Shown here: piece after piece, positions 1 through 51,996 of the stretch
Position numbering within the stretch: the first letter of the stretch is position 1
How the letters are laid out: each line of letters begins with the position of its first letter
From: Alphaproteobacteria bacterium
GTDB taxonomy: Bacteria > Pseudomonadota > Alphaproteobacteria > SMXP01
Direction: 5' to 3'
Assembly (NCBI GenBank): GCA_021774915.1
Contig: JAJFIO010000033.1
Span: forward strand, 1-51,996
Length of the DNA: 51,996 nucleotides
The notes under the pieces: model-generated
Databases searched by the model: none
What the model saw: the letters and a program-made list of their open reading frames with translations, nothing else
Told to the model about the DNA's origin: nothing
Program-made: the position numbers and the translations under genes

Positions 1-177
1 CCCGCGGCTCAGACCGCTACGCTGGGCGTTGCGATTCTTGTGGTTGCTCGTTTTGTTCCGGACGGGTTGGATGGTGTGTGGCGGCGGGCACGAGATTATG
101 GGCGTGCCTTTCCACTTTATCAAAAGCCTGCCCGCGTAGGCGCGATACAGTCTAGGCCCGTTCGGAATAGGCGATAA
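1..177 (+). CDS. ABC permease C-terminal fragment (LivM/LivH-like); 5' end lies outside the window
   Basis: Frame 1 is open from the window edge and stops at TAA 175-177. The hydrophobic tail LGVAILVVARFVPDGLDGVW resembles Liv permease C-termini. It ends 4 nt before the LivG-like ATPase gene. Confidence 0.4.
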   Translation, partial: PAAQTATLGVAILVVARFVPDGLDGVWRRARDYGRAFPLYQKPARVGAIQSRPVRNRR

Positions 178-181
178 GCGC

Positions 182-925
182 ATGGTCTCATCACCAGATC
201 AACCAGCCCTTTTGTCGGTCCAGCGTCTTTCTGGTCCTTCGGGCGGTTCTGTTCAGGTGCAGAATGTCAATTTTTCACTTAGGCCGAGTGAGGCCTTGGC
301 CATTGTTGGCCCTAAGGGAGCTGGCAAGACAACTTTGCTAGATCTCATGTCTTGTTTAAAATCGTCTGCTGCGGGCCGCGTCATCTATCAAGGGCGCGAT
401 GTACTTTCTCTGGCGCCCTACCGGCTGGCCCGACTAGGTCTGGCGTTGGTGGGAGAACAGCTGAGTCTTCTCAAGGAGGCGACGGTTTTAGACAATCTAC
501 TATTGGCGCGTCACGGAGAACGCCGAACGGGTTTGCTTCAGCACGTCTTTTTTCCGCCCTGGGTGCGCAACGAGGAAGTTAACCATCGCCGCCGCGTGGA
601 AGAAGTGATTGAAGTGCTGGATTTGCACAGCGCCCGTCATCGGAAAATCTGTGATCTGCCCTCTGGCGTGCGCAGATTTGTCGATCTAGGGCGCGCCTTG
701 GTCCTGCGTCCGCGATTAGTGCTGGGTGATGAATTATTTCGTGGTTTGAGCCCAGCAGAGAGCGCCGCCATGGCCCGCGCCTTGAGGCTTGTGCGCCGCA
801 GCGGGGTTTCTCTTGTGCTGACCGGAGAAGATGAGGGTGTGACAGCTGGAGTGGCGGACCGGGTAGCGCATATGGAAGCTGGGGTGCTGCGGCTCATCAC
901 CGAGCGGGAGGTGGCACCATCATGA
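182..925 (+). CDS. ABC transporter ATP-binding protein, LivG-like, with atypical signature, Walker B and H-loop motifs
   Basis: Walker A is GPKGAGKTT. The signature-like motif is LPSGVRR instead of LSGGQ. Walker B-like is LVLGDE. The expected H-loop region reads TGEDEG. The gene overlaps the next one by 4 nt (ATGA). Confidence 0.8.
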   Translation: MVSSPDQPALLSVQRLSGPSGGSVQVQNVNFSLRPSEALAIVGPKGAGKTTLLDLMSCLKSSAAGRVIYQGRDVLSLAPYRLARLGLALVGEQLSLLKEATVLDNLLLARHGERRTGLLQHVFFPPWVRNEEVNHRRRVEEVIEVLDLHSARHRKICDLPSGVRRFVDLGRALVLRPRLVLGDELFRGLSPAESAAMARALRLVRRSGVSLVLTGEDEGVTAGVADRVAHMEAGVLRLITEREVAPS

Positions 926-2307
926 CCGTAACGCCCCTTTTGCCAAATGACAGTGTGGCCAAAATCTTTTGGCACCGTGTGCAAGACATGGGATCTCAGA
1001 TCGCCATGCGTCAGAAAGTAAGGGGTTTGTGGAAACCGGTTTCGTGGACCAGGTATGGTGCGCGGACGCGGGGACTGGGTCTCGGTCTGGCTGCGCAAGG
1101 CCTGGGTCGGCAGGACCGTGTGGTTATTGTCGCCAAGCCCAGTCCTATTTGGATGATGGCGGAGATGGCCGTTCTTGCAATGGGCGGCATTGCCGTGCCT
1201 GTGGATCCGGATTGTGAGGCGGAACAGGCTTTGCATATTTTGCGTGATTGCGGGGCGTCTTTCTGCTTGGTCGAGAACTGGGTGGCGGCGGAAGATTTAT
1301 TTCGGCGGCACGATGAAGTGCCGGCCTTGAAGAAAATCATTGTGATGGAAGCTGGTCAGTCTCCTGAACCCCATGATCCCATGATTTTAAGCTTGCGCGA
1401 TTTAATCGTCTCTGGGCATCAGGCCGCCGGCTTGTCAGTCCAGAAAACATGGGAAGCATCGATTGAAGCAACTGAGGCGCGCGATGTGGCGCTGTTGGCT
1501 TATGCGCCCGGCGAGGCGTCTCCCACAGGGGCGATGATCACGCATGATAATCTGGTTTTTCAGATGATGGCTGGCCAGGCATTTATGCCGCTGGGCGCAA
1601 GGGACCGGGTGATGAGTTTTCTCAACCCCGCGGAGATGACCCGGCATCTGTTCGATGTGTTTTATCATCTTGTTTTTGGCTTTACTCTTTATTTTCCCGA
1701 AAGTGTTTCGAGTGTCCGGCGCGATATGAAAGAAGTGCAACCCACGGTCTTTTTAGCGCCTCTTGAAAACTGGCAGGATCTGCACGGCGAAGTGAGCGCT
1801 TTGGTGCGCACGGCCCCGGCCCTGCAGAGGCTGGCGGTGAGGGCCGCAACCGCTTTGGGCAGAAAACGGGTTCAAAGGGAAGTCAATGGCCATTCTGCGC
1901 CCCTGTGGTTGCTTGGGGCAGAGGCCCCGTTCCGGCCTCTGGTGCATAAGCGCATTCGCCGCTGGCTGGGCCTGGGTGCGTGCCGTCTGGCATTGGGACA
2001 AGCGGACACCGATGTGTCGGATCATGCTGAGTGGGCGCAAATTCTTGGCCTTGAATGGGTCTGGGCTCTGGGGCAGGCGGAGACCACGGGCTTGACTTTA
2101 GTGCGCTCACTGACGCGCCGCCGCCTCATGTGTGATGGACCATTACCCCAGACGCAACTGCGCACTGCGCCCGATGGCACTCTTTCAGTTAGCGGGCGGC
2201 ATGTTTGCCAGGGCGCCTGGCCGGTATTTGACAAAAAGCCCTTTCATGCGGAGGAAGCGTGGTTCGCCACCCGGATTAAGTTGGATGAGAGAGGTGATGT
2301 GCCTTAA
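922..2307 (+). CDS. AMP-dependent synthetase/ligase-like protein, degenerate P-loop and missing C-terminal subdomain
   Basis: The segment DVALLAYAPGEASPTGAMITHDNL aligns to the YTSGTTGxPKGVxxTHxN adenylation motif, but with the key residues replaced. The ORF ends just after the position of the GWxxTGD motif (AWFATRIKLDERGDV). Confidence 0.65.
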   Translation: MTVTPLLPNDSVAKIFWHRVQDMGSQIAMRQKVRGLWKPVSWTRYGARTRGLGLGLAAQGLGRQDRVVIVAKPSPIWMMAEMAVLAMGGIAVPVDPDCEAEQALHILRDCGASFCLVENWVAAEDLFRRHDEVPALKKIIVMEAGQSPEPHDPMILSLRDLIVSGHQAAGLSVQKTWEASIEATEARDVALLAYAPGEASPTGAMITHDNLVFQMMAGQAFMPLGARDRVMSFLNPAEMTRHLFDVFYHLVFGFTLYFPESVSSVRRDMKEVQPTVFLAPLENWQDLHGEVSALVRTAPALQRLAVRAATALGRKRVQREVNGHSAPLWLLGAEAPFRPLVHKRIRRWLGLGACRLALGQADTDVSDHAEWAQILGLEWVWALGQAETTGLTLVRSLTRRRLMCDGPLPQTQLRTAPDGTLSVSGRHVCQGAWPVFDKKPFHAEEAWFATRIKLDERGDVP

Positions 2308-2356
2308 GCGATAGGCATGAACTTTTAAGAATGATCACAAAGTGGAGATTTGACCG

Positions 2357-2935
2357 ATGAGCGAAGAGAAGGATCTGCATGCGCTGGATATACCTCCAAA
2401 AGAACTTGATCAGTTGACGGAGGATATGCGCCATTATTTTAACAAGTGTCAGGAGAAGCTCGGGTTTATTCCCAATGTTCTGTTGAGCTATGCGTTTGAT
2501 GAGGTGAAACTTCGCCCCTTTATCGCCATGCATGACGAGTTGATGCTGGGGTCATCGGGTCTGTCCAAGCTCGAACGCGAAATGATTGCCGTTGTGGTTT
2601 CGAGTTATAACCATTGTTATTATTGCCTCAGCGCTCATGGTGCCCTGGTCAGGACCAGATCAGGTGATCCACGACTTGGCGATCAGTTGGTGATGAATTA
2701 CCGCAGCGCGGACCTGACAGACAAGCAGTGCGCCATGCTCGATTTTGCTTGGGAGCTGACCGCACACCCTGCCGAGGTAAGTACGCCTCAGCGCCAAGCA
2801 TTGCGTGATGCGGGATGGAGTGATCGCGATATCTGGGACATTTCGGCAATCGCCGGCTTTTTTAATATGTCCAACCGCATGGCGACGGCTATTGATATGC
2901 GCCCCAATGATGAATATGCCAGAATGGCGCGCTGA
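2357..2935 (+). CDS. AhpD/carboxymuconolactone decarboxylase family peroxidase-related protein
   Basis: CxxC-type motif NHCYYCLSAHG. Length of 192 aa and helical composition are typical of CMD/AhpD-core proteins. Confidence 0.8.
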   Translation: MSEEKDLHALDIPPKELDQLTEDMRHYFNKCQEKLGFIPNVLLSYAFDEVKLRPFIAMHDELMLGSSGLSKLEREMIAVVVSSYNHCYYCLSAHGALVRTRSGDPRLGDQLVMNYRSADLTDKQCAMLDFAWELTAHPAEVSTPQRQALRDAGWSDRDIWDISAIAGFFNMSNRMATAIDMRPNDEYARMAR

Positions 2936-2966
2936 TGAAGCGTGTCGACCCCGGGCCCCGCCTGAT

Positions 2967-3737
2967 TCATTCCACAATAAAATAAGAACCGTAGGGCAAG
3001 TACTGTGTTCTGCGCAATCTGACGGAATTGATTCCGAAGACTTCATTTAATGCGAGAGTTTCTCCTGGAAAAGCTTGATGCACAAGTTCGTCAAAGGCGA
3101 CGATACTGCCCTTTGTCAGGCGATCTGAGATCTTGCTTAAGACGTCTCTGGTTGGTTCGTAAAGGTCCATATCGAATACAGCCAGCGCGATTATTGCCTG
3201 AGGATTCTGTTCGAGCCAAGCGTCTATACTGGTGCTTGCATCACCTTTTACGAGTTCAAAGTTTTGTATTCTGTCAAACCCGCAAAGAGCCTCATGCGCA
3301 CTGAGAACGTTGTGGATAGTCTTTTCTATATCCTGAATCGTATTAAAGTCACCGGCCACGGGAATCTCGCCGTCTTCGTTCGTCACGCTGGGGAACCCAT
3401 CAAACGTGTCAAATCCAATAATCTTACGTGTATAATTTTGTGGCTCCAGTAATCCACGCAAGTTAATGAATGTGGCTAAAGACGTTCCCCAGTGTACGCC
3501 AAACTCCATGATATACCCTGGAGTATCGATAATTTGGGAATAAAGGTGATGAAAATGGAGAAGTTTACCGATGGCGTAGCGTTTTTGGAACAAACCAAGC
3601 TGATTGCTCCAGAAGAATCCAAAACTATCCAGATTATTTTGTAATGTTGATTTTAACAATTGATCATGATGAATGTGCTCAGGATCTTGCGCCGTAATTT
3701 CTCCGGTTTTCAGCTTACGGAACTTTTGTTCGGGCAT
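2967..3737 (-). CDS. TylF/MycF-family SAM-dependent O-methyltransferase
   Basis: Motifs EFGVHWGTS (SAM glycine loop), FDTFDGFP and FDMDLYEPTRDVL...GSIVAFDE match the macrocin-O-methyltransferase pattern. The gene is AT-rich. Confidence 0.7.
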   Translation of the reverse strand: MPEQKFRKLKTGEITAQDPEHIHHDQLLKSTLQNNLDSFGFFWSNQLGLFQKRYAIGKLLHFHHLYSQIIDTPGYIMEFGVHWGTSLATFINLRGLLEPQNYTRKIIGFDTFDGFPSVTNEDGEIPVAGDFNTIQDIEKTIHNVLSAHEALCGFDRIQNFELVKGDASTSIDAWLEQNPQAIIALAVFDMDLYEPTRDVLSKISDRLTKGSIVAFDELVHQAFPGETLALNEVFGINSVRLRRTQYLPYGSYFIVE

Positions 3738-3803
3738 AGCTAATAAACCTCCTAAAAATTTTGTAATCCCTGATGCTTATCGACAAACATCATTAGTGAA
3801 GAA

Positions 3804-4502
3804 TTACGTTGTTTTAAGCTTCACATAGGTTACGTAAGAATAGAAATTTCTCTGAGAAAAATAAGGTTCTTGCGGCGTGATATTAAGGCCGTTCATAGGA
3901 TATTGATGTCTAAAATGCCTTCCATCATACAGGGGTGGAAAAATTTCATAATCCTCAATGAATTCGGTGACAATGCTCCAGTCGTCTGCGTTCTCCCTAT
4001 GGTTTTCGAAGGTTTTGTGGGAGTACTTGAACGGAACATTGTCGTCGAAGATCAGATGCTTGAAGCCCTTTTGTTTTGCCTGAAGAAGCCTTGGAAATTT
4101 ATCTTGGTGATCATCAAAGAATGCGACATGAGAATCAATTTCTTCCGGTGGCACCTGTATGCCAAGAACACTGAAATCCTGATATGTATAGTGGGATTTT
4201 ACGGTTCGATATTCTGGTTGAAAATGTTTGGGGTCGAGAAATTGCCGCGACGCTAGAATAGGATCGGAAGTGAGAATTTCAGCCTCTGGCAGTGCTTGTT
4301 CTACAACCCATGTTGAAAATCCACGCCATGTACCGACTTCGATGACAACTTTGGCATTTAATCTCTGCAGGAAGTAGTAAAGTGCGAGACTCCCATTGAT
4401 GTTGAGTCCATTTGTATTTTCAAAAGGTCGATCGCCCCATACTTCCAGGAAAGTCTGGGCGGCCTGGCTCGCTTCAATGAGAGTAATCGTGTTCTCTTTC
4501 AT
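3804..4502 (-). CDS. Class I SAM-dependent methyltransferase (CmcI-like), tentative
   Basis: VIEVGTWRGFSTWVV is a glycine-loop-like motif, followed by acidic FFDDHQD and IFDDN. There is no closer recognisable family signature. Confidence 0.45.
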   Translation of the reverse strand: MKENTITLIEASQAAQTFLEVWGDRPFENTNGLNINGSLALYYFLQRLNAKVVIEVGTWRGFSTWVVEQALPEAEILTSDPILASRQFLDPKHFQPEYRTVKSHYTYQDFSVLGIQVPPEEIDSHVAFFDDHQDKFPRLLQAKQKGFKHLIFDDNVPFKYSHKTFENHRENADDWSIVTEFIEDYEIFPPLYDGRHFRHQYPMNGLNITPQEPYFSQRNFYSYVTYVKLKTT

Positions 4503-4711
4503 GACTTACTGTCTTTCCAAAGCGTTAACTAAGTATCAGTCTATGGGACCTTCGTTAATTGCTTCTTACGAACCGATGGGCCTTCATATTGTGAGTTTGC
4601 CAAAGTCTTTAAAGCCTTGGGAATCAATAAGCTTAACGCAATGTTTACCACGATGGCACAGAATTGCGGCAGGTTCGATACGATAGTTCACCCAGTTTTT
4701 GGATTCCGTTT

Positions 4712-6229
4712 ATGGACAATGCTAAATATTTGGACTTCCTGTTTGATAAAGATGTGGCAACAAACAAGGACAGGCTTGAATGGTTTGATGGGCGAGTGCA
4801 ACAACCTCTCAGTCTGGACCACGCCATAAAATGGATCGATGTTCTTAATCTTCATGGTACGGACTATGCGATATCTTTGGCAAAAGAGCTGAACCAAGGC
4901 GGCAATATCTGCGGAGCAATCGAAATACTAAAACTTTTTGCTTGCACTAAGTTAAGCTGTCGCGAATTTTCCACAGCCACTGACGCGGTAAACCAGATTC
5001 ATATCATGTGTCTGCAGGCTGGCGTGTCTCCAAGAGATTTTTTCCTTGATGATTATCTCAATATGCACCTGCCGAAATTCTGTCCGGAGCCAAGCTCCCT
5101 TGACCCGGAAGAATCGCGTCAAGGGCCAATAAAGGTAGGCTATCTCGTCCCTTTATGCTTGGATCCAAAGAGCACGATACCTCCCATACCTGGCGAACTG
5201 GCCCGTCGCCATTCCTCAGATATCGTAGCTACATTGTTTTTCCCTTACTCGCGGAAATTAGTGGAGGAGAGAAATCCAGATTTGGTGAAATATCTTGAAA
5301 CCCTGTTGCCCAGGGACTCACTTGTTTTTCATAAGAAATATTATCAAGACGAGTGGGACAGGGTTCATGATTTTGCAGAAATTATTCGCAGTTATGACCT
5401 TGACGCCTTAATCACAATGACGGCGCTGTATGCAAGCTCGTTAATCAGCTACATGCGGCCGGCACCGAAGATATATGCCATCGACGTAGGGCATCCACAC
5501 TGGTATTCGCACCGGTTTATGGACCGGGTTTTTTCCGGACACCCGCACTTCCTGCTGGAGGCACAAACGAACAGCATTTATGCACCGCTTGGATTCACTG
5601 CCGGTTCGCGCACAAAGGCGGTCCACACATCTGCGGAAAAACTTGAAAAAATTGAATTTATCAAGCACGCATCGATGGTCCTGTTTTCGTCCGGTTCAGG
5701 CGATAAATTCATCGGTGATGACTTCTGGAATGTTGTAAATCATGTCCTTGAATCGACAGACGTCAATTGGATCTTTCTCGGATCCCAGCCCGATTACGTT
5801 ATGAACAGGGTTGACTCTCGTTATCACCCTCTGGTCCGGGCGTTTCCCCGAAGCAAGAACTTCAGCCACTTTTTAAACCATGCAGACCTGTATGTAGACA
5901 GTTACCCCATAGGAGGCGGGTACAGCGTGCTGGAAGCCTTTGAGAAAGGCGTGCCTTGCGCTCTCTTTCATCATGACTTCACTCAGCCTTTCAATAAGCG
6001 GGAGAACTATGCACCCTATTCTCACATCTCGAAGGATCCATCCTTTGCGGCGGTGCCCAACAAAGAGGCATATCAGAATCACATTATTGACTTGATCAAG
6101 TACGAGCCATGTCGGCTGAAACAAATCGAAATGCAAAACGAAGCGGCGCCCAAAGTATTGGAAAGTGATCATATGATTGCGGCTATTGAACAGGCGCTCC
6201 AGTGCGACTGTAGGACATGTTATGACTGA
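4712..6229 (+). CDS. GT41/SPINDLY-like glycosyltransferase with helical N-terminal domain; start uncertain (TTG 4664 or ATG 4712)
   Basis: The C-terminal half (VLFSSGSGDKF...LYVDSYPIGGGYSVLEAFEKGVPC) follows the bacterial SPINDLY/O-GlcNAc-transferase-like pattern (FxSxxxxxK ... DTFPYxGGTTxxEALWMGVP). Its stop overlaps the next gene's start (ATGACTGA). Confidence 0.5.
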   Translation: MDNAKYLDFLFDKDVATNKDRLEWFDGRVQQPLSLDHAIKWIDVLNLHGTDYAISLAKELNQGGNICGAIEILKLFACTKLSCREFSTATDAVNQIHIMCLQAGVSPRDFFLDDYLNMHLPKFCPEPSSLDPEESRQGPIKVGYLVPLCLDPKSTIPPIPGELARRHSSDIVATLFFPYSRKLVEERNPDLVKYLETLLPRDSLVFHKKYYQDEWDRVHDFAEIIRSYDLDALITMTALYASSLISYMRPAPKIYAIDVGHPHWYSHRFMDRVFSGHPHFLLEAQTNSIYAPLGFTAGSRTKAVHTSAEKLEKIEFIKHASMVLFSSGSGDKFIGDDFWNVVNHVLESTDVNWIFLGSQPDYVMNRVDSRYHPLVRAFPRSKNFSHFLNHADLYVDSYPIGGGYSVLEAFEKGVPCALFHHDFTQPFNKRENYAPYSHISKDPSFAAVPNKEAYQNHIIDLIKYEPCRLKQIEMQNEAAPKVLESDHMIAAIEQALQCDCRTCYD

Positions 6230-7451
6230 ACTCATTCCTTTTAATAAACCGACATTGACTGGCCGTGAACTGCTTTATATGGCGGATGCGATTTTGGCGG
6301 GCCAAACCGCTGGGCAAGGCAAGTACACTAAGATGTGTGAGGAGAGCATCCGGGCGCGCTTGAAGAATTCCACCATTATGCTAACGAACTCATGCACGTC
6401 GGCGCTTGAAATGGCATCCCTTGCTCTCGGTCTGGGTCCGGGAGATGAAGTAATTGTGCCTTCGTACACTTTTGTCAGCACGGCTAACTCTTTTTATAAG
6501 TTCGGGGTCAAGCCGGTTTTTTGCGACGTGCGCCGGGAGGACTTGAATCTAGATGTGGATATGATTGAAAGCCTCATCACGCAGCGAACAAAGGCCGTGG
6601 TTCCGGTTCACTATGCCGGTGTTCCCGTGGACATGGAATCATTAACAAGAGTATGCGAAGAAAAAAACATACATATTATTGAGGACGCTGCGCATTGCGA
6701 CATCACCGCAAGCGGCGAGACCTTGCTCGGCATGCGAGGCGCATTTGGCGCATTCAGTTTTCATGAGACGAAGAATTTTAATTGCGGCGAAGGGGGAGCG
6801 CTGATCGTCAACCAGGATGAATATGTCAATGCGTGCGAGGCCATTCGGGAGAAGGGGACGAATAGAAGCAGATTTTTAAAAGGGGATATCGATAAATATA
6901 CCTGGGTGTCAGCAGGTTCTTCATATGTGATGTCTGACCTTCTGGCCGCCTTTTTGTACTCTCAACTGGAAGATATTGAGATGATCCGAAACAAAAGGCG
7001 CAGGATACTCGATCTCTATAAATCCGAATTCGCAGACTTGTTACAATCCGGAAAATTTGAATGTCCTATATTCGGAAAAGAAAGCAGCGCTCACATGTTC
7101 TATTTTCTTGTTGAGAACAATGTCGTTCGAGATAACCTGATCAAGTTCCTTCGAAAATATGGCATCTATGCAGTATTTCACTATGTGCCTTTGCATGCAT
7201 CGGAAGTCGGCCGGGAACTGGGGTACATGCCTTCGGATTTACCTGTCTCGTTGGATGTCAGCGGTCGGCTCGTTCGCCTGCCGTTTTTCTTCAATATGAC
7301 GGAAGAAGAAATCAGACTTGTCGCCCTGGGCGTGCGCTGTTTTTTCAGTGGAGATACCAGTCAGTTGTCAGATATCACGAAATGTCATGAAGCTTTGCCG
7401 GTATCTACAACGCCTACCATTGAACGCCTCGCGGCAAACTCGGCAACTTAA
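6222..7451 (+). CDS. DegT/DnrJ/EryC1-family sugar 4-aminotransferase, WecE-like (dTDP-4-keto-6-deoxyhexose transaminase)
   Basis: The sequence is near-collinear with E. coli WecE as I recall it: IPFNKP, SCTSALEMA, PGDEVIVPSYTFVSTAN, VPVHYAGV, FSFHETKN (PLP lysine), REKGTNRS, DKYTWVSAGSSY, FHYVPLH and RLPFF. Confidence 0.85.
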   Translation: MTELIPFNKPTLTGRELLYMADAILAGQTAGQGKYTKMCEESIRARLKNSTIMLTNSCTSALEMASLALGLGPGDEVIVPSYTFVSTANSFYKFGVKPVFCDVRREDLNLDVDMIESLITQRTKAVVPVHYAGVPVDMESLTRVCEEKNIHIIEDAAHCDITASGETLLGMRGAFGAFSFHETKNFNCGEGGALIVNQDEYVNACEAIREKGTNRSRFLKGDIDKYTWVSAGSSYVMSDLLAAFLYSQLEDIEMIRNKRRRILDLYKSEFADLLQSGKFECPIFGKESSAHMFYFLVENNVVRDNLIKFLRKYGIYAVFHYVPLHASEVGRELGYMPSDLPVSLDVSGRLVRLPFFFNMTEEEIRLVALGVRCFFSGDTSQLSDITKCHEALPVSTTPTIERLAANSAT

Positions 7452-8317
7452 CGGACTTCGAAAAAACTCTTTTTCTCTGGTTCGTCAAAAACGAAAGAGT
7501 TTGCGTGAACGGGGGTAAACTTCACCAGTGGAACGTTTTTCTTAAAGAACATCACTTCCTCTTCAGAATAGGTCCGCGTGTAGGTTCTGTCGACGACGTT
7601 AAAGCACGTCACATTCTCTTTTGTTTCAGATATGTCACGGATGATGGCAAATCTGTCTTTGTGACATGCATGCCGTGCGCAGAAAGCGTCGATTATCTTC
7701 TGGAGTTTCTCATATTTTTGATCGATGGATCGGTCTTCAAATTGCGGCCCAAGCTTGTCGGTTAAATCTTTGGCCGGTACGCCACCATAAACGTGGTTTG
7801 ATTCCATGTCCGCAGTGACAACAGCACCAACCATGGCCATGCTCCGTTCACCAACCTTGACGGGGGAGACGATGCAGTGACCGACGAACCAGACATCCTT
7901 TTCCACATGCATATACTTTTGTGATTGAAACCGGCATCCTTCAACGATGTCCCCAAATTGAATATGAGTCCAAAGTTGACTTTGAGCCCCGACGCCCACG
8001 TTATCGTCAATGTCGAGACCACCCACGGAATCGAGGACAACATTTCCGCCAAACCAGCAATTCCGTCCTATGCGTATCGGCTTATACCCGTGGCAAAAAG
8101 CACCGGCATGCAGTTTTGAGTAGTCGCCGAGCCGAAACTCCGGGCAAATAATTTTCGTATTTTCCCCAATATAACAAAAGTCACCCAACACGAGCCGTTC
8201 CATTGGTCCATCAAGGCCCGAGATCGTGACGTTTTTCTCAATCACGACACCTCTACCCAAATAAATCTCGTCGGCAATTAAGGGAGATTTTACGATCGGC
8301 TGCAGATGCTGAGTCAT
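7448..8317 (-). CDS. Left-handed beta-helix (hexapeptide repeat) sugar N-acyltransferase with extra C-terminal domain of about 100 aa
   Basis: Repeated [LIV]G-x4 hexapeptide turns (IGENTKI, IGRNCWFGGNVVL, VGVGAQS, VGERSMAMVGAVV). It converges on the aminotransferase gene and the two share a TTAA stop overlap at 7448-7451. Confidence 0.65.
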   Translation of the reverse strand: MTQHLQPIVKSPLIADEIYLGRGVVIEKNVTISGLDGPMERLVLGDFCYIGENTKIICPEFRLGDYSKLHAGAFCHGYKPIRIGRNCWFGGNVVLDSVGGLDIDDNVGVGAQSQLWTHIQFGDIVEGCRFQSQKYMHVEKDVWFVGHCIVSPVKVGERSMAMVGAVVTADMESNHVYGGVPAKDLTDKLGPQFEDRSIDQKYEKLQKIIDAFCARHACHKDRFAIIRDISETKENVTCFNVVDRTYTRTYSEEEVMFFKKNVPLVKFTPVHANSFVFDEPEKKSFFEVR

Positions 8318-8404
8318 GGCGTTCCGCTTGGCTCCAAATTATTGGTCGTGTGACTATCAAGGTTACCGGTCAAAGCCTAACGAGGCATTAGCCTGGCAGG
8401 CGGG

Positions 8405-9814
8405 TTAAACTCGTTTCTCCCGAAAACCGAAGACGATCATCAGGGCCAGGACAAACGGCACAAATCGTTCAAAAATATCCGGGGGGTTTTGCGGATAAAA
8501 GTGAAAATAGACTGTCAGAGAAAAGCCAAGCAGCATAGCGCTCAGCACCGCGCCGGGCCTTGTCGGGTAGCGCAGGACGCGGATGATGATGATGGGGCCA
8601 AAGGCCGAGCCCAGAGACGTCCAGGCAAAAGCCACGCGCGAGAACACATCTGATGGCAATTGCAGCGTTACCCACACGGCGCCAAGACACAGCAGGGTGA
8701 TGGCTATGCGAGAGATGAGGATCGGCGAGAGGCCAAAACGTCGCTCCAGGCCCAAATCATGCGCGACGACGGAAGCCGCCACAAGAAGCTGACTGTCGGC
8801 GGTCGACATGATGGCGGAAAGAATGGCCGCGGTTACAACCCCCGCCAGGATTCCAGGAAACAGCATAGTGGTGAGGGCGAAGAAAACGCTTTCCGGGTCA
8901 CTAACGTTATTGAGCAGAACATGGCCGCTCAGGCCGACGATGAACATCGACAGAAAAACCACTGTGAACCAGGTCAGCGCGATGGTCCGTCCGCGCTTCA
9001 GCGCCTTCATGTCGCGAAGAGCCATAAAGCGGATGAGAAGTTGCGGCTGGCCAATGGCGCCGATGGCCAGGCTGGCAAAACCGAGCAAGAAGAGCGAGAA
9101 GCCGGAAAGGGATTGATCGCCCATGAAGGAAGCGCCGGAAGGTGGCATGGTGGCTTCAATCCCTGCCATGAGACCGCTGAATCCCCCCACTGCATCAAGC
9201 GCGACGATTGGCAGAAAAATCGCGATCACCACCATCAGCAGACCTTGCAGAGTATCGGTGACGCTGACGGCCCAGAAACCTCCCAGAAGGGTGTAGATCA
9301 AGATAATACCTGCACCGAGAAAGACGCTGTTCGAGAAGGAAATGCCGAAGCTGCTGGAAAAGGTTGTGCCCGAAGCATGGAACTGTCCCGCGACATAAAA
9401 AGTAAAGCCCACCACCACAAAAAACGAAGCGGCCAGAACGATGCCAGCGCGCATGGGGCCGGTTATGTTGCCGATCAGAACATCGGTGATGGTGAGTAGG
9501 TCCTTCTCTTTCGACTCGGCCATCAAGCGCGGTGCGAGCCAAGTCCAGGATATATAGTGACCCATTAGAATGCAGGGCACGAACCAGAAAGCCGAGAGCC
9601 CCAGTTTGAAAGTGATCCCCGAAAAGCCGATCAACGTCCATGCAGAAGATGAGCTTGCGGCATAAGAGATGGCGGCCACGGTGGGCCCGAGCCCCCGGCC
9701 TCCTAAAAAGAAATCTTCATTGTCTTTTGTGCGGCGACCCGCCCAGATTCCGATGGCGACAAGCGCCACCTGATAGGAAATCAGGGTGATAAGGATAGTG
9801 GTCTGTTTATCCAA
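8405..9814 (-). CDS. Sodium:solute symporter (SSF family, PutP/PanF-like)
   Basis: 469 aa and polytopic. The N-terminus FFLGGRGLGP and overall helix pattern are typical of SSF transporters. Confidence 0.8.
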   Translation of the reverse strand: MDKQTTILITLISYQVALVAIGIWAGRRTKDNEDFFLGGRGLGPTVAAISYAASSSSAWTLIGFSGITFKLGLSAFWFVPCILMGHYISWTWLAPRLMAESKEKDLLTITDVLIGNITGPMRAGIVLAASFFVVVGFTFYVAGQFHASGTTFSSSFGISFSNSVFLGAGIILIYTLLGGFWAVSVTDTLQGLLMVVIAIFLPIVALDAVGGFSGLMAGIEATMPPSGASFMGDQSLSGFSLFLLGFASLAIGAIGQPQLLIRFMALRDMKALKRGRTIALTWFTVVFLSMFIVGLSGHVLLNNVSDPESVFFALTTMLFPGILAGVVTAAILSAIMSTADSQLLVAASVVAHDLGLERRFGLSPILISRIAITLLCLGAVWVTLQLPSDVFSRVAFAWTSLGSAFGPIIIIRVLRYPTRPGAVLSAMLLGFSLTVYFHFYPQNPPDIFERFVPFVLALMIVFGFREKRV

Positions 9815-9858
9815 GGGAGCCTCTTTATCGAATTGAGCACTTTAGCGATGTATCGCAA

Positions 9859-11031
9859 TCACTCCAACACCGCCTCGGCGGCGCTGAGGGCTTGTCCGGT
9901 TCGGATGGGAGCCTGAAGTGCCGCAAGGGTGTTTTCCAGAGCGCCGAGGCAGGCCATAATGTTGGTCAGTCTGGCGCTGTGTCCCATCAGGCCGATTCGC
10001 CAGACTTTTCCTGCCAACGCGCCCAAACCTGCGCCGATTTCGATGTGATAGGTGCCCAGAAGTCTCTGGCGCACACGCGCCTCGTCAATGCCGTCGGGGA
10101 TCAGCACGGTGTTGAGTTGCGGCAGCCGCGACATAGGCTCCACGAGAAGTTCGAGTCCCATGGCTTCGAGACCCGCAGCCAGGGCTTGATGCATGCGCTC
10201 GTGCCGGGTCCATGACGCCTCAAGGCCTTCCTCGTGCAACATGACAAGGGCTTCATGCAGGCCATAGAGCGCATTGACCGGGGCGGTGTGGTGATAGGTG
10301 CGTGCGCCATCTCCCTCCCAATAGCCCATCAACAGGTTAAGATCGAGAAACCAGCTCTGCACTTTGGTCTTGCGGTTTTTGACGGTTTCCAGTGCGCGGT
10401 CGCTAAAAGTTACGGGGGACAGGCCGGGCGGGCAGGAGAGGCACTTTTGTGTGCCTGAATAGACGGCATCGGCCTGCCAGTCATCGACCTTCACCGGGAT
10501 ACCGCCGACGCTGGTGACCGCATCAACGATGGAGAGACAGTCATGGGCGCGGGCCAGTGCGCACAGATCTGCAGCATTGTTTTCTACGCCGGTTGAGGTT
10601 TCCGCATGAACAAATGCGAGTATTTTAGCTTCCGGTGTGGCTTTCAGTACCTGCTCCACAACATTACAATCAATAGATTTCCCCCACTCGGCTGTGACCA
10701 TGACAGGCGTGCCGCCAGCCCGCTCTACATTTTCCTTCATGCGCCCGCCGAAAGCGCCGTTTTGGCACACCACCACCGTATCGCCCGGTTCCACCAGGTT
10801 GACGAAACAGGCTTCCATCCCCGCTGAGCCTGGTGCGGAGATTGGGAATGTCATGGCATTTTTGGTCTGAAATGCCATGCGCAGACCCTCCTTGATCTCC
10901 TCCATCATAGCGACAAATTCAGGATCGAGATGTCCGATCGTCGGGCGCGCCAGAGCGGCTGTCACCCGGGGATGAACGTCAGAGGGACCCGGCCCCATCA
11001 AAATACGGAGGGGTGGTTCAAATCGTTGCAT
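9859..11031 (-). CDS. Class V aminotransferase (serine/alanine-glyoxylate/pyruvate aminotransferase-like)
   Basis: SGTQKCLSCPPGLSPV is the PLP-lysine motif. MGPGPS is at the N-terminus and WRIGLMG near the C-terminus, all typical of AGXT-type enzymes. Confidence 0.8.
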   Translation of the reverse strand: MQRFEPPLRILMGPGPSDVHPRVTAALARPTIGHLDPEFVAMMEEIKEGLRMAFQTKNAMTFPISAPGSAGMEACFVNLVEPGDTVVVCQNGAFGGRMKENVERAGGTPVMVTAEWGKSIDCNVVEQVLKATPEAKILAFVHAETSTGVENNAADLCALARAHDCLSIVDAVTSVGGIPVKVDDWQADAVYSGTQKCLSCPPGLSPVTFSDRALETVKNRKTKVQSWFLDLNLLMGYWEGDGARTYHHTAPVNALYGLHEALVMLHEEGLEASWTRHERMHQALAAGLEAMGLELLVEPMSRLPQLNTVLIPDGIDEARVRQRLLGTYHIEIGAGLGALAGKVWRIGLMGHSARLTNIMACLGALENTLAALQAPIRTGQALSAAEAVLE

Positions 11032-11182
11032 CGTGTGTACCCTTATTTATTGAGTTAAATTCTGATATGCACGTTTATAGGGATTTTTACCAAGAGAACG
11101 CCTGTGCTCTCTCTGACGCAAGCTTTCCGTTACGTCAAATCAAAGGTTGATTTTCTCCTCGAGCCCCCTAATCCTGCACCTT

Positions 11183-14100
11183 ATGCACGATCATCAATTT
11201 CATCTGCTCAAAACCAAGCGATTTCTGCCGCTCTTTATTACCCAAACTCTGGGGGCATTCAATGACAATGCGTTTAAGAACGCGTTGGTCATGTTGGTGA
11301 CCTACCAGACCGCAATCCGGGCTGGCATGGACAGCCGCCTTATCGTTACCGCAGCGGCCGGCGTCTTCATCCTTCCCTTTTTCCTATTTTCGGCGTTCGC
11401 GGGACAATTGGCGGATAAGTATGAAAAAGCCATGCTGATCCGGCGGATCAAGCTTTTTGAAATTGTCCTCATGATTCTGGCCATCATCGGCTTCATGCTG
11501 CAGAACATCTACTGGCTGATGAGCGTGCTTTTTCTTCTGGGTGCGCAATCAGCTTTGTTCGGGCCGTTGAAATATGGAATTTTACCTCAGCATCTTCATA
11601 AAGATGAACTGGTGGGTGGTAATGCGCTGATTGAAGCCAGCACTTTCATGGCGATACTGCTGGGGACGATCATCAGCGGATTGCTGGTGTTGACGGAACA
11701 TGGAGTTATTCTGATCTCCGGCCTGATCATGGTGTCGGCGCTCACGGGCTACACGGCAAGCCGTTCTATTCCGCGTGCAGCGGCGGCAGACAGGTCGCTC
11801 AAACTGAACCTCAACATTGTTTCTGAAACGCTGAGCATCATTCGGCACGCGGCCAGTCAGAAAACAGTTTTTCTCTCTATCTTAGGTATCTCGTGGTTTT
11901 GGCTTGTCGGCGCGGTTTATCTGGCCCAGTTCCCTGTCTATGTCCGGGATGCGTTCCGGGCTGACGAACAGGTTGTGACTCTGTTCCTGGCGGTTTTTTC
12001 CATCGGCATCGGCATCGGGTCTTTGTTGTGCACACGATTGCTCAAAGGGGAGGTCTCGGCAAAGTATGTGCCTTTGGGCGCGCTCGGTATGTCGCTCTTT
12101 GGGATTGATCTCTATTTTGCAGGGGGGGCGGGAGCGTTGGTGATTGAGGGCGCTCCTCTTGCCAATGCCGCCGAATTTCTGTCCCATGCCGGACATTGGC
12201 GTGTGCTTATTGATCTGCTTGGTGTTGCCGTGTGTGGCGGGATCTACATCGTACCCCTTTATACTCTCATCCAGGTCCGATGCGACCCGCAGCATTTGTC
12301 GCGCACGATAGCGAGTAATAATGTGCTCAATGCGTTCTTTATGGTCGCGGCGGCCATATTGAGCATGACCCTTTTGAAGCTTGATTGGGGTATCTCCCAG
12401 ATTTACCTGAGCGTTGCCGTGGCCAACGGTTTTGTTGCGGCTCTTGTCTGCCAGCTCCTACCACAAGAAGTGATCAAGGTACTGGTGCGGCGCCTGTTCC
12501 GGCTGCTCTACCGTGTCGAAATCATCGGCATGGAAAATTACAAAAGCGCTGGCGAACGGGCAGTCATCATCATCAACCACACATCGTTTTTAGATGGAGC
12601 TTTGGTTGCCGCTTTTCTGCCCGATACGCCCACTTTTGCCGTGAACACAGGGATCACCAAAAAATGGTGGGCTAAAATAGCGTTTATGGCATTTGATGTT
12701 CTGCCACTTGATCCGACCAACCCCATGAGTGTGAAAAGTCTGGTGCGAGCGGTGCAGAATGGCAAGCGCTGCGTGATTTTTCCCGAAGGGCGTATCACGG
12801 TCACCGGCGCTCTCATGAAGGTTTATGAGGGGCCGGGTGCAATTGCGGACATCACGAATGCCTCACTTGTTCCCATCCGGATTGAAGGGGCGCAATACAC
12901 ACCGTTCTCACGGCTCAAGGGCAAGGTGCGCACGCGGTGGTTTCCCAAAATTACGATCACGATTCTTGAGCCTCGGAAAATTGATCTTCCGAAAAGGATT
13001 AAGGGGCGCGAGCGCCGTCAGTTGATCAGCGCCGAGCTCTATCAGCTTATGTGCGACATGCTGTTTGAATCCGCATCAATCGATCAGACGCTGTTTGCCG
13101 CATTGCTGGATATGCGTACGATCCATGGCGGGAAACATGAGGTTCTGGAAGACACGGACTTTTCTCCTATGAGTTATAACCGGCTCATTCAGGCAAGTTT
13201 TGCTCTGGGCAGAGTCCTCACCCGCCATACGGGACGCGGAGATTATGTTGGGATTCTCCTGCCCAATGTTATTGGCACTGTGGTTACTTTTTTCGGACTT
13301 CATGCTTTCGGGCGCGTTCCGGCGATGCTGAATTACTCAACCGGCGTTAGCAATATGGTGGCGGCTTGCGATGTGGCTAAGATCAAAACGGTTTTCACAT
13401 CACGTAAATTTATAGAGGCAGGCGGATTTCAGGATGTGGCCATCGCATTGGCGGGACAAGTCAAACTTGTGTATCTGGAGGATTTGCGCAGTGAAGTTGG
13501 GCTTGCCGATAAGCTGTTTGCGTTGGCGGCAGGGCGCTTTTCTCGTTTCGTCTATTCACGGGTGGTGCACAGGCCTCGTGCGGAAGACCCTGCGGTGGTG
13601 CTTTTTACATCAGGTTCTGAGGGTGTGCCCAAGGGGGTGGTGCTGAGCCATCGCAACATTCACGCCAACCGGACTCAGGTCAGTGCACGTATTGACTTTA
13701 ATCCTTCTGACAAGATCTTTAGCACCTTGCCGATATTCCATTGCTTTGGACTTACAGGGGGGTTGATGCTGCCTCTGTTTGCCGGGATCAAAGCATTTCT
13801 TTATCCCTCTCCCCTGCATTACAAAACCATTCCGGAGCTGGTCTATGAGCAGAACGCGACAATTCTATTTGCGACGGATACGTTTTTGGCGGGCTATGCG
13901 CGCGCGGCCCATGCTTATGATTTTTACTCACTACGCTATGTATTAGCGGGAGCGGAAAAACTGAAGCAAGAAACACGCACGATGTGGGCGGATAAGTTCG
14001 GTCTCCGAATTCTCGAAGCCTATGGCGCCACAGAAGCGTCGCCGGGCCTGTGTATCAATACGCCCATGCAATACAAGGCCGGCACAGTGGGTCAACTGCT

Positions 14101-14710
14101 GCCCGGCATTCGCCATCGGCTCGTGTCTGTGCCGGGGATTGATACGGGAGGGCGTTTGGAAGTGGCGGGGCCCAATATCATGAGCGGATATTTGCGGGCC
14201 GAAACACCCGGTCAAATCGAACCGACGGGCGACTGGTATGATACGGGCGATATTGTCGATATCGATGCGGAAGGATTTGTGACTATTATTGGGCGGGTTA
14301 AACGCTTCGCAAAAATTGCCGGTGAGATGATCTCCCTCACCGCAGTGGAAACGCATGTCGCCAAACTCTGGCCGCAACACGGCCATGCCGTGGTCGCTAT
14401 TCCCGATCAGAGAAAGGGCGAACAGATTGTCCTGGTTACGGAACATGGGGCTGCGGATCGGGCGGCGATTTCCGCCAGCGCGCGTGTGCATGGATTGTCC
14501 GAACTCATGGTACCCAAACTGATCGTGCCGATTGAGAGCATACCCATCATGGGAACCGGCAAGACCGACTATGTGACCCTCTTGTCTCTAGTGATTGCGC
14601 GGGTGGTTAAAGTAGAAGATGCAGCAGACGCCCTTGAGGTAGAGCAGGTGATTCAGCCTGATGAGGGCAATGAAAAGAGCTTTGAAGAACAGGCCATCGA
14701 GAACCCATGA
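11183..14710 (+). CDS. aas: Fused lysophospholipid transporter (MFS, LplT-like) / PlsC-type acyltransferase / acyl-ACP synthetase (Aas-like)
   Basis: The N-terminal part has about 12 TM segments. The acyltransferase motif is NHTSFLDG...FPEGRIT. The adenylation motifs are FTSGSEGVPKGVVLSHRN, YGATE, TGD and GKTD. A TTG at 11147 is an alternative start. Confidence 0.8.
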   Translation: MHDHQFHLLKTKRFLPLFITQTLGAFNDNAFKNALVMLVTYQTAIRAGMDSRLIVTAAAGVFILPFFLFSAFAGQLADKYEKAMLIRRIKLFEIVLMILAIIGFMLQNIYWLMSVLFLLGAQSALFGPLKYGILPQHLHKDELVGGNALIEASTFMAILLGTIISGLLVLTEHGVILISGLIMVSALTGYTASRSIPRAAAADRSLKLNLNIVSETLSIIRHAASQKTVFLSILGISWFWLVGAVYLAQFPVYVRDAFRADEQVVTLFLAVFSIGIGIGSLLCTRLLKGEVSAKYVPLGALGMSLFGIDLYFAGGAGALVIEGAPLANAAEFLSHAGHWRVLIDLLGVAVCGGIYIVPLYTLIQVRCDPQHLSRTIASNNVLNAFFMVAAAILSMTLLKLDWGISQIYLSVAVANGFVAALVCQLLPQEVIKVLVRRLFRLLYRVEIIGMENYKSAGERAVIIINHTSFLDGALVAAFLPDTPTFAVNTGITKKWWAKIAFMAFDVLPLDPTNPMSVKSLVRAVQNGKRCVIFPEGRITVTGALMKVYEGPGAIADITNASLVPIRIEGAQYTPFSRLKGKVRTRWFPKITITILEPRKIDLPKRIKGRERRQLISAELYQLMCDMLFESASIDQTLFAALLDMRTIHGGKHEVLEDTDFSPMSYNRLIQASFALGRVLTRHTGRGDYVGILLPNVIGTVVTFFGLHAFGRVPAMLNYSTGVSNMVAACDVAKIKTVFTSRKFIEAGGFQDVAIALAGQVKLVYLEDLRSEVGLADKLFALAAGRFSRFVYSRVVHRPRAEDPAVVLFTSGSEGVPKGVVLSHRNIHANRTQVSARIDFNPSDKIFSTLPIFHCFGLTGGLMLPLFAGIKAFLYPSPLHYKTIPELVYEQNATILFATDTFLAGYARAAHAYDFYSLRYVLAGAEKLKQETRTMWADKFGLRILEAYGATEASPGLCINTPMQYKAGTVGQLLPGIRHRLVSVPGIDTGGRLEVAGPNIMSGYLRAETPGQIEPTGDWYDTGDIVDIDAEGFVTIIGRVKRFAKIAGEMISLTAVETHVAKLWPQHGHAVVAIPDQRKGEQIVLVTEHGAADRAAISASARVHGLSELMVPKLIVPIESIPIMGTGKTDYVTLLSLVIARVVKVEDAADALEVEQVIQPDEGNEKSFEEQAIENP

Positions 14711-14812
14711 TGAAGTGTGTCATCCCCCTTGCTCATCCTCCGTCACTGTTTGCAAACAAATTGTAATAATTAAAATAAGTGAGTACGGGGTCACGGCGGG
14801 TACGCATTTGGA

Positions 14813-14889
14813 TGGTCGGAGTGAGAGGATTTGAACCTCCGGCCCCTGCCTCCCGAAGGCAGTGCTCTACCAGGCTGAGCTACACTCCG
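14813..14889 (-). tRNA. tRNA-Pro (anticodon CGG)
   Basis: The reverse complement folds as a cloverleaf: acceptor CGGAGTG/CACTCCG, anticodon stem CTGCC/GGCAG with loop TTCGGGA, T arm GGAGG-TTCAAAT-CCTCT, and an encoded CCA. Confidence 0.93.
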
Positions 14890-15112
14890 AATAATCTTGA
14901 GACTTTATAGCGCAGGGGGCAAAGCCCCTGCAAGCACGGCTCGGGCGTACTTCTTCACTCCAGAGCCGAAGCCAGCGCGTAGGGTGCACCTTGTTGGCAG
15001 GTTAAAACCTCAAAAGTCCTTGCGTGAAGGGATAAAACGAGGCATTAAGTGCCCGCGATAGAGGCCGAGCGCTGTGTCGCCATTTCTTAGGTCACGATTG
15101 TTGTTGATCTTT

Positions 15113-15186
15113 TGGGGCGTAGCCAAGTGGTAAGGCAGTGGGTTTTGATCCCATGATCGCAGGTTCGATCCCTGCCGCCCCAACCA
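15113..15186 (+). tRNA. tRNA-Gln (anticodon UUG)
   Basis: Acceptor TGGGGCG/CGCCCCA, anticodon loop TTTTGAT, T arm GCAGG-TTCGATC-CCTGC, and an encoded CCA. Confidence 0.93.
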
Positions 15187-15245
15187 AGCACTAAATTTCC
15201 CTCTCAAAAATGTGATTCCATCCGGGGAAGCTTTTGGAGTTAAGA

Positions 15246-15346
15246 AACTTTACAGATATTTTCAGGTAGATTGATTTTCCAAAATCACTGTGGATTTTGT
15301 GAACTGTAAAGTTGATATCCGGGATTGCTAAAATCACATATGTGAT
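15246..15346. repeat. Cluster of inverted repeats downstream of tRNA-Gln
   Basis: A perfect 10-bp inverted repeat: AACTTTACAG (15246-15255) and CTGTAAAGTT (15304-15313). It encloses GATTTT-cc-AAAATC-actgtg-GATTTT. A perfect 14-bp palindrome ATCACATATGTGAT lies at 15333-15346. Confidence 0.5.
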
Positions 15347-15936
15347 CTGTGTGCAGATTTAACTAAAGTCAATTGGGGGCTAATTTTTTACGGGGAAGGG
15401 CGAATGGCCAAGAAGGGATCGGATCTGCTGTGGTGGTGCGGTGAACTGATCTCTATGGCAAGTGCGATGTTGGTTTATCTCATCGTCTTAACCAAGAATG
15501 CAATCAATACCATGGTATCTATTGATGTGAAGGCGCTCGTGATATATGGATCATATCGGGCAGACGGCTTGGAGGGGCCGCTTGATTCTTGATATACCTG
15601 TCCCAAGGGGCATTTGTGTCGGGATCAGACCAATGAGTAGATTGAGTGGGGGAGGAAACACAAAACCGCCACAAATGAATGGAAACCTGAGCATCAAGGC
15701 GATTCTGGTGCTGACAAGGGCCATGGGAGGCGGTTGTTTTAAGACAGCATTGTTGACATAAAATGTTGCCCAAGCAAACATAATCCCGCCTCCATAAGGA
15801 GGCCTTGGCGCACAAATTGCAGCGTTGTTTGATAAGCTTAAGGGGCGCTTAAAGCGTAAATAGAATAGGTAAAAGTTTTGGTAAATTCGCGGATAGCAGA
15901 AAATAAAAATAAACTTATAAGTGCAATTCCGCCTGC

Positions 15937-15980
15937 AAACTCTCTTCTAGAGAGTTTTATGTTTCTTCGTGATGAAGAAA
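15937..15980 (+). promoter_or_regulatory. Two adjacent short hairpins/palindromes about 190 nt upstream of the TonB2-type operon
   Basis: AAACTCTC-ttcta-GAGAGTTT (15937-15957) and TTTCTTC-gtgat-GAAGAAA (15962-15980). The flanks are AT-rich. The function (operator, terminator or none) is unknown. Confidence 0.3.
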
Positions 15981-16172
15981 TAGGGTGTTGGGGAAGAGTT
16001 TGGTGACGTGCACATCCATCATTTCTGGCCGCGTCGCGGCAACCGTCTTTCAGGCGGATTTCTATTTAACTGTTGGCCACGCGGACATTGTGTCCAAAGC
16101 CAGTCAAGGCGGCAAAGCTTGCGCCGTTTCATCTGGTCTGTGGTCTGTAAAGCTCAAAAAAAGGGTTATCTC

Positions 16173-16967
16173 ATGCTGACGAGTCGATTAGGAGAAGGCG
16201 TGGCAGTGCTCGTTGCGCCGTTTTTGGTATTAGGCACACTTGCGGTGGCAACGGTTGCGCCGGCAGTGGCTCAGCTTGATCAGGCCAAGAGCACTGAACT
16301 TCAGAATGCGCAAGAAGGCGCCACAGCTCAAAATACCATCGATAAGCTGGATGATGAACGCGATAAATTGCTGATTGATTATCGCGTCACCCTGGACCAA
16401 CTTGAAAACTTGAGAGAGTACAATGAGCAGCTACGTAATCTCATCAAGAGCCAGGAAGAAGAAAAGATCTCTCTGAAAGAGCAGATCGAACGCATTACTG
16501 GCATTGAACGCGATATTGTTCCGCTCATGTTCAATATGCTTGAAGCACTTGATCAGTTTGTTCAGCTTGATGTCCCGTTCCTCTTTGATGAGCGTGTAGA
16601 GCGGGTGGAAAAGCTTAAAACACTCATGAACGACGCCAATGCAACGAATGCTGAGAAGTATCGCCGTATTCTTGAGGCCTATCAGATTGAAAATGATTAT
16701 GGCCGGACCATCGAAGCCTATACAGGCAAGCTTGGTAAAGGCGAAGAAGCCAAGACAGTGACCTATCTCAAGATCGGGCGCGTTTCATTCATTTATCAGA
16801 CGGTTGACGGATCGCAGGCTTATGTTTGGGATCAAGAACAGAAGGCATGGGTGGAACTGGCAGGTAGTTATGATACGCCGGTGACCATTGCCATTCGCAT
16901 GGCCAAAGAGCAGATCCCACCAGATCTCATTTTCATTCCTGTCAAAGCCGCTGTTAAAGCAAATTAG
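16173..16967 (+). CDS. DUF3450-type coiled-coil periplasmic protein (TtpB-like, first gene of TonB2-type system)
   Basis: A signal-like N-terminus (MLTSRLGEGVAVLVAPFLVLGTLAVATVAPAVA) is followed by a long coiled-coil. It sits directly upstream of a long ExbB-family gene, as in Vibrio TonB2 clusters. The ORF-track start at 16008 is an unlikely extension. Confidence 0.7.
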   Translation: MLTSRLGEGVAVLVAPFLVLGTLAVATVAPAVAQLDQAKSTELQNAQEGATAQNTIDKLDDERDKLLIDYRVTLDQLENLREYNEQLRNLIKSQEEEKISLKEQIERITGIERDIVPLMFNMLEALDQFVQLDVPFLFDERVERVEKLKTLMNDANATNAEKYRRILEAYQIENDYGRTIEAYTGKLGKGEEAKTVTYLKIGRVSFIYQTVDGSQAYVWDQEQKAWVELAGSYDTPVTIAIRMAKEQIPPDLIFIPVKAAVKAN

Positions 16968-16981
16968 GAGAGGCCGTATCC

Positions 16982-18367
16982 ATGAAAAAGACACTGAAAA
17001 TCTTCGGTCTTTCCGTCTGCATGGCAGTCGCAGGGACTTTGTTAGGTAACCTTCCCGCATCGCCGGTCAAGTCAGAAGCTCAGGCACAAGCCAAAGCCAC
17101 AACGCTGGACCAGCTGCTTAATCAGGTGCGTCAGGGACGACGCCAGGACAATGCGGTAAACCAAAAGAGAATCAATGACTTTCGCAATGCGCGCAATCGT
17201 CAAGCTGGCTTGCTGAGGCAGGCGGAAGCTGATGTTGCGCGTGAAGAGCAGATCAGTGAACAGCTAGAAGGCGTGTTCAACGCAAATGATTTGGTTTTGG
17301 GTGAGCTTGAGATTCAACTGGCCGAGCGGCTGGGTGCCTTTGGTGAACTCTTCGGTGTGGCGCGCCAGGTGGCGGGCGACACACGGGGACAATTGGATAA
17401 TTCTCTGGTTAGCGCACAATTCGCCAATCGCTCAGTGGTGCTCAATGCTATTGCCACGGACAAAGAATTGCCGACCATGGATCAACTCCGCCAGCTCTGG
17501 TACATGTTGCAGCTTGAGATGACTGAGCAGGGCAAAGTCGTGACCTTCGCCTCGAGAGTTGTCGATCAGGAAGGAAATCCGCGGGAAGAATCGGTAACCC
17601 GTATTGGTCCCTTCACGGCTATAGCCAATGGCAGATATCTGAATTTCGATTCGGAAATTCAGGAACTCGCGGACTTGTCGCGTCAACCTGCCGGATCCTG
17701 GTTAAGCGCCGCGGATCGACTGGAAGATGCTGATGAAGGCGAGATTGTCAGAGCGGCAATCGATCCATCAAGCGGCGCCATTCTCAGCCTCCTCGTTCAG
17801 ACTCCCTCGTTGATGGAACGGGTTAAGCAAGGCGGGATCGTGGGGTATGTCGTGATCGCTTTGGCTGGTATCGGTCTCCTGATCGGTTTTGAACGGATCT
17901 TCACACTGTCGGCGACGGCTTCGGCGGTCCGGCGGCAAGTGCGCAGTAAAAAGGCCGGCAAGGGTAATCCTTTGGGCCGCATTTTGCTGGCCTATGAAGA
18001 AAACCAGCATGCCGGTGTCGAAACCATAGAACTCAAACTCGATGAAGCCATTCTGCGTGAGACGCCAAAATTGGAGCGAGGGCTGAACACCTTGAAAGTT
18101 CTGGCCGGAGTCGCGCCACTTCTTGGCCTTCTCGGGACGGTGACGGGTATGATCGTCACTTTCCAGGCGATCACTTTGTTCGGAACAGGCGATCCCAAGT
18201 TGATGGCGGGTGGTATTTCTCAGGCGCTCGTCACCACGGTTCTGGGTCTGGTTGCGGCCATTCCGCTGCTGCTGTTGCACAGCATGGCGAGTGGACGGGC
18301 ACGCACGGTTCAGCAGATTCTGGAGGAGCAAAGCGCCGGACTCGTAGCTTCACAAGCAGAGGGTTAA
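16982..18367 (+). CDS. MotA/TolQ/ExbB-family proton channel protein, long form (TtpC-like)
   Basis: 461 aa with a signal/TM N-terminus and a large periplasmic part. The C-terminal ExbB motif is LAGVAPLLGLLGTVTGMIVTFQAI. Confidence 0.8.
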   Translation: MKKTLKIFGLSVCMAVAGTLLGNLPASPVKSEAQAQAKATTLDQLLNQVRQGRRQDNAVNQKRINDFRNARNRQAGLLRQAEADVAREEQISEQLEGVFNANDLVLGELEIQLAERLGAFGELFGVARQVAGDTRGQLDNSLVSAQFANRSVVLNAIATDKELPTMDQLRQLWYMLQLEMTEQGKVVTFASRVVDQEGNPREESVTRIGPFTAIANGRYLNFDSEIQELADLSRQPAGSWLSAADRLEDADEGEIVRAAIDPSSGAILSLLVQTPSLMERVKQGGIVGYVVIALAGIGLLIGFERIFTLSATASAVRRQVRSKKAGKGNPLGRILLAYEENQHAGVETIELKLDEAILRETPKLERGLNTLKVLAGVAPLLGLLGTVTGMIVTFQAITLFGTGDPKLMAGGISQALVTTVLGLVAAIPLLLLHSMASGRARTVQQILEEQSAGLVASQAEG

Positions 18368-18371
18368 GCCG

Positions 18372-18914
18372 ATGGAAGAGTTTCTCGAAGCTCTCAATCC
18401 GTTTGTGGTGTTGGGTGGCCTACGTAATTTCCTTGAGACGGGCGGAGACGTTCTGGTCGTCATCATGGGGGCCACTTTCATTCTCTGGGCCTTGATCGTG
18501 GAGCGATATTGGTATTTTTGGGGCGCTCATCGTAGCGTGGTCAAGAAGGCAACCAGTTCCTGGAGCGCCCGGACGGATCATACATCATGGTACGCCCACC
18601 AGATCAGGCGTCAGTTGCTGGCCGATGTCAGGATGAGCAGCACGTCAAATCTGAGCTCAATCAAGGCACTGGTGGCAGTGGCGCCATTGCTGGGTCTGCT
18701 CGGCACGGTCACGGGCATGGTGGAGGTTTTTGACGTGATGGCGTTCACCGGGTCGAGTAATGCCCGGGCGATGGCCGCCGGAGTGTCCAAGGCGACGATT
18801 CCGACCATGGCCGGCATGGTGGCTTCGCTTTCTGGTCTTTTCTTCAGTTCAGCCTTGGAGCGGCGAGCAAAACGCGAAATACAACGCGTGGCCGACTCCA
18901 TGGTCCTTCAATAA
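18372..18914 (+). CDS. exbB: ExbB/TolQ-family proton channel protein
   Basis: 180 aa with motif AVAPLLGLLGTVTGMVEVF and three TM segments. Confidence 0.85.
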   Translation: MEEFLEALNPFVVLGGLRNFLETGGDVLVVIMGATFILWALIVERYWYFWGAHRSVVKKATSSWSARTDHTSWYAHQIRRQLLADVRMSSTSNLSSIKALVAVAPLLGLLGTVTGMVEVFDVMAFTGSSNARAMAAGVSKATIPTMAGMVASLSGLFFSSALERRAKREIQRVADSMVLQ

Positions 18915-18926
18915 GGGAGCGCGCAT

Positions 18927-19331
18927 ATGCGCAAGCACGGAACAGCACCGGCGGAAGATGCGGAAGTCAACATGACCCCGATGCTCGACATCGTGTTCAT
19001 CATGCTGATCTTCTTTATCGTCACCGCCACTTTTATCCGGGAGACGGGTCTTGATGTTTCCCGGCCCGATACCGAAGAGAATAAACCAACCAAGCCAGCC
19101 AAAACCATTCTGATACAAATCAACAAAGAGAGTGAGATCTATATTCAGCGGCGGATCGTCGATTTACGTGCAGTACGCGCAAATATTGAACGTCTGCGGG
19201 CTGAAAATCCTAAATCGGCTGTATTGATTCAAGTGGAACGCGAAGCGGTCACAGGAGTTTTAGTATCAGTGATGGATCAGGCGCGTCAGGCGAATGCACC
19301 GGTTTCTATTGCTCCATTGGGGAACGAGTGA
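18927..19331 (+). CDS. exbD: ExbD/TolR-family protein (copy 1)
   Basis: 134 aa. NMTPMLDIVFIMLIFFIVTA is the TM motif typical of ExbD. Confidence 0.88.
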   Translation: MRKHGTAPAEDAEVNMTPMLDIVFIMLIFFIVTATFIRETGLDVSRPDTEENKPTKPAKTILIQINKESEIYIQRRIVDLRAVRANIERLRAENPKSAVLIQVEREAVTGVLVSVMDQARQANAPVSIAPLGNE

Positions 19332-19387
19332 TCACTTGATAAGTTTTTCATGAGCCCAGTGGTTGGATAAGATATAGGATAGCGGGA

Positions 19388-19795
19388 ATGAGACAAAAGG
19401 CGCAAAGAGAAGTCGAAGAAGAAGCGGAAATAAATATGACCCCGATGCTCGACATCGTGTTCATCATGCTCATCTTCTTTATTGTTACCGCCGTTTTCGT
19501 GAAAGAAGCGGGTAAGGAGATCACGAGGCCCGATGCGTTAACTGCTACCAGTGTTAAGCGCGTTTCCATGCTGATTGCGATTACAGATAACAATGAGATC
19601 TGGATTAATAAGTCTGAAACTAAATTGCGCGACGTACGCGCCGTCGTTGAAAAACTCAAAAAGGAAAATCCGCAGGGCGCTGTGGTGATTCAGGCTGACA
19701 AGGATTCACAATCGGGCATTGTCGTTGACATCATGGACCAGTTGAATGCTATCGGGGTTCCCAGCGTTCATATTGCGGCTGAAGAGGATAATTAA
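19388..19795 (+). CDS. exbD: ExbD/TolR-family protein (copy 2)
   Basis: 135 aa with the same NMTPMLDIVFIMLIFFIVTA motif. It is a tandem paralog of the previous gene. Confidence 0.88.
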   Translation: MRQKAQREVEEEAEINMTPMLDIVFIMLIFFIVTAVFVKEAGKEITRPDALTATSVKRVSMLIAITDNNEIWINKSETKLRDVRAVVEKLKKENPQGAVVIQADKDSQSGIVVDIMDQLNAIGVPSVHIAAEEDN

Positions 19796-19797
19796 GC

Positions 19798-20400
19798 ATG
19801 GTGCGTTTTATTATCGGATTACCGTTTGCCGGGGCCATCACTATCGCATTGTTCTTGCTGATGCGTTATCTCGTATTGCCTGGCGATGAGCCGATCGAGG
19901 AGGTCGTGAGCGGCCCCAAGATTGATATCACGCGCCCGGAGCGTGATGAGAATACGCAGGCGCGCGATCGCAACAAGCCGGCCCGACCGAAAAAGCAGAG
20001 TCAGCCGCCGCCGCCGCCGCCCATGCAAATGGACAAAAACGTCAAGCCGATGAGCAACACGATGTCGATGTCCATGCCGGATTTCGATTCGGATCTGAAC
20101 CTGTCGGCGCTGGGCGCGCCCAGTGACAGGACAGCGACGCCGCTTGTCCGAATTCCACCGCAATATCCCCAGCGCGCCGCTTCACGCGGTACAGAGGGGT
20201 GGGTGCTGGTTGAGTTTACCATTACGCCTGCGGGAACCGTTACGGATGCGGTGGTGATTGATGCCGATCCTGCGAGTATCTTTGATAGGTCAGCTCTGCG
20301 CGCTATCGCTAAATGGAAATATAGGCCCAAGATCGTCGATCAGAAGCCCGTGGCTCAATACGGTATGCAGCAGTTAATTTCGTATGAGCTAGAACAATAG
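19798..20400 (+). CDS. tonB: TonB-family energy transducer
   Basis: N-terminal TM anchor, a Pro-rich spacer (QPPPPPPMQ) and a C-terminal TonB domain (PQYPQRAASRGTEGWVLVEFTITPAGTV...AKWKYRP). Confidence 0.88.
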   Translation: MVRFIIGLPFAGAITIALFLLMRYLVLPGDEPIEEVVSGPKIDITRPERDENTQARDRNKPARPKKQSQPPPPPPMQMDKNVKPMSNTMSMSMPDFDSDLNLSALGAPSDRTATPLVRIPPQYPQRAASRGTEGWVLVEFTITPAGTVTDAVVIDADPASIFDRSALRAIAKWKYRPKIVDQKPVAQYGMQQLISYELEQ

Positions 20401-20521
20401 TGACGGGTAATCAGGGACGGCAAGTTAAGGCCTGAACAAACGTGTAAGTGATCTGGCGCTGTGGAACTTAAGTTTAAGAAGGGGTGGGGATCATGATCTT
20501 TTATGCCTCTGGAGGAAACGG

Positions 20522-21958
20522 ATGTCTTCTCAAGTAATGTCTTCTCGAACAAGAACCGGGTCCCGGATGCTTCGGTGCATGGCTCTGGCATGTCTTGTCG
20601 GTGCGGGTGTGCTGGCGGCGCCGTTTGCACCCGAAGATAATTTTTTCAGTGCAGCTTATGCGCAGAAAAAAGAAAAGCCCAAGGCCAAGCGAACGGAAAC
20701 CTTATCCAAACCTGCTTATGAAATTATTATAAAAGCGCAGGAGGCGCTTCAGGCCGAACTGGATTCGGTGGCGTTGGCTGAAGTCAACAAAATTCTCTCC
20801 AATTGCTCGAAGTATAAACCGTATGATTGTGCCGTAGCTCACCAAACGCGCGGCTATGTTTACGCCAACCAGGATAATTACCGCGCTTCGGCGCAGGAAT
20901 TTGAAGCGGCCCTCTCTTCGGGCACTCTGGCGGATTATACAGCGCTCGATCTGCGTTACAATTTGGCGCAGCTTTATCTCGGGATGGAGCAGTACACCAA
21001 GGCAATCCAGAGCCTGGAGATCTGGTTCCGGCAGGCGGAAAACCCGGGTGCTGAGGCTCTGTTTCTAGCTGCCCAGGCTTATGCTCTGGTAGATCGTTTG
21101 AGCGAAGCACTGACCTATGCCGAACGCGGCATGGCCAAAGCCCTGGAGCCGCGCGAGAACTGGTATCGTCTGACGCTGGCCATCTATCTTGAGTTGGAAA
21201 AATTCAACCCAGCGCTCCCGCTTCTCGAAAAAATGGTGACGAACTGGCCGACCAAAAAAGAATATTTTTCTCAGCTGGGTGCGCTTTATCAGGAAAAGGA
21301 TCGCCACAAGGATTCATTCGCCATGCTGGCGCTCGCCTATAACAATAATCTCCTGAATAAGAGCGATGAGTTTGTGCGTCTTGCGCAACTCTACCGTTTT
21401 TATGATTACCCTTATAAGGCAGCAAAAATCCTCGAAAAGGAAATCGGCGCCGGGCGGATTAAGAAAAATAAGAAGAACTGGGAAGAACTTGGCATGGCCT
21501 GGTTACAGGCGCGTGAGCATAAAAAGGCTTTGCGGCCACTTACCAACGCGGCAGCGCTGGCAAAAGATGGCGATATCTATCTGCTGCTCTGTCAGACTTA
21601 TTTTCAGGATGAGGAATACGCTAAGGCTGCCCGTGACTGCCAGAATGCGGTCAACAAAGGCGGCCTCAAAACTAACGGCGGGACCGCCTATCAATTACTG
21701 GGTATCGCCCTCGACAATCAGGACAAAAAGGAAGAGGCGGTCAAAGCGTTTGAGCGTTGCCTCGATTGGGAATCCACAGAAAGAGATTGCCGTCGCTGGG
21801 TGCGCCATGTGAACTCCAAAATTGAGTATGAACGCAAGGAAATTGAGCGTCAGGCCGCTGTCCAGGCTGACGCCGAAGCACGCGCGAAAAAGCAAGAAGA
21901 AGATATCAATCGTGTTCTTCAGCAAAGCGGTGATTTTGGAGAGACGATTGATCAGTAA
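20522..21958 (+). CDS. Secreted TPR-repeat protein (TtpD-like, last gene of TonB2-type system)
   Basis: A signal peptide is followed by multiple 34-aa TPR-like repeats (A..Y..A). The position after tonB matches TonB2-cluster organisation. An alternative start is at 20567. Confidence 0.65.
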   Translation: MSSQVMSSRTRTGSRMLRCMALACLVGAGVLAAPFAPEDNFFSAAYAQKKEKPKAKRTETLSKPAYEIIIKAQEALQAELDSVALAEVNKILSNCSKYKPYDCAVAHQTRGYVYANQDNYRASAQEFEAALSSGTLADYTALDLRYNLAQLYLGMEQYTKAIQSLEIWFRQAENPGAEALFLAAQAYALVDRLSEALTYAERGMAKALEPRENWYRLTLAIYLELEKFNPALPLLEKMVTNWPTKKEYFSQLGALYQEKDRHKDSFAMLALAYNNNLLNKSDEFVRLAQLYRFYDYPYKAAKILEKEIGAGRIKKNKKNWEELGMAWLQAREHKKALRPLTNAAALAKDGDIYLLLCQTYFQDEEYAKAARDCQNAVNKGGLKTNGGTAYQLLGIALDNQDKKEEAVKAFERCLDWESTERDCRRWVRHVNSKIEYERKEIERQAAVQADAEARAKKQEEDINRVLQQSGDFGETIDQ

Positions 21959-21990
21959 GCGCCTGATCTCATCAGATTGATTCAATTTAA

Positions 21991-22019
21991 GGCGGGAGCA
22001 TTTTTGCTTCCGCCTTTTT
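21991..22019. terminator. Rho-independent terminator between convergent genes
   Basis: GGCGGGAGC-attttt-GCTTCCGCC (9-bp stem with one G-U pair) followed by TTTTT. It sits between the TPR gene stop (21958) and the ptrB stop (22051). Confidence 0.7.
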
Positions 22020-22050
22020 CATGCCGTAATGGCGTGTGCGATGCACCCCA

Positions 22051-24159
22051 TCACCCCTTATCATTCACCATCAAGGCGAAGGCGGTGGTGAGGGCGATTT
22101 CTTTAAGGTGATCGAAACGGCCTGCCGCCCCGGCGTGGCCTGCTTCCATATTCGTTTTCAGCAGCACAAGACTATCCCCCACTTTCGTGGCGCGCAGCTT
22201 TGCGACCCATTTCGCCGGTTCCCAATAGGTCACGCGCGGATCGGTGAGGCCTGCCGTCGCCAGAATATGTGGGTAACTCTGTGCACTGACATTGTCATAA
22301 GGCGAATAGGATTTGATGTATTCAAAAGCATTTTTGTCTGTGATGGGGTTGCCCCATTCGGGCCATTCGGGCGGTGTGAGGGGCAAGGTTTTATCGCACA
22401 TGGTATTCAGCACATCGACAAAGGGCACGTCGGCGATGATGCCGCGAAAAAGTTCGGGCGCCATATTTGCGACCGCTCCCATCAGCATCCCCCCGGCGCT
22501 GCCCCCGTGTGCGACGATGTGGCCACGGCTTGTAAATCCTTGTTTTACAAGGGTATTTCCGGCCGCGATAAAGTCAGTGAACGAGTTAATTTTCTGGTCG
22601 CGCTTGCCTTTGCGATACCATCCATAGCCCAGCGCTTTGCTGCCGCGTATATGGGCAATGGCGTAAATAAAACCGCGATCGACCAGCGACAAACGCGTCG
22701 TGGAAAACCCGGCGGGGATCGTGTGGCCATAAGCGCCATAGCCGTAAAGCAGCACAGGCGCCGTGCCATCAAGTTTTGTTATCCGATGGTAAAGCAGGGT
22801 GACGGGGACATCGGCGCCGTCTTCAGTCCGGGCCATGATGCGCCTGGTGACGTAGTCATCTGGATCATGGCCGCTCGGCACTTCTTGTGTTTTGCGTAAA
22901 GTGCGCTTTTTAGTCTTCATATTGTAATCAAAGACTTGCTGCGGGGTGGTTGGTGAGGAATAAGAAAAGCGCATCATGTCGGTTTCAAATTCATACCCAG
23001 GTATCAAAGAGAGGCTGAAGGCTTCTTCTTCAAAGGCAATTGTGTGGTTTTCTATCGCTCCCCCTTGGTCATTAAGCCGGGTGACGACGATCCGTGGCAG
23101 GCCGCCAAAGCGCTCCAGCCGCACATGAAAATGATGGAAGGCAAGCTGGCTCAAAATCAGGCAGCCGGGGCGATGTACAATGAAAGACGCCCAGTGATTG
23201 CGCTCCGGCGCGTTAATGGGCGCCGTCATAATTGCAAAATCTTCCGCCTCGTCCGCATTGGTCAGAATAAAGAACGTCTCTGCGATGTCGGTGATCTCGT
23301 ATTGTAAGCCCGGCGTCCGGGGCGCGATGAGCTTAGGTGTGCTCTGGGGGGCGTGGGCTGGAATGCACCAAACCTCACTGGTTTCATGATCATGGGCGGA
23401 AATGAGGATGAATCGACCGCTTTCGGATTTATCGACACCGACAAAAAAGCCCGGATCCTTTTCTTCATAGACCAGCATATCCTTGTCATCAGGCGTGCCC
23501 ACGATGTGGAGAAACACTTTGTTCGGGCGGTGATTGTCATCAAGCGTCGTATAAAAAAGAGATCTGCTATCGGAACCCCAAGCTACGTGCCCGGTTGTCC
23601 CGGGGAGGAGATCGCTTAGGTCATCGCCTGTTTGGGTATCGCGCAGGGCAATGGTGAAATATTCCGAACCTTTGTCATCCACGCTAAACGCGATGAGCTT
23701 GTGGTCGGGGCTATGGTCGCAGTCACCAATATTGAAATAAGAACTATCGCCGGCTTGTATGTCGCCATCGAGCAGGATTTCTTCTTTATTTCCGTTTTTG
23801 TGTTTGCGGCAGAAGATCGGATGCTGACCGCCGGTGCGGTATTTCATGAAATATTTGAAACGCCCATCAGGCGCGGGCACGGTGGAGTCGTCCTCCCGGA
23901 TCCGGCCTTTCATCTCGGCGAAAAGGGCATCTTGGAGCTTTTGCGTGGGCGCCATCACTGCTTTGCAATAAGCGTTTTCCGCATCGAGATATGTTCGAAT
24001 ATCAGGCGCCAGGGCGCCGGGCTCACGCATAACTTCTTGCCAGTTGTCATCGCGCAGCCAGGCATAAGGATCGTCGCGCGTCTGCCCATGGAGCGTGATA
24101 GGGTGGGGGCGTGTTTCGGCTGTGGGCGGGGTGAGCAATGCAGGCATGCGCTTCGCCAT
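22051..24159 (-). CDS. ptrB: Oligopeptidase B (protease II), S9A prolyl oligopeptidase family
   Basis: 702 aa. The N-terminus has the DPYAWLRD motif, followed by a beta-propeller region. The C-terminal catalytic block is GGSAGGMLMG, with LTDPRVTYWEPAKW. Confidence 0.88.
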   Translation of the reverse strand: MAKRMPALLTPPTAETRPHPITLHGQTRDDPYAWLRDDNWQEVMREPGALAPDIRTYLDAENAYCKAVMAPTQKLQDALFAEMKGRIREDDSTVPAPDGRFKYFMKYRTGGQHPIFCRKHKNGNKEEILLDGDIQAGDSSYFNIGDCDHSPDHKLIAFSVDDKGSEYFTIALRDTQTGDDLSDLLPGTTGHVAWGSDSRSLFYTTLDDNHRPNKVFLHIVGTPDDKDMLVYEEKDPGFFVGVDKSESGRFILISAHDHETSEVWCIPAHAPQSTPKLIAPRTPGLQYEITDIAETFFILTNADEAEDFAIMTAPINAPERNHWASFIVHRPGCLILSQLAFHHFHVRLERFGGLPRIVVTRLNDQGGAIENHTIAFEEEAFSLSLIPGYEFETDMMRFSYSSPTTPQQVFDYNMKTKKRTLRKTQEVPSGHDPDDYVTRRIMARTEDGADVPVTLLYHRITKLDGTAPVLLYGYGAYGHTIPAGFSTTRLSLVDRGFIYAIAHIRGSKALGYGWYRKGKRDQKINSFTDFIAAGNTLVKQGFTSRGHIVAHGGSAGGMLMGAVANMAPELFRGIIADVPFVDVLNTMCDKTLPLTPPEWPEWGNPITDKNAFEYIKSYSPYDNVSAQSYPHILATAGLTDPRVTYWEPAKWVAKLRATKVGDSLVLLKTNMEAGHAGAAGRFDHLKEIALTTAFALMVNDKG

Positions 24160-24208
24160 GATTCAGGAGCCTCTGGAGTAAATATGAAACGGGGGGTGGG
24201 CCGGTCGT

Positions 24209-24607
24209 CTACCCTTCGTCTTTATCAAGATGAAGGGACGTGCCGTTGATGCAGTAGCGCAGTCCCGTGGGCTGTGGTCCATCGGGAAAGACATGGCCGA
24301 GATGGGCTTCACAGTGAGAGCAGACAACTTCGGTGCGCTGTGACAGAAGGCTGTGGTCTGCGCGTTCTTCAACGGCATCTGCCGAGAGGGGCTGGAAATA
24401 ACTAGGCCATCCTGTGCCTGAATCATATTTCGCCTCCGAGCTGAAAAGCGGTGTGCCGCAACAGATGCATTTATACGTGCCTTTGTCTTTTACATCCCAG
24501 TAAGGTCCGGTAAAGGCGCGTTCGGTTCCGCCTTGGCGCGTCACCTCATATTGTTCAGGCGTGAGATGGGATTGCCATTCCTCATCTGTTTTAGGTGTTT
24601 TACTCAT
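24209..24607 (-). CDS. msrB: Peptide-methionine (R)-S-oxide reductase
   Basis: CxxC pairs (CICCGTPLF and [12 protein letters not shown]), GWPSY and GLRYC motifs. Confidence 0.92.
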
Positions 24608-24636
24608 CTCTTTTGTGCTTCCTCAGTTTGGTTCAG

Positions 24637-26253
24637 TCATGGCGCCGATTTCAGGATCATGTCAGCCGCCTTTTCGGCAATCATGATGGTGGGCGCATTG
24701 GTGTTGCCCGAGGGAATGAGCGGCATCACGGAGGCATCGACAACCCGCAGATGCGACAAGCCGTGTACGCGCAGTTCAGCATCGACAACGGCCATGGGAT
24801 CTGAGCTTGCGCCCATGCGGCAGGTACCGGTGGGGTGGTAGATGGTGGAGCCGGCATTTCGGGCAAATTCCAACAGGTCTTCATCGGTTTTGGCTTCGGG
24901 ACCGGGAGAGACTTCATGACCGAGAAATGAATCAAGTGCCGACTGATTGGCGATGGTTCTTCCCCATTTCAATCCGGCCACAATCACCTGCTGATCGCGG
25001 GGGGAGTCCAGATAATTGGGCTCAATGGCGGGGGGTTCCTCCGGGGAGGGGGATGAGATTCTGATCGAGCCCCGGCTCTCAGGGTTCAGAATGATGGGGG
25101 CTAGAGTGAGTCCCGGCTCGCGCTCCAGTTCGAATTTTCCTTCGCTCAAAAATTTATCGGAATCGAGCGTGCCGGGCAAAATGCAGAACTGGATATCGGG
25201 TGTTTCCAGATCGGGGCGCGATTTGGCGAAAGCAAAAACATGGGCTGGACTCATGGTCAGCAGGCCCTTGCGTAAAAGTGCCCATTTGGCGATTTCCTTC
25301 ACAAGGGGCCAACCGCGCGAGCGCTCATTGAGGCTGCCTTTGGTGATCACCCGGTAAAGAAGGCCGGCGATAAAGTGGTCCTGTAGGTTCTCGCCGACAC
25401 CAGGCAGGTGGTGTACGGTCTCGATCTTAAGGGACCGCAGGTGCTCTCCCGCACCAATGCCCGAGAGTTGCAGGAGTTGAGGCGAGTTAATGGCGCCGCC
25501 GCACAAGATGATTTCTTTTTCCGCACGGGCTTCCAAATCCTGTCCGTCTTGGCGGTAGGAGACACCTATGGCCCGGCGTCCGCGAAAAAGTATGCGCTTC
25601 GCCAGCGCATGCGTCTCCACAGTTAGATTGGGGCGTTTCATGACCGGATGCAGATACGCCACCGCCGCACTGACGCGTTTGCCATTTTTTACGGTGAGCT
25701 GGTAATAGCCGATGCCCTCCTGGCTCGCGCCATTGGGATCGGGATTTTTCGGTAAGCCAGCCTCCACGCCCGCTTTGACCACCGCATCGCTGATGGGATT
25801 GGATTCGGTAACATCGGTGACCGATAGAGGGCCGCCTGTGCCGTGAAACGCATCGGCGCCGTGCTGTTGATCTTCCGCTTTTTTAAAATAGGGCAGGACA
25901 TCATCCCACCCCCAACCGGTATTGCCCATTTGGCGCCAGCCATCATAATCCTGAGATTGTCCGCGGATATAAAGCAGGCCGTTGATGGAGCTGGAGCCGC
26001 CCAGCACCTTGCCACGCGGCCAGACATGGACCCGGTCTTTGGTGCCGGGGGTGGGCTGGGTTTTATAGAGCCAATTGACTTTGGGGTCCTTGATGGTATG
26101 GGAATAGCCCGCCGGAATATGGATCAGTGGGCTGCTATCAGGCCCCCCGGCCTCCAGAAGAAGAACACGGGTTTGGGGATCGGCCGATAGCCGATTGGCC
26201 AATACACAGCCCGCCGACCCTGCGCCAATAATGATGTAGTCATATTGGGCCAT
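24637..26253 (-). CDS. GMC-family FAD oxidoreductase (choline dehydrogenase-like)
   Basis: N-terminal [29 protein letters not shown], and a C-terminal TCRMG...VVDASVMP...[15 protein letters not shown]. Confidence 0.88.
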
Positions 26254-26412
26254 ATGGAGCGCCTTCTTCTTTCTTTCCTAAAAACGTGGGGTCTTGATCC
26301 CTCTTACGCTCTATAATGATGACTTAGAGGCAATGGGGTCAATGGATTTAAAAGGATTTTCCTCAATAAAGGTGCGGCGTAAAGGTGCTTTTTCACCCCA
26401 TGTGCATACGGA

Positions 26413-27681
26413 TCAAATGGCCATGGGTTGCCGGGAGAGTCCCCAAATGTTGGTCAGGAAATACAGTCCCATCCAGGATAGTGCGATGCCACCGGCGGTC
26501 AAAAGCGCAGCATCAAGGGGGCCTAGGATACGCGTGAGATAGCCGATCAGCAGGGCGCCCAGCGGGCCACCTCCCAAAAACCCAAGCTGAAAGACCGACA
26601 TGATGCGGGCGCGATGGCTTTCTATGGCCAGTTCCTGCACAATCGTGCGGCTGGTGCTCATGGTGATGCCCGCTGTGGTCCCCCAGAAGAAAATCAGAAG
26701 ATAAAGTCCCCAGAGCGGCGGGTGGAAGTGAATGAGTGTGAGAACCAAGGCGCCGTTGGCAAAGGTGATCATCATGGCGCGGCCCTGGCGATGAATCGTG
26801 AAGAAGCGCCCGATCAAGGTGGTGGAAATCGTGATTCCCACCGTGAAGCATATCATAATGATCGAATAGTCGCCGATGTCCCCCTGATACACATCGCGGA
26901 TGAGGATCTGAAGCAGCACAAAAAGTATGCCCATGACAAAGATGCCGCCGAGGAACATCAGAAGAATGACGGAGGCCATCCGCTCGGAGCGGCGCACCTC
27001 CACCAATCCCTCTTTGATCTCCCGAAGATTCCTCTGCCATCTTTTTTCGCCTGAATTTCTGCTTTCATCTTTTGCAGGGACACCGGGCGGCGCAGAGCGT
27101 AAATTAGTGGAACAAAAGGCCGCAACGAAAAGAGAGAAAACCACACCCACCAGCATCAGCCCGGCGCCCGCCATTGAGACCAATCGACCGATCGCGATGC
27201 CAATGACCTGCATGCCGAACTGGACACCGGTCGTGTAGGAGACAGCTTGTCCGATATCGCCGCTTGGGCTGCGCCGGGCCACTCGGTTGAGAAGGGAATC
27301 ACGAGCCGGCATGACAAAGGCGCCAATGCCGCCGCTGGCAACATTGCACAGGATCAGGAGAGGAAAAGTCAGAGTCTGGGTAAAAACCAGAGCGGCGAGC
27401 GCTGCGATCGGCACTGCCGCCAGAATCTGCAATCGGATAAGGTACATCCGTAATTCGCGCCGGTCCGCTGTCATGCCGCCAAACAGCACAAGGCCGAACA
27501 TGGGAAGCATGGAAAACATCTGAGCCAGACCCACCATATCGGCGGGCTTATTGAGAACAAAGGTCACCAGATAGGGATAGACCACTGACTGGATGCCCAT
27601 GGCGAAAAAATAAGTGCCATGGCCGCTCATATACCAGAGAAATTCTGTCCACTTGGGCGTAGAGGAAGGGGGATTAGTCAT
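26413..27681 (-). CDS. MFS transporter
   Basis: 422 aa with about 12 TM segments and the MFS-like loop GGMTADRRELR between TM2 and TM3. Confidence 0.75.
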   Translation of the reverse strand: MTNPPSSTPKWTEFLWYMSGHGTYFFAMGIQSVVYPYLVTFVLNKPADMVGLAQMFSMLPMFGLVLFGGMTADRRELRMYLIRLQILAAVPIAALAALVFTQTLTFPLLILCNVASGGIGAFVMPARDSLLNRVARRSPSGDIGQAVSYTTGVQFGMQVIGIAIGRLVSMAGAGLMLVGVVFSLFVAAFCSTNLRSAPPGVPAKDESRNSGEKRWQRNLREIKEGLVEVRRSERMASVILLMFLGGIFVMGILFVLLQILIRDVYQGDIGDYSIIMICFTVGITISTTLIGRFFTIHRQGRAMMITFANGALVLTLIHFHPPLWGLYLLIFFWGTTAGITMSTSRTIVQELAIESHRARIMSVFQLGFLGGGPLGALLIGYLTRILGPLDAALLTAGGIALSWMGLYFLTNIWGLSRQPMAI

Positions 27682-27748
27682 GGCCCTTGGTACGCCACTT
27701 TAGGGTTGGTTGTCACCTCCGGACATTCACTAGGACTTGGGTTTTAGG

Positions 27749-28060
27749 TCAGCCTGAAAGTTCATCCCACCAAGTGGAGAGGTCGTCCATCCAGATAGTT
27801 CCCAGCTCCTGCGCACAATCACGTGTAGAGTATTGAACGGTAAGAGCGCGAAACAGTCCCTCCAAAGTCGGGTTCTCCTGGTTGGTGGATGAACTGCCGC
27901 CGCCTAATATCTCGCTGACGCTGGCCATGGTGTCATCGCTTTTCTGTTTTGCCAGTATTCGGCAAGGGTCTGCTGTATCGTAAAGGAGAATAGAAATCCC
28001 CGCGGCAAGGCCGATGAGGATCACGGCATAAAATACAAAATTGCGTATCAAGTTATACAT
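27749..28060 (-). CDS. Hypothetical small membrane-anchored protein
   Basis: 103 aa with one N-terminal TM segment (FVFYAVILIGLAAGISILLY). No recognisable family. Confidence 0.4.
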   Translation of the reverse strand: MYNLIRNFVFYAVILIGLAAGISILLYDTADPCRILAKQKSDDTMASVSEILGGGSSSTNQENPTLEGLFRALTVQYSTRDCAQELGTIWMDDLSTWWDELSG

Positions 28061-28132
28061 GGCTTGATCGAAAAGTTGTTCCCATCACAAGGGGCGGGGA
28101 TATCATCAAAGATAGTGTTTAAAAACTCCAGG

Positions 28133-28498
28133 TTAAAGAGGTCCGTTCGTATGCCAACGGTCTTCACCACCAAAAATTTCCGTATCACGGCCTGCTGTTC
28201 CACCACACGATGTGTATCCTTCATTCCACCCGGCTTTATAGGATTCATCTTGTTCGTACAGCTCGTCATTGCGTTTTACCGTGTCTTTGAATCCAGCAAC
28301 GCGCCCATTGCCGGTGGCGCAGCCATCATTATACCCCGCGCGAAATGTAGGAGCCTCACGAAGGGCGGGATCAATCTGAGTACTGCATCCACTTAAAAAC
28401 AAAAACCCCAATAAACCAAGGAAAAGAAAACCTTTTGAACTCAACCACTGAACGATCACGTCGCCCCTCCTCTTAAAAATCCCCATAAACATGAACAT
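28133..28498 (-). CDS. Hypothetical lipoprotein
   Basis: Lipobox FLSGC. The mature part has duplicated G(Y/W)N(D/E)G motifs (AGYNDGCATG, AGWNEGYTSCGG). Confidence 0.5.
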   Translation of the reverse strand: MFMFMGIFKRRGDVIVQWLSSKGFLFLGLLGFLFLSGCSTQIDPALREAPTFRAGYNDGCATGNGRVAGFKDTVKRNDELYEQDESYKAGWNEGYTSCGGTAGRDTEIFGGEDRWHTNGPL

Positions 28499-28704
28499 TG
28501 ATACCCCACAAGACCCATCTCAGCAGAGTATAGGGGTAAGCGTCCAACGCCAATAGGGTTAAGGATATAATTTGATAGAAATTTGGCGAAATTCTATGCT
28601 TTATATCTAGCTTAATCTTAAATGCCAACTGGTCTTATGACCTCAGAGCCTGAGAAATTCGGGCCGAATGGTGAGCATTGCCGCGCTGCCAAACTAACTA
28701 TGAA

Positions 28705-29949
28705 ATGGCCATGGGTGAGGAAAAACTGAACAAAGCGCATCATACACCTCCTGAGTTGAGACAAACCGAGACTCGTCCGGTGGCTGAAATTATCCAGTTG
28801 GAAACGGCTGAGACGATGAATCACGAGTTGCTTGCTGATGAGCTGCAATCGACATTTGCTTTGGCGGAAGCCCTTGCCTGCACCAAGGTGGAGCATCCGC
28901 GTGTTGTCCTTGTCAAGCGGTTGTCCGATCTTCTGCTGTTGTCGACCGATCAGGTTATGCCCTCCGAACGCGCGCTGATCGACGAGATTTTGGTGCGACT
29001 GATTGTCCATGTGGATGTTACTCTCAGAAAGCGGATTGCGCGCCGGATCTCGGGCATGACGGAACCTCCTGGAGCGCTGCTGGCAAAGTTAGCCCGGGAT
29101 GAAATAATTGTCGCCGAATCCATATTAGAAAACAATCTGGCTATTTCAGACTCCGACCTTATCGATATTGTGCGTAAGGGCAATGGTGAGCACAGACGTG
29201 TTATCGCTTCGCGTAAAGCTATCTCAAGTTCAGTGGCGGACGCTCTTGTGGAAATGTCTGAGGTGTCAGTCCTGGAAACCCTTCTGCGTAATGAGTGCGT
29301 ACATTTTTCTCTATCCGGAATGGAAAAGCTCGCACAACGTAGCCGGTATGTTCCTTCGTTGCAGCCATTAATTGTTGAGCGTGCGGCTTTGCATTCTACA
29401 CTGGCCTACACCATATTCTGGTGGTTACCTTCCGATCTGCGTTTGCGGGTATTATTTCGTTTCTCCGTTTCACGGAGAGTCTTGCAGCAGGCCATCGCCG
29501 ATGCCGTTGAGCAGGGGGAATTTGACCTTCGCTCGAATGACCCTCTGGAGCAGGAGGCGCTGCACTTTATTCTAGGAGGGCAGTATTCCGCACGGGGCCA
29601 GGCGGCTCATGTGTTTGAACACCTGAAAACCGGGAAAACTGATGAATTTTTATCCAGTTTTTCTATTGCTGCTGGAATTTCGCGGCAGACTGTTGTTAAA
29701 ATTTTACGTGATCCAGGCGGAGAAGCCCTGGCGGTTTTATGTAAGGCCGTGTCTCTAAAACGTCAGGAATTTGTGATGTTGGCGAGACTGTTGGAAAAAG
29801 CGAAACAAGCTACGGACCTCACCGAGGAGCGGGCCGAGTGTCTCGAATTGGTGTTTGATTCTCTTCCGACGGACAGTGCGGATTTGATATTGCGTCATTG
29901 GGACAAGCCTCGATTGCAGGGGCTCGCAGCGCCGACGAGCAATGATTAG
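28705..29949 (+). CDS. DUF2336-like protein (paralog 1); start uncertain (TTG 28678, ATG 28705 or 28711)
   Basis: The helical-repeat protein with core ERALIDEILVRLIVHVDVTLRKRIARRIS...FWWLPSDLR matches my recollection of the alphaproteobacterial DUF2336 family. It is clearly paralogous to the next gene. Confidence 0.6.
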   Translation: MAMGEEKLNKAHHTPPELRQTETRPVAEIIQLETAETMNHELLADELQSTFALAEALACTKVEHPRVVLVKRLSDLLLLSTDQVMPSERALIDEILVRLIVHVDVTLRKRIARRISGMTEPPGALLAKLARDEIIVAESILENNLAISDSDLIDIVRKGNGEHRRVIASRKAISSSVADALVEMSEVSVLETLLRNECVHFSLSGMEKLAQRSRYVPSLQPLIVERAALHSTLAYTIFWWLPSDLRLRVLFRFSVSRRVLQQAIADAVEQGEFDLRSNDPLEQEALHFILGGQYSARGQAAHVFEHLKTGKTDEFLSSFSIAAGISRQTVVKILRDPGGEALAVLCKAVSLKRQEFVMLARLLEKAKQATDLTEERAECLELVFDSLPTDSADLILRHWDKPRLQGLAAPTSND

Positions 29950-30153
29950 ACCACGTTCCGCTTTCATCGCGAAAAATAGGGCTAAACCTGACACTGCTTA
30001 TCGTTCCGCTAGAGTATGTTAGCGGCTGGCGCCAATCTGCAAAGACTTCCCCCTGTCATTGATGTGTTAAATAATTTAGCCTATGGAGGGACTGAATACA
30101 AATGGCCTGGCGCAGTGGGCTAGTCTGCGGCGTCTTGTGGAAAGAGACTATCA

Positions 30154-31263
30154 ATGACGCATCGTGAGGGGCAAAGCGGTCCGGTTGCAGAGCAGGAACT
30201 AATGCGCTTAAGGGCGCAGATTTCTCATGGCGATGCGGCGGCGAGACAGGCTCTGTTCGAAAAAATATCGGATCTTTTGCTCAGCGAATCCCATCAGGCT
30301 TCTGAAAGCGAGAACACCCTGATGGATGAGATATTGGTCGAGCTGATCGACCATATTGAGTTTGCTATCCGCAAGAAAGTAGCGGCGCGCTTAGCGGAAC
30401 AGGAGACCGCGCCGCACAAACTATTAAATTTTCTTATGCGTGATGATATTCGTATTGCGCGACCGATCCTGCTGAACGGTGTAGCGCCCACGGATGAGGA
30501 TCTTATTGGTGTGATCAGCGATACCACAAGTGATCACCGCCAGTCTATTGCCGGAAGAAAACAGGTTTCTGCAATTATCAGCGATGCTTTGGTTGGGTCC
30601 GGTGAGATTCAGGTCATTGTCACATTACTGGACAATCCCGGTGCGCATCTCTCTCCGGAGGCCACACAATCACTTGTGAACAGTTCACAAAACGTTGAAA
30701 CCATTCGAGCGCCTTTGCTGGCTCGTGATGAACTGAGTCCCTATCAGGCCCATTCCATGTTCTGGTGGGTGTCTTCAGCGCTGAGGGGCTCTATTCTGAA
30801 AAACTTCCAGATTGATGACGAAACTCTCGATCAAGCTTTGCAAGCGTCTGTAAATGAAGGCGTTAAGGAGGCGCTGGCCGATCAACATCTGGCATCAATG
30901 CTGAAAACAGTTGCGGCGGGTGGTGCACGCGCCTTGTCTGGTCTGATGGCCTATCTGAAAGGCAGCAGCAGCGCAAAACTGAATGCGAATTTTGCACATC
31001 TGATGGGTATCAGCGAGGGAACGGCAAACAAAATACTGAGTGATGCGGCCGGAGATGCCCTGGCGGTGTGCTGCAAGGCCATTGAGGCGGACCGGCAGCA
31101 ATTCACGCGTCTCTTTTTACTCATTGATTACAAGCGGTATGGGCAGAACAGGCCGATCGGCCATCTGGCGAATGTATCTGCATCATATGATGCGATCAGC
31201 AGCCAGGACGCCCGTAAGACGCTCTGCCTGTGGGAAGCACAGGAACTGGCTAAGGCTGCTTAA
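30154..31263 (+). CDS. DUF2336-like protein (paralog 2)
   Basis: ENTLMDEILVELIDHIEFAIRKKVAARLA...FWWVSSALR is collinear with the upstream paralog over most of its length. Confidence 0.6.
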   Translation: MTHREGQSGPVAEQELMRLRAQISHGDAAARQALFEKISDLLLSESHQASESENTLMDEILVELIDHIEFAIRKKVAARLAEQETAPHKLLNFLMRDDIRIARPILLNGVAPTDEDLIGVISDTTSDHRQSIAGRKQVSAIISDALVGSGEIQVIVTLLDNPGAHLSPEATQSLVNSSQNVETIRAPLLARDELSPYQAHSMFWWVSSALRGSILKNFQIDDETLDQALQASVNEGVKEALADQHLASMLKTVAAGGARALSGLMAYLKGSSSAKLNANFAHLMGISEGTANKILSDAAGDALAVCCKAIEADRQQFTRLFLLIDYKRYGQNRPIGHLANVSASYDAISSQDARKTLCLWEAQELAKAA

Positions 31264-31398
31264 TCTCTCCTGGCGGAGTTGAAATCAGGGTGTGGAAATA
31301 TGATGCTCTGAAGCGGTGTCAGGCGGAGCGTTCGATATTTTTCATCGCAACAAACACCAGTTTTTATATAGTGTTTCTCATTATTGCACAGTCTTTCG

Positions 31399-31410
31399 TT
31401 CAAATTTGAA
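31399..31410. promoter_or_regulatory. Perfect 12-bp palindrome TTCAAATTTGAA in the leader upstream of the ParF-like gene
   Basis: Read directly from the sequence. It lies in the AT-rich part of the 450-nt intergenic region. Confidence 0.3.
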
Positions 31411-31713
31411 TCTTCCTTTTTACAGGGCATTAAGACCTCCAATTTATTGTGGATAGTGACGTCGGCTGTGGACTGCGTACCGTGCTGCGGCTGGCGTCTC
31501 TTCGAAACGGCAAACCGCTGGAGACGGCGGGACGCAAAGCCACCGGCCCTAATTTTACATTAAATTTTAGGGCAGCGGAGCTACCGAAAGGAGACGTCAT
31601 TATGCACAATGCATATCTCTCACCTCCTAAAGCACGGACGAATATTTTTACTAGCCGCGATATGATTTGCGATGATGTCTGATGTGGGTTGAGTAATTGA
31701 GGGGTGAGTTCCA

Positions 31714-32454
31714 ATGCTACCGTCTATGCGCGTGATTGTATTCGCATCGCAAAAAGGTGGATCCGGAAAGACGACGCTGTCTGGCCATATGGCTGTCCAG
31801 GCTGAACTTGCGGGCGCCGGACCGATTGCATTGATCGATACGGATCCTCAAGGGTCTTTGTCTAAGTGGTGGAATGTGCGCGAAAGCGAGTCACCTTACT
31901 TTATCCAGTCTGTTTTCTCCAATTTGTTTCAGGATCTCGATCTGGCGCGCCGCGAAGGCTTTCGGTATGTCTTCATCGACACGCCTCCGGCCGTAACGCG
32001 GGCAATTTCAGAAGTCGTGAATTTTGCCGATATCGTCATCATTCCCACTCGGCCCAGTCCGCATGATCTTCGCGCGGTAGGCCCGACGGTGGATATCGTT
32101 GAATCTAAACATAAGCAGCTTGTTTTTGTCGTCAATGACGCCACACCGCGTGCACGGATTACGTCTGAAGCTGCCGTGGCTCTCTCGCAACATGGAACCG
32201 TGGCGCCGACGATTGTCCACAACCGTGTCGATTATGCCGGCAGCATGATCGATGGGCGCACCGTCATGGAAACAAATCCAGGCGGCCGTTCTGCGAAGGA
32301 GATGAAAGACCTGTGGAAATATATTCAGGAACGTTTGTATCGAATGGAAACTGTTCACGCGGGCTGGCTGGATGAGGACGGTAAGAGCGCACTGGAAGCC
32401 AATACAAATGCATTAGGGCGTAGGGCGCCATCCTTCGGCCGACGATTGCAATAA
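31714..32454 (+). CDS. ParA/MinD-superfamily ATPase, small ParF/VirC1-like (type Ib) form
   Basis: Deviant Walker A SQKGGSGKTT, DTDPQGS, and Walker B-like VFIDTPP. There is no N-terminal HTH extension. Motif order is collinear with plasmid ParF as I recall it. Confidence 0.8.
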   Translation: MLPSMRVIVFASQKGGSGKTTLSGHMAVQAELAGAGPIALIDTDPQGSLSKWWNVRESESPYFIQSVFSNLFQDLDLARREGFRYVFIDTPPAVTRAISEVVNFADIVIIPTRPSPHDLRAVGPTVDIVESKHKQLVFVVNDATPRARITSEAAVALSQHGTVAPTIVHNRVDYAGSMIDGRTVMETNPGGRSAKEMKDLWKYIQERLYRMETVHAGWLDEDGKSALEANTNALGRRAPSFGRRLQ

Positions 32455-32473
32455 GGAAGGGCAGTAGGAAAAA

Positions 32474-33058
32474 ATGTCAAAAGGTTCGTATACATCTCTC
32501 ACGGCTGGTTTGCTGGCGCGCAAGGGTGAGGCTGTACCCGCGACGACATCGTTCAATGGCGAGAGTATCATTTCAGCGCATCCTATCAGACGCCCTTTGG
32601 CGTCGACTGCGGCATCACCCTCTGCTAGCGCATGGGCTAATACAGGATTTGTGCTGGCTCAGGCAGAAAACCAAGAGCCGCACCTGGATAATCCTGAAGC
32701 AGCGTCACAGAGCTCATCACAATCGGATCAAGATCACCATCCTGCTCATACGACATCTACAGTTGACAGTCATCCTGAGGATTCACAGAGCGAAGATAAT
32801 TGCGAGCCATGTGTGCCGCTTGCCTCTCTCGCCACGGGTGAGGATAGTTTGGGACGGCGCTCGTCAGTGACCTTCCGGCTTGATGCGACGCGCTATCTGT
32901 GTCTGAAGATGGCGGCCGCCAAACTCGCTCGAACCAATCAAGATATCCTGACCGACGCTCTGGATATGTATCTTAAATCTCTCGCCGATGATGCACTGGG
33001 AGACTGCACGTGTCTGCAGCAACTGATCAAAGGGGATCCGCATGTAAATCATTCTTGA
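32474..33058 (+). CDS. ParG-like partner candidate: disordered acidic/His/Ser-rich protein with C-terminal ribbon-helix-helix
   Basis: It starts 19 nt after the ATPase gene, with an AGGAA RBS. The N-terminal peptide is SLTAGLLARKGEAVPA, followed by about 100 aa of low complexity (SQSSSQSDQDHHPAHTTSTVDSHPEDSQSED). The C-terminal VTFRLDATRYLCLKMAAAKLARTNQDILTDALDMYL has a beta-alpha-alpha RHH pattern. Confidence 0.55.
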   Translation: MSKGSYTSLTAGLLARKGEAVPATTSFNGESIISAHPIRRPLASTAASPSASAWANTGFVLAQAENQEPHLDNPEAASQSSSQSDQDHHPAHTTSTVDSHPEDSQSEDNCEPCVPLASLATGEDSLGRRSSVTFRLDATRYLCLKMAAAKLARTNQDILTDALDMYLKSLADDALGDCTCLQQLIKGDPHVNHS

Positions 33059-33386
33059 TGCGGGCTGTCTTTTCTGGGTTGTTTGTCCCCCACCACCCAT
33101 GAAGCATAGATGTCCCGCACTTCGCGCCGCCTCCAATGTTCAAAGTTCGACTTTTCTTTTGCCCCCCGATCGATAGTCAGACTGAGAACGCAAAGTGGGG
33201 GCGGCGCTTTTTTTCGCCAATTTGCACCGCGGGATCAGCGTGCCGCTCATTGGGCGGTGTCATCTTAAGGGTTACCGACGCCGCAGTTTTTCTATATCGT
33301 AGACAGCAAGGATGAAGTGGGGACTCTGCCTCAAATGGCAGGTGAACGTGGGGGCACGGGTGAGCGATAGCGATATTCAGCAAGAT

Positions 33387-34325
33387 ATGCCGTTTATAGA
33401 GCAGGCTCAGTTGGGTTCTTCTGCCCGGTGGCGCTATCTGATCTCGTTTCCTTTGATTTTTGCCCTGTGGTTAGTGTTCGTAAACATAATCTCGTTTATT
33501 GCTGGAATTGCGATCGGCTTTTATTGGGGGGGCGACGGTTCAGATATCATAGGCTACTTGTCCCAAGAATACCCCGACCAGGATTCAACGTGGTATGTCG
33601 TCCAGTATGTTCTGATGATGCTCTCGATCATTCTTTTTCTACCCGCAAATTTGTTGGTTGTCTCTTTGGTTCACAGACGCAAGTGGCGCACGCTGCTTCA
33701 TGTGGACAAGCGCATTAATTGGCGTGGATTTCGCACGTCACTTGCCGTGTCGCTCTTCTTGCTGTCGGCTTTAGTCACTGTGATCGTGATGGATGGCGAA
33801 GGCCAGTTCAGTCCAAGTTTCGACCTCAAGGTTTGGATTGTCGTCGTATTGTTGAGTTGCGTGCTGATACCGCTTCAGATTTTGGCTGAAGAAGTTTTCT
33901 TTCGCGGCTATCTGATGCAGGCGGTGGCCCACTTTACACCCAGTTTTTGGTGGCGTTGGTTGATTCCGGCTTTTGCCTTTGGCGCCCTGCACTTTTATAA
34001 TGATGGAGTCATGGAGGCCGGGCGGTGGGCGATGGTGTATTACATTTTCCTGTCGCTTTATTTAGGGCTGTTGGTTTTTCGGGGGGATGGCCTGGAATAT
34101 AGTGCGGGATTCCATTTGAGCACTAACATCATCGCAATATTGGTCATAACGACTCCCAATCTCTCTTTGGGGACACCAACTCTGATTGAGGCGCCGGACA
34201 GTGTCTGGGGCGCGCGTGAATTGTTATTCGGCCTGGGCTATTTCGCTCTGCATTATGCGCTGGTGTTTAGCTGGATGAGGCTGCGTCACGGGGAGCGGCC
34301 CCACTGGCGCAGGCAACCAGCCTAA
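33387..34325 (+). CDS. CPBP-family intramembrane glutamic endopeptidase (CAAX protease/Abi-like)
   Basis: Motifs EEVFFRGYL, FAFGALHF and GFHLSTN in a polytopic membrane protein. The ORF-track start at 33312 is also possible. Confidence 0.75.
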   Translation: MPFIEQAQLGSSARWRYLISFPLIFALWLVFVNIISFIAGIAIGFYWGGDGSDIIGYLSQEYPDQDSTWYVVQYVLMMLSIILFLPANLLVVSLVHRRKWRTLLHVDKRINWRGFRTSLAVSLFLLSALVTVIVMDGEGQFSPSFDLKVWIVVVLLSCVLIPLQILAEEVFFRGYLMQAVAHFTPSFWWRWLIPAFAFGALHFYNDGVMEAGRWAMVYYIFLSLYLGLLVFRGDGLEYSAGFHLSTNIIAILVITTPNLSLGTPTLIEAPDSVWGARELLFGLGYFALHYALVFSWMRLRHGERPHWRRQPA

Positions 34326-34434
34326 GGACGCATCAGCGCCGATTGGGGCTGGTCAAGCCACGCCAGTCATATTAAGAAATAGGCCTGATTTTTGGGTGAT
34401 GCGGCGATTCGCGCCTGGGTGAGGCTTTTTTATA

Positions 34435-34908
34435 ATGCGCACTTTTGGCCTGTTTATAGGCTTGGCTGTTCTCTGGCTCTTGCTCTCGGGCTATTTCCAC
34501 GAGCCATTGATCCTGTTCTTTGGATTTGTGTCCTGCCTGGTGACGGTCCTGCTGTCCCGGCGGATGAATGTTGTGGATTACGAATCCGTGCCATTTCACC
34601 TGGGTGTCAAGATCCTGAAATACTGGGCTTGGCTGGCCGGCGACGTCGCCAAGGCCAATATTGCGGTCACGCGGGCGGTTCTCTCGGATTTGTCCTCGGT
34701 GCGGCCGGAGATGTTCACCTATAAGGCCACAGTGAAGGGGGATCTGGCGCTCACCATTTTAGCGAACTCAATTACCCTGACACCCGGCACGGTGACGGTG
34801 AGTGTGGATGGCGATGAGTTGTTGATCCATGCTCTGACAAAACAGGCGGCGGACCCGCAAGCGATTGCTGCCATGGATCGTCATATTGCCGCATTGGGGG
34901 CGGACTGA
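34435..34908 (+). CDS. mrpE: Mrp/Mnh-type cation:proton antiporter subunit E
   Basis: 157 aa. The N-terminal LWLLLSG and central ITLTPGTV motifs are typical of MnhE. Confidence 0.8.
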   Translation: MRTFGLFIGLAVLWLLLSGYFHEPLILFFGFVSCLVTVLLSRRMNVVDYESVPFHLGVKILKYWAWLAGDVAKANIAVTRAVLSDLSSVRPEMFTYKATVKGDLALTILANSITLTPGTVTVSVDGDELLIHALTKQAADPQAIAAMDRHIAALGAD

Positions 34909-34912
34909 TCAA

Positions 34913-35236
34913 ATGGCCCTTTCAGTTGCGCTCATTGTATCGGCCGTCGCTATTTTTGTAGCCATGTTGATTGTGATGCTCCGGCTGTTTATCGGCCCCT
35001 CCCTTTATGACAGGGTCCTTGCGGTGAATTCTTTCGGGACAAAGACGGTTCTGCTGATTGCGGTTCTAAATTTTATCGGCGGGCGGCCTGAATTTCTTGA
35101 TATTGCTTTGCTCTACGCGTTGATCAACTTTGTGGGCACTATCGCCATCCTTAAATTCTTCCGGTATCGGAGTTTTCAGATGGCCATGAGTTCGGTGCGC
35201 GGCCGTGCAGGCATGCCAGTAGACAAGGAGGAATGA
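34913..35236 (+). CDS. mrpF: Mrp/Mnh-type antiporter subunit F
   Basis: 107 aa, 3 TM, GPSLYDRVLAVNSFGTK motif typical of MnhF. The ATG is 4 nt after the mrpE stop. Confidence 0.8.
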   Translation: MALSVALIVSAVAIFVAMLIVMLRLFIGPSLYDRVLAVNSFGTKTVLLIAVLNFIGGRPEFLDIALLYALINFVGTIAILKFFRYRSFQMAMSSVRGRAGMPVDKEE

Positions 35237-35240
35237 GTGA

Positions 35241-35594
35241 ATGCTGGACATGAGCGTGGTCATCTTGAGTTGCATCATTCTGGGCGCAGGCGCTTTTTTC
35301 GTCGTTGTCGGCGCGGTGGGCGTATACCGTTTTCCTGATTTTTATACGCGCCTTCATGCTGCCGGCGTCACCGATACGATGGGCAGTGAACTCATTTTGC
35401 TGGGGCTTGTTTTGCAGGCGGGCTTCAGTCTGATCGCCGTCAAACTCATTTTCATAGGGTTGTTTCTGTTCATCACCAGTCCGACGGCGACCCATGCCAT
35501 TGCCAACGCCGCCCTGACGGCCGGCCTTCGCCCCTTTCTGAGCGTCAGAGCCGGCACTGCATCGCCCGGATCTGATCGGTCGGATCAAGAATGA
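35241..35594 (+). CDS. mrpG: Mrp/Mnh-type antiporter subunit G
   Basis: GAVGVYRFPDFYTRLHAAGVTDTMG is a classic MnhG motif. Confidence 0.85.
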   Translation: MLDMSVVILSCIILGAGAFFVVVGAVGVYRFPDFYTRLHAAGVTDTMGSELILLGLVLQAGFSLIAVKLIFIGLFLFITSPTATHAIANAALTAGLRPFLSVRAGTASPGSDRSDQE

Positions 35595-35610
35595 AAAAGG
35601 GGGAGGGGCG

Positions 35611-36201
35611 ATGACCTATATACCTTCACTTGATATGTCGACATTCGTGGACATTATACTGTTGGCGTTTTTGCTGCTGTCGGCGTTGGCCGTTGTGATC
35701 ATGCGTCATCTGTTTTCCGTGGTCATGGTGGGCGGGGTGTATAGTCTGTTGTCAGCGGCGTTTTTTGTGAACCTCGATGCGGTGGACGTGGCGTTCACCG
35801 AAGCCGCCGTCGGCGCCGGGGTTTCCACCGTGCTGATGCTTGGCGCGCTCATGTTGACGGCGCGGCGGGAGAAACCCGTCACCAGCCAGCATTCTCGTCT
35901 GCCCTTGCTGGCGGTTTTGGTCACAGGCGCCGCTCTGATCTACGCGACATTTGATATGCCGGCTTTTGGGGACCCGGGCTCGCCCGCCAACAGCTATGTC
36001 GGCATGGACTATATGGAGCGCACGCCCCATGAGATCGATGTGCCCAATGTGGTGACGGCGGTGCTTGCCAGTTATCGCGGTTTCGATACCCTTGGTGAGG
36101 TCGTGGTGGTGTTTGCAGCCGGGCTGGGGGTGCTTGTCCTGCTGGGAATGGGATTCACGGGCGGGACTGCACCCGGCAAAGATGAAGAGGATCAGGCATG
36201 A
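35611..36201 (+). CDS. DUF4040 / MrpA-C-terminal-like (MbhD/E-like) membrane subunit
   Basis: AVDVAFTEAAVGAGVSTVL motif, with 5-6 TM segments. Its position between G and B matches Mbh-type modules. Confidence 0.7.
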   Translation: MTYIPSLDMSTFVDIILLAFLLLSALAVVIMRHLFSVVMVGGVYSLLSAAFFVNLDAVDVAFTEAAVGAGVSTVLMLGALMLTARREKPVTSQHSRLPLLAVLVTGAALIYATFDMPAFGDPGSPANSYVGMDYMERTPHEIDVPNVVTAVLASYRGFDTLGEVVVVFAAGLGVLVLLGMGFTGGTAPGKDEEDQA

Positions 36202-36641
36202 CCCCTCATCTCGTTTTGCGCGTTGTCACCAAGACACTGATTCACCCCATTATCTTGTTTGCGTTTTATGTTCAATTTCATGGTGATTTTGGGCCCGGCG
36301 GCGGGTTTCAGGCGGGTATCCTTTTTGCCGTTGCTTTTATTCTTTATGGCTTGATATTCGGCCTTGATATGCTCAAGAAAGTCATCTCACCGCGCGCTGT
36401 TCAAGTGCTTATGGCGCTGGGTGTCCTGCTTTATGCCGGTGTGGGATATGCCACCCTTTGGATGGGCGGTGCCTATTTGGACTATGACGTACTCGTTCCA
36501 AATGACACCCATAATGCTGGCCAGCATTACGGCATCTTGGCCGTTGAGTTGGGTGTGGGGATTACGGTGGCCGCGGTAATGATCGGTCTGTTCTATGCCT
36601 TTGCCGGCCGTAACGTCGAAATCAGTGACGAGGATTGGTGA
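36198..36641 (+). CDS. mrpB: Mrp/Mnh-type antiporter subunit B
   Basis: The FHGDFGPGGGFQAGILFA motif is typical of MnhB. It overlaps the previous gene by 4 nt. Confidence 0.8.
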   Translation: MTPHLVLRVVTKTLIHPIILFAFYVQFHGDFGPGGGFQAGILFAVAFILYGLIFGLDMLKKVISPRAVQVLMALGVLLYAGVGYATLWMGGAYLDYDVLVPNDTHNAGQHYGILAVELGVGITVAAVMIGLFYAFAGRNVEISDEDW

Positions 36642-37030
36642 TGTCTGCGGAATTCGTTCTTGGTCATTACAATTATTGGATTGTCGTCGTCTTGATGATG
36701 GTGGGGCTCTATACGGTCATGAGCCGCGGCAATTTGATCAAAAAACTGGTGGGACTGAATATATTCCAGACATCGGTTTTTCTTCTCTACATCTCCATAG
36801 GAAAAGTGAAGGGCGCCACCGCACCGATTGAGGCAGCCGGAGAGGGGGTGCTTTATTCGAACCCCTTGCCCCATGTTCTGATCCTGACGGCGATCGTGGT
36901 GGGGGTGGCCACCATGGCCGTGGGGCTGGCAATCATCGTGCGTATCCGTGAGGCCTATGGCACCATTGAGGAAGATGAGATTCTCGCCATCGATCACAAG
37001 CTCGAATTCGGTGAGGGCGTGAACGCATAA
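36641..37030 (+). CDS. mrpC: Mrp/Mnh-type antiporter subunit C (NuoK-like)
   Basis: About 129 aa with 3 TM segments. It has GLYTVMSRGNLIKKLVGLNIFQTSV and LTAIVVGVA motifs. The TGATG stop/start overlaps with mrpB. Confidence 0.8.
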   Translation: MSAEFVLGHYNYWIVVVLMMVGLYTVMSRGNLIKKLVGLNIFQTSVFLLYISIGKVKGATAPIEAAGEGVLYSNPLPHVLILTAIVVGVATMAVGLAIIVRIREAYGTIEEDEILAIDHKLEFGEGVNA

Positions 37031-38523
37031 TGTTGGCGCAGATCTCTCTTCATTTTCCTGCACTCCAGGTTGTTCTTCCCTTGATTGCGTCTCCCATCTG
37101 CATGGTGTTGCGCCGTGAGAGAGCGGCGTGGGGAGTGGCGCTGGTGGTGAGTTGGGCCAGTTTTTTGATTGCCGCTCACTTGCTTATACAAGTTCTGGAC
37201 GAGGGGGTTATCTCCTACCATATGGGCGGCTGGCCACCGCCCTGGGGGATCGAGTATAGAATCGATGCGCTCAACGCCTTCGTCCTTCTTTTAGTGTCGG
37301 GTATCGGTGCGCTGGTGATAACTTATGCGCACAAGAGCGTGATCGCGGAAATTTCGCCTGACAATCGCTGCCGGTTTTACGCCCTGTTTTTGCTCTCCCT
37401 GGCGGGTCTGCTGGGCGTGACCATCACAGGTGATGCGTTTAACGTTTTCGTATTTTTGGAAATTGCCTCCCTTTCCACATATGTCATGGTGGCATTAGGG
37501 GCAGGGCATGATAAACGGGCCCTCTCTTCATCCATATCCTATCTCATTGCGGGCACTATCGGCGCGACATTCTTTATCATTGGTGTGGGTTTACTTTATA
37601 TGGCGACCGGCACTCTCAATATGATGGATCTCGCGGCGCGCATCGCAGATCTTGGTGATAGCCGCACACTGCGGGCGGCATTTGCTTTCATCGTTGTGGG
37701 AATTGGACTCAAACTTGCGATCTTTCCGCTGCATTTGTGGCTTCCCAATGCCTATACATATGCGCCGTCCGTTGTGACGTCTTTTGTCGCCGCCACTTCC
37801 ACCAAAGTGGCTGTCTACGTTCTGATGCGCTTCGTATTCACCGTTTTCGGCACACGATTCGAGTTCCAGGGACTCACACTTACCTATCTGTTTTTGCCAT
37901 TGGCTCTGTTGGGTATGTTTGTACCCTCGATTGTGGCGGTCTTCCAAGAAAACGCCAAGCGCATGCTGGCCTATTCCAGTATTGCCCAGATTGGTTACAT
38001 GCTGTTGGGGATTAGTTTCGCGACCGTGGCGGGTTTAAGCGCGGCCACCATTCATCTGTTCAATCACGGATTGATGAAGGGCACTTTGTTTATGGTGCTG
38101 GGTGCGGTGGCTTACAGACTTCGATCGACGGATATCGCCTCAATGGCGGGCCTGGCTTCTCTCATGCCGTGGACTATGGCGGCTTTTGTTGGCGGTGGCC
38201 TCAGTCTGATCGGGGTGCCTCTCACAGTCGGGTTCATTAGCAAATGGTTTTTGATCCAGGCAGCTTTGGAATCCGGACAATGGTGGATCGCGGCTCTTGT
38301 GGTCATTAGTTCACTGATCGCTGCGGTTTATGTGTGGCGGGTCGTTGAGGTCGCCTATCTGCAACCGGCTCCGGCGGATTCACAAGCCACCGAAGCGCCT
38401 CTGTCCATGTTGATACCCATATGGGTTCTGGTTCTGGCTAATTTCTATTTTGGGATTCATGCCAGCTTGACTACGAATATGGCAACGCGCGCGGCTGAGA
38501 TGCTGCTGGGGGCAGGAACATGA
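37030..38523 (+). CDS. mrpD: MrpD/NuoN-like proton-conducting antiporter subunit (copy 1)
   Basis: 497 aa and polytopic, with PLHLWLPNAY, AYSSIAQIGYMLLG and HGLMKGTLFM motifs. Confidence 0.85.
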   Translation: MLAQISLHFPALQVVLPLIASPICMVLRRERAAWGVALVVSWASFLIAAHLLIQVLDEGVISYHMGGWPPPWGIEYRIDALNAFVLLLVSGIGALVITYAHKSVIAEISPDNRCRFYALFLLSLAGLLGVTITGDAFNVFVFLEIASLSTYVMVALGAGHDKRALSSSISYLIAGTIGATFFIIGVGLLYMATGTLNMMDLAARIADLGDSRTLRAAFAFIVVGIGLKLAIFPLHLWLPNAYTYAPSVVTSFVAATSTKVAVYVLMRFVFTVFGTRFEFQGLTLTYLFLPLALLGMFVPSIVAVFQENAKRMLAYSSIAQIGYMLLGISFATVAGLSAATIHLFNHGLMKGTLFMVLGAVAYRLRSTDIASMAGLASLMPWTMAAFVGGGLSLIGVPLTVGFISKWFLIQAALESGQWWIAALVVISSLIAAVYVWRVVEVAYLQPAPADSQATEAPLSMLIPIWVLVLANFYFGIHASLTTNMATRAAEMLLGAGT

Positions 38524-40010
38524 TCTCATTCACGCCGCAAATTGCATTGGGCACCAGCCTACTGCTGCCCCTCATCGGCGCCGTTCTGATCGCTCTTTCC
38601 GATAAAACGCCCAACCGGCGCGAGGCTGTAACTTTGGTTACAGCCGGTCTGTTGTTCGCCGACGTGCTCTATCTGCTCGTCCATGTCGTGAATGGAATGC
38701 GGCCGCGTCTGGAATTGTGGGAGGTGATACCGGGCTTAAACCTGGCCTTTGAGATCGAACCATTGGGCATGTTGTTTGCTACCGTTGCCAGTGGTCTGTG
38801 GATCGTCAATTCGGTCTATTCCATTGGTTATATGCGCGGCAATCAAGAACAGCACCAGACGCGTTTTTATGTCTGTTTTGCCATCGCCATTGCCAGTGCG
38901 CTGGCCATCGCTTTTTCCGGCAATATGTTCACCCTGTTTATTTTCTATGAGGCGTTGACGCTTTCGACATATCCGCTGGTGACCCATAAACAAACCGATG
39001 AGGCGCGACGGGGAGGGCGGGTTTATCTGGGCGTCCTGTTGACCACCTCCATCGGATTTCTGCTAGTCGCGATTATCTGGACATGGGTGATTGCGGGCAC
39101 ATTGGATTTTCGTCCGGGTGGAATTCTGGATGGCGTGGCGGAACCCGCCATCGTACCTGTGTTGCTGGCGCTTTATATGTTCGGCACCGGCAAGGCGGCG
39201 CTGATGCCGTTTCACCGCTGGCTGCCGGCTGCTATGGTGGCGCCAACACCGGTGAGCGCTTTTCTCCATGCGGTCGCCGTGGTGAAAGCCGGTGTGTTCA
39301 CGGTCCTTAAAGTCACGGTATATGTTTTTGGAATTGATTTCCTGAGCGCAACCGGGGCCTCTCAATGGCTGATGTGGTTGGCTGCGGCGACTATCCTGAT
39401 TGCGTCGCTTGTGGCGATGACCAAGGATAACCTAAAAGCCCGGCTCGCCTATTCTACTATCAGCCAATTGTCGTATGTTACATTGGGGGCGGCGCTAGCG
39501 ACATCCATGGGGGTGATCGGCGGCGGCATGCAGATCGCCATGCATGCCATGGGCAAGATGACCCTGTTCATGTGCGCCGGGGCGATCTATGTGGCCACCC
39601 ATAAAACGCAAGTCAGTGACATGACCGGGCTGGGCCGGGTGATGCCGTTCACTTTTGCGGCGTTTTTCATAGGCGCGCTCAGCATTATAGGATTGCCGCC
39701 CATGGGCGGGGCGTGGAGCAAGTTCATGTTGATCATGGCGGCGGCGGATCGCGATGAGGTAGTTATCATTGCGGTTCTTATGCTCTCATCTCTGCTGAAT
39801 GTGGGTTATCTGATGCCTCTGGTCGTGCGCGGTTTTTTCTCGGAGGCGCCGGCGGCGGCTTTGGGTAGCGCAGCAACATTTGCGCCGATGAGAGGCTTAA
39901 GAGAGGCGCCGGTACTCTGCGTGCTGCCGCTTTGCCTGACCGCGTTAGGTTGTATTGCTCTGTTTTTTTACGCCGAGCCGATTTATCGTTTTCTCGAAAC
40001 CATCGTTTAA
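38520..40010 (+). CDS. mrpD: MrpD/NuoN-like proton-conducting antiporter subunit (copy 2)
   Basis: 496 aa with PFHRWLPAAM, AYSTISQLSYVTLG and HAMGKMTLFM motifs. It overlaps copy 1 by 4 nt. Confidence 0.85.
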   Translation: MISFTPQIALGTSLLLPLIGAVLIALSDKTPNRREAVTLVTAGLLFADVLYLLVHVVNGMRPRLELWEVIPGLNLAFEIEPLGMLFATVASGLWIVNSVYSIGYMRGNQEQHQTRFYVCFAIAIASALAIAFSGNMFTLFIFYEALTLSTYPLVTHKQTDEARRGGRVYLGVLLTTSIGFLLVAIIWTWVIAGTLDFRPGGILDGVAEPAIVPVLLALYMFGTGKAALMPFHRWLPAAMVAPTPVSAFLHAVAVVKAGVFTVLKVTVYVFGIDFLSATGASQWLMWLAAATILIASLVAMTKDNLKARLAYSTISQLSYVTLGAALATSMGVIGGGMQIAMHAMGKMTLFMCAGAIYVATHKTQVSDMTGLGRVMPFTFAAFFIGALSIIGLPPMGGAWSKFMLIMAAADRDEVVIIAVLMLSSLLNVGYLMPLVVRGFFSEAPAAALGSAATFAPMRGLREAPVLCVLPLCLTALGCIALFFYAEPIYRFLETIV

Positions 40011-40027
40011 GCAAGGCGGACCCCGCG

Positions 40028-40300
40028 ATGACTGATGAGACAAAACAGACGCAGGCAGGAGAAAAAGCCACTTGGCTCGATAATCCAAAACACATCGATT
40101 ATCTGGTCTGGGCTCTTGTTGCGTTGTGTGTGCTGGTGGCGGGTGCAGACTTTTTTTATGTCAAACACCCCCACTTTGATGTGGAACATATTCGTAATTT
40201 TTATGGTTTTTATGGATTTGCCTGTTTTGTATTTATCGTGTTTGCGGGAAAGCTCCTTCGTAAATTAGTCATGCGGGATGAGGGTTATTATGATCGCTAA
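40028..40300 (+). CDS. Small 2-TM membrane protein embedded in the Mrp-like cluster
   Basis: 90 aa with two hydrophobic helices (YLVWALVALCVLVAGADFF and FYGFACFVFIVFAG). It is translationally coupled: its stop overlaps the next gene by 11 nt. Confidence 0.5.
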   Translation: MTDETKQTQAGEKATWLDNPKHIDYLVWALVALCVLVAGADFFYVKHPHFDVEHIRNFYGFYGFACFVFIVFAGKLLRKLVMRDEGYYDR

Positions 40301-41996
40301 TGTCCTGCCTCTAAGTTTGTTTCCTGCGCTTATCCTGATTGTTGGGGGGATGTTGATTCCGCTTGTTCCCCAATCCTTTCGTAAAGTCTACATGCTGGCA
40401 TTGCCGGTTGTGGGACTGTTACATTTTCTGAGCTATCCGTTTGGCTCTTATGGCGAAATTTCTCTGTTTGATTTCACATTGTCGATCATGCGGGTTGATG
40501 GCCTCAGCCGGATATTCAGTGCCATCTTCTTTATCGCAACGGCGCTGAACATTATCTACGCCTGGCATGTGCGCGATACGCTGCAACAGGTTACGTCTGT
40601 GGTTTATCCGGGGACGGCGCTTGGCGGCGTTTTGGCGGGCGATCTTATTACGCTCTTCGTCTTTTGGGAATTGGCTGCAATCTCTTCTGTGTTTCTCATC
40701 TGGGCGGGTCGGACGGAACGGGCCATCAAGGCGAGTGTGCGTTATCTCATCATACAGGTGGGGTCAGGCGTTTTGCTGTTGGGCGGGCTCATCCTTTATG
40801 CGCATGATACAGGCTCGATCGCTTTTGATCTCATGGAGCTCAGTTCTTTTCCGGTCCTGCTGATTTTTCTGGCATTCGGCGTCAAAAGCGCTTTTCCTCT
40901 GCTGCATAACTGGGTGCAGGATTCTTATCCTGAATCCACCGTGTCCGGGACCATCGTCCTGTCGATCTTCACCACCAAGCTAGCGGTTTACTCTCTGGCG
41001 CGCGGCTTTGCGGGGACCGAACAGTTGATCTGGATTGGCGCGATCATGACGCTCTTCCCCATCTTTTTTGCGGTGATCGAAGATAATCTGCGCAGGGTTC
41101 TGACGTACAGTATCAACAATCAGGTAGGCTTCATGGTTGTGGCCATTGGTATCGGCACGCCGCTCGCGATCAACGGCGCTGCGGGGTACGCCTTTTGCAA
41201 CATCATTTTTGAAGGCCTGCTCTTCATGAGCATGGGCGCTGTGCTTTTCCGCACCGGAACGATTCAAGCATCGGAATTAGGGGGGATATACAAATCCATG
41301 CCGATCACAGCCTTCTTTTGTATCATCGGCGCTTTGTCTATCGCAGCTTTTCCACTCTTTGCCGGATTTGTCACCAAAGGTTTGATCATCGATGCGGTGT
41401 CAGGCGAACATATGATCTGGATCTGGGCCATCCTTTTGTTTGCGTCAGCCGGTGTGCTGGAACATGCGGGCATCAAAATTCCCTACTTTGCCTTTTTCGC
41501 GCATGACAGCGGCAAGCGCTGCGAAGAAGCGCCGCCCGGTATGCTGATCGCGATGGGAATTTCGGCGGTATTGTGCATTGGGATCGGTGTTTACCCAGCG
41601 CCTCTTTTTGCTCTTTTGCCTTTTCCCATGGACTACCAGCCTTACACGACGGCACATGTCATTACCCAATTGCAATTACTTCTGTTTGCGATTTTGGCAT
41701 TCGTTGTTTTAATCAGGGTTGGAGTCTATCCGCCGGAAATCCGGTCGACAAATCTCGATACGGACTGGTTCTATCGTAAGCTGACCCCAGCAGGGCTATC
41801 GGTGATCGGAAGGGGATTAAACGTGGCGCGACAATGGATTTCTGCGAGCAGCCAGAAACGCCTCGATCAATTCATTGGTCGGCTTTATCGTTTGCATGGC
41901 CCAGAAAGCACGCTGGCGCGTTCCTGGCCTGCCGGTCATATGGCGCTGTGGATTGCCATTCTTCTGGGCGTCACGCTGATCCTCAATTATTTTTGA
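40290..41996 (+). CDS. MrpD/MrpA-N/NuoL-like antiporter subunit (copy 3) with C-terminal extension
   Basis: About 568 aa with PLLHNWVQDSY, TYSINNQVGFMVVAIG and AFCNIIFEGLLFM motifs. It carries an extra C-terminal amphipathic stretch plus a terminal TM segment. An alternative ATG is at 40278. Confidence 0.8.
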   Translation: MIANVLPLSLFPALILIVGGMLIPLVPQSFRKVYMLALPVVGLLHFLSYPFGSYGEISLFDFTLSIMRVDGLSRIFSAIFFIATALNIIYAWHVRDTLQQVTSVVYPGTALGGVLAGDLITLFVFWELAAISSVFLIWAGRTERAIKASVRYLIIQVGSGVLLLGGLILYAHDTGSIAFDLMELSSFPVLLIFLAFGVKSAFPLLHNWVQDSYPESTVSGTIVLSIFTTKLAVYSLARGFAGTEQLIWIGAIMTLFPIFFAVIEDNLRRVLTYSINNQVGFMVVAIGIGTPLAINGAAGYAFCNIIFEGLLFMSMGAVLFRTGTIQASELGGIYKSMPITAFFCIIGALSIAAFPLFAGFVTKGLIIDAVSGEHMIWIWAILLFASAGVLEHAGIKIPYFAFFAHDSGKRCEEAPPGMLIAMGISAVLCIGIGVYPAPLFALLPFPMDYQPYTTAHVITQLQLLLFAILAFVVLIRVGVYPPEIRSTNLDTDWFYRKLTPAGLSVIGRGLNVARQWISASSQKRLDQFIGRLYRLHGPESTLARSWPAGHMALWIAILLGVTLILNYF

Positions 41997-42590
41997 TCGG
42001 CAAACGGTGCTTTCCTTATCAATTTTTCAAGTCCTCCCGCCATATGAAAAGCCATGCGGCACTTTCACCGGCGCTTGGCTCGCTCTGTCAAAGCCTGGGT
42101 GACCGCGCTGTTAAATTCTAAACGAGGGTGTTTACTCAAAACTGCTTGTTTGTTGATTGGCGAAATCGACGTCATACACGCACCGATGACATCCGCGACA
42201 GCCCCTTCATGGGCAAAACAATTGATGCCTTATTACTTGAATGCATAGCGCACTTTTGGGTGAAGCCGTAAAAGGGCTCGGTCCATAAGTTTTGATCTTA
42301 TGCCCAGGAGTGCTGAGTATCTGATGCCGGCGATCCGAGCGGCGCAGATTTCCGCCGGTCAGTTCGGCCCACGCTACCGTGCCCAAATGAGGTGCAATCA
42401 TATTCTTTTCTCCTATGATACTAAAATAGACTGAGCGGTAGGCGGTTTAGGGTCAAGTATACTTCCCTCCTGGGAAGGTGCTGTAAGTAAAGCGTGAGAT
42501 AGAACGTTGTTGCTTGCATGTATTTGCGGAAGCAACTAGTTTAACCATAGTGGTATTTCCTGGGTAAAATGACATCTTGACGGATAGCAG

Positions 42591-43013
42591 ATGGTGCAAA
42601 CCATGGACGACAATGCCGATCTCCTTGGGCTGACTGCGGATATCGTATCGGCTTATGTTGGGAATAATACTATCGTTCAGGCCGAGCTGCCGGGTCTGAT
42701 TCAGCAGGTTTACGCCGCTATGGCCGCGCTTGATCAAAGTGGCGCGCCAGTAAAGCGAGAGAACTTAAAACCTGCGGTGCCGATCAAAAAATCTGTAACC
42801 GATGAATATATTATCTGTCTTGAGGACGGACAGAAATTCAAATCTCTCAAGCGGCATCTCAGCACCCACTACAATATGAGTCCGGAAGAGTACCGGGCGA
42901 AGTGGGGGCTGCCGAATGATTATCCCATGGTGGCGCCACATTATGCGCAAACACGTTCTGATCTGGCAAAGCAGATGGGTTTGGGACAAAAGGGACGTTC
43001 GCGTTTGAAATGA
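42591..43013 (+). CDS. mucR: MucR/Ros-family zinc-finger transcriptional regulator
   Basis: The sequence IICLEDGQKFKSLKRHLSTHYNMSPEEYRAKWGLPNDYPMVAPHYAQTRSDLAKQMGLG is almost the family consensus. Confidence 0.92.
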   Translation: MVQTMDDNADLLGLTADIVSAYVGNNTIVQAELPGLIQQVYAAMAALDQSGAPVKRENLKPAVPIKKSVTDEYIICLEDGQKFKSLKRHLSTHYNMSPEEYRAKWGLPNDYPMVAPHYAQTRSDLAKQMGLGQKGRSRLK

Positions 43014-43070
43014 GTGACGTGATTCCAGGAGGGGCGCTCTTGGAGTTAATGAATAGGGGTAAGCTCTGCC

Positions 43071-43571
43071 GTGTTGGATTCTAATTTGGCATTTCGTGCG
43101 CAACTGGTCATTCCCGAGCAGCGCGCTCTTTTTGACTATTGGTCCGAATGCTGCGGTGAACGCACCATGCCCGCGCGGCGTGACATTGAGCCGGGCCGCT
43201 TGCGGCGCCATTTGAGTTTTGTCAGTCTGATCGATGTTGAACTTGAGCCTCAGCAACGCTATCGCGTGCGGCTTGCGGGTACTGGCCTGCGGGAAGTTTT
43301 CCATCAGGAGTTAACTGGTCACTATCTGGACCAAGTACCTCAGGCGGATTGTGCGGCATTGGATCGCGTTGTTGAACGTGGAAAACCCGCTCAGGGTATT
43401 TCATCTCTACGCAATGCCACTGAAGACCACCTGATTCAATTCTGGTTAAAGCTCCCGCTTTCTCATGATGGGGCTTCGGTAAACATGATATTGGGCTATG
43501 ACGTTTTTCTTCATGTTGCTCAGGCCGTGGCATTAACAGAAGCTCGGCTGCCTGCAGTCAATGCTTCCTAA
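43071..43571 (+). CDS. PAS_5 (PF07310-like) single-domain protein
   Basis: LFDYWSECCGERTMPARRDIEPGRLRRHL is typical of this alphaproteobacterial family. The start codon is GTG. Confidence 0.7.
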   Translation: MLDSNLAFRAQLVIPEQRALFDYWSECCGERTMPARRDIEPGRLRRHLSFVSLIDVELEPQQRYRVRLAGTGLREVFHQELTGHYLDQVPQADCAALDRVVERGKPAQGISSLRNATEDHLIQFWLKLPLSHDGASVNMILGYDVFLHVAQAVALTEARLPAVNAS

Positions 43572-43621
43572 TGCTTCGAACGGCGTGTTCCATCTTTTAG
43601 TCCAGCTCAACGATAAACGCC

Positions 43622-44188
43622 CTATCGTAAGTTCGTGATCCGCATGATCAGGACAGCCACCCAGAGCAATTCCTGATTATACAGCACAGCCTGTTTGGCT
43701 TGAAAGGGCACCAGAGAAAAACGGGAAGGTTTCTGCTCGCTGGCAATGATGCGGCACAGGAGGCTGACGCCATGGTTTGTGGTGGCCAGGCAGTCCTGAT
43801 TGACCGCATGTATGAGGTTCTCACCGGGGAGCCTGTCGCAGATGAGGAGGTCTCCGGCATGAAAAGGGCCAAGGGTTGCCCCGAGTTTCACTGCCACCGG
43901 ATTCACCGATGGCAAGTCAATGAAAAGGTCATCGGATTTCGAAGGATGAAGAAATCCCCTCTCTTGAATTACTCCAATAACGGGTATGGATTGGCGGTCT
44001 GGAGAGTCCAGGAGGTCTGTCGGACTAACTTTTAAGGCAGACCCCAAGCGTACGAGCCAGTCAGTGGAGAGTGTCATCGTACCAGTTTCCAGCCGTGAGA
44101 CCGTCTGAGGAGTTGTCCCGATTTCCCGCCCGATTTCGCCGAGAGTCAAGCCTCTTAGCTTGCGAAAGTGGCGTATGTGATTTCTCAT
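43622..44188 (-). CDS. XRE-family HTH regulator with C-terminal S24/LexA-CI-like domain (catalytic motif not evident)
   Basis: The N-terminal HTH is LRGLTLGEIGREIGTTPQTVSRLETG. The C-terminal beta-rich domain has AGDLLICD, matching the GDlvlVd position of S24. GATLGP replaces the GDSMxP serine motif. Confidence 0.75.
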   Translation of the reverse strand: MRNHIRHFRKLRGLTLGEIGREIGTTPQTVSRLETGTMTLSTDWLVRLGSALKVSPTDLLDSPDRQSIPVIGVIQERGFLHPSKSDDLFIDLPSVNPVAVKLGATLGPFHAGDLLICDRLPGENLIHAVNQDCLATTNHGVSLLCRIIASEQKPSRFSLVPFQAKQAVLYNQELLWVAVLIMRITNLR

Positions 44189-44213
44189 CCAATCACCCCC
44201 TATAATAGGTTAA

Positions 44214-44267
44214 GTTGTAAATGAGATGATCTAATTAACCAAGAAATTGTATCATGAAAAAGTTGTA
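44214..44267. promoter_or_regulatory. Divergent promoter region with three direct RTTGTAW repeats (candidate operators)
   Basis: TTGTA occurs at 44215, 44247 and 44263, spaced 32 and 16 nt apart. The repeats lie in the AT-rich interval between the CI-like gene and the DnaA-C-like gene. Confidence 0.3.
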
Positions 44268-44360
44268 TTGATGCGTAACTTATCCCCATACGATAAAAAT
44301 TGATTGATAATTCTCCTATTACGTGAATATTGAGTGATATGTAGAGGAGAGGATGGAGTG

Positions 44361-44774
44361 ATGTTGGTACCGGCTGTTCTGAAAAAAAAGGAAAACGATC
44401 AAAAAAGAGGAATTCGCCTAGCAATGCATTTAACGGCTATAGCGTTTTCTGTGTCAGTGGAGGAACTGCGGGCTGCAACGCGGCGCAAGGCGCCAGTAGC
44501 TTTGGCCCGCCAGGCGGCCATGTATCTGGTACATGTGACCCTGGGCATGAATTTGACGCATGTGGGCCGGGAATTCGGGCGAGACCGCAGCACTGCATCG
44601 CATGCCTGCCAACATATTGAGGAAATGCGTGATGACCCTCAATTTGACCGCTTGTTGGAATGTCTAGAACACACACTCAAAACCCTGGCGACACAGCCAC
44701 TTTCATATTCGCAACTTAGGAGTGCGCACCATCTGTCGATGTCAGCGCCTCTGGGCGGCACTGGCATCGTCTGA
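44361..44774 (+). CDS. DnaA domain IV-like HTH protein (GafY / GafA N-terminal-like candidate)
   Basis: VSVEELRAATRRKAPVALARQAAMYLVHVTLGMNLTHVGREFGRDRSTASHACQHIE matches the Bac_DnaA_C signature (R..ia.aRqiAMYL...t..S...IG..fgrDHsTV.ha). A GGAG RBS precedes ATG 44361. Confidence 0.7.
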   Translation: MLVPAVLKKKENDQKRGIRLAMHLTAIAFSVSVEELRAATRRKAPVALARQAAMYLVHVTLGMNLTHVGREFGRDRSTASHACQHIEEMRDDPQFDRLLECLEHTLKTLATQPLSYSQLRSAHHLSMSAPLGGTGIV

Positions 44775-44798
44775 ATCCAGGTGTAAGAAGGAATCATC

Positions 44799-45614
44799 AT
44801 GACGGCGCATGGAGAGATTGAGCGTGAAGCCAAGCGGGTATTGCCGCGTATGGCTACTCAAGGGGCGTTTGCCAAGCCTGCTAAAAAGCAGCAGTTCGGT
44901 ATTTTCGGGTCAAAAAATAAATGGCGCCACCCGCAACTTTACTGTTCTGAGGTCATTATGACCGCTTGGCTGCATCGCGAATTGGTGCGTCTGGCAAGTT
45001 TGTCCGAATGTCCAAATCAGGACACGGCGGTGAATGTGTATGTGTTGAGTGAGATTGGCCATCAATTTGTGTGCCGCCTCGGCACTGCAGAGATGCCTCA
45101 TCGCACCCAGCATGAGGTGCAGGGCAGGCGGTATATCCGTTCGACTGATAAAGCCAATGCATTTCATAGAGTCAATTTAGCGGAAACGCCGCTTGGCTGG
45201 TTGGTCAAGAGAAAGGGGCCAGATGGCCAGCCCCTGATCAGCGAAGCCGAATTCGCTGCGGGTGAGCGGTTGAGGGAAGACTTTACCCGGGCGCAAATGA
45301 CCCCGCGTGTGACCAGCGATTGGTCAGCGGGGCCTTCATCGGGCGCGCGTCATAGGGGGCCCTCTGACTGGCTGTGCGTGCAGGAAACGGCACTGGCCGC
45401 AAAAAAGCGCTTGGCCTTAGCCCTGGATCATGTTGGGCCGGGTTTAGCCGATATTTTGCTTGAAACGTGCTGCTATCTGAATGGCCTTGAACAGGCGGAG
45501 CGGGTGCTTGGCTGGCCACAGCGCTCCGGAAAGGTCGTTTTGCAGATCGGCCTGGCGCGTTTGGTGGAGCATTATGGAATGAACGGCACCCGGATTCCCT
45601 CCCGCTCCTTATAG
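44799..45614 (+). CDS. DUF6456-like protein (GafZ / GafA C-terminal-like candidate)
   Basis: 271 aa, starting 24 nt after the DnaA-C-like gene. It has ESPL-like LAETPLGWL and AGERLREDF segments, which I associate with the alphaproteobacterial family that follows DnaA_C-domain genes. This assignment is from memory only. Confidence 0.5.
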   Translation: MTAHGEIEREAKRVLPRMATQGAFAKPAKKQQFGIFGSKNKWRHPQLYCSEVIMTAWLHRELVRLASLSECPNQDTAVNVYVLSEIGHQFVCRLGTAEMPHRTQHEVQGRRYIRSTDKANAFHRVNLAETPLGWLVKRKGPDGQPLISEAEFAAGERLREDFTRAQMTPRVTSDWSAGPSSGARHRGPSDWLCVQETALAAKKRLALALDHVGPGLADILLETCCYLNGLEQAERVLGWPQRSGKVVLQIGLARLVEHYGMNGTRIPSRSL

Positions 45615-47048
45615 CCATCTCGAGATGATAAAAAAGATGACCCCTGATAAAAGCGCTGCCGAGGGCACAGTCACGATCCAGGCCGCCGCAATGGTCAGCA
45701 ATTGTTGCCGCCTGACCAGACGGCGCTTTTTTTCCCTTTTCTTCAAAGGGGCTCCAGGGTTTTCTCTTATCGGCTTATTGGCCAACATTTCGCGTAAGAA
45801 GCCAACGCCAAATATACCGCCCACTGCGATATGGGTGGAACTCACCGGCAGGCCCAGAGCGGATGCAATGATGACCGTAATGGCCGCCGCTAAGGCGATG
45901 CAAAAAGCGCGTGTCTGATCCAGCCGCGTGAGCTGCTTCCCCACAACACGGATGAGCTTGGGGCCGTAGAGCATGAGTCCCAAGGAGATACCCAAACCTC
46001 CTATAGCCATCACCCAGAGGGGAACACTGACTTTACTGCCCACTGCGTCGCCCCCGGCCACGGAGACAATGGCGGCGAGGGGGCCAATGGCATTGGCCAC
46101 ATCATTGGCGCCATGGGCAAAAGAGAGAAGCGCCGCACTGACGATCAGCGGTATATTGAACAAGGTGGTGACATGTTTGCGCCGGTTGTCCAAACCGTTT
46201 GCGGCGCGCCGGGTCAGGGGCCGGACGGCAAAAGGAACAATCAGTAGCAGGCTGATGGAAACCAGCATGACGAAATTGCCTGATGGTTTCCAGATTTTCT
46301 TGAAACCTTTCATCATCAGATAGGCTGAAAAGGCGGCGGTCATGAGGGCCACGAGTACCGGCACCCAGCGCACGGCCGCTGCGATTTTATTGTCGCGTTG
46401 GTAAATGAGCACGCGCACGATTTGATAAAGCCCGGCTGCAATCAGACCGCCCATAAGCGGCGAGATGACCCAGCTCGCGACAATTTTGCCCATCGTGAAC
46501 CAGTTGACAATATCGGGCCCGGCGGCTGCGATCCCTGCGCCGACCACGCCGCCGACGATGGAATGGGTGGTGGAGACAGGCGCGCCGATCCATGTGGCCA
46601 GATTCAACCACACAGCGGCCGCTAACAGGGCGGCAATCATGGCCGCAATGAAAATAGATGAATCGGCGATCATGTTGGGATCAATAATGCCCTTGGAAAT
46701 GGTCGAGACCACATTGCCCCCGGCGAGAAGGGCGCCGGCCGATTCGAAAACTGCGGCGATCAGAAGGGCGCCAACCATGGTCAAAGCGTTTGCGCCAACC
46801 GCTGGCCCGACATTGTTCGCAACGTCATTGGCGCCAATGTTGAGCGCCATATAGCCCCCGATGGCCGCTGCGATGGCGATCACATATCCCACGGAGAAAT
46901 CGCCATAACGCATTGATGTAAAGACAAGAACACCGATCAGAAATAAAAACCCCATGCCCAGCGGAATGAGGCTCTGGCCCTGAGAGATCGCGGCGGCCTG
47001 TAGTTTGCCAATTTTTTTAAGATCTTTGTCGAGCCCCGGCTTCGCCAT
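45609..47048 (-). CDS. pit: Inorganic phosphate transporter, PiT family
   Basis: Duplicated GANDVAN motifs (GANDVANNVGPAVG and GANDVANAIGPLAA) in a 479-aa polytopic protein. Confidence 0.9.
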   Translation of the reverse strand: MAKPGLDKDLKKIGKLQAAAISQGQSLIPLGMGFLFLIGVLVFTSMRYGDFSVGYVIAIAAAIGGYMALNIGANDVANNVGPAVGANALTMVGALLIAAVFESAGALLAGGNVVSTISKGIIDPNMIADSSIFIAAMIAALLAAAVWLNLATWIGAPVSTTHSIVGGVVGAGIAAAGPDIVNWFTMGKIVASWVISPLMGGLIAAGLYQIVRVLIYQRDNKIAAAVRWVPVLVALMTAAFSAYLMMKGFKKIWKPSGNFVMLVSISLLLIVPFAVRPLTRRAANGLDNRRKHVTTLFNIPLIVSAALLSFAHGANDVANAIGPLAAIVSVAGGDAVGSKVSVPLWVMAIGGLGISLGLMLYGPKLIRVVGKQLTRLDQTRAFCIALAAAITVIIASALGLPVSSTHIAVGGIFGVGFLREMLANKPIRENPGAPLKKREKKRRLVRRQQLLTIAAAWIVTVPSAALLSGVIFFIISRWL

Positions 47049-47132
47049 TCTTAACCCCCTGTTGCACCTGCGTTGTGTTCGTTACCTTAGGCGCTGGCGC
47101 GAATCAACGCTTTTGCAGTGACGGAGACATAA

Positions 47133-47471
47133 ATGCAGGAATTGGACACACTCTACCTTGATATAGCCCGCGTGGTTGAGGGTGCGGATCTGGGGCGCAA
47201 GACCCGGAAGCTTCTTGATGCCGGACTTTTGAAGATGGCCAAAAAAGTGGGTGAGGAGGGGGTGGAAATTGCCGTTGCCGCCATGAAAAACAATTCAGCC
47301 CAGGCGGCTGTGATTGAAGAGAGTGCCGATCTGTTTTTTAATCTGCTGGTGCTGTGGGCGCATTTGGGCATCACGCCAGCCCAGGTGGAGACTGAATTGA
47401 CCCGTCGCCGGGCGCTGTTCGGTATTGCAGAAAAACCCGGCTCCAGCGAGGCCGTTAAGGGGGAGAAGTAA
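47133..47471 (+). CDS. hisE: Phosphoribosyl-ATP pyrophosphohydrolase
   Basis: 112 aa with KKVGEEGVEIAVAA and EESADLFFNLLVLW motifs. Confidence 0.88.
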   Translation: MQELDTLYLDIARVVEGADLGRKTRKLLDAGLLKMAKKVGEEGVEIAVAAMKNNSAQAAVIEESADLFFNLLVLWAHLGITPAQVETELTRRRALFGIAEKPGSSEAVKGEK

Positions 47472-47480
47472 ACCTGACCC

Positions 47481-47912
47481 TCAGGCGGTCTCAGCCATTC
47501 GCGATGCATCCTGGCGAATGCGCTTGACCATGGCGGCCAGGCCGTTTGAGCGTTGCGGGCTGAGATGTTCGTCAAGGCCGAGACGGTGGAAAAGGCTTCC
47601 CGCATTCACAGACATAATCTCTTGCGGCGTTTTGTCATTGTACAGACGTAACAGGATGGCGATCAAGCCCTGAACGATGTGGGCATCGCTGGTCCCTCTG
47701 AAGGAGAGCGTGAGCGGTGGCCCGTCTGACCGATCGCAGATCAACCAGACCTGAGAGACGCAACCTGTTACCTTCGATTGATCGTTTTTGAGCGCCTCAT
47801 CAAGAGGTGGCAGTTTTTTGCCCAGTTCGATGACATAGCGATAGCGGTCTTCCCAATCTTCGAGAATTTCAAAATCATCGATCAAGCGTTCTATGGTATC
47901 TGAGTTGGGCAT
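47481..47912 (-). CDS. sufE: SufE-family cysteine desulfuration protein
   Basis: DWEDRYRYVIELGK and VTGCVSQVW (active-site Cys), with QGLIAIL. Confidence 0.85.
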   Translation of the reverse strand: MPNSDTIERLIDDFEILEDWEDRYRYVIELGKKLPPLDEALKNDQSKVTGCVSQVWLICDRSDGPPLTLSFRGTSDAHIVQGLIAILLRLYNDKTPQEIMSVNAGSLFHRLGLDEHLSPQRSNGLAAMVKRIRQDASRMAETA

Positions 47913-47922
47913 TCATCAGTAC

Positions 47923-48432
47923 TCATTCGGGAGAAGACGCTAGTTGATGAAACCGTTTGTCGCTCAGCCGGTACGTTAAAACATCGTCAAGGTGAACAAA
48001 TCCATAGCGGTCATAAAAATTCCGAGCCGGGTTTGCATGAACAACGTTCAATTCGATGTAATGGCATATGCGGGTTTCGGCGATGCGCGCAATTTCTTTC
48101 ACAAGCGACCGGCCGACGCCTTTGCTGCGGACGCTTTCATCGACGAAAAGGTCTTCAATAAACAATCCCCGGCGCCCCTTCCATGTTGAATATGTGGCGT
48201 GAAAAAACGCCATGCCGACAGGCTGTCCGTCCACTTCGGCGAGAATGCACTCAAATTGCGGGGAGGGGCCGAACCCATCTCTGATCAGGTCGTCTTCAGT
48301 GGCTGTGACGTGTGTTTCCTGGTTCTGGTAAACGGCCAGAGCTATAAGCATTTTCAGCATGCTCCCGACATCATCTTTTGTGGCCGGACGGATGTTAACC
48401 TTCGATTCCAACTGCAACTCGCTAGTGTTCAT
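47923..48432 (-). CDS. GNAT-family N-acetyltransferase
   Basis: The acetyl-CoA motif VDESVRSKGVGRSLV (Q/RxxGxG/A) in a 169-aa protein. Confidence 0.8.
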   Translation of the reverse strand: MNTSELQLESKVNIRPATKDDVGSMLKMLIALAVYQNQETHVTATEDDLIRDGFGPSPQFECILAEVDGQPVGMAFFHATYSTWKGRRGLFIEDLFVDESVRSKGVGRSLVKEIARIAETRICHYIELNVVHANPARNFYDRYGFVHLDDVLTYRLSDKRFHQLASSPE

Positions 48433-48650
48433 AAAATCGGCTCTCCTTGCCGGTCTAGCCTCTCAACGCTGTGCTGCGTGAGAAGGGGGGCGGCCATCAT
48501 GCTGGATTGAGTGGCTTTGTACTTAAGCCAATCTGAGGTGATTCTCAATGGATTTAGGGGTTCTGGCGGCGAAAAACAGAAGTTTGGAGGGTAAAATCCA
48601 CGAAACGAGCCGCCCTTTAGGAAGCCTGCCGACGGTTAAGGTCAGGTCTC

Positions 48651-48956
48651 CTATCCCTCGTCAAGGCTTTCTGCTAGCCAGTCGTGAAGGGCACCTGTAA
48701 GGGACACGGCCTGGACATGGGCCATGCGGAGCGCCGCATCGCGCATTTCGCAGACTTTAGGCTGGTCCGAACAAAAATTCTGAACCGTTCCCATGAGGTC
48801 TGTGATCGTGTCTTCTTCTAGGTCCGGTACAATCGATTCTGATTGAGCGCCAAGTGTTCCATCAGGCAGCGGAAGATCAGCGCCGGACAGCGGGCTATAG
48901 GACAAGAGATACGCACAGAGGAAGCCCAGAAAAGCGAGACGAATGATAGTAAACAT
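48651..48956 (-). CDS. Hypothetical secreted small protein
   Basis: 101 aa with a signal-like N-terminus (MFTIIRLAFLGFLCAYLLSYSPLSGA). No family recognised. Confidence 0.4.
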   Translation of the reverse strand: MFTIIRLAFLGFLCAYLLSYSPLSGADLPLPDGTLGAQSESIVPDLEEDTITDLMGTVQNFCSDQPKVCEMRDAALRMAHVQAVSLTGALHDWLAESLDEG

Positions 48957-49083
48957 GGAAACCCACCAAAAGAACTGAAGATCATCTGGAACATAGGGTT
49001 ACCTTCTTGCGTTCACGTAAAGTCTTTGGTTTGATATTTATGAGAGTTTTATACTCATTGTCATGAGTGCCCCTCATAAGACA

Positions 49084-49190
49084 AGCCGTTCCGACTTTAT
49101 TTGACTCACAGAACGGCTCTAAGGTGTTGTTTGGTCGCATTTCCTTCACGCGAACCGGTGCCCACTTCGCTCGGAAATGCTCTAGGCGCA
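49084..49190 (-). repeat. Conserved alphaproteobacterial-type intergenic element: hairpin plus a core that pseudo-translates as HFRAKWAPVRVKEMRPNN
   Basis: The hairpin is AGCCGTTC (49084-49091) and GAACGGCT (49111-49118). The core CGAACCGGTGCCCACTTCGCTCGGAAATGCTCTAG is bracketed by GCTCTAAGG and GCTCTAGG. It resembles a motif seen widely in alphaproteobacterial intergenic DNA, from memory. Confidence 0.4.
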
Positions 49191-49218
49191 CGCCCGGCCC
49201 ATGTCTCCCCACAATGAG

Positions 49219-49248
49219 ATGAGGCGCCGCACTTGGGCGACGCCTCAT
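49219..49248. other. GC-rich stem-loop downstream of the lipoprotein gene
   Basis: ATGAGGCGCCGC-acttgg-GCGACGCCTCAT pairs at 11 of 12 bp. An A-run lies on its right and there is no clear U-tract on either strand. Confidence 0.4.
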
Positions 49249-49306
49249 GGAAAAAAGGGAAATTTTGCGGCTTGTCTCTACCAGACCTTTTGGGCTGGCA
49301 AAGTTT

Positions 49307-50467
49307 CTACGCACCCTGATCGAAAGAAACCAGCCAGTCCCAGCAATTCGCCCGTTCCTGGAGAGCGTGTTTTGCCGTGCAGTAAGCCAGTTCAGAGGGT
49401 CTTGCGGCGGCGGCTGTGCATTGAGCCAGATTCAGGCGTGCCCAGGTGAAGCATTGCGCCATGCCTTTATTGGACATGAGGCGCGCCACGGCAGGTTGGT
49501 TTTTACCGTCAGCCGCTTGCAAATTGATCCGGGCGGCAAGATCGAGGATGCGACCCATCATCGGGGCCATGCTGGCTTTTGCTCGTGCGGGCGGCATGGA
49601 AGGCGTGTGCGCGCGGGCGGTGAGCGATGAATCGGCGGCGCGCCAGATCAGAGCGCGGTTAAACCGATCAATGGTCAGGGCCGGATCCCATTTCGCGGGG
49701 GTGGCGGAGGGGGCCTGAGGGTCGGCTTGTCCCCACCGGCTTCCCTGGAAGATCAAGGCTTGCTTGTGGATGGTGTCGCCGAGAGATTTCATCAGGCCGA
49801 CTTCCTGCGTGATGAGACTCAACACGACCGGTTTCACATTCTTGAAATCAGAGAGGGAAGCGATATAGCCCGGCTTTTCCTCAATCCGCGAAAGGAGCTG
49901 ACGCCGGCCGTTCTTTTCCAGACGTTTGTTCAGGGCCTTCTCAAATTCCGGATTGTTGGCGACAGCTTCCGCCGTATAGGCGATCCAGCCTTCAGCCAGC
50001 TGTTCGGGATTGTGGGCGGCCAGGCGTTTGCCGGCGGCTTCCATGCTCTTAGGGGTGGTGATGGAAACCTTGCTTAATTCAATAAGTTCGCTACGGAACT
50101 CTTTGTAATCACGAGATATTTTAGTGATCTCGACCGGAGGTTGGGGCTTTGCGCGTGGTGTGACCGGCCCTTCATTGACGTAGCGGGCTTCTGCCAGATC
50201 GCTCTCTGAAGAGATGGTTTCAGGCACGAGGGGAGCATCGGAAAGAGCGGAGACCGGCGGCGCTTCAGGTGGCTTTGGTTGCGGGACGGCAATGCCGTCC
50301 GCCATCGCGACGGCGCGTTCAAAAGGATCAGTTTCCGGCGCGTTCACTTGGCTCGCTAGGTCGTCTTCATTGGGGGCAAATGGAGAGAATGAACCCAGAT
50401 CGGCGCACCCTGACAGGAAAATGACCGCAACAGACACTGTACTCAAAGTACTCAAATATTTTTTCAT
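49307..50467 (-). CDS. Hypothetical lipoprotein
   Basis: The lipobox is MKKYLSTLSTVSVAVIFLSGC. It has a Pro/Ala-rich linker and a Cys-containing C-terminal domain. No family recognised. Confidence 0.55.
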   Translation of the reverse strand: MKKYLSTLSTVSVAVIFLSGCADLGSFSPFAPNEDDLASQVNAPETDPFERAVAMADGIAVPQPKPPEAPPVSALSDAPLVPETISSESDLAEARYVNEGPVTPRAKPQPPVEITKISRDYKEFRSELIELSKVSITTPKSMEAAGKRLAAHNPEQLAEGWIAYTAEAVANNPEFEKALNKRLEKNGRRQLLSRIEEKPGYIASLSDFKNVKPVVLSLITQEVGLMKSLGDTIHKQALIFQGSRWGQADPQAPSATPAKWDPALTIDRFNRALIWRAADSSLTARAHTPSMPPARAKASMAPMMGRILDLAARINLQAADGKNQPAVARLMSNKGMAQCFTWARLNLAQCTAAAARPSELAYCTAKHALQERANCWDWLVSFDQGA

Positions 50468-50826
50468 ACCCAACCCCGTACTCACTTTCTCCAATCTTGA
50501 GCGTCAGAGAAGACACTGATTGGAAGTTCAAGATTTACAACGACGCCACTCTTAAACCCTGGACTTAAAGAACACTATACTTGATCAGCCTGAAGCTGCA
50601 ATACATTGCCCGTGTCAAGGGAAAGAGTGATGTGAGCGAAGTCTGAGTTTCAAAAGTGACCAGAATGTAAATGGGCTCATTTTAGGAAATATTGATATAA
50701 GAGCGCGCAAAACCGTCGAATTTTCAGGGATTTCGAGCCTCATCAGGGAAGGGATTCAGATTCTGTTAATCACCTAGAGGGCACGCTGTTAACAGGTGAT
50801 TCACCTCTTTTGAAAGTTGTGCGCCC

Positions 50827-51996
50827 ATGCGGTTTTTTGTCCAGGATTTTTCCTTGCGGGATCACAGCATCCATCCCTCGGTGCGTGCCTTTCCAATTCT
50901 GGCCGCGCAGCATCGCGGCTTCATGATTTGGCATGTGGCCGGGGCGGCACTGTTGACGGCGGTCACGGCGGTGCTGATGACCACCATAGGCTGGCCGGTG
51001 GAATTGCCTCTTGGGGCGGGGTTGTGGATGCTGACGCCGCTCTTGGCGCCACTGGCTTTAAGGATGACAGGTAATATGTATGCCTCTCAAGTGATTAGCC
51101 TCATAAGCTTATCCGGAATCATAGCTTTAGCCAGCCTGAATTCAGGTCAGGCGGCGGCCTCAGTCTCTATGGGTGTTTTGATTTTACCCAGTGTGGCAAT
51201 TCTCTACCGGGAGCGGCGGCTGATTATTATTGGCGGGCTTTTGGGCGCCTTGGGGGCAGGCGCGGTCGCGCTGTCGGGCCTGCCGATTTCCGGGCCTGGT
51301 GTGCTTGAGTATTTAATCACCTTGCTGGTTATTCTATCTGTGGTCACGCTGGTGGCAGTGCTGGTTGAGGCGCGCGTTATGAAGACTGAACGGGCGGCGC
51401 AGCAGGGCGAAGCGGACCTTCGTTTCCTCAGCGATCAGGTCACCGATATTTTGATGCGTCATGGCCCTGATGGGGACCTCATTTATGTTTCTCCGGCTAG
51501 TCAACATGTTCTAGGCCGGGAGCCCAAAGACCTTATGGGGCGATCTCTGTTAAGTCTCGTTCATAGTGAGGATCAGGCAGCGGTAGAAAAAATATTTGAG
51601 CGGGCGGGTTTTTTTGGAGGAGAGGCGAGCCTTGAATATCGTCTTCAGCACCAAGAGGGGCATTTCATTTGGGTCGAGACACGGCTCAAGCCCGTGATCG
51701 CGTTGGGGGTTGCCGGACTTGCGCCAACGCCCAAAGGGCTGCCCATGCCGGCCTGTTTTGAACTGGTGAGCGTGACGCGTGACATCAACGCCCGCAAGAC
51801 CATTGAACTGAAGATGGCGCACGATCTGGAGGTTGCGGAACTCGCCAATCAATCCAAATCCCAGTTTCTGGCTAATATGAGCCATGAATTGCGCACGCCG
51901 CTCAATGCGGTGATCGGATTCTCCGAAATGATCAAGGAGCAGACATTCGGCCCCGTCGGCGTTCCAAAATATCTCGAATATGCAGGTCTGATCTGT
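50827..51996 (+). CDS. Membrane-bound PAS sensor histidine kinase; 3' end lies outside the window
   Basis: The frame is open from ATG 50827 to the window end, 390 codons with no stop. It has about 5-6 N-terminal TM segments, a PAS-like segment (LSDQVTDILMRHGPDGDLIYVSPASQHVLG) and the HisKA H-box FLANMSHELRTPLNAVIGF. Confidence 0.8.
   Translation, partial: MRFFVQDFSLRDHSIHPSVRAFPILAAQHRGFMIWHVAGAALLTAVTAVLMTTIGWPVELPLGAGLWMLTPLLAPLALRMTGNMYASQVISLISLSGIIALASLNSGQAAASVSMGVLILPSVAILYRERRLIIIGGLLGALGAGAVALSGLPISGPGVLEYLITLLVILSVVTLVAVLVEARVMKTERAAQQGEADLRFLSDQVTDILMRHGPDGDLIYVSPASQHVLGREPKDLMGRSLLSLVHSEDQAAVEKIFERAGFFGGEASLEYRLQHQEGHFIWVETRLKPVIALGVAGLAPTPKGLPMPACFELVSVTRDINARKTIELKMAHDLEVAELANQSKSQFLANMSHELRTPLNAVIGFSEMIKEQTFGPVGVPKYLEYAGLIC

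Follow-up and report, generated by a model that had tools for sequence, protein, structure and literature searches.

A chromosomal ParA-type ATPase and ribbon-helix-helix partner, probably descended from a plasmid type Ib partition cassette, downstream of a predicted c-di-GMP-I riboswitch

The window analyzed here, a stretch of 51,996 nucleotides from an alphaproteobacterial contig, contains two adjoining forward-strand genes, one encoding a ParA-type ATPase of 246 amino acids (31714..32454) and the other a partner protein of 194 amino acids (32474..33058), with 19 nucleotides between them, as a first-pass annotation had listed them. They are preceded by a leader with a predicted c-di-GMP-I riboswitch aptamer and, upstream of that, by two genes for DUF2336 proteins. 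The window holds two tRNAs, and its large neighbouring open reading frames encode a PHO4 phosphate transporter, an Mrp antiporter, a GMC oxidoreductase and a prolyl oligopeptidase, which are metabolic and transport functions. No rep, relaxase or transfer gene was found among the neighbours in the window.

The ATPase is composed of a core resembling plasmid ParA_partition proteins (residues 1-215) and a disordered tail (residues 216-246). Direct reading of the sequence places the deviant Walker A motif KGGSGKT at K14 to T20 (31753..31773, forward strand), including the signature lysine K14, and the motif is invariant in 41 orthologs. The protein has no N-terminal extension and its alignment with ParF begins at residue 5, in agreement with the proposed lack of an N-terminal HTH. 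Pfam matches were to AAA_31, CbiA and VirC1 (33 bits for VirC1). The NCBIfam equivalog model NF041546 (ParA_partition) scored 164.4 bits against a cutoff of 180, indicating a homolog outside the curated equivalog, and the NCBIfam VirC1 model scored 32 bits against a cutoff of 313. ParF was the top PDB match by sequence (E 1e-16, residues 5-204, about 29% identity), and the seven best Foldseek matches of the AF2 model (pTM 0.78) were all ParF, with TM values of 0.82-0.87; McdA gave a weak, partial match in the PDB search (E 3.5e-7). With its deviant Walker A, its HTH-less core of about 200-220 amino acids and its ParF-like fold, the protein belongs with the small type Ib ATPases as originally assigned, but the kinship with ParF and VirC1 that had been suggested is only distant (29% identity to ParF). 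Its nearest relatives are instead the plasmid 'ParA family partition ATPase' group: ParA proteins 57-60% identical to the core (residues 5-210) are carried by 2337 plasmids, and a neighbour-joining tree groups the chromosomal clade beside plasmid ParAs. The disordered tail (pLDDT <55) ends in the short linear motif NALGRRAPSFGRRLQ (32407..32451, forward strand). FG[RK]R, which reads FGRR in the window, lies within the last 12 amino acids in 82 of 84 ATPase orthologs and is absent from both plasmid ParAs in the alignment (n=2).

The partner has the three parts first ascribed to it, namely the N-terminal peptide LTAGLLARKGEAVP, a Ser-rich linker and the C-terminal segment VTFRLDATRYLCLKMAAAKLARTNQDILTDALDMYL, together with a CxC motif; the features were delimited by the open reading frame list, alignments, AF2 and Foldseek. 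It matched no Pfam or NCBIfam model, ParG (PF09274) included, at E<=0.1, and its family comprises 989 clusters at E<=1e-10 (about 1000 at 50% identity), all annotated as hypothetical. The peptide, L9-P22 (32498..32539, forward strand), had been noted for its basic character and turned out to be the most conserved segment of the family: its columns are near-invariant (SLTAGLLARKGEAxP), distant members recovered by searching without a word index also keep it, and it is presumed to bind ParA and stimulate ATP hydrolysis. The linker of the window's partner is disordered, about 100 amino acids long (104-109) and Ser-rich, with a net charge of -11. The description of an acidic disordered arm thus holds for the window but not across the family, in which the linker varies without conserved composition and is negatively charged in 36 and positively charged in 33 of 73 orthologs. 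We therefore rejected a conserved acidic linker, and the idea of a condensate-forming arm is weakened because the acidity is not conserved.

The C-terminus of the partner is confidently predicted to be a ribbon-helix-helix (RHH) domain (residues 130-175; 32861..32998, forward strand). The model shows a strand-helix-helix unit made up of the beta strand SVTFRLD and helices 138-151 and 155-175, with pLDDT values of 91-97 over residues 130-175, and R135 in the strand, K145 and Q156 are invariant. The top Foldseek matches were ParG, CopA, PutA, CopG and Arc, which supports the proposed ParG-like C-terminus, although the match to ParG 1p94 (probability 0.98, E 0.21) is a fold-level likeness only. 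A profile of the partner searched against the PDB matched RHH chains only (E73, PutA), and Pfam RHH_10 matched below threshold both in family members and in plasmid partners. C-terminal to the domain, ortholog alignment revealed a CxC motif, C178-T-C180 (33005..33013, forward strand), which 63 of 78 orthologous partners share and the plasmid partners examined lack.

In 84 of 85 related loci the ATPase gene directly precedes the partner gene, a pairing far beyond chance that also provides the downstream, predicted-RHH partner gene typical of type Ib systems. At least 115 alphaproteobacterial species have partner homologs, which lie on Mb-scale chromosomes; the contigs of these 115 species loci span 0.1-5.5 Mb and include complete chromosomes. 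The GC content of the pair matches its neighbourhood, flanking synteny is kept across orders, and the 72,556 plasmids of PLSDB contain no partner homolog save one weak, RHH-only match. The homolog survey and the absence of rep linkage in the window thus uphold the housekeeping chromosomal context that had been proposed. An iterated cis centromere on a stabilised replicon, the remaining type Ib hallmark, has no counterpart at this chromosomal locus: repeat finding, k-mer sharing across 77 loci and a palindrome search detected no array in or around the operon, which leaves a DNA cargo hypothetical. A role in anti-phage defence was discarded because PADLOC returned no defence match.

That the pair is an orphan unrelated to plasmid systems, as the first-pass annotation implied, was not borne out, given that the partners encoded beside the 57-60% identical plasmid ParAs share both the N-terminal peptide and the RHH domain. 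The peptide aligns to plasmid-partner N-termini with E values of 9.5e-5 and 7e-3, and is common to partners on Xanthomonas, Acidiphilium, Deefgea, Pseudomonas and Methylomagnum plasmids, with the shared consensus S-L-T-x-G-L-L-A-R-K-G-x-A-x-P. The plasmid NF041546 systems, exemplified by Xanthomonas pXCV19, a Deefgea piscis plasmid and Acidiphilium multivorum plasmid unnamed5, have the same gene order with a short gap, and their partners resemble that of the window in the peptide (…SLTSGLVAKKGQAAPA… against …SLTAGLLARKGEAVPA…) and in the RHH domain (LTVKLDRERYEALK… against VTFRLDATRYLCLK…). By contrast, the window's pair is chromosomal, not beside rep genes and predicted to be riboswitch-controlled; its ATPase, at 164 bits against the cutoff of 180, is extended by a disordered tail that ends in FGRR; and its partner has 194 amino acids, against 80-103 for the plasmid partners, on account of the linker of about 100 amino acids and the C-terminal CxC extension. 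Because the plasmid partners share the peptide and the RHH domain, we read the pair as a domesticated type Ib partition cassette: it is probably a chromosomally fixed, vertically inherited descendant of such a plasmid cassette, here under c-di-GMP riboswitch control. Re-purposing of the module beyond simple DNA segregation is suggested by its lineage-specific additions, namely the FGRR tail, the long linker, the CxC motif and the DUF2336 neighbour. The first three of these have no plasmid counterpart, and a model of DNA positioning alone does not account for them.

The leader of the operon contains an element (31498..31595, forward strand) predicted from its sequence to be a canonical c-di-GMP-I (GEMM-I) riboswitch aptamer. 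Rfam RF03167 matched at 31500-31589 with 65.1 bits (gathering cutoff 59, E 3.4e-13), our own covariance model R1 scored 103 bits, and RF01051 scored 59.1 bits, against a cutoff of 35, on the orthologous element of locus L001. Another 24 loci have an aptamer at the same position ahead of the ATPase gene, with scores of 70-103 bits for all 25, and compensatory double changes were seen in 5 of 18 base pairs among 13 sequences. The window retains the canonical bases GGC AAACC ... ACGCAAAGC, and all 25 aptamers read GGCAAA… ACGCAAA(G/A)C … (A/G)C-CGA, with the canonical ligand-contact bases (G20, A47 and C92 in Vc2 numbering) in place. RF03167 is the model of the c-di-GMP-I-GGC variant, which is distinguished by a G in ACGCGAAG; the window and L001 carry A there, mismatching the G of the model. 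An altered ligand was therefore rejected, since the diagnostic base is the canonical A, and the RF03167 label arises from the near-equal scores of two models of one clan (CL00126) and not from a variant binding pocket. Of 80 species loci, 22 conserve the aptamer and 58 lack a riboswitch, so RNA-based c-di-GMP control does not define the family, and no other Rfam element reached the gathering score in riboswitch-less loci.

Like Vc2-type GEMM-I riboswitches, the element has the consensus, the GNRA tetraloop hairpin, the ligand-contact bases and a P1 stem adjoining the expression platform; unlike them, it precedes a ParA-type ATPase and partner in Alphaproteobacteria, and it has in addition a leader open reading frame, an anti-Shine-Dalgarno relay and a 5' hairpin. 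These leader elements lie on the forward strand. A first Shine-Dalgarno sequence GGAG (31590..31593) is placed by sequence and duplex folding within the extended P1 3' strand (CGAAAGGAGAC), whose duplex with the 5' flank GGCGUCUCUUCG has a dG of -17.7 (z -5) in the window. In 16 of the 25 loci the ATPase gene has its Shine-Dalgarno sequence and ATG right behind the P1 3' strand and overlapping with it; in these direct-type loci the P1-Shine-Dalgarno duplex is short and does not outperform shuffled controls. In the window, a putative leader open reading frame of 26 codons (MHNAYLSPPKARTNIFTSRDMICDDV, 31602..31682) starts 8 nucleotides past the first Shine-Dalgarno sequence, and comparable short frames occur in L007, L009, L001, L010 and L011. 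A read-through fusion with the ATPase was dismissed, because its ATG (31602) and that of the ATPase (31714) are 112 nucleotides apart and hence in different frames. Inside the leader frame a pyrimidine-rich anti-Shine-Dalgarno element CTCTCACCTCC (31617..31627) is complementary to the ribosome-binding region of the ATPase gene, GAGGGGTGAG (31699..31708), and minimum free energy folds pair the two in the window and likewise in L009, L007 and L011. In L001 the ribosome-binding region pairs instead with another upstream segment (GUUCAC), and inspection of L010 and L011 revealed co-varying versions of the anti-Shine-Dalgarno element. Immediately 5' of the aptamer lies a conserved hairpin with a UGCGUA loop (31460..31496), which recurs with compensatory changes in 15 riboswitch-less loci. 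Conserved columns also mark an AT-rich candidate promoter or operator region (31399..31441), containing the perfect palindrome TTCAAATTTGAA (31399-31410), unique in the window, and the invariant box TTAAGACCTC (31431-31441); across 83 loci the AATTTG/CAAATT hexamer is 8-10-fold enriched at -200 to -100.

The first-pass annotation had also pointed to the DUF2336 paralogs adjoining the pair, and this adjacency recurs: in 40 of 85 loci the next gene upstream, on the same strand, encodes a DUF2336 protein. In the window the nearer one (30154..31263, forward strand; Pfam PF10098, E 8e-50) is SpbR-like and the second lies further upstream (28678..29949; PF10098, both about E 1e-50). NCBIfam SpbR (NF052659) scored 93 bits on the nearer and 90 bits on the second against a cutoff of 400, which makes them DUF2336 members and not SpbR equivalogs. 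Our literature search found nothing linking SpbR with PopZ, and its DUF2336 matches were incidental. Other neighbours, namely the Mrp antiporter, a CPBP protease, a LON-domain protein and ExbD/TonB, were dropped as cargo hints, being clade-specific synteny only, and the neighbourhood survey found no microcompartment (BMC) or chemotaxis genes near the locus.

We considered whether the pair may position a protein cargo in the manner of McdAB or PpfA. The partner would then be mainly an adaptor, holding through its linker or C-terminus a protein assembly such as the DUF2336/SpbR-like neighbour or a polar hub; the FGRR tail would attach to a landmark, and the RHH domain would serve dimerisation or autoregulation only. 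In Caulobacter, the pole protein SpbR binds PopZ and, in excess, disturbs the interplay of ParA and PopZ, which fits such a role, as do the upstream same-strand DUF2336 genes in riboswitch-bearing and riboswitch-less clades alike, the conserved FGRR on a disordered tail, typical of docking motifs, and the failure to find a centromere array. Cargo genes, moreover, frequently adjoin those of ParA/MinD ATPases (PMC10241942). However, about half of the loci, including those of Maricaulis and Hyphomonadaceae, lack DUF2336 yet keep the FGRR tail and the partner architecture, the DUF2336 genes stand outside the unit predicted to be riboswitch-controlled, and those of the window reach only about 90 of the 400 bits set for SpbR. 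The unconserved composition of the linker also speaks against an adaptor, and the invariant arginine of the beta strand would argue for retained DNA binding. We consider a protein cargo of this kind rather unlikely.

Type Ib plasmid systems autoregulate, and by analogy with plasmid ParA/ParB autoregulation the RHH protein might be a repressor of its own promoter, and perhaps of others nearby, helped by the ATPase as co-repressor and without any positioning. RHH proteins are classic operator repressors (CopG, Arc, PutA and antitoxins among the Foldseek matches), and the conserved AT-rich palindrome and box upstream of the operon could be read in the same way. By contrast, purifying selection is much stronger on the ATPase, whose orthologs are 65-85% identical within the family, than on the partner (30-69%), and the ATPase keeps a complete Walker A motif with the signature lysine. 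Conservation of the presumed ATPase-stimulating peptide above all other parts of the partner would be unexpected were hydrolysis-driven dynamics dispensable, and a purely transcriptional role seems improbable to us. The plasmid-like partner architecture and the identity of the ATPase core to bona fide plasmid ParAs could also be taken to mean that the locus simply partitions a plasmid or chromid, or that it is what an integrated plasmid or ICE has left behind, without function. A present plasmid or chromid locus was discarded in view of the missing rep and relaxase genes, the Mb-scale chromosomal relatives and the absence from PLSDB. The lack of transfer genes, the matching GC content, the synteny across orders and the strong conservation of both proteins, lineage-specific additions included, also count against these two readings, and we give little credence to either. 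Descent from a plasmid cassette, followed by chromosomal fixation, is the reading that we retain.

Among characterized systems, the closest solved structures are those of TP228, with ParF the best match of the ATPase and ParG the top Foldseek match of the RHH domain. The flexible N-terminal tail of ParG acts on its ATPase, and by analogy the partner's N-terminus may do the same here. Unlike TP228 ParF/ParG, the pair shows about 29% identity to ParF, no Pfam ParG match, no parH-like array and a chromosomal location. With McdA/McdB, PpfA and ParC it has in common a chromosomal orphan ParA-type ATPase and a largely disordered partner with a charged N-terminal peptide; unlike McdB, however, the partner has a predicted RHH fold, and with no BMC genes nearby the pair falls outside the McdAB type. 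VirC1/VirC2 of Agrobacterium Ti plasmids likewise combine a ParA-like ATPase with a partner of about 200 amino acids that has an RHH-type domain. The fold of VirC2 is an RHH-type DNA-binding one, but the window lacks a T-DNA, overdrive or T4SS context and its partner family is unrelated in sequence. CdbA of Myxococcus xanthus is an RHH nucleoid protein that binds c-di-GMP (PMC7156744), and this protein, which is among the weak Foldseek matches, resembles the partner as an RHH protein tied to c-di-GMP and chromosome organisation. In CdbA, by contrast, the protein itself provides the c-di-GMP link that an RNA aptamer provides here; there is no sequence kinship beyond the RHH fold, and CdbA has no cognate ParA.

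Partners generally engage ParA/MinD ATPases through a charged, disordered N-terminus (PMC10241942). In the mechanism that we propose, ATP-bound dimers of the ATPase would coat the nucleoid, and RHH dimers of the partner would bind the chromosome at a single specific site or a small number of them, possibly in the AT-rich region that precedes the operon. Docking of the N-terminal peptide (R16/K17) on the ATPase dimer would trigger ATP hydrolysis, a diffusion ratchet would then move or hold the partner-DNA complex, and anything tethered via the linker of about 100 amino acids or the FGRR tail would travel with it. The riboswitch would gate translation of the operon, in the window through a relay in which the short leader frame is the first step and its anti-Shine-Dalgarno element can mask the ribosome-binding site of the ATPase gene. 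In the simplest reading high c-di-GMP would repress, so that the system would be at work while c-di-GMP is low (the motile state), a direction that we infer. A further, tentative extension, possible though on balance doubtful, is a second-messenger-gated organiser, in which the motor would be made only in one c-di-GMP state, the RHH partner would serve as its chromosomal anchor, and the FGRR tail, the linker or both would place a non-DNA cargo or polar factor. For such an organiser the DUF2336/SpbR-like neighbour is the best cargo candidate. It would operate in many Alphaproteobacteria, including several dimorphic, stalked ones.

Bacteria rely mainly on ParA/MinD ATPases to place their chromosomes, plasmids and protein organelles, and many of these ATPases are orphans with no cargo or mode of regulation assigned. 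The pair described here belongs to a large, unnamed, chromosomally inherited family with a clear origin, the plasmid type Ib cassette, and with clear lineage-specific innovations in the FGRR tail, the long linker and the CxC motif. The canonical c-di-GMP riboswitch predicted before the operon would tie second-messenger RNA sensing to ParA-type positioning; no report of such a riboswitch preceding a ParA-type ATPase and partner was found in the literature, and as far as our search goes the link is new. The family has cultivable hosts in Maricaulis, Amphiplicatus, Roseibium and Novosphingobium, in which the peptide, the tail and the aptamer offer precise targets for mutation. If the second-messenger-gated organiser is true, c-di-GMP-dependent switching of cell cycle or lifestyle would be coupled directly to ParA-based positioning, and the pair would represent the first riboswitch-controlled ParA/MinD system together with a new class of cargo.

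The two-gene pair described in the first-pass annotation was recovered as claimed, with an ATPase gene (31714..32454, +; 246 aa) carrying the Walker A motif KGGSGKT at residues 14-20 and a partner gene (32474..33058, +; 194 aa) starting 19 nt after it. Two DUF2336 genes lie upstream of the pair, while a CPBP/Rce1-like protease gene and an Mrp antiporter operon lie downstream. Its supposed housekeeping context also held: metabolism and transport account for the large ORFs in the rest of the window, two tRNAs are present, and replication, relaxase and transfer genes are absent. The GC content of the pair is close to that of its flanking DNA. Elsewhere, GC falls from a window mean of ~0.53 to 0.42-0.45 at 3000-5000 and 15000-16000, the second drop lying ~0.2 kb past the tRNA-Pro/tRNA-Gln pair; these stretches could be islands or AT-rich intergenic DNA. 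In the 1187-aa ORF at 11147-14710 (+), an MFS transporter is joined to acyltransferase and AMP-binding (acyl-activating) domains, an architecture similar to a lysophospholipid transporter plus an Aas-type enzyme.

Pfam placed the ATPase in the CbiA/AAA_31/VirC1/MipZ group, and its top NCBIfam model, NF041546 ('ParA family partition ATPase'), scored 164 bits, below the cutoff of 180. ParF of TP228 was the best match among solved structures by sequence (E 1e-16, residues 5-204), and the seven best fold matches to the AlphaFold model (pTM 0.78) were all ParF (TM 0.82-0.87). The proposed ParF-type placement thus stands at the level of structure, but nearer kin exist: identity to ParF is only ~29%, whereas 2337 plasmids in PLSDB encode a ParA 57-60% identical to residues 5-210 (tblastn). 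In a neighbour-joining tree of limited sampling, the chromosomal ATPases, 65-85% identical among orthologs, formed one clade next to the plasmid ParAs. Past residue 215 the model is disordered; this tail ranges from ~30 to ~130 aa, has the consensus NALGRxAPxFGRR, with FG[RK]R among the final 12 positions in 82 of 84 orthologs, and is missing from both plasmid ParAs in the tail alignment (n=2). Tails of ~130 aa occur in six loci (L003, L037, L049, L056, L068 and L073; Maricaulis, Hyphomonadaceae, Roseibium) of clades without the riboswitch described below, with a conserved Arg-rich block, ERRxSDxGPPxGQxDRR, preceding the FGRR end.

The partner itself matched nothing in Pfam or NCBIfam. A word-seeded search yielded 51 clusters, and the profile built from them, run with HMMER against the full set of 1.84 billion representatives, returned 2270 matches (989 at E<=1e-10), always called 'hypothetical protein' where the source names them. 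The short basic N-terminal peptide reported earlier is present and nearly invariant in the family ([SA]-L-[TS]-A-G-L-L-A-R-K-G-x-A-x-P), and the C-terminal block is also conserved: R135, K145 and Q156 do not vary, and CxC comes after the block. The claim of a ribbon-helix-helix (RHH) C-terminus was borne out by prediction: AlphaFold was confident at residues 130-185 only, modelling an extended strand, helices at 138-151 and 155-175 and a short third helix; the best Foldseek matches were ParG, CopA(SO), PutA-RHH, TacA, AtaR, CopG and Arc; and the profile matched only RHH chains in the PDB, while remote members matched Pfam RHH_10 below threshold. The linker between the modules is not conserved. 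It is Ser-rich and acidic in the window (net charge -11), as had been noted, but acidity is not a family trait: of 73 orthologs, 36 have a negative net charge and 33 a positive one. Among these orthologs the linker measured 45 to 186 aa; in remoter family members recovered by the scan of representatives it was shorter or much longer, reaching ~250 aa.

The related plasmid ParAs are followed by a gene whose product (80-103 aa) likewise combines the N-terminal peptide with the RHH module, as in a Deefgea plasmid (MSKTASLTSGLVAKKGQAAPA…LTVKLDRERYEALKNAGIKLDKKSQEIFVEALDSWLKQ) and pXCV19 (…ADLSGLVATKGAAAP…LNFRVSGDFRRRFRMFAAAHDMKLNELLRLVFEEY). The N-terminal peptides of chromosomal and plasmid partners aligned by hhalign (E 9.5e-5 and 7e-3), and the plasmid partners also matched RHH_10. 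These likenesses argue that the window pair is a type Ib plasmid cassette which, judging from sequence, gained a ~100-aa linker and CxC extension on the partner and the FGRR tail on the ATPase. An ordinary plasmid or chromid partition locus, the outcome set beforehand as contrary to the orphan reading, was looked for, and the family came out chromosomal. No true partner homolog was found among 72,556 plasmids and the contigs of relatives include complete chromosomes, ruling out a plasmid-borne pair. A one-genome-per-species scan gave 115 loci on contigs of up to 5.5 Mb, all alphaproteobacterial or in mis-binned MAGs, the named groups being Maricaulis, Marinicaulis, Hyphomonadaceae, Micropepsaceae, Parvularcula, Amphiplicatus, Rhodobiaceae, Roseibium, Novosphingobium and Sphingomonas. 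When the ORFs of 85 loci were clustered, 84 had the ATPase gene as the immediate 5' neighbour of the partner gene, and the DUF2336 adjacency pointed out earlier recurred in 40, with the gene directly upstream in the same orientation. A small lipoprotein-like gene divergent from the DUF2336 gene was present in 36 and Mrp genes downstream in ~20, the remaining neighbours being clade-specific. The window DUF2336 proteins are clear PF10098 members but reach just 90-93 bits against NCBIfam SpbR (cutoff 400), and PADLOC gave no match. Two small genes divergent from them, 28133-28498 (-) and 27749-28060 (-), lack Pfam matches and are syntenic with the locus in 36/85 and 17/85, respectively; one has a lipoprotein-like signal (…LSGC…).

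A c-di-GMP-I-clan aptamer (31500-31589, +) scored 65.1 bits in Rfam (gathering 59) ~125 nt before the ATPase start, with orthologous aptamers in the related loci L007, L008 and L001, the last scored as canonical RF01051. Our covariance model, built from 13 copies, recognised the element at 70-103 bits in 22 of the 80 species loci, in two metagenome loci and in the window, 25 loci in all. In each it stands directly before the ATPase gene, and five base pairs show compensatory changes. Because GGC-AAACC and ACGCAAA are kept in every copy and an A occupies the position of the G in the 'GGC' variant model (base numbering of the Vc2 structures), the aptamers are read as putative canonical c-di-GMP sensors. 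Riboswitch-bearing loci are spread over several subclades of the ATPase tree, including the deep branch L058, suggesting an old association that was repeatedly lost; riboswitch-less loci contained no other Rfam elements.

In 16 of the 25 loci, CGAA(A)GGAG forms the 3' strand of P1 and is also the Shine-Dalgarno (SD) sequence, the ATPase ATG following within ~10 nt. The simplest reading is that c-di-GMP would stabilise P1 and hide the SD, an OFF switch. The window and eight relatives have a spacer of ~90-180 nt (~110 nt in the window) before the gene. The window extended P1 is GGCGUCUC-UUCG / CGAA-AG-GAGACGUC (dG -17.7, z -5), and its leader contains a predicted 26-codon ORF (31602-31682, +) as well as a pyrimidine element, CTCTCACCTCC, that pairs with the ATPase ribosome-binding site GAGGGGTGAG in MFE folds, with co-varying versions in L010 and L011. 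In such long leaders the OFF signal would be relayed via leader-ORF translation and the anti-SD element. The ORF carries an S-P-P motif (YLSPPKAR), and SPP or SPF is also found in the related short ORFs of L007, L010 and L011; since the motif overlaps the anti-SD nucleotides, it may have been conserved as RNA and not as peptide. An 18-nt inverted repeat (31446-31463/31593-31610, 89% complementary) flanks the leader hairpin and aptamer, spans the leader-ORF ATG and is a possible alternative long-range helix.

In long-leader loci, the leader hairpin (31460-31496; loop UGCGUA(UCUAGG)) immediately precedes the aptamer. It recurs, with a T-tract after it, in riboswitch-less Marinicaulis-like loci (L026, L027, L032, L033, L045, L047, L060, L064, L066, L070, L071, L074 and L084-L086), ~140-180 nt upstream of the ATPase start (~280 nt in L033). 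It shows compensatory changes (GCGUCGG/CCGGCGC vs GCACUGG/CCGGUGC), has no Rfam match and could be a terminator, attenuator or protein-binding site. TTAA-N7-TTAA, the CtrA-box consensus, directly precedes it and shows ~60-fold enrichment at 200-300 nt before the ATPase gene, riboswitch-less loci making up most of the cases. The boxes lie at ~-190 to -340, mostly near -200, in L027, L033, L042, L045, L047, L060, L064, L066, L070, L071, L074 and L084-L086, and at -90 in L016. The window has only TTAAGACCTCC at 31431-31441, with a full box at 15838. Such boxes may be a sign of cell-cycle regulation or may serve as operator for the RHH protein. No centromere-like repeat array was found for the pair, while a unique palindrome (31399-31410) and an invariant TTAAGACCTC box lie upstream of it, and AATTTG is enriched family-wide at -200 to -100.

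The data show the homologies, the architecture of the two proteins, the adjacency of their genes, their inheritance on chromosomes and the aptamer. Beyond this, ParF/ParG and the general ParA/MinD principle (PMC10241942) suggest a mechanism in which ATP-bound ATPase dimers would bind the nucleoid, partner RHH dimers would bind specific DNA, and the N-terminal peptide would stimulate hydrolysis, giving ratchet-type positioning. Together with the adjacent DUF2336 gene, the conserved additions would also be compatible with a protein as cargo or landmark. Systems that pair a type Ib ParA with an RHH protein are already known; new, within the literature searched, are a broad chromosomal family of the pair, the conserved features added to it (FGRR, linker and CxC), and the predicted control of a ParA/RHH pair by a c-di-GMP riboswitch.
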